Shown: in pieces, positions 1 to 20,000 of the stretch
Numbering within the stretch: the first letter of the stretch is position 1
Layout of the letters: each line of letters starts with the position of its first letter
Virus record (IMG/VR): IMGVR_UViG_3300025410_000018
From: an uncultured virus (IMG/VR IMGVR_UViG_3300025410_000018)
Lineage: Duplodnaviria; Heunggongvirae; Uroviricota; Caudoviricetes
Strand: one strand, 5' to 3'
DNA length: 20,000 bases
The notes under the pieces: generated by a model
Database searches by the model: none
Told to the model about the DNA's origin: nothing
The model's input: only the letters and a program-made list of their open reading frames with translations
Translations under genes and position numbers: made by a program

Positions 1-37
1 GCCTTGTGAGCGGGGTCTGTACAACAGTGGGTAAAAC

Positions 38-961
38 TTAGAATGAACCTGAAGATCCCCATGCGCCCAATGGATCTGACCATCCGAATGAATAACGCTC
101 ACGTGCTTTGTAACGTACGTTACCAGTGTCGAAGTCGCCGTCCATAGATGTAGCCATAGGCATACGCTCAAAGTGCTTGAGACCGTTTGGAACATCAGTT
201 AACAAGAACCATGCATTAACGTCTGTCAAGAAGTGGTTAACAGCGTAACCTTCAGGAACAGAACCGTTATTTACGATTGCGCTGATGTCGTTGTTGTTAG
301 TACCAACACGGAGGTTAGTCTCTAATAAACGAGTAGCAACGAATTGTAATGCAGGTGGAATGATTAACTTACGTGGCTTAGCAGCGATCAATAGACCACG
401 CTCATCTGTCCACGCAGCAATTTGAATAACAGCATTTTCCAATGAAGTTTCGTTCAAATCAACTGGTGTAGTTGGAGCGTTAGAGTTTGTACCGCCGTTA
501 ACAGTTGGGTGTGCTGTACTGAATAAAGGTACACCGTCACCGCCGTTATACTGGTTGTTAGAACCAGAGATAAAGCCGTTATTTAAAACAGAAGCCGCTT
601 TAACTTGCTTGGTATAAGCCATAGCACGAGCAAGAGCTTTAGTATAACGAGCAGACAAAGAGTCATACAAGTTATCTTCAATCGCTTCTTCAGTGATTGA
701 GAAACCTAAAGCAATAGTTTCGTGTGAGTAGCGAGCTGTAAAAGCTTCTTGCGCATTGTCATAAGCAATTTGTGCGCCTTCAGATTTTACTGGAGCAGCG
801 GAGAAACCAGAAAGTTTGGTTTCTTCTTCGAATGAACGCTCAGATTTCTCTGTTTCGTACAATTCTTTATGCTCTTCGCCATAGCGTTTATACTCAAGAC
901 CAAACAAGGCATTGAGACCGGGGAGTAGCTCTTTTAGGAGCTGTGAACGTGAAATAGCCAT
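38..961 (-). CDS. Major capsid protein (HK97-fold, Mu gpT-like family)
   Basis: 307 aa. N-terminus MAISRSQLLKELLPGLNALFGLEY, GGDGVPLFSTAHP, KPRKLIIPP and C-terminal RYKARERYSFGWSDP are typical of this capsid family. It lies downstream of portal and scaffold, with an AAGGAG RBS. Confidence 0.9.
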   Translation of the reverse strand: MAISRSQLLKELLPGLNALFGLEYKRYGEEHKELYETEKSERSFEEETKLSGFSAAPVKSEGAQIAYDNAQEAFTARYSHETIALGFSITEEAIEDNLYDSLSARYTKALARAMAYTKQVKAASVLNNGFISGSNNQYNGGDGVPLFSTAHPTVNGGTNSNAPTTPVDLNETSLENAVIQIAAWTDERGLLIAAKPRKLIIPPALQFVATRLLETNLRVGTNNNDISAIVNNGSVPEGYAVNHFLTDVNAWFLLTDVPNGLKHFERMPMATSMDGDFDTGNVRYKARERYSFGWSDPLGAWGSSGSF

Positions 962-976
962 TTGTTAGCTCCTTAA

Positions 977-1603
977 TTAACTAGCAGTTGAGTTGTAATA
1001 GGCGTGAACACCGAAGTTCAGTTTAACGATACAGTCAGTGTAAGCGTCGCCCGGATTAGATGGGAAGTTACCACCAAATGTTGAAGACTCATTTACTAAG
1101 TCAACGATACGAACTGCATATGTAGCGTTGCTGTTAGAGATTGAGCTTTGTAACAATTGGATAGTAGAGTTACCATAAGTAGCATTACCACCAAAGTTAG
1201 TCAACTGTGCATTAGAACCAATGTTAGCAGCAGTAACAGAACCTGAAGCTTGAACTTGGAATAAAGCATCTGGATCATCCATAACACGAATAAAGATATT
1301 TGTGTAGCCAGAAGTTACAGCGTTAGCTGGTAAATACTGAGCATATAAAGGATAACCAAGCTGTTGACCAGCTAATTGATAACGAACACCTACGCAAACA
1401 CCAATAGTACCAGCTGTGGTAGTTGTTGGGGTTGTTGTAACTGAACTAGGAACACCAGCAGCGATCTTTATCAAATCGCCAGAATACATTGCGGCAGAGT
1501 TGTTTGTTGTCAGTGCAATCTCACGAATAACACCTCCATTAAACGCCTGCCCACCGATCAAATTGATCGGCTTTAATCCATAAGGATTGGACGTAGTAGC
1601 CAT
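977..1603 (-). CDS. Putative capsid decoration / minor head protein
   Basis: 208 aa, G/T/S/N-rich and apparently beta-rich (NPYGLKP...GDL...GVCVG...DDPDALF). Immediately upstream of the capsid gene; GGAG RBS. Confidence 0.6.
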   Translation of the reverse strand: MATTSNPYGLKPINLIGGQAFNGGVIREIALTTNNSAAMYSGDLIKIAAGVPSSVTTTPTTTTAGTIGVCVGVRYQLAGQQLGYPLYAQYLPANAVTSGYTNIFIRVMDDPDALFQVQASGSVTAANIGSNAQLTNFGGNATYGNSTIQLLQSSISNSNATYAVRIVDLVNESSTFGGNFPSNPGDAYTDCIVKLNFGVHAYYNSTAS

Positions 1604-1622
1604 TTAATTTCTCCAAAAAAGT

Positions 1623-2075
1623 TTATTTAGAACCATTACCAAAACCGCGTCCTCTAGTTACTGTAGATTTGTTGTCAGTAAATAAAGGCATACGGGCATC
1701 ATTGTTACGCATAAAGTGATTGTCCACTGAAGCCATTTGGTTTTCGGCAACTTGAGCGTAGTGTTCTCTGCGTGCTTCCACCATTTCTTCTGGTGCTTTA
1801 CAAAGAATCAATCCACCGATTTCGACGTTTCCGTCTTTATTGCCAGCAACCTGTAACTCAGGGTGATCAACTGCTTTTACGGGTACCCAGCCTTCACGGA
1901 ATTTTTGTGACATGTTAGTGTGATTTGACTCACCTCCAACTTCAGCCGCAAGATAACGGAATTTAAATCCCGGTTCCGGTGTAGGGTCAGGTAACGCGCT
2001 AGGCGGTTTATATACATAACGTGTAGGATTGTTTTCACGAGTTTCCTGATCTCGTTGAGTGCGATTATTAGCCAT
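1623..2075 (-). CDS. Head-module hypothetical protein
   Basis: 150 aa with REGWVPV and IGGLILCK motifs. Overlaps the scaffold stop codon; GGAG RBS. Confidence 0.75.
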   Translation of the reverse strand: MANNRTQRDQETRENNPTRYVYKPPSALPDPTPEPGFKFRYLAAEVGGESNHTNMSQKFREGWVPVKAVDHPELQVAGNKDGNVEIGGLILCKAPEEMVEARREHYAQVAENQMASVDNHFMRNNDARMPLFTDNKSTVTRGRGFGNGSK

Positions 2076-3033
2076 TGTTGTTCTCCAATTTTAAAGCGTG
2101 ATTAGCGTATTCTTCATATGAAAGTCCAAATTTATCTGCTATGCGTTTAGCTGTTGCAGAAAGTTTGACCTGTTTTTTTGCTCCCGTAGAACGGGTAGCA
2201 GATGCAACTACGGTTGCAGGCTTTTTAGTTGGCTCAACACGGGCTGGTTCGTCTTCACTCTTAAATACTTCAGGGAAAACTTGCTTTATGCGAGAGTCTA
2301 CTCTCTCGAAATATTCTGCGGTGCGCGGGTCATAACCCGTAGCTACTAGTTTTTGGTGCAGCCCTAGTGCAAAAGCCGTCATTTCTTCGTACCCCGGTGC
2401 CCCGAACCACTGGTTTTTTGCTTGCCAGCGCAAGGTTCTTTCGTCGAGTCTCGGTGTTTCTGGTACTTGTGCCTCTATTTTTACATTATTTAAATCACTT
2501 TGTAAAGGGGTTGGACGAAAATTTTTTGCTGCTTCTAATCTTAATTTTGCTTCCGTCAATTTTTCTTGTGCTTCAAGCATGACATCAGCATCGTAAGAAT
2601 CAGCCGCAGCCTTATAATTACGTCTTGCCATTTCTAGTTCTGCTTCTGCTTTCTCTTTTAAAGTCTCAGCATAAGAAGCTTCACCAGTTTGAACGTATTG
2701 CTTTAATTTACGATTTTCTTCTAACGCAGAATGAGCTAATCTTTCTAACTCAGCTTTTTCTCTAGCTAGCGCTTCCTTAGCACGACGTTCATCATGTCTT
2801 GCATGTGTAAGTTCTTTAATCCTTGCTTGAACAGATTTACTATACTGCTCAATCTCTTCATCTGTTGGATCTTCTACTTCACGGTTTAAAGGCTGCGCGC
2901 GTCTATCGCGTTCAGGTGTATCGTCTTCAATGACAATGTCTATGTCCGTCTCAGCATCGACATTAACATCGACTTCGTTTTTTGGATTTTCATCCAAACC
3001 CATTTCATCTGGGAATTTGTAATCATCACTCAT
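2068..3033 (-). CDS. Capsid scaffolding protein (putative)
   Basis: 321 aa with an acidic N-terminus, long coiled coil (VQARIKELTHARHDERRAKE...) and C-terminal helix-turn-helix (IADKFGLSYEEYA). Located between portal and capsid genes. Confidence 0.75.
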   Translation of the reverse strand: MSDDYKFPDEMGLDENPKNEVDVNVDAETDIDIVIEDDTPERDRRAQPLNREVEDPTDEEIEQYSKSVQARIKELTHARHDERRAKEALAREKAELERLAHSALEENRKLKQYVQTGEASYAETLKEKAEAELEMARRNYKAAADSYDADVMLEAQEKLTEAKLRLEAAKNFRPTPLQSDLNNVKIEAQVPETPRLDERTLRWQAKNQWFGAPGYEEMTAFALGLHQKLVATGYDPRTAEYFERVDSRIKQVFPEVFKSEDEPARVEPTKKPATVVASATRSTGAKKQVKLSATAKRIADKFGLSYEEYANHALKLENNNG

Positions 3034-3042
3034 TTATATCTC

Positions 3043-3507
3043 CTACTTAAAAGCACCGAAATAACGCTCGGTGTGTACGTTTGATTTACTTTGATTCCAC
3101 AAAGCAGGTACTACCTGAAGATTACTAAATACACAAGTGCCTCCTTTTGAAACAGGCACTATATGATCGACATGCCAACAACCGCCAACAATTTTATTTC
3201 GTAGACGCGTTAAAGAAACCGCCTCATTCAACACAAACTTATCTATTTCAGATAAGTTTTTTTCAAAACTGCGTCTAACTATTTGGTATCGTAAGCGTGC
3301 TTGTTTTCTAGCTTCAGAAAGAGGTTTAGTAGCTCTAAGTGTTTCTATTTTAGATCTACCGCCGGAAGCAACATACGCTTTATCTTCTTTGCGTTTTTGC
3401 GCTTTGCCTTTCTCTGTTGCATAATAGCGTTTTTTAGCCGCTTTAACCTTTTCAGGATTGGCTTTTTGCCAAGCACGTATTTGAGTTATCCGTTTTTCAC
3501 TAAGCAC
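3043..3507 (-). CDS. HNH endonuclease (free-standing, homing-type)
   Basis: C-terminal WHVDHIVPVSKGG...NLQVVPALWNQSKSN motif and a K/R-rich helical N-terminus. Confidence 0.85.
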   Translation of the reverse strand: MLSEKRITQIRAWQKANPEKVKAAKKRYYATEKGKAQKRKEDKAYVASGGRSKIETLRATKPLSEARKQARLRYQIVRRSFEKNLSEIDKFVLNEAVSLTRLRNKIVGGCWHVDHIVPVSKGGTCVFSNLQVVPALWNQSKSNVHTERYFGAFK

Positions 3508-3937
3508 GGCGTATACCTCTAGGGTCCTCTACTACACCTTCAACCTGATCATCATAGATAATCCGGAACTCTTTGCCATGGATTTTCATCCTTGTCCCTG
3601 TGTATGGTCTGGTAATAACAAAATCACCTTCTCTACACCACGGTCCTGACGGAAACTTCTCTGCATCTTTATATGCGTCGGGTCCAAGTTTGATAACAAA
3701 CAAAACAGGAGAAGTTAATTCCTCAACCATCTTCGTTTCATCTGCTTTAATAAGACCATTTTCAAACGTATCACCGGCTTCAACTAAAGCGCAAAGAATC
3801 TTAAACCCACTTGGAGTAGGCATTGATTTGGCTTTTTGTTCCGCTTTTTCATACTCTTCATCTACTACAGGTGCTGCTGGTACTACGCCCGGAGGTAGAA
3901 TTAACCCCTGTTCCGGTAATGCGATGGTGTCACTCAT
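3500..3937 (-). CDS. GroES/Cpn10-like co-chaperonin
   Basis: Pattern P-x-G-x-KIL...GLI...VIKLGPDAY...WCREGDFV...YTGT...GKEFRIIYDDQVEGVV follows the Cpn10 fold. ATG 3937 (MSDTIAL) is preferred over the track start 3970 because it overlaps the upstream stop. Confidence 0.8.
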   Translation of the reverse strand: MSDTIALPEQGLILPPGVVPAAPVVDEEYEKAEQKAKSMPTPSGFKILCALVEAGDTFENGLIKADETKMVEELTSPVLFVIKLGPDAYKDAEKFPSGPWCREGDFVITRPYTGTRMKIHGKEFRIIYDDQVEGVVEDPRGIRRA

Positions 3938-4136
3938 CGTTGTCTTCTTCCATAAGTTGTGCGAGGTCAAGTAAATGGCGCTCTGCTAAGGCTAGACCTC
4001 GAATCACCCCACAGAGCTCTTTGTAAACTTCAAAGTTTGAGCACTGACCATTTGCCAAGTCGTCAGTGTAATTGTTCATATCCTCTCTTAATTTTTTTCT
4101 AAGAGCGTCAACAAAACTAAGTGCTTGTAAATCCAT
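3930..4136 (-). CDS. Small head-module hypothetical protein
   Basis: 68 aa, helical, with YKELCGVIRGL motif. Translationally coupled to the portal stop (TAATG); AAGGA RBS. Confidence 0.75.
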   Translation of the reverse strand: MDLQALSFVDALRKKLREDMNNYTDDLANGQCSNFEVYKELCGVIRGLALAERHLLDLAQLMEEDNDE

Positions 4137-6562
4137 TATTGATTTCCTTTATTTGTTTTCATTTGAGCTTTATGTTTGGCTACATCAACGCCAACTTTTA
4201 GTCCTTCTAACTGCGAAGATTGTTTATCTTTGCCTGCCTGCATACCAAGTCTAACTTGTTCGTTTCTGTTTTTATCCATAATCTCCATTTGTTTAAGGTG
4301 AATTTCATCTGCTTTAGCTGCAACATCCGCCATCATTTTTTTCTTCTTAATATCTAATTCTTGCTGTTTTATCTGTAATTCTTGTTGCTGAATCTGCAAG
4401 ATCGGATCTTGTGCGTTCTGTTGGGCTTGTTGTTGAGCCATATGCGCTTTACTTTCCTGCAACACTTGACCAGATGCTTGAGCCATGAGCCTACTAATTT
4501 GATTCTCAATCTCTGGTGGCAGAGTATCTTCAGGACTAGGTAAGGCAACACCCAATGCTTTTTCAATCTTCTGTCTGTATGCAAACCCTACGTGTTCTGC
4601 AATATGCGCCTGCATTGCCGCCATAATAGCCTGCGCTTGTGGGTTCTGCCCAATCATCTGTTGAACAAGAGGGTCAGTCATAGCTGCTTGGTGCACTGCA
4701 ATATGAGACTCATGGTCTTGGAATATAAAGGCTTTTAGTGGTTCGCCTTTTAATGCCTTCATATTTTCTGTTACAGGATCTGTAGGTTTCTCATCTTCTG
4801 GTAACGGCACTAGCTTATCTGCGTGTTTTATTCCGAGGACTTCAAGCATTTGCCTGTGTAACTGGGGAAGATTATATATTTGGGGGGCAGTTTGGGACAA
4901 TTGTATAACTGCTTGGTATTGAACCACTCGCTGTGAAAGAGTGGCAGCATTAGGATCGGAAACAGGATGAATATCGACCCTATGATAATCAGATTGCTTA
5001 ATATTGCGCCCACCCTCTTCAGGATCATAGTCATAGTCTTCCGGTGTGTAATCACGAATAATCTCCGCTAGTAATTGAAGTTCTTGTTTTAACGCGAAGT
5101 GTACACGAGCCTGCACCGCAGACATTACTTTAAGCGTTCTTTCCAAAATAGCTAGTGTAGATCCCACTGGCGCTTGGTTACTCATATCAGAAATCTTTAA
5201 GTCGCCTGTTGCAGCAAACCTACGTCCTTCTTCTACAATTGTTCCTAACAAGTTATACAGCGTTGCAGATGGTTCTTTATATGGCAAAGGCAGAATATTA
5301 TCCCGCATACTACCACTACCCAAGTCTACATCACGCCATTCCCCCGGAGCAATCGGAGTATCGTCGCCTTTAATTCTTAAACCACGAGTTTTTAATCCGC
5401 CGGGTAAATTGGAAAGAGTACCAGCGTCAACAAGCTGGCGCATAATGCTGGTAGCACTTTTAGCAAAGCCTCCGACCAAATGGAACAAACCAAAACCATA
5501 AGCTCCATAGCCGGGGATGTACTGATAATGAACAAAATGATGTCTTTTAAGTTTGAGCTCATCGTCTTCTTTCCAGTTTCTGCGAATAGATAATATATCA
5601 TTTGTACCACGTAGCATTGTCACTACGTAAGGTAGCGCAATACCGGTTTCCTCTCCGTCGTCAGTATCTTCGTATCCGGGAAGGTCAAGGTCCACGTGTA
5701 TTTCATAAAGCTCGAATCTATCGTCATAAGACGCTGAGAAACCAGTTTCTTTATCTTTTTTGTCCTGAATATCAGTGTAAAATTTTTGAGGTTCTCCAAG
5801 TTCAATTTCCCTATAAAAACCAGCATGCATTAATTTTATCAAATCATTCTTTGTTTTACGCATACGGTGGGTAATTCTATGGCAGACCGTAATATCACTT
5901 GTACCATATGGAATTAATATATCTTCCGCCGGTACAAAAACGGAAACTTGTCTTTCTAAATTTGGATCGTAATACACTTTTTTAAACGCAGAACCTGCAC
6001 TTGGCAAGTTCCACAACATCTTCTCGTGCTCTGATCTATATTCAGGCATTTTTTCTGTAAGCTGGTAGTTCATATCTTCTTCTACGCGTTGAGCAGCTGC
6101 TTTAATCTCAGGCGTTTCTTTACCAACAATACTTGTTCTTACAGGTCCACGGGCAGGGAATGTCTCCATAATAGCTTCAGACTGGAACCTAACAACCGCT
6201 TCTGTAATCATCGGATGGAACACACCGCAAGCACCATCCCACGGTTCTGTTCTTTCTTCAAACTTTAGACCAAGTAGGGTAATCCCTTCCTTGTACATTT
6301 TTTCCCAATCTTTGCGGGAGTCAATATCGTTCTTAATATCTTCACTCAAATCCCCAGCTAAAGACTGTAGCTCACTTGGGTCCATCACCTCAGCTAAGTT
6401 TTGGTTAAAGTCATCTTCCCCATCTTTCTCTATGTCGATCTCCATATCACCTGCTGATATATGTACCGCTTCTGGATCTTCAATCTCGATCTCAATATCT
6501 GGTTGATCTGCTAGGGCTTCTAGTCCTTGGGGTGCTTGGTATAACGATTTATCGACTGCCAT
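4136..6562 (-). CDS. Portal protein
   Basis: 808 aa directly after the large terminase. Contains GSAFKKVYYD and YGFGL motifs and a Q-rich C-terminal coiled coil as in podovirus-type portals. Confidence 0.9.
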   Translation of the reverse strand: MAVDKSLYQAPQGLEALADQPDIEIEIEDPEAVHISAGDMEIDIEKDGEDDFNQNLAEVMDPSELQSLAGDLSEDIKNDIDSRKDWEKMYKEGITLLGLKFEERTEPWDGACGVFHPMITEAVVRFQSEAIMETFPARGPVRTSIVGKETPEIKAAAQRVEEDMNYQLTEKMPEYRSEHEKMLWNLPSAGSAFKKVYYDPNLERQVSVFVPAEDILIPYGTSDITVCHRITHRMRKTKNDLIKLMHAGFYREIELGEPQKFYTDIQDKKDKETGFSASYDDRFELYEIHVDLDLPGYEDTDDGEETGIALPYVVTMLRGTNDILSIRRNWKEDDELKLKRHHFVHYQYIPGYGAYGFGLFHLVGGFAKSATSIMRQLVDAGTLSNLPGGLKTRGLRIKGDDTPIAPGEWRDVDLGSGSMRDNILPLPYKEPSATLYNLLGTIVEEGRRFAATGDLKISDMSNQAPVGSTLAILERTLKVMSAVQARVHFALKQELQLLAEIIRDYTPEDYDYDPEEGGRNIKQSDYHRVDIHPVSDPNAATLSQRVVQYQAVIQLSQTAPQIYNLPQLHRQMLEVLGIKHADKLVPLPEDEKPTDPVTENMKALKGEPLKAFIFQDHESHIAVHQAAMTDPLVQQMIGQNPQAQAIMAAMQAHIAEHVGFAYRQKIEKALGVALPSPEDTLPPEIENQISRLMAQASGQVLQESKAHMAQQQAQQNAQDPILQIQQQELQIKQQELDIKKKKMMADVAAKADEIHLKQMEIMDKNRNEQVRLGMQAGKDKQSSQLEGLKVGVDVAKHKAQMKTNKGNQ

Positions 6563-6571
6563 AATTTATCC

Positions 6572-8089
6572 TTAATAATAAGCGGCTCTGCGCGCTCTAA
6601 AATACGAATCTTCTTTCTCATCTGAGTCCAAGCTAATGAACCCGCCCTGTCTGTACCTAAGTAGTGCTTGTGATACCGTATCCACATAGTCATCATGCTC
6701 GCCTACGGGGAATGAAGCAACTTCTTCTACAACTTCACGTGCCCACCTAGTATCAGGTGCCCACACTTTACCGCTTGTAAATAAATCAGCAACGGCATTA
6801 AGTCTCACTATCTTATCATTACCACGCGACGGTGTAAATTCCTGCACCGGTATACCCATTCTTCTTAATTCTTGAATCAACGGCGACCCCGCTGCCTTTT
6901 TCTCCACTATGAACGCATCAGGCTGCCACTCTTTGTAATGTTTAAGTGCCATCTGTTTTAGTTCTGGAAACGCCATCCTATCTTTAAAAGCGTCAAGGAG
7001 AATAATATTAGGCTGGTTTTTGTCCTCATTGTTATACCAAACGCCCCAAGTTGTACATGCAGAATAGTCAGCTGTTGTTTTAGTTTCAAACGCCGTATCC
7101 CAAGACTGTATAACATACTCACATCTAGGTGGGTCGTCTGCTTCCCAAATATTCCAGTCCTTCCTACCAATTATTGCCGCAGAATCTGCGGTTGGATTCT
7201 GCATATACTGAGCGTTCCAATATCTTGGATCAATAGATGCCTTCGTATTCTTTAGCGCTTCAAGGGGCCACTGTTCGGGCCAAAGGCTTTTCTCATCTTC
7301 TGTATCTTCGTTAAGAATCGCAGGCAGTTCTACCAATTCCCACGGAATAGTATTAGGGTTTTTAATCTGGTAGTCCAGCAATCGTCCTGTCAAGTCAAGT
7401 AATGACCATCTAGTCATAATGACTATAATAGCTCCGCCGGGCATCAAACGCTGTAACGGACCAGTCTGAAACCAACTCCAAGCAGTATCGAACGCTAAAC
7501 GAGAATTTGACTTAACGTCTTGCTCAGAATGTGGGTCATCAATAACAAATAAATCAGCGCCACGACCGGCGAGAGCGCCGCCAACACCAGCGGCATAATA
7601 TTGTCCACCTGCCCCAGTACTCCACTTGCCCGCAGCCTTCTGGTCATCCGCAACAACTGTGTCCGGAAATATTTCATGGTACTCCTCACTTTCTAATAAG
7701 TTTCTTACACGCCGTCCAAAGTCTTCTGACAAACCCGCTGTATGGGTTCCCATAATAATCTTCTTCTCAGGGTATTTACCTAGAAAGTATGCCGGAAATA
7801 AATACGAACTAAACTCAGATTTTCCCATCCTTGGTGCAATATTAATAATAACGCGCTTTTTGCGCCCCTCAACAACATCTTGGAATATTTTAGCTAAGCG
7901 TCTGTGCTGTGGTCCAATCTTAAAGCCGGGGTATATTCTTTTAGCAAACTCTAGCATGTCATCTTTAGCTAGATCAATTTCACCACGACGTTCTTTTTCT
8001 TCTAAATCTTCTAGAAACTTAAGCTTTTCCGCTTTTGTCATTAGTGGTAGCGCTTTTTGCGCTGCTTGTAGTTCTTCAGGACTTAGCAT
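6572..8089 (-). CDS. terL: Terminase large subunit
   Basis: Walker A APRMGKS, Walker B LFVIDDP, motif III IMTRW, YMQNP, and nuclease motifs SWDTA and HDDYVD. Confidence 0.95.
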   Translation of the reverse strand: MLSPEELQAAQKALPLMTKAEKLKFLEDLEEKERRGEIDLAKDDMLEFAKRIYPGFKIGPQHRRLAKIFQDVVEGRKKRVIINIAPRMGKSEFSSYLFPAYFLGKYPEKKIIMGTHTAGLSEDFGRRVRNLLESEEYHEIFPDTVVADDQKAAGKWSTGAGGQYYAAGVGGALAGRGADLFVIDDPHSEQDVKSNSRLAFDTAWSWFQTGPLQRLMPGGAIIVIMTRWSLLDLTGRLLDYQIKNPNTIPWELVELPAILNEDTEDEKSLWPEQWPLEALKNTKASIDPRYWNAQYMQNPTADSAAIIGRKDWNIWEADDPPRCEYVIQSWDTAFETKTTADYSACTTWGVWYNNEDKNQPNIILLDAFKDRMAFPELKQMALKHYKEWQPDAFIVEKKAAGSPLIQELRRMGIPVQEFTPSRGNDKIVRLNAVADLFTSGKVWAPDTRWAREVVEEVASFPVGEHDDYVDTVSQALLRYRQGGFISLDSDEKEDSYFRARRAAYY

Positions 8090-8672
8090 CGCCGCCTTCT
8101 ACCTGTTTAGATTCCACATCCACAACTTCTACTTTACCCATAAACTTACCAAGCTTCTCCTTAATACGTTTCTCAAGCTCTTCATCGCTAACATCTTCAG
8201 TTTTAACCTGTACCCTGTCAGTAAATAGGGCGACTTCTGTAACCTTACCTAGCATTTCTAAAGCTTTTAAACGTATTCTAGCGTCTGGGTGGTCAGTTTC
8301 TTGCACAATTTTTGTTACAGCCATGCTTCTAAGCTCTTCTGCCTGCTCAATAAACTTCCACTGGTATGCGCTGACCATTGCTACCGTAGATCTAATCTCT
8401 TCTGGTACTTCTAACTTTAGAAGTTGTTCTTTGGCTTTAGGGTCGGCGTTAATTAATGCGGTGAATGCTTCAACAGCTTTGGCTTCTTGCGCTTTTGACA
8501 CGATCATGTCGTCCTCTCCGGTAATATCGGCAAGCCAATCCGTCGTTTTTATCTGAGCGTCAAGTGTTTGTGAGGGAGAAATTTTATTTAAAGAGGTAAA
8601 GTCTTGCCGTTCTGCCTCTGGGACAGGTAGAAAGTCTGCTTCATTTGCTTCTACTAAGTGACTCAATAACAA
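8076..8672 (-). CDS. Terminase small subunit (putative)
   Basis: 198 aa overlapping the terL start. RLKALEMLGK is the oligomerisation-helix motif typical of TerS. TTG start with GAGAGG RBS. Confidence 0.75.
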   Translation of the reverse strand: MLLSHLVEANEADFLPVPEAERQDFTSLNKISPSQTLDAQIKTTDWLADITGEDDMIVSKAQEAKAVEAFTALINADPKAKEQLLKLEVPEEIRSTVAMVSAYQWKFIEQAEELRSMAVTKIVQETDHPDARIRLKALEMLGKVTEVALFTDRVQVKTEDVSDEELEKRIKEKLGKFMGKVEVVDVESKQVEGGDAKS

Positions 8673-8715
8673 GTTAACCTCTCTTTTTTGCGCGGTGGGT
8701 TCGCGTATGGTTTCG

Positions 8716-8724
8716 ATTGTAACA
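8716..8724 (-). promoter_or_regulatory. Candidate late-operon promoter (extended -10)
   Basis: Minus strand reads TG-T-TACAAT about 45 bp upstream of the terS start. No clear -35, so it may be activator-dependent. Confidence 0.5.
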
Positions 8725-8739
8725 GTATTTTAATTTTTT

Positions 8740-8748
8740 TGTTATACT
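8740..8748 (+). promoter_or_regulatory. Candidate sRNA promoter (extended -10)
   Basis: TG-T-TATACT directly upstream of a hairpin/terminator unit and back-to-back with the minus-strand element at 8716-8724. Confidence 0.5.
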
Positions 8749-8754
8749 GGCGTT

Positions 8755-8823
8755 GCAAGTGCTCATACATTTGCTTTTCCTTTAGTATTCTTTAGCCCCA
8801 TCCTAAGCGTTGGGGCTTTTTTT
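8755..8823 (+). ncRNA. Putative trans-acting antisense sRNA (~70 nt) with an anti-Shine-Dalgarno seed
   Basis: Upstream extended -10; 5' hairpin GCAAGTG-CTCATA-CATTTGC; exposed TTTTCCTTTAG; intrinsic terminator. 8762-8783 is complementary at 21/22 nt to 13038-13059. Confidence 0.6.
8794..8823 (+). terminator. Rho-independent terminator
   Basis: AGCCCCA-10 nt loop-TGGGGCT followed by a T run. Confidence 0.8.
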
Positions 8824-8842
8824 ATTGGCTAGTGTCTAAGAT

Positions 8843-8871
8843 TTGACATGACTCATAGGATTTTTTACAAA
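8843..8871 (+). promoter_or_regulatory. Possible sigma70 promoter overlapping an imperfect palindrome
   Basis: TTGACA (8843-8848), 17 bp, TACAAA (8866-8871). TGTCTAAGATTTGACA (8833-8848) is an imperfect palindrome and ATTTGACAT recurs at 8872. Confidence 0.35.
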
Positions 8872-8991
8872 ATTTGACATTTTTTTAAGTTGCGTGTGAG
8901 GAATAGTGATCTAGTGGACTGGACTGTCCTCGTCGATTTGAGGTGGGTTGGGGGGTAGTGGGGTAAATATAGATACTAGAATCATACCATA

Positions 8992-9000
8992 TGTTATAAT
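8992..9000 (+). promoter_or_regulatory. Early promoter (perfect extended -10)
   Basis: TG-T-TATAAT about 70 bp upstream of the first plus-strand gene. Confidence 0.7.
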
Positions 9001-9032
9001 AGAGTCATCTAGTGAGGAATTGCTAGTGTGTT

Positions 9033-9058
9033 GCCAAGCCACTTCGCTTGGCTTTTTT
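9033..9058 (+). terminator. Terminator-like hairpin in the early leader
   Basis: GCCAAGC-CACTTC-GCTTGGC followed by TTTTTT, just upstream of the GGAGG RBS at 9063-9067. Confidence 0.6.
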
Positions 9059-9071
9059 ATTTGGAGGTTTT

Positions 9072-9482
9072 ATGAAGGCTGTCTTTACGAAATACATTGA
9101 TGCTGTTGCTAAACACATTGATGCTGGTGTCTCTCTCAAAGAAGTTATGGATACAGTTAAGCCTATCTATAACAAGTCAAGCCTAGAGGAACAGTTAGAG
9201 TTGCGTAGTGCTATTGCTACACTCATTGGTAAGAAAAAGAAGGTCACACCAATCACGATTGAAAAAGGTGTTTACACAGGTTCGCTTGGTTTCAACGCAC
9301 ATGGCACAGCGAAAGAGGAACAGGCTAGAGCAATGCTTAAGTATTATATGCCAACCCATGTGGAGAAAACCTCCACAACAAGTTCTAAACAGGTAGACCC
9401 GATTGTGCAACGTGCTAACAAACTCAATAAGGATTTCACGAAAGCACAGTTACGCAAACTTGTTGCACTACTCAATGTTTAA
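9072..9482 (+). CDS. First early gene, basic hypothetical protein
   Basis: ATG 9072 follows a GGAGG RBS (preferred over the track start 9048); 136 aa. Confidence 0.75.
   Translation: MKAVFTKYIDAVAKHIDAGVSLKEVMDTVKPIYNKSSLEEQLELRSAIATLIGKKKKVTPITIEKGVYTGSLGFNAHGTAKEEQARAMLKYYMPTHVEKTSTTSSKQVDPIVQRANKLNKDFTKAQLRKLVALLNV
9360..9376. repeat. 17-bp palindromic motif, copy 1
   Basis: GTGGAG-AAAAC-CTCCAC. Confidence 0.9.
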
Positions 9483-9566
9483 TCAAACCGACAGGGATTG
9501 CGAGAGGGTGAGGCTTTACTGCTATTTCAATTCCTGTCAAATCTAACTTAACGAAAGGAAATAAAT

Positions 9567-9785
9567 ATGAAACACACTCAAATTAAAAACCCAAACCAAA
9601 AGCACAGCCATCTACTTAGCACGTTCAGCGAACTAACACTTGAACAGACGGCACTCTTACTTGATTGCATCTTATACGCAACAGTAGATACCAAATACAT
9701 AGATGGCAACGACACACTCAACGAATTGAAAGATGCCCTTAGTGCAACCCTAGCACTTGGTGTTATATATCAGGAGGCACGATGA
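9567..9785 (+). CDS. Hypothetical early protein
   Basis: 72 aa; AAAGGA RBS. Confidence 0.7.
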   Translation: MKHTQIKNPNQKHSHLLSTFSELTLEQTALLLDCILYATVDTKYIDGNDTLNELKDALSATLALGVIYQEAR

Positions 9786-9952
9786 AATCAATATCACGAA
9801 AGAGAACTATACACATACGCATTATGAGGGCGTATCGTGTTAATGGTAAAGCGTGGGACATCAACATCTCACGCCGTAAGCGTAGTAGCAGTATCCGTAA
9901 GGCAAAAGCAGTATCCAATCAAGTGGAGGTTTTCTCCACATCAACCATCTAA
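9782..9952 (+). CDS. Small basic hypothetical protein (not in ORF track)
   Basis: 56 aa, MKSISRKRTIHIRIMRAYRVNGKAWDINISRRKR... AGGAGG RBS and ATGA overlap with the upstream stop. Confidence 0.55.
   Translation: MKSISRKRTIHIRIMRAYRVNGKAWDINISRRKRSSSIRKAKAVSNQVEVFSTSTI
9923..9939. repeat. 17-bp palindromic motif, copy 2 (inverted)
   Basis: GTGGAG-GTTTT-CTCCAC, the exact reverse complement of copy 1. Confidence 0.9.
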
Positions 9953-9962
9953 GGAGAGCATT

Positions 9963-10169
9963 ATGAAAGCACTAAAGAACAACGCATCACTATGGGTATT
10001 AGTATTCAAGCAAGACAACAAAGTAACAGAGGTAGGCAACTACTATGACTCACTCAACAAAGCAATCAAGGCTGTGCGAAAGATGAACGGCATAGATACA
10101 CTCAACACAGGGTGGACAGCCATGACATCAGTAAGACTCGCAGACATGATGAGAAAGGAGATACGTTAA
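9963..10169 (+). CDS. Hypothetical early protein
   Basis: Likely start ATG 9963 (MKALKNN) after AAGGAG; 68 aa. Confidence 0.65.
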   Translation: MKALKNNASLWVLVFKQDNKVTEVGNYYDSLNKAIKAVRKMNGIDTLNTGWTAMTSVRLADMMRKEIR

Positions 10170-10198
10170 CTTGTTATGGAGAGTTGTGTTGTTTTGCA

Positions 10199-10534
10199 CT
10201 AACGTCCAGCGTGTCCAACATTGTTAGTTCTTTTAGCGTAGCACGGGACACCCCCCAAGCGTTTATATATAAGGCGTTGAAGATTTGAAGTCCAAGTGTC
10301 CACAATATAATATATATTATTTATTTATTTATATATATAGGGTTGTTAGTTTATTCATTGTTTTAATTTAAAGCACTAACATTCTTATAAAAAGGTTTAT
10401 TGTTTATAGTATTCCAAAAAGACTGGACAACTGGACATAACATCAGCAAACCCATATACTTAAAGGCACAAGAGGTGACTTACTCTGCACAAAAAAGAAT
10501 AACAATGTTTGACACAATGGACTGTTAGGTGGAC
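10199..10534. other. Putative replication origin (inverted iterons flanking an AT-rich core)
   Basis: GTCCA at 10204, 10213, 10290 and 10298; TGGAC at 10424, 10432, 10518 and 10530. Arms 10199-10302 and 10424-10528 are degenerate inverted repeats around the very AT-rich 10303-10423. No ORF. Confidence 0.6.
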
Positions 10535-10568
10535 AATATAACTTTAATCATACAAAAAGGAACTAACA

Positions 10569-11291
10569 ATGAATAAACGTAAACCAATCACACGTAATTC
10601 AACGCCGAAACAAATCTATAATTATTTGGTAAGCAACTACCCAAGTATGCCTGTTGCATTCATACACGCAAGAATAGATGCACTAAAAGAAAAGCGTAGG
10701 GCTAACAATCAAAAGAAACAACTACGTGTTAGGTTAAAGACTGAATGGGCAGTAGTGCTAACACCCTTAAGAGATACGATACAAAGTATTATTACTCACC
10801 AACATCTCTATGAAGAAGCGAACCCTGCTTATTATAAGTTCAACATTAAATACCTAGCACTTCTGCGTGCATTGAGAGATGAGTTGAAAGATAAAGAGAA
10901 GAACAACGTATCGCCAAAACCAAACGCAACATGGGTTGACTACGTGCCTGATGAAGTCAAGGATAAAGTAAAAGAAAAATATAATACCTTGCCACGCACC
11001 AGTCCTCATACTGTGTATCGAGAGATATTTAAAAGCCCGAACGTGCTGTCTAGAAACAAACAGAGTCAACGTAACAAGTTGAACGACCACATAGACAGAA
11101 TGATAAATGAAATGGGTCGAGGTGTAGCGTCAGGGATACACGCTAATTATTATGAGATGAACTTACGTTTCTATGAGGAGGCGTTGCGTAGATTAAATAA
11201 CTTGCCGTTTAAAAAGGCGATACCAAAAAGTGTGGAAGGTTTGTTTAGTGTTGAGGAGTTGTTGCAGTATGGGTATGTTAGTAGTATTTAA
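10569..11291 (+). CDS. Basic helical hypothetical protein
   Basis: 240 aa, K/R-rich; AAAGGA RBS. Confidence 0.75.
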   Translation: MNKRKPITRNSTPKQIYNYLVSNYPSMPVAFIHARIDALKEKRRANNQKKQLRVRLKTEWAVVLTPLRDTIQSIITHQHLYEEANPAYYKFNIKYLALLRALRDELKDKEKNNVSPKPNATWVDYVPDEVKDKVKEKYNTLPRTSPHTVYREIFKSPNVLSRNKQSQRNKLNDHIDRMINEMGRGVASGIHANYYEMNLRFYEEALRRLNNLPFKKAIPKSVEGLFSVEELLQYGYVSSI

Positions 11292-11309
11292 TTTAAAAGG
11301 AGAGTTGAA

Positions 11310-11486
11310 ATGCGAGTAATGATATGTTTAGAGTTTGAAGGTGTTGATTGTAATAGTGAACAGGCTGATGCGATTATTGAGTCTATCAATGCAGACTGCG
11401 AGACTATGCAAGTTGCGTTTGATGCTACGAGTTGTTGGATTGATGATGCGTTTAATGAGGAGAAAGAAGATGAAGAATCTAATTGA
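11310..11486 (+). CDS. Small acidic hypothetical protein (not in ORF track)
   Basis: 58 aa, MRVMICLEFEGVDCNSEQADAIIESINADCETMQVAFDATSCWIDDAFNEEKEDEESN; AAGGAG RBS. Confidence 0.7.
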   Translation: MRVMICLEFEGVDCNSEQADAIIESINADCETMQVAFDATSCWIDDAFNEEKEDEESN

Positions 11487-11622
11487 GTGGTTGTTGATGC
11501 TGGTGTTTGGTGTTGTGTTTGGCATTATGTTTTGGTCTGCGTTTTTTGATGTGAACTTTGTGGAGGTTATCTCCACAAGAATGTCTAATGTTTTTATTAA
11601 CTTGTTAGGGAGTGTTGTATGA
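11470..11622 (+). CDS. Small membrane protein
   Basis: 50 aa from ATG 11470 (MKNLIEWLLMLVFGVVFGIMFWSAFF), one hydrophobic segment; AGGAG RBS. Confidence 0.55.
   Translation: MKNLIEWLLMLVFGVVFGIMFWSAFFDVNFVEVISTRMSNVFINLLGSVV
11560..11576. repeat. 17-bp palindromic motif, copy 3 (inverted, one spacer change)
   Basis: GTGGAG-GTTAT-CTCCAC; symmetry extends to TTGTGGAG...CTCCACAA. Confidence 0.9.
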
Positions 11623-11795
11623 ATGATTTAGATTACTGGTTGGCACACGCCAACGCAAGACGTATGGTTGAGACAGGCGGTGGGTTTCATCATGCACTAG
11701 GTAGGTTGTTCTTCAAGGCAGATAGCAGTAATGCTAGGCGATTAATAGATGCGTTCCCACATGAGTTCTTAAAAAAGGAGAGTGATGATGAGTGA
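11619..11795 (+). CDS. Small hypothetical phage protein (not in ORF track)
   Basis: 58 aa with GGGF..ALG..FFKADSSNARRLIDAFP, a pattern I recall from small phage early proteins. ATGA overlap; GGGAG RBS. Confidence 0.75.
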   Translation: MNDLDYWLAHANARRMVETGGGFHHALGRLFFKADSSNARRLIDAFPHEFLKKESDDE

Positions 11796-11994
11796 TGGTA
11801 GCCCGAATTTATTTACTGTGTATATAAGTGAGACGTTCTCAGGGTATGTGAATGTTGAAGCAGATAGTAAAGATGAAGCCGAAGAACGAGCAAGGGAACT
11901 TTTAGATAGTGGTTTGATAAACCCATGCGAGGACTTTGATGGTGATTGTATTATTGAAGCAGAGAAATATGCTGAGGAGAGTGATGATGAATGA
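11788..11994 (+). CDS. Small acidic protein, DpnD/PcfM-like
   Basis: FTVYISETFSGYVNVEADSKDEAEERARE resembles the DpnD/PcfM pattern. AGGAG RBS; start could be 11785 or 11788. Confidence 0.6.
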   Translation: MSDGSPNLFTVYISETFSGYVNVEADSKDEAEERARELLDSGLINPCEDFDGDCIIEAEKYAEESDDE

Positions 11995-12166
11995 AGATTT
12001 GAAGCCACATAGTTTTGTGGCACGCTGTGTTGATATGAATAGTGATGCCAAGTTAGTTAAGCATAAGGTTACGTATGTTGTGAATAACGTAGACAGGGAA
12101 TGGGTTGTGATGGCTAAAGACCCAATGGACGCAATAAAGAAAACGCAAGAATACTTGGGGGTTTAG
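11987..12166 (+). CDS. Hypothetical early protein
   Basis: Start at 11984 or 11987 after AGGAG; contains V.AKDPMDAI motif. Confidence 0.65.
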   Translation: MNEDLKPHSFVARCVDMNSDAKLVKHKVTYVVNNVDREWVVMAKDPMDAIKKTQEYLGV

Positions 12167-12170
12167 TCAA

Positions 12171-12401
12171 ATGAAAGCAAGAACACAAACCGAATTAGAC
12201 AGAATGTGGAAACGCAGAGGGTTAAAACCTGCCGAACGTATTAGTAAAACCAACGGCATACTACGCACGTGGTTGTACGCCAAGACAGGTAGGGAACTAG
12301 ACAAGATGCGTCATGGCTTAAAAGATTTATTAGTCGACACGATAGCCATGCGTAGAAATAAGCAGACTGTACCTGACTGCCCGAAGTATAGATGGGTGTG
12401 A
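12171..12401 (+). CDS. Basic hypothetical protein
   Basis: 76 aa, fills the gap between neighbouring genes. Confidence 0.65.
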   Translation: MKARTQTELDRMWKRRGLKPAERISKTNGILRTWLYAKTGRELDKMRHGLKDLLVDTIAMRRNKQTVPDCPKYRWV

Positions 12402-12402
12402 T

Positions 12403-12561
12403 GTGAAGTATAAGCATAGGCATGCGAAGTTAATCAAAGCGTGGGCTGATGGTGCAGTTATTCAATACAAGCACAGAACTATAAACAAATGGTTCGACTG
12501 TGAGAATAACAATCCAAGATGGCACATATCTATTAAATACAGAATCAAAAAGGAGAAGTGA
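12403..12561 (+). CDS. Small hypothetical phage protein (not in ORF track)
   Basis: 52 aa from GTG: KHRHAKLIKAWADGAVIQY...W.D...P.W....YRIK, a pattern I recall from proteobacterial phages. Confidence 0.75.
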   Translation: MKYKHRHAKLIKAWADGAVIQYKHRTINKWFDCENNNPRWHISIKYRIKKEK

Positions 12562-12562
12562 A

Positions 12563-13006
12563 ATGGGTTATAGAAGCGAAGTAGCATACGTTATTAACTT
12601 TAGTAGTAAAGAGAAGCGTGACGATTATATTAACGTAGTGTTAGCAACAGGTGATACGCATTTGATTGACGCACTAAAAGATTGTGATGTGCCGTTTGAT
12701 TCTTCGCACGATACTCGTATTAACTTCTACGCTATTGATGTGAAGTGGTATGACTCGTATGAAGATGTTAAGGCACACACTAAGTTATACAGTTGGGCAG
12801 TCGAGTTGTATCCTGACGATTGTGGGTATCGGTTTATATGTATCGGCGAAGAGGAAGGTGACATTGAGAATGATTCCGATGGCGAGGGTGATTGGATACC
12901 TGACGATGACTTTTACACCTACACATCTATGGAAGTTCCGTTCAACACACAGTATGACAAGTTTGATTTAGATAAATATTTATTAACCAAAAAGGAGGAA
13001 GCGTAA
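12563..13006 (+). CDS. Acidic hypothetical protein
   Basis: Start ATG 12563 (MGYRSEV) after AAGGAG; KWY and F.CIGEE..D motifs; 147 aa. Confidence 0.8.
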   Translation: MGYRSEVAYVINFSSKEKRDDYINVVLATGDTHLIDALKDCDVPFDSSHDTRINFYAIDVKWYDSYEDVKAHTKLYSWAVELYPDDCGYRFICIGEEEGDIENDSDGEGDWIPDDDFYTYTSMEVPFNTQYDKFDLDKYLLTKKEEA

Positions 13007-13530
13007 TGGAAGGACTAGGCAAACTACAACCACTAGAAAAGGAAAAGCAAATGAATGAGTATATCATCACAGGTTTATCAGGTAATCAATATCAACCAAT
13101 GGACACAGCACCTATACCACACACACCAACCATCAAGGAGTTATTCAATACGCTAGCAACAACCATGCAACAACTAGGCTCTCTTATTGAGAGTCACTAT
13201 CATCAGTCTTCTCAGGACAGTTTAGTTGAGGCTGTGGATACGGCGTTGGAAAACGCTGATTGGCTTTACGCTAAGTTGTCTGACTCTGTGGATAAACGCT
13301 ATGACATCGAGGATATGGTTAAGGAAGGTATGCGAGACCTTATCGAGCATGGGATACATGAGCATTTCAGTCACCAGTTTGATTTAGAAGAACACGTAGA
13401 TGTGCGTGATGCCTTAGATGACATTGTGTGCGACAGGATAGAAGACGCAGTAAAAGAAGCAATAGAGGATTTGTTAGAAGACGCAGTAGACAAAGCCCTC
13501 AAGACAGCATCAGTAAGAATCGAGTTTTAA
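13006..13530 (+). CDS. Acidic helical hypothetical protein (alternative start 13051)
   Basis: Two in-frame ATGs each have an RBS (AGGAGG before 13006, AAAGGA before 13051). The C-terminal half is D/E-rich and repetitive. Confidence 0.75.
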   Translation: MEGLGKLQPLEKEKQMNEYIITGLSGNQYQPMDTAPIPHTPTIKELFNTLATTMQQLGSLIESHYHQSSQDSLVEAVDTALENADWLYAKLSDSVDKRYDIEDMVKEGMRDLIEHGIHEHFSHQFDLEEHVDVRDALDDIVCDRIEDAVKEAIEDLLEDAVDKALKTASVRIEF

Positions 13531-13537
13531 TAACCAC

Positions 13538-13554
13538 GTGGAGAAAACCTCCAC
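13538..13554. repeat. 17-bp palindromic motif, copy 4
   Basis: GTGGAG-AAAAC-CTCCAC; flanks also match copy 1 (CCAyGTGGAGAAAACCTCCACAACAA). Intergenic, just before an RBS. Confidence 0.9.
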
Positions 13555-13575
13555 AACAACTTAAGGAGAAGCAAA

Positions 13576-14304
13576 ATGCCTGTAACGGCTAAACTAACAA
13601 TACCTGTAACTATGTATACGTATGACGAACTCGACGCTCATGCTAGAGAAAAGCCACGCCAAGACTTCATTGAGCATTGGGTAGAAGATTGGTGGGCAAA
13701 CGAGTTACTTGATGAGTATAAAGCCGAAGGGCTTGAGTATGGGTTTGGTATTGAGGTTATAAACTACACAGGCTTTCATTCTCAAGGTGATGGTGCTTGT
13801 TGGGTTGGTCATGTGGGTATGCTTAAGTTTATTGATATGTTTGGTGGCAATAGCATAGGCTTCGAAGCATGGCGTTGTTTGTTTCAATCTGTTTGGGGTG
13901 GTGCTGCTAACGTCGGCATATATCGTTCAAGTAGTAGGTATTATCACAGCGAGACAATGTGCGTTGAGAGTATGGACTACGATATTGGTGCGTATATGAA
14001 TCGAGGTGACACCATAACAACGGACTCAATATTAAAAGGTATGACGTTCGATAATGCGTATGAACTAATCCAAGCAGATGCAGATTGCCAATACAAAACA
14101 CCTGAGAGTATTCAAGAGTGGGTGTTAGAAGAAGCCAAGCGATACGCTAACACTATATATAAGAAGTTGTATGAAGCGTATGAGTACGAGTGTAGTGACG
14201 AGAATATCGCTGAGGTTTACACGTGTAACAACGTGTATTTTAATGAGAAGGGAGGTCAAGTAGATAGCAGTTTAGTAGATATTTATATGAGTCAAGTAGC
14301 ATAA
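13576..14304 (+). CDS. Acidic hypothetical protein resembling the family annotated 'antitoxin of toxin-antitoxin stability system'
   Basis: N-terminal YTYDELDAHAREK, central YTGFHSQGDGA and C-terminal EYECSDENIAE...N..YFNEKG match the recalled family pattern. Function unproven. Confidence 0.55.
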   Translation: MPVTAKLTIPVTMYTYDELDAHAREKPRQDFIEHWVEDWWANELLDEYKAEGLEYGFGIEVINYTGFHSQGDGACWVGHVGMLKFIDMFGGNSIGFEAWRCLFQSVWGGAANVGIYRSSSRYYHSETMCVESMDYDIGAYMNRGDTITTDSILKGMTFDNAYELIQADADCQYKTPESIQEWVLEEAKRYANTIYKKLYEAYEYECSDENIAEVYTCNNVYFNEKGGQVDSSLVDIYMSQVA

Positions 14305-14332
14305 ACAAACTAACAACCTAAAGGAAAATACT

Positions 14333-15316
14333 ATGATAAGTTATACAGATGCATTAAACAAATACAACAAAGCACAAGCACCAAAGCACAGTAGAAGATG
14401 GTTAAATATGCCCGATCATGCACGCTATTTGAGAGGTGTTGGCATGACACACTACGGCATACATCAACGTGACAACGGCGAGGTTTATTATCGTTGCTAC
14501 GATACAGAGTTAGTTAAATTTTATCCACCCAACGAGCAAGGCGAGTATAAGGTAGAGGTCAAGTTCGTTAACACCCCAACAACAACTATGTTTTTAGACA
14601 ATCATCGGTTGAACTATGGCTATTTAGAAACAAGTTGTGGTAAGACTGTATACGTTCCGTATGTTCAGAGTGGTGGCTATCGTACTGCTGCCGTGACTGC
14701 TAGTTTGGTGTTTAATGCGTCGAACAAACTCATACTAGATAAATCATGGCATGAGGACATCTACACTAAGATATCGTCAACCGAAGACAAACGCAAACGC
14801 AAGCACTTACGTGAAGCCATCAAACATTTAGTTATGCTCAACGAGTTCAGACTACCACAATATAAATCCGACGCTACGTTAGACGGCAACTTAGGTATGC
14901 CGTTCGGCACAGGATACAAAGAACCATTTAGTTTCCAAGAACTGCGACGTGTAATTTCGTCAGAGTCTAACAGCATGCTTGATGTAGGTTCATTCAACTT
15001 CAACAGCGATAGATTCATTCATGCAGTTATGCTAACAGGTCAAGACGTATTCAACATTCTAGCTAGTCAGCGTGGCTATGCATTAAATGCGTTCCGTTAC
15101 TTCTACAGGCATGGTAAATCAGCAGAGGAGTTAGCAGAGCATGACAATATGATACGACTTCTACACAATCAAGTCATAGAAAGCGTATCGCCTGAAGACT
15201 TTAACAAATCGTTTACTAACAAGTTACTGAGTGTTTTCAATATCAAGCAAGGCACTACGCTTAAGGCTTGGGGGCAGTTCCGTGACAAGTTACCCCATAA
15301 ATGGTATACAAAATAA
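14333..15316 (+). CDS. Hypothetical protein
   Basis: 327 aa; AAAGGA RBS; no motif recognised. Confidence 0.8.
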   Translation: MISYTDALNKYNKAQAPKHSRRWLNMPDHARYLRGVGMTHYGIHQRDNGEVYYRCYDTELVKFYPPNEQGEYKVEVKFVNTPTTTMFLDNHRLNYGYLETSCGKTVYVPYVQSGGYRTAAVTASLVFNASNKLILDKSWHEDIYTKISSTEDKRKRKHLREAIKHLVMLNEFRLPQYKSDATLDGNLGMPFGTGYKEPFSFQELRRVISSESNSMLDVGSFNFNSDRFIHAVMLTGQDVFNILASQRGYALNAFRYFYRHGKSAEELAEHDNMIRLLHNQVIESVSPEDFNKSFTNKLLSVFNIKQGTTLKAWGQFRDKLPHKWYTK

Positions 15317-15439
15317 AATTAAACAAATTACTTGAAAGGAAATAAAAACTATGTAAAAATATATACATAACTAAATCAGGGAGAGACAACTCTCCCAAAC
15401 GTATTAACAAACAACTATATTTACTTAAAGGAAAATCGT

Positions 15440-16564
15440 ATGACAATGCTTTCATTTACTCAAGTTGCAAATCTTATTAAACGTGTTGGTCACAAGCGTA
15501 CTATTATCGTGCAGGGCGAGAATGGTATCGGTAAGACTGGCTTGTTTCACTTCCTCGCTAAAGACCCGTTCTTTGCTAATCATATTCACGTTGACCCTAT
15601 CGACTGCACGCAGTTGTCTGACGGCTCGGTGTGGATGCCTGATATTGACAGAGAGTTGGGTGTATCACGTGAGTTACCTAACGAACGCTTCGGTGTTAAT
15701 ACCAAGAATCAGAAAGGTATCAATGGTGCTAGACCATCATTCATATTCTTAGACGAGATAGCTAAGGCTAAGCAGTTTATCAAGGACGTGCTAGCACCGA
15801 TTGTTTATGAGCGTCGTGTTGGTAACTACCACATGGCTGAGGGTAGCGTTGTGTTCTGTGCTACTAACTTATCGGCTGAGGGCTTGGGTGATTCTATTCA
15901 GGCTCACTTACGTAATCGTCTAGTCTTTGTCACTATGCGTAAGCCTACGCAACAGGAGTGGTCAGCATGGGCTATCAATCGTGGTGGTATGGCGAGTGAG
16001 GTGCTTGCGTTTGCTGAGCAGTATCCACGTATATTCGATTCATTCCTTGACTATGAGGAAGGTGGCAAGTTCTCAGGCAAGGCGATGGAGAAAGATAACG
16101 ATATGATATTTAACCCACGCGTTATGCAGACTGCATACGCTAGCCCTCGTTCGTTACATGGTGCGTCTGACATTGTGTTAGAGAAAGATTACTTAGATGC
16201 CGACACACTTCAACACGCTTTAGAGGGTACGATTGGTAAGCCTACTGCCGATGCTATGGGTGCGTATATCAGGTTCGGTAACGAGAACCCTGACTATCAA
16301 GATATTATCAAGAGTCCAACGACTGCACGTGTAGCCGACAGTCCTGTTGCACAGATTGTTATGGCGTTCAAGTTGATTACTAACTGCGACTCACGTGAGG
16401 AAGCTGAGGCATCGACTATCTATACACAACGCTTACGCAACGAGATGCAGTCTATCTTCTGTAACACAGTAGCAAACAGTACGACTAAGATTAGCAACTT
16501 CATCACAGTCGCACCATTTCAGAAGATGTTAGCTGACAACAAGATTTATTTCACAACTAAGTAA
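15440..16564 (+). CDS. MoxR/CbbQ-like AAA+ ATPase
   Basis: Walker A GENGIGKT, Walker B FIFLDE, sensor I CATN, arginine finger LRNR, sensor II SPRS. Confidence 0.9.
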   Translation: MTMLSFTQVANLIKRVGHKRTIIVQGENGIGKTGLFHFLAKDPFFANHIHVDPIDCTQLSDGSVWMPDIDRELGVSRELPNERFGVNTKNQKGINGARPSFIFLDEIAKAKQFIKDVLAPIVYERRVGNYHMAEGSVVFCATNLSAEGLGDSIQAHLRNRLVFVTMRKPTQQEWSAWAINRGGMASEVLAFAEQYPRIFDSFLDYEEGGKFSGKAMEKDNDMIFNPRVMQTAYASPRSLHGASDIVLEKDYLDADTLQHALEGTIGKPTADAMGAYIRFGNENPDYQDIIKSPTTARVADSPVAQIVMAFKLITNCDSREEAEASTIYTQRLRNEMQSIFCNTVANSTTKISNFITVAPFQKMLADNKIYFTTK

Positions 16565-16573
16565 GGAGAAGCC

Positions 16574-17824
16574 ATGAGTACAGTATTTGATCGTATGTCC
16601 CCTGACCAACGCTTGATTGCTATTAACGTAGACTTCACGCATCACAAAGAGTTTGCTAAGTTATCAGGCGTTGCCTGTGTCGGTGTTAACATTTTCACCG
16701 ACGAGTTATCAACAGCAGGCACTAACGGCAGAGACGTTATGTATAACCCTGAGTTTGTTATGAAGCAGAGCCGTAAGCAGTTACGCTTTGTTGTTGCCCA
16801 TGAGACATTACATAAAGCCTTGCGTCATTGCACAGAGTATGACGAGATATGTAAACGTGAGCCGACTGCTAGTAATATCGCTATGGACTATGTTGTTAAC
16901 GCTATGATTCACGAAGCCGACCCTAACCTTGAGTTCGTCGAGTGGACTACTGACCCTGAGCCGTTGTTACATCAGAAGTATTATGGCTGGTCATTCGTTC
17001 AGGTTCTCAAAGATATTATGCAGAACTCTAAGACAATCAACGTCAAGCCTAAAGGTGATGGCGATGATGATGGCGATGGTGACATCAAGATGCGTGTGTT
17101 CTTTGACCCTGATGGCAAGCCGATTGACGCTGACTTTGATTCGCATATCATTGGTAAGATTTCAGATGACATCAAAGAAACCAACGACAGACAGATTAGT
17201 GATGCCAACCATCAAGGTAGTATTCTTGCTCAGAAGATTGCAGGCAAGGGCGTAGGTAATGGTGCGTTAGATGGTGCATTGGTCAAGCGTGATACTAACT
17301 GGCGTGAGTATGTTAAGGAGTGGTTAGCTTCTGTGTGCGATGGTGATGAGTATTCCAAGTACAGTCCCCCTAACAAACGTATGCTACCTTTAGGCTTCAT
17401 CATGCCATCACATTTCAGCGAGACTACTGGCGAGATTGTTGTTGCTTGCGATACGTCAGGTTCAATGGGTGGGTTATATCCTACTGTGTTCGGTGAGATT
17501 GCACGCATCTGTCAGAATCTTAACCCTGAGTCTGTGCGTGTACTGTGGTGGGAGTACGAGGTTGTCGGTGAGCAGATATTCAAGCCGATTGATTACCACA
17601 AGATCGGTTCGCTTATGAAGCCTGTGGGTGGTGGTGGCACACGTGTTACCTGTGTCGCTGAGTATATCGAGAGTAATCGTATCAAACCAAAAGGTATTAT
17701 CTATCTGACCGACGGCTACATCGAGTCAGACTATCGCTTGCCTGACTTCCCTGTGTTGTTTGGTGCAGTAGATAATGATTCATTCGTAGCATCACGTGGT
17801 AAGACTGTTCGTATTTATTCGTGA
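16574..17824 (+). CDS. HExxH metallopeptidase-like + VWA domain protein (DUF2201-like)
   Basis: TAGTNG, HETLH and NIAMDYVVN in the N-terminal part; MIDAS DTSGS, GGGGT and YLTDGY in the C-terminal part. Confidence 0.9.
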   Translation: MSTVFDRMSPDQRLIAINVDFTHHKEFAKLSGVACVGVNIFTDELSTAGTNGRDVMYNPEFVMKQSRKQLRFVVAHETLHKALRHCTEYDEICKREPTASNIAMDYVVNAMIHEADPNLEFVEWTTDPEPLLHQKYYGWSFVQVLKDIMQNSKTINVKPKGDGDDDGDGDIKMRVFFDPDGKPIDADFDSHIIGKISDDIKETNDRQISDANHQGSILAQKIAGKGVGNGALDGALVKRDTNWREYVKEWLASVCDGDEYSKYSPPNKRMLPLGFIMPSHFSETTGEIVVACDTSGSMGGLYPTVFGEIARICQNLNPESVRVLWWEYEVVGEQIFKPIDYHKIGSLMKPVGGGGTRVTCVAEYIESNRIKPKGIIYLTDGYIESDYRLPDFPVLFGAVDNDSFVASRGKTVRIYS

Positions 17825-17831
17825 GATGTAG

Positions 17832-18221
17832 ATGCTTAGCGAGGAAGAACTCAAAGAGCGACGGAGGGCGTACAACAGTACGCCTCGTGCGAAAGAATTA
17901 AAAAAGGAACAAAAAAAAAGATACTACGAAAAAAACAAGGAGAAAGTAAACGCTTATAAAAGAGCGTATAGAAAACGTGCTTATGTATTTGCAAAAGAAA
18001 AAGAAGCAGCTACTTTGTACAACAAGTCACCGAAAGGAAAGGAGTGTAAACGCAAGCAAAAAGAAAAAGTAAGAGAAACATTACCTCTTTGGTATGTTCG
18101 TGAAAAGATGGCTCAAGGTACACGACTTAAGTCATCAGACATACCTAAAGAACTAGCCGAAGCAAAACGTGTACAACTTTTAATTAAACGAGAGAAAGCT
18201 AAACATGAAAAACGTAACTGA
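17832..18221 (+). CDS. Highly basic helical protein (HNH-like N-terminus, no nuclease motif)
   Basis: 129 aa with K/R/Y repeats (KRYYEKNKEK, YNKSPKGKE); very A-rich DNA. Confidence 0.7.
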   Translation: MLSEEELKERRRAYNSTPRAKELKKEQKKRYYEKNKEKVNAYKRAYRKRAYVFAKEKEAATLYNKSPKGKECKRKQKEKVRETLPLWYVREKMAQGTRLKSSDIPKELAEAKRVQLLIKREKAKHEKRN

Positions 18222-18396
18222 ATTAAGAAATGAATTGTCCCAAGTGTTTAATGACCTACGTACAGGTAGCATTAAACACAAGGAAGCTGGCGAGTTAGCA
18301 AACATTGCAGGCAAAATGATTAACTCTGCAAAGGTACAGTTAGAGTATTACGCACTAGCAAAACAAACACCTGACATCCCATTTTTAGATAACTAA
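18205..18396 (+). CDS. Small helical hypothetical protein
   Basis: 63 aa overlapping the upstream gene; ELRNEL...A....IAGKMINSAKVQLEY. Confidence 0.75.
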   Translation: MKNVTELRNELSQVFNDLRTGSIKHKEAGELANIAGKMINSAKVQLEYYALAKQTPDIPFLDN

Positions 18397-18436
18397 TATT
18401 TATTTTTAAACAATTAACACTAAAGGAAAACATAAT

Positions 18437-19312
18437 ATGAACGCTAGATATAACATCGACACTTGTGCAATGTTGGTTGAGTTTAATGCAAGCCAATGGA
18501 CTGCACGCAAGTTAGATAAGAGTACCACCGATGAAGTTCTCAAAGGCAAGCAAGCAGGTGATAAAGGTGCGGCTCGTGTTAACAAGAACTTACTCGCAGG
18601 TCGTAAAGAGTTAGAGATTATCAACCAGTTAGTAGGTGAGGTACGTACCTATATGTATAACAACACCTTGCCGTGGAGTGATACAGGTATTCGCTTACTG
18701 CCTACTGCTAAGTTCATGGACTTTAATGATACGATGGCTACCTACGAAAGTAAGTTCAATGATTTAGTTGACGAATTTATTTCTGTTTATCCTACGCTGA
18801 TTACTGCTCAGGCTATGGCGTTGGGTGATATGTTTAACAGAAGTGATTTCCCTGCACCTAGTGATATTGCTCATCGCTTTAACTTCCGTCTTAACTTCAT
18901 GCCTGTACCAACGGCAGGTGATTTTCGTATTGACGTAGGTAATGACGCTCAGAAAGAAATTAAGGAGAAGCTTTCCAAACTTGCTGACGAGCGTATTGAT
19001 AATGCGATGCGTGATATAAAGACTAGACTCAAAGACCATCTAGCTAGAATGTCTGACAGGTTAGCCGTAGATGTTATTAACCAAGAAGTCAAGACAAGAA
19101 CATTCCACGATAGCTTACTGCATACTGCACATGACTTATGTAATCTAGTTAAGTCGCTTAATGTAACTAACGATCAAAGCTTAGAAGAAGCACGCAAGGC
19201 GTTAGAGAAAGCTATCAATGGTGTTGATATTCAAGACTTACGTAAGGATATGCCTACTCGTAACGAGGTCAAGGCTAATGTCGATGAGATTTTAAACAAG
19301 TTCAGTTTCTAA
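18437..19312 (+). CDS. DUF3150-like helical protein, probable partner of the AAA+/VWA pair
   Basis: 291 aa with WTARKLD, TLPW...G.RLLP and FP...I..RF motifs. Family assignment rests on recall and gene context. Confidence 0.55.
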   Translation: MNARYNIDTCAMLVEFNASQWTARKLDKSTTDEVLKGKQAGDKGAARVNKNLLAGRKELEIINQLVGEVRTYMYNNTLPWSDTGIRLLPTAKFMDFNDTMATYESKFNDLVDEFISVYPTLITAQAMALGDMFNRSDFPAPSDIAHRFNFRLNFMPVPTAGDFRIDVGNDAQKEIKEKLSKLADERIDNAMRDIKTRLKDHLARMSDRLAVDVINQEVKTRTFHDSLLHTAHDLCNLVKSLNVTNDQSLEEARKALEKAINGVDIQDLRKDMPTRNEVKANVDEILNKFSF

Positions 19313-19322
19313 GGAGAAGTAC

Positions 19323-19562
19323 ATGAGATTATATTCAAAAGGTTTTAACTCAGTACGTCGTGCTGTATTTGGTTTAACGATTGATGAGATAGAAGTTATA
19401 AGCGATAACCCTTTGCATGGCGTAATAACGCCACACGTTATGGCAAACCTACGTAAGAGCAATGATAAGAAAGTTAATCAGAAGCTACGAGAGATGGGTA
19501 ACAAGTGGTTGTGTCACCCTAGTAATCATGTTAAACGCTTAGACGGAAAGGAGTATAGATAG
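19323..19562 (+). CDS. Hypothetical protein
   Basis: 79 aa; AAGGAG RBS; MGNKWLCHPSN motif. Confidence 0.7.
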   Translation: MRLYSKGFNSVRRAVFGLTIDEIEVISDNPLHGVITPHVMANLRKSNDKKVNQKLREMGNKWLCHPSNHVKRLDGKEYR

Positions 19563-19563
19563 T

Positions 19564-19746
19564 ATGCAGTTAAATATACCTGTGTTCACGGCAATACGAT
19601 ACATGGTATATGAACTGGGCAGACCCCTACGGGGGTTTGCTACAAAAGCTGAAGCTGAAGCATTTGTGGCTAAAGATGAAGACCTACGAATAGTTCACAT
19701 ACCTACGAAGTTTAAAACATTTGAAGTAGATGAAGCACCATTTTAA
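19564..19746 (+). CDS. Hypothetical protein
   Basis: 60 aa; AAGGAG RBS. Confidence 0.65.
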   Translation: MQLNIPVFTAIRYMVYELGRPLRGFATKAEAEAFVAKDEDLRIVHIPTKFKTFEVDEAPF

Positions 19747-19758
19747 GAAAGGAAGTAA

Positions 19759-20000
19759 ATGAATTTATATCAAACAGAACCAGTACGACAACGCTACAAA
19801 GTATCGTGGTCAGAAGAATACATATTGGGTTATGTCGACGAACAAGGTAGTACCAATACCAAGAGCATACTAGATAAGGCACATGGTGTTATGTCGTTGG
19901 CAACAACCCATAAGTATCTCACAAACTTGTTAGACAAAGGATTATTAAAGCAAGGTAGAAACCCTAAAGATAAAAGAGTTACTATCATCACTATGACTAA
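19759..20000 (+). CDS. MarR-family winged-helix regulator (3' truncated, not in ORF track)
   Basis: MNLYQTEPVRQRYKVSWSEEYILGYV...MSLATTHKYLTNLLDKGLLKQGRNPKDKRVTIITMT: HTH followed by L..KGLL and the D-x-R wing motif; AAAGGA RBS. Confidence 0.8.
   Translation, partial: MNLYQTEPVRQRYKVSWSEEYILGYVDEQGSTNTKSILDKAHGVMSLATTHKYLTNLLDKGLLKQGRNPKDKRVTIITMT

Follow-up and report, generated by a model that had tools for sequence, protein, structure and literature searches.

P22 sar is a small terminator-ended phage RNA that pairs around a ribosome-binding site (RBS) and thereby blocks translation. In phage T4, the RNA-binding protein RegA and the endoribonuclease RegB act on the start regions or Shine-Dalgarno (SD) sequences of many early mRNAs and lower their translation as infection proceeds. 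The Betaproteobacteria toxic sRNA (RF02278) and mmgR (RF00519) have an exposed C/U-rich motif that pairs with the SD regions of several mRNAs. To our knowledge, most of the regulatory RNAs described from phages come from a small number of temperate coliphages and prophages, and each acts on a single gene or on host targets. The c4 RNA of P1 and P7 acts on complementary sites apart from its own coding position (PMC12197685), and phage-encoded sRNAs directed at the host have been described (PMC12197685; bioRxiv 10.1101/2024.10.31.621285).

The window analyzed here is a stretch of 20,000 nt from an uncultured freshwater phage (IMG/VR record IMGVR_UViG_3300025410_000018), and its plus strand contains a predicted RNA gene of ∼69 nt that adjoins the packaging genes. 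The predicted RNA resembles sar and c4 in being small, phage-encoded and terminator-ended, and RBS pairing is predicted for it as well. Yet sar and c4 belong to temperate immunity regions, where each controls a single antirepressor gene or operon, whereas the window RNA has several dispersed predicted targets with a shared signature, and its gene heads the packaging operon of an apparent 65-kb phage of uncultured freshwater hosts. No relationship to sar or c4 was found by sequence or with Rfam. With RegA and RegB the RNA would share the role of a phage factor that turns down the translation of many early mRNAs, but the recognizers are proteins in T4 and the recognizer would here be a base-pairing RNA. 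Like RF02278 and RF00519 it is short, terminator-ended and equipped with a pyrimidine motif, with scores far under the gathering thresholds; these two RNAs are however chromosomal, usually carry the motif in loops and have no co-varying phage start signature. Neither this RNA family nor a phage sRNA targeting its own early start regions was found in the literature text that was searched. The RNA gene is made up of the following elements:

8740–8748, plus strand: extended −10 TGTTATACT, the putative small-RNA promoter (sequence and promoter scan).
8755–8774, plus strand: helix 1, a 5′ hairpin GCAAGUG-loop-CAUUUGC of 7 bp including one G:U (RNAfold).
8775–8793, plus strand: unpaired U/C-rich core UUUUCCUUUAGUAUUCUUU of 19 nt, single-stranded in the MFE and centroid folds.
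8794–8823, plus strand: intrinsic terminator AGCCCCA-loop-UGGGGCU, then a U run (sequence and RNAfold).

The promoter scan gave GTAACA-18-TATACT with the TG present. RNAfold folded 8755–8823 (plus strand) at −19.8 kcal/mol (z = −3.84) into the 5′ hairpin, the unpaired core, the terminator hairpin and the U run, and the extended −10, hairpin, linker and terminator named in the original prediction can all be seen in the sequence and in this fold. The statement that the unit has no plus-strand ORF needs a qualification: the ORF list includes a 35-codon TTG ORF at 8688–8795 (plus strand), with its start upstream of the small-RNA promoter. The nearest non-identical relative, L005, retains the −10 (there TGGTATACT), both stems and the U run, while the loops have diverged: the stem of helix 1 is unchanged with its loop altered at 4 of 6 bases, and the terminator has a compensatory A-U to G-C change and a wholly different loop. 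On the minus strand, inspection of the sequence showed no U run 3′ of the terminator stem. The core and the 3′ arm of helix 1 together form the complement of the start-site signature discussed below.

A TerL scan found 598 relatives, 80 of which were kept for examination, and the phage itself is present at 100% identity in several metagenomes. The RNA unit is present in every related contig that extends far enough upstream, with one copy per contig, and is located upstream of and antisense to a terS-like gene throughout. It has the same orientation in 56 distinct terS-like upstream regions; a terminator screen caught the main terminator in most of these, and in the eight where it stopped at an upstream hairpin the unit was placed by a further scan and the model described below. 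The pattern TTGnnn-N16-18-TAnnnT is found at the same place in 40 of 41 distant relatives, the spacing from promoter to terminator is 69–126 nt across the relatives, and a GC hairpin with a T run is seen in all aligned family members. The core block, TGC-TTCTCCT, does not vary among the distant relatives (27 of 27), unlike the hairpins on both sides of it.

A covariance model, R1, was built from the 27 distant relatives with the window excluded. It has a sole match in the window, at 8753–8824 on the plus strand (40.7 bits, E 1.2e-7, model positions 1–83 of 83), and one strong match in each related contig. As in all relatives, the site in the window has the terS-like gene on one side and the early promoters on the other. 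In the R1 helices 95.6% of the cells are paired, compared with 75.7% in shuffles and 42–52% in slid controls, and double changes occur at 18 of 19 pairs, all pair counts being biased upward by an alignment that was fitted to the R1 structure. Across the family helix 1 is 96.3% paired when read on the plus strand and 69.7% on the opposite strand, with double changes at 7 of 7 pairs, and since it is rich in G:U cells (119 of 436) the pairing holds on the plus strand only. In helix 3, the terminator, pairing reaches 98.9% and 6 of 7 pairs show double changes. What is generally expected of an sRNA is thus seen here in the form of an own promoter and intrinsic terminator around a short unit without a conserved ORF, of compensatory changes (in the model-fitted alignment) that support the structure on the transcribed strand, and, computationally, of an accessible seed that is conserved and to which target start regions have complementary sites.

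Outside this group, the best hit of R1 in the TerL neighborhoods of Pelagibacter phage HTVC027P and phage DSL-LC04 was not credible (E 0.085), and the gene order differs there. A blastn search with 8300–9500 against 50,697 cultured-phage records gave no match, and Rfam 15 gave none at gathering thresholds for the whole window. The best sub-threshold Rfam matches on the element (E up to 10) were RF02278 with 21 bits against a threshold of 50 and RF00519 with 20.3 against 41. We rate the RNA as a probable new family, which would also be a new type among RBS-occluding phage RNAs. The TerL scan suggests that the family spans contigs in the hundreds, from a freshwater phage group that is abundant and uncultured, and R1 can be used for annotating the RNA in metagenomes. 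When species genomes were scanned with TerL for a host, eight short MAG contigs binned to unrelated phyla were found, three of them Burkholderiales or Rhodocyclaceae. A phi29-type packaging RNA was dropped as a candidate, the sole likeness being the position near packaging genes.

The strand opposite the RNA carries three further elements:

8076–8672, minus strand: gene for a 198-aa terS-like protein, upstream of the large terminase, with TTG start at 8672 and SD GAGAGG.
8716–8724, minus strand: extended −10-like element TGTTACAAT (ATAACA-18-TACAAT with TG), pointing toward the terS-like gene and arranged back to back with the promoter of the small RNA.
8663–8770, minus strand: 35-codon ORF, its SD and ATG being the complement of the RNA core; judged not to be a conserved gene.

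The terS-like protein matched no Pfam or PHROG family, and its tblastn alignments to the 80 relatives start at residue 1 or 2 in most cases. The minus-strand element TGTTACAAT is retained in L005, and in distant relatives the two opposed −10 elements overlap within the palindrome GTGTACAC. The small-RNA and terS-side promoters are probably mutually exclusive, and as the former lies back to back with the packaging-operon promoter, both may switch together or oppositely. The SD-like motif of the 35-codon ORF is present throughout 53 relatives, followed by an ATG in 32, by GTG or TTG in 6 and by no start codon in 15. An ATG in 32 of 53 relatives is more than expected by chance, so a translated start on the minus strand is possible. 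The counterparts of the ORF vary between 1 and 36 codons and use three different frames (peptides read by eye), and in L005 a 1-nt indel shifts the frame after about codon 20. This frameshift, the 15 relatives with no start and the three frames speak against the segment being only the RBS of the 35-aa ORF, the case that the original prediction had set against itself. A real mini-protein, suggested by conserved Cys..Cys spacing in some minus-strand peptides, was not accepted, as the Cys spacing follows the fixed −35/−10 geometry and the frames differ.

The reverse complement of 8762–8783 is AAAGGAAAAGCAAATGTATGAG, and its match to 13038–13059 at 21 of 22 positions is just as the original prediction gave it. 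With up to 3 mismatches the 22-mer occurs at two places only, the RNA locus and 13038–13059, against 0.00 expected from 200 dinucleotide shuffles. The shorter CTAAAGGAAAAGC, with up to 2 mismatches, has 8 occurrences against 0.64 expected; five of these lie just before plus-strand starts or in-frame ATGs, one is the RNA locus, and those at 2753 (minus strand) and 10683 (plus strand) are away from starts. The predicted pairing sites in the window are:

13038–13059, plus strand: best predicted pairing site, 21/22, duplex of −22.7 kcal/mol, with an SD-like motif and ATG 13051.
13560–13578, plus strand: start region of gene 13576–14304, CTTAAGGAGAAGCAAAATG, 13 contiguous pairs including one G:U, −20.2 kcal/mol.
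12545–12565, plus strand: start region of gene 12563–13006, AAAAGGAGAAGTGAAATG, 14 contiguous pairs with G:U, −19.6 kcal/mol.
14318–14335, plus strand: start region of gene 14333–15316, CTAAAGGAAAA, 11-nt perfect complement (14318–14328).
15425–15442, plus strand: start region of the AAA-type ATPase gene 15440–16564, 10-nt perfect complement (15426–15435).
18419–18439, plus strand: start region of gene 18437–19312 (DUF3150), 12-nt perfect complement (18419–18430).

The last three perfect matches had been noticed before and are all present, and the RBS before 4136 does carry TAAAGGAAA as had been said. That 13038–13059 covers an RBS and ATG 13051 can be kept in part: the SD-like motif and the ATG are there, but ORF 13006–13530 has ATG 13051 in its interior, in frame, and the match is lineage-specific. 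A strong SD, AAAGGAGGAAG, serves ATG 13006 itself, and the protein of a relative aligns from residue 1. Since ATG 13051 is internal to the ORF, the 22-mer may be an internal or alternative start and not the sole RBS. One phage whose RNA locus is identical, and which differs at 3 of the 501 bases compared, has AGAGGAGAAGCAAATGGACGCA as the counterpart of 13038–13059, a sequence that can still form 16 pairs with the RNA but needs two G:U to do so. The 21/22 match is limited to the window lineage. The A/U-rich TAAAGGAAAA sites are perfect matches that form weak duplexes, and none of them is among the genome's top 25 predicted duplex sites.

Complementary sites are biased toward one strand. In six genomes, 18 of 182 early-strand starts and 0 of 147 late-strand starts share at least 10 nt with the complement of their own RNA core (Fisher p = 2e-5), with genes, starts and the labels “early” and “late” taken from a crude ORF and SD script and from strand alone. 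About one in ten of the plus-strand genes (non-structural and presumably early) bears the signature, and none of the structural (late) genes does. The core complement matches more start regions than nearly any real start region does (4 in G007 against a maximum of 2 among 93). An antisense copy of any good start region would complement other good start regions anyway. In G007, which is complete at 65.6 kb, a ranking of the non-self duplex sites of both strands has early-strand start regions at 5 of the top 6 and 7 of the top 10 places, where two of the seven were assigned by eye and lie away from a called start. Five relatives together have 15 copies of the motif GGAGAAGCA on their early strands, with 14 of these copies just ahead of an ORF start. 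With four copies of GGAGAAGCAAATG in G006 and three in G007, the complementarity does not end at the SD but takes in the spacer and reaches the AUG.

The start signature shifts in step with the RNA between lineages, which is the seed and target covariation in related phages that had been suggested as a check on the original prediction. Contigs with the RNA GCUUUCUCC only have GGAGAAAGC starts (7 vs. 0), and those with the RNA GCUUCUCC have 17 GGAGAAGCA starts vs. 6, a contrast with Fisher p = 8e-4 that may reflect three or four independent lineage events, so that Fisher tests overstate the support. In one ortholog group, the change in start signature matches the change in the RNA. The RNA CUCCUUCGUUUGG goes with CCAACGAAGGAG starts in groups B–D, and the RNA UUUUCCUUUAG goes with CTAAAGGAAAA starts in the window lineage, the window signatures being CTAAAGGAAAA and AAGGAGAAGCAA. 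Orthologous genes often lack the signature, as seen for window gene 18437 with a 12-nt match against 6 in its G007 ortholog. The cross-table for the window is not diagonal, with 3 matches for its own core, 2–3 for three of the five other cores and 0–1 for the other two, and concerted evolution of short repeats could imitate the co-variation. The idea of a single RNA silencing an early regulon thus keeps its RNA gene, its early-only signature and a co-variation between lineages, while its showpiece match lies within an ORF and the orthologs are inconsistent.

We put it at about an even chance that the ∼69-nt RNA acts in trans, pairing with signature-bearing early start regions and damping or shutting off their translation. 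We infer that the RNA is expressed, that it represses by pairing and that its effect builds up during infection. Its transcription would begin at its own extended −10 promoter and stop at the intrinsic terminator, and the product would have a 5′ hairpin, an unpaired U/C-rich anti-SD-like core and a U-tailed terminator hairpin. The core and the 3′ arm of helix 1 would then pair with the extended start signature, i.e., the SD, the spacer and often the AUG. Such pairing would block 30S binding and might trigger decay, and translation of the signature gene set would fall as the RNA accumulates.

The same RNA could instead work in cis in the manner of P22 sar, blocking the SD and ATG of a minus-strand ORF whose translation would be coupled to the terS-like gene and so gating the late packaging operon, with the similarity to early starts as a by-product of the likeness among all good start regions. 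Complementarity to this site is perfect by construction, and no predicted duplex ranks above that of the self site (−35.7 kcal/mol). The stop of the 35-codon ORF (8665–8663) overlaps the TTG start at 8672 in the window, and in several relatives the ORF stops 6 nt short of the terS-like start, overlaps it or continues into it in frame. The terS-like gene of the distant group has no visible SD of its own (by eye), and the ATG in the 32 of 53 relatives sits 4–7 nt past the SD. We still consider this unlikely, as the 15 relatives without a start codon are joined by the 6 with only GTG or TTG, which have 5–15 codons, one relative has an ATG directly followed by a stop, the peptides lie in three frames, and the ORF of L005 is frameshifted. 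A conserved −35/−10-like pair downstream of the ATG faces the terS-like gene (by eye), and the packaging mRNA may exclude the ATG. Action in cis would also leave unexplained the early-strand bias and the fact that start regions in other parts of the genome co-vary. These patterns bear on a host-directed RNA too, in which the anti-SD-like core would pair with many host SDs or mimic the 16S 3′ end for shut-off or reprogramming, and the phage sites would be tolerated or incidental. The one-strand restriction of the signature and its change with the RNA do not follow from such a role, nor does phage complementarity beyond the SD to the AUG, as in the GGAGAAGCAAATG repeats of G006 and G007. We therefore see a host-directed role as quite improbable, even though the core UUCUCCUU or UUUUCCUUU complements a generic SD, the only RNAs that the element resembles in Rfam, below threshold, are bacterial sRNAs whose motifs are rich in pyrimidines (RF02278 and RF00519), and phage sRNAs aimed at the host are published (PMC12197685; bioRxiv 10.1101/2024.10.31.621285).

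The locus might also make no functional RNA and be a DNA regulatory region between divergent operons, with overlapping promoters, an insulating terminator doubling as an A/T-rich upstream element and a fortuitous or vestigial minus-strand start. The region is indeed dense in promoter-like elements and repeats, its T run lies at UP-element distance from a downstream TTGACA (read from the sequence), and among the public sequencing runs checked, those that contain the phage are 24 DNA and 0 RNA runs. An explanation at the DNA level is however made hard by the invariant core of 10–14 nt between two variable hairpins, by the covariation of helix 1 through G:U pairs that are functional only as plus-strand RNA, and by a promoter-to-terminator spacing held at 69–126 nt, and we consider it highly improbable.

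If the trans-acting RNA is real, it would be the RNA counterpart of early shut-off of the T4 RegA/RegB type. It would also offer a concrete explanation, open to testing, for the start-site motifs of some phages that exceed the needs of ribosome binding, including the start-associated sequences (SAS) of Cluster K mycobacteriophages, and the start signature would predict which genes are co-regulated in genomes whose genes nearly all lack an assigned function. As described in the text of PMC3203893, the SAS is conserved, contains the SD core and is longer than 16S pairing requires. Its copies lie immediately 5′ of the start codons of some non-structural genes, are missing from structural genes, and have a uniform orientation save for a single reverse copy (PMC3203893). 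The text of papers from 2024 and 2025 still terms its role unknown (PMC11373665, PMC12699233). An RNA partner for the SAS is not proposed in the SAS literature text that was covered.

The SAS and the window signature share a positional logic, that of a start-associated motif on non-structural genes. They differ in sequence (the SAS is a 13-bp motif, GGGATAGGAGCCC, and the window signatures CTAAAGGAAAA and AAGGAGAAGCAA are other sequences), in host phylum and in copy number. It is possible, if rather doubtful, that unrelated phages mark non-structural regulons with a start signature and time their translation with one RNA that has a complementary core, core and signature co-evolving as a private address code. 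The freshwater family would then be the first example, and the SAS of Cluster K, unexplained since 2011, would be accounted for. Cultured phages, a safe laboratory host (M. smegmatis mc2 155 for Adephagia) and published RNA-seq (PMC11373665) exist for this lead, and the candidate plus-strand RNA of Adephagia would lie at record positions of about 58,590–58,730. In Adephagia we found 16 forward SAS and 1 reverse; the reverse copy is within a hairpin loop, CCUCCUAUCC, unlike the linear linker of the window RNA. The reverse-SAS hairpin of Cluster K is conserved, very stable and mostly unannotated, and lies downstream of a conserved TAGACT.

The RNA unit lies in the divergent gap between the packaging/structural block and the non-structural block. 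The window belongs to a 36.5-kb IMG/VR viral contig with an estimated completeness of 56% and gives its minus strand; the two sequences differ at a single one of 20,000 bases (position 4754, T in the window and C in the contig). The plus- and minus-strand gene blocks are referred to here as early and late, respectively, labels inferred from gene content and not from expression.

Features around the divergent gap.
8755-8823 (+): RNA unit, preceded by a -10 element at 8740-8748
Start 8672, leftward: 198-aa protein in terS position, first of the structural/packaging block
8089-6572, leftward: large terminase (TerL)
Same block as the large terminase, leftward: portal and major head protein
From ATG 9072, rightward: non-structural genes

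By TerL, the closest cultured relatives are the Pelagibacter phages HTVC027P and HTVC023P (≈50% identity), and comparison with cultured-phage DNA gave no match to the locus. MAG bins containing related contigs give conflicting hosts, so no host was assigned. The head-assembly gene block contains an HNH or endonuclease VII-like gene (3043-3507, minus strand; PHROG 1035), adjoined by a protein with a GroES-like region (PHROG 3188). At 15440-17824 (+) an AAA-type ATPase (PHROG 1297) neighbours a DUF2201 metallopeptidase-like/VWA-like protein, an arrangement similar to MoxR-VWA or CobS-CobT-like pairs; the start regions of both genes are of the signature type considered below.

The sequence features cited in the original prediction of a small RNA are all present in the window. 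As RNA, the unit 8755-8823 (+) has a predicted fold of -19.8 kcal/mol (z -3.84) with the three elements proposed: a 5' hairpin (7 bp), a U/C-rich linker of 19 unpaired nt, and a terminator hairpin followed by a U run. The unit was said to have no plus-strand ORF; a mechanical ORF list does include a TTG ORF at 8688-8795 (+).

The nearest non-identical relative, contig L005 (TerL 94%), retains the plus-strand TGnTATACT, both stems and the U run; the loops of both hairpins have a new sequence, and in the terminator stem an A-U pair has become G-C, a compensatory change. For every relative reaching that far, we also collected the 320-nt stretch preceding the terS-like gene, which gave 56 distinct sequences with terS-like identities from 39% to 77%. 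Read in the window's plus orientation, these share a common order: a -35/-10 pair (TTGnnn-N16-18-TAnnnT in 40 of the 41 distant-group members), a 69- to 126-nt unit between promoter and terminator, a GC-rich hairpin with T5-11 after it, and an early promoter (TTGACA-N17-TATAAT-like). Inside the unit the block TGC-TTCTCCT is invariant in all 27 aligned distant members, with variable hairpins on both sides.

A covariance model (R1) built from these 27 distant relatives, with the window left out, has its sole match in the window at 8753-8824 (+), full length (40.7 bits, E 1.2e-7). Each related contig likewise has one strong match, antisense to the terS-like gene every time. Pairing covers 95.6% of cells in the model-derived alignment (67 distinct rows), whereas shuffles reach 75.7% and slid controls 42-52%, and two-sided changes occur at 18 of 19 pairs; since the alignment was fitted to the model, these figures lean towards structure. 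This bias does not affect the strand asymmetry or the comparison with L005. Helix 1, the 5' hairpin, is rich in G:U (119/436 cells), and its pairing is therefore high as plus-strand RNA (96.3%) and low on the opposite strand (69.7%). An Rfam search returned no family at its threshold. A conserved small-RNA gene is well supported here, and we regard it as very probable that this plus-strand RNA gene is real.

The original prediction gave as a refuting case that the segment is only the RBS of a 35-aa minus-strand ORF (8770-8663). In 53 relatives the SD-like motif is followed after 3-11 nt by ATG in 32, by GTG or TTG in six (giving ORFs of 5-15 codons) and by no start codon in 15, and most members of groups B-D belong to those without one. 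The minus-strand ORFs range from 1 to 36 codons, the 35-codon ORF is shifted in frame by a 1-nt indel in L005, and members differ in how they read the conserved nucleotides, with three frames in use (peptides read by eye). The CAU complementary to ATG belongs to the 3' arm of helix 1, and in members without ATG the stem appears by eye to be kept through G:U pairs, in agreement with the pair counts. The mini-ORF is not the conserved feature, though it may be translated in some lineages.

Pairing with start regions was examined in six genomes: the contig of the window plus five relatives retrieved in full, among them a complete genome of 65.6 kb. Genes were called by a simple ORF and SD script, and the start region was taken as -22 to +5. 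Matches of at least 10 nt to the complement of the RNA core in the same genome were found for 18/182 early-strand starts and 0/147 late-strand starts (Fisher p = 2e-5). As a query, the core complement out-matches nearly every real start region: it matches four start regions in the complete genome (G007), where real start regions reach at most two (n=93), and three in relative G003, where they reach at most one (n=44); in the window's genome 1/58 start regions does as well. When every 30-nt window on both strands of the complete genome was scanned for duplexes, seven of the ten best non-self sites were early-strand start regions, two of these by our own reading and away from called starts. In the window's genome the best sites were 13029 (the internal site, -22.7), 13549, 12144 and 12539, with the A/U-rich TAAAGGAAAA sites ranking below the top 25. 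On the early strand of the five relatives the motif GGAGAAGCA has 15 copies, 14 lying immediately before an ORF start, and it is often part of the full GGAGAAGCAAATG (four times in relative G006 and three in G007).

Three lineage-level start-site signatures could be identified, each limited to its own lineage and each the complement of that lineage's RNA core.

Start-site signatures and RNA cores by lineage.
Window lineage: signature TAAAGGAAA, RNA core UUUUCCUUUAG
Groups B-D: signature ACGAAGGAG, RNA core CUCCUUCGUUUGG
Distant group: signature GGAGAAGCA, RNA core UUGCUUCUCCUUGA

As noted in the original prediction, the C-to-U change in the window's core retains pairing with GGAGAA through G:U. 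A distant-group clade with one extra U in the RNA (GCUUUCUCC) has only GGAGAAAGC start regions (7 vs 0), compared with 17 GGAGAAGCA regions vs 6 in the other members (Fisher p = 8e-4). The lineage changes represent few independent events, and the tests take no account of phylogeny. One ortholog group (133-149 aa) displays exactly the GGAGAAGCA/GGAGAAAGC change; several orthologs do not retain the signature, and for three of five other lineages the RNA core suits the window's start regions roughly as well as the window's own core does. Strand bias and lineage co-variation together support a predicted link between the RNA and the early-strand start-site signature.

The 22-mer put forward as a target sequence has just two sites, 8762-8783 (-) and, at one mismatch, 13038-13059 (+), against 0.00 expected from shuffles; the 13-mer CTAAAGGAAAAGC occurs eight times with up to two mismatches (0.64 expected). 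The match itself is confirmed; the ATG that it covers lies inside a gene. The gene 13006-13530 has its own strong SD and ATG at 13006, and the alignment with the protein of a relative starts at residue 1. What the 22-mer covers is therefore codon 16, an in-frame ATG within the gene that is either an internal site or an alternative start. Another phage shares the RNA locus exactly, with no difference within 8740-8823 and three in the 501 bases compared. At the 13038 site it carries AGAGGAGAAGCAAATGGACGCA and an in-frame insertion of 30 nt, leaving 16 pairs only if two G:U are counted. As so near a relative differs here, the 21/22 match is recent and local. Relative to this phage (contig L083, 1500-1590), 13006-13060 is a local hypervariable patch in a flanking alignment ≈98% identical: the first 15-25 codons of gene 13006-13530 differ sharply, by that 30-nt in-frame insertion, by a deletion of 3 nt and by 6/22 changes around the internal SD/ATG.

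The best-supported reading is that a trans-acting RNA would pair, from SD to AUG, with non-structural genes of a marked subset, thereby blocking initiation. We infer repression, and its timing; repression would be the natural direction because pairing spans both SD and AUG. This idea of an RNA pairing with a start-site signature is testable. A -10-like element at 8724-8716 faces the packaging operon back to back with the RNA promoter, each -10 lying where the opposite promoter's -35 would be expected, and distant-group members have the palindrome GTGTACAC, within which both -10 elements overlap. This back-to-back, overlapping arrangement suggests that the two promoters may be switched together or compete. 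The early-to-late role originally proposed fits these data rather than being demonstrated by them.

Other elements were seen nearby. A second extended -10 (TGTTATAAT, 8990-8998, plus strand) is followed ≈45 nt later by a hairpin and intrinsic terminator (9033-9058) directly preceding the SD and ATG 9072 of the first plus-strand gene, which thus seems to need read-through. The unit 8990-9058 is nearly all conserved in L005 (fold -18.6 kcal/mol, z -3.0), resembles RprA in Rfam only below threshold (32 bits against 70), and may represent either an attenuator or a further small RNA. Tandem repeats with TTGACA and, 17 nt downstream, TACAAA or TACAGA (8838-8885, plus strand; L005:1000-1110) number two in the window and four in L005; distant relatives have at this position the palindrome TGTCCAACGTTTGACA, a TATAAT-like box and the G-rich tract GGGGGGTGGGG. 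All are probably stacked early promoters or operators. By eye, the distant group (e.g., contigs L080:3350-3420 and L032) has a terS-like ATG without visible SD, whose leader carries a conserved CAACGAGG and a hairpin in which one change looks compensatory (AGTAC..GTACT vs AGTGC..GCACT).

The window RNA is closest to P22 sar and P1/P7 c4 in mechanism, to T4 RegA/RegB in logic, and to bacterial sRNAs with anti-SD-like sequences in motif, yet by sequence it belongs to none of these. It represents a new RNA family and adds a variant to the RBS-occluding phage RNAs. On the target side, the closest parallel is the start-associated sequence (SAS) upstream of start codons in Cluster K mycobacteriophages (PMC3203893); its role is still termed unknown in two papers from 2024-2025 (PMC11373665, PMC12699233). 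In phage Adephagia 16 copies are forward and a single one is reversed, the latter in the 433-nt gap between genes 92 and 93, where the plus strand reads CCUCCUAUCC.

Reverse-SAS region.
L113 (Mycobacterium phage Adephagia JF704105) 46575-46740, record 58574-58739

Here CCUCCUAUCC falls within the 10-nt loop of a very stable predicted hairpin (141-nt stretch, z = -7.45). The 166-nt region is found, mostly unannotated, in 161 Mycobacterium phage records, 140 of them at ≥80% coverage. Seven diverged members all have the upstream TAGACT, and five of them retain the loop motif; double changes occur at 9/44 predicted pairs. The hairpin region may be a candidate RNA partner for the unexplained SAS motif.
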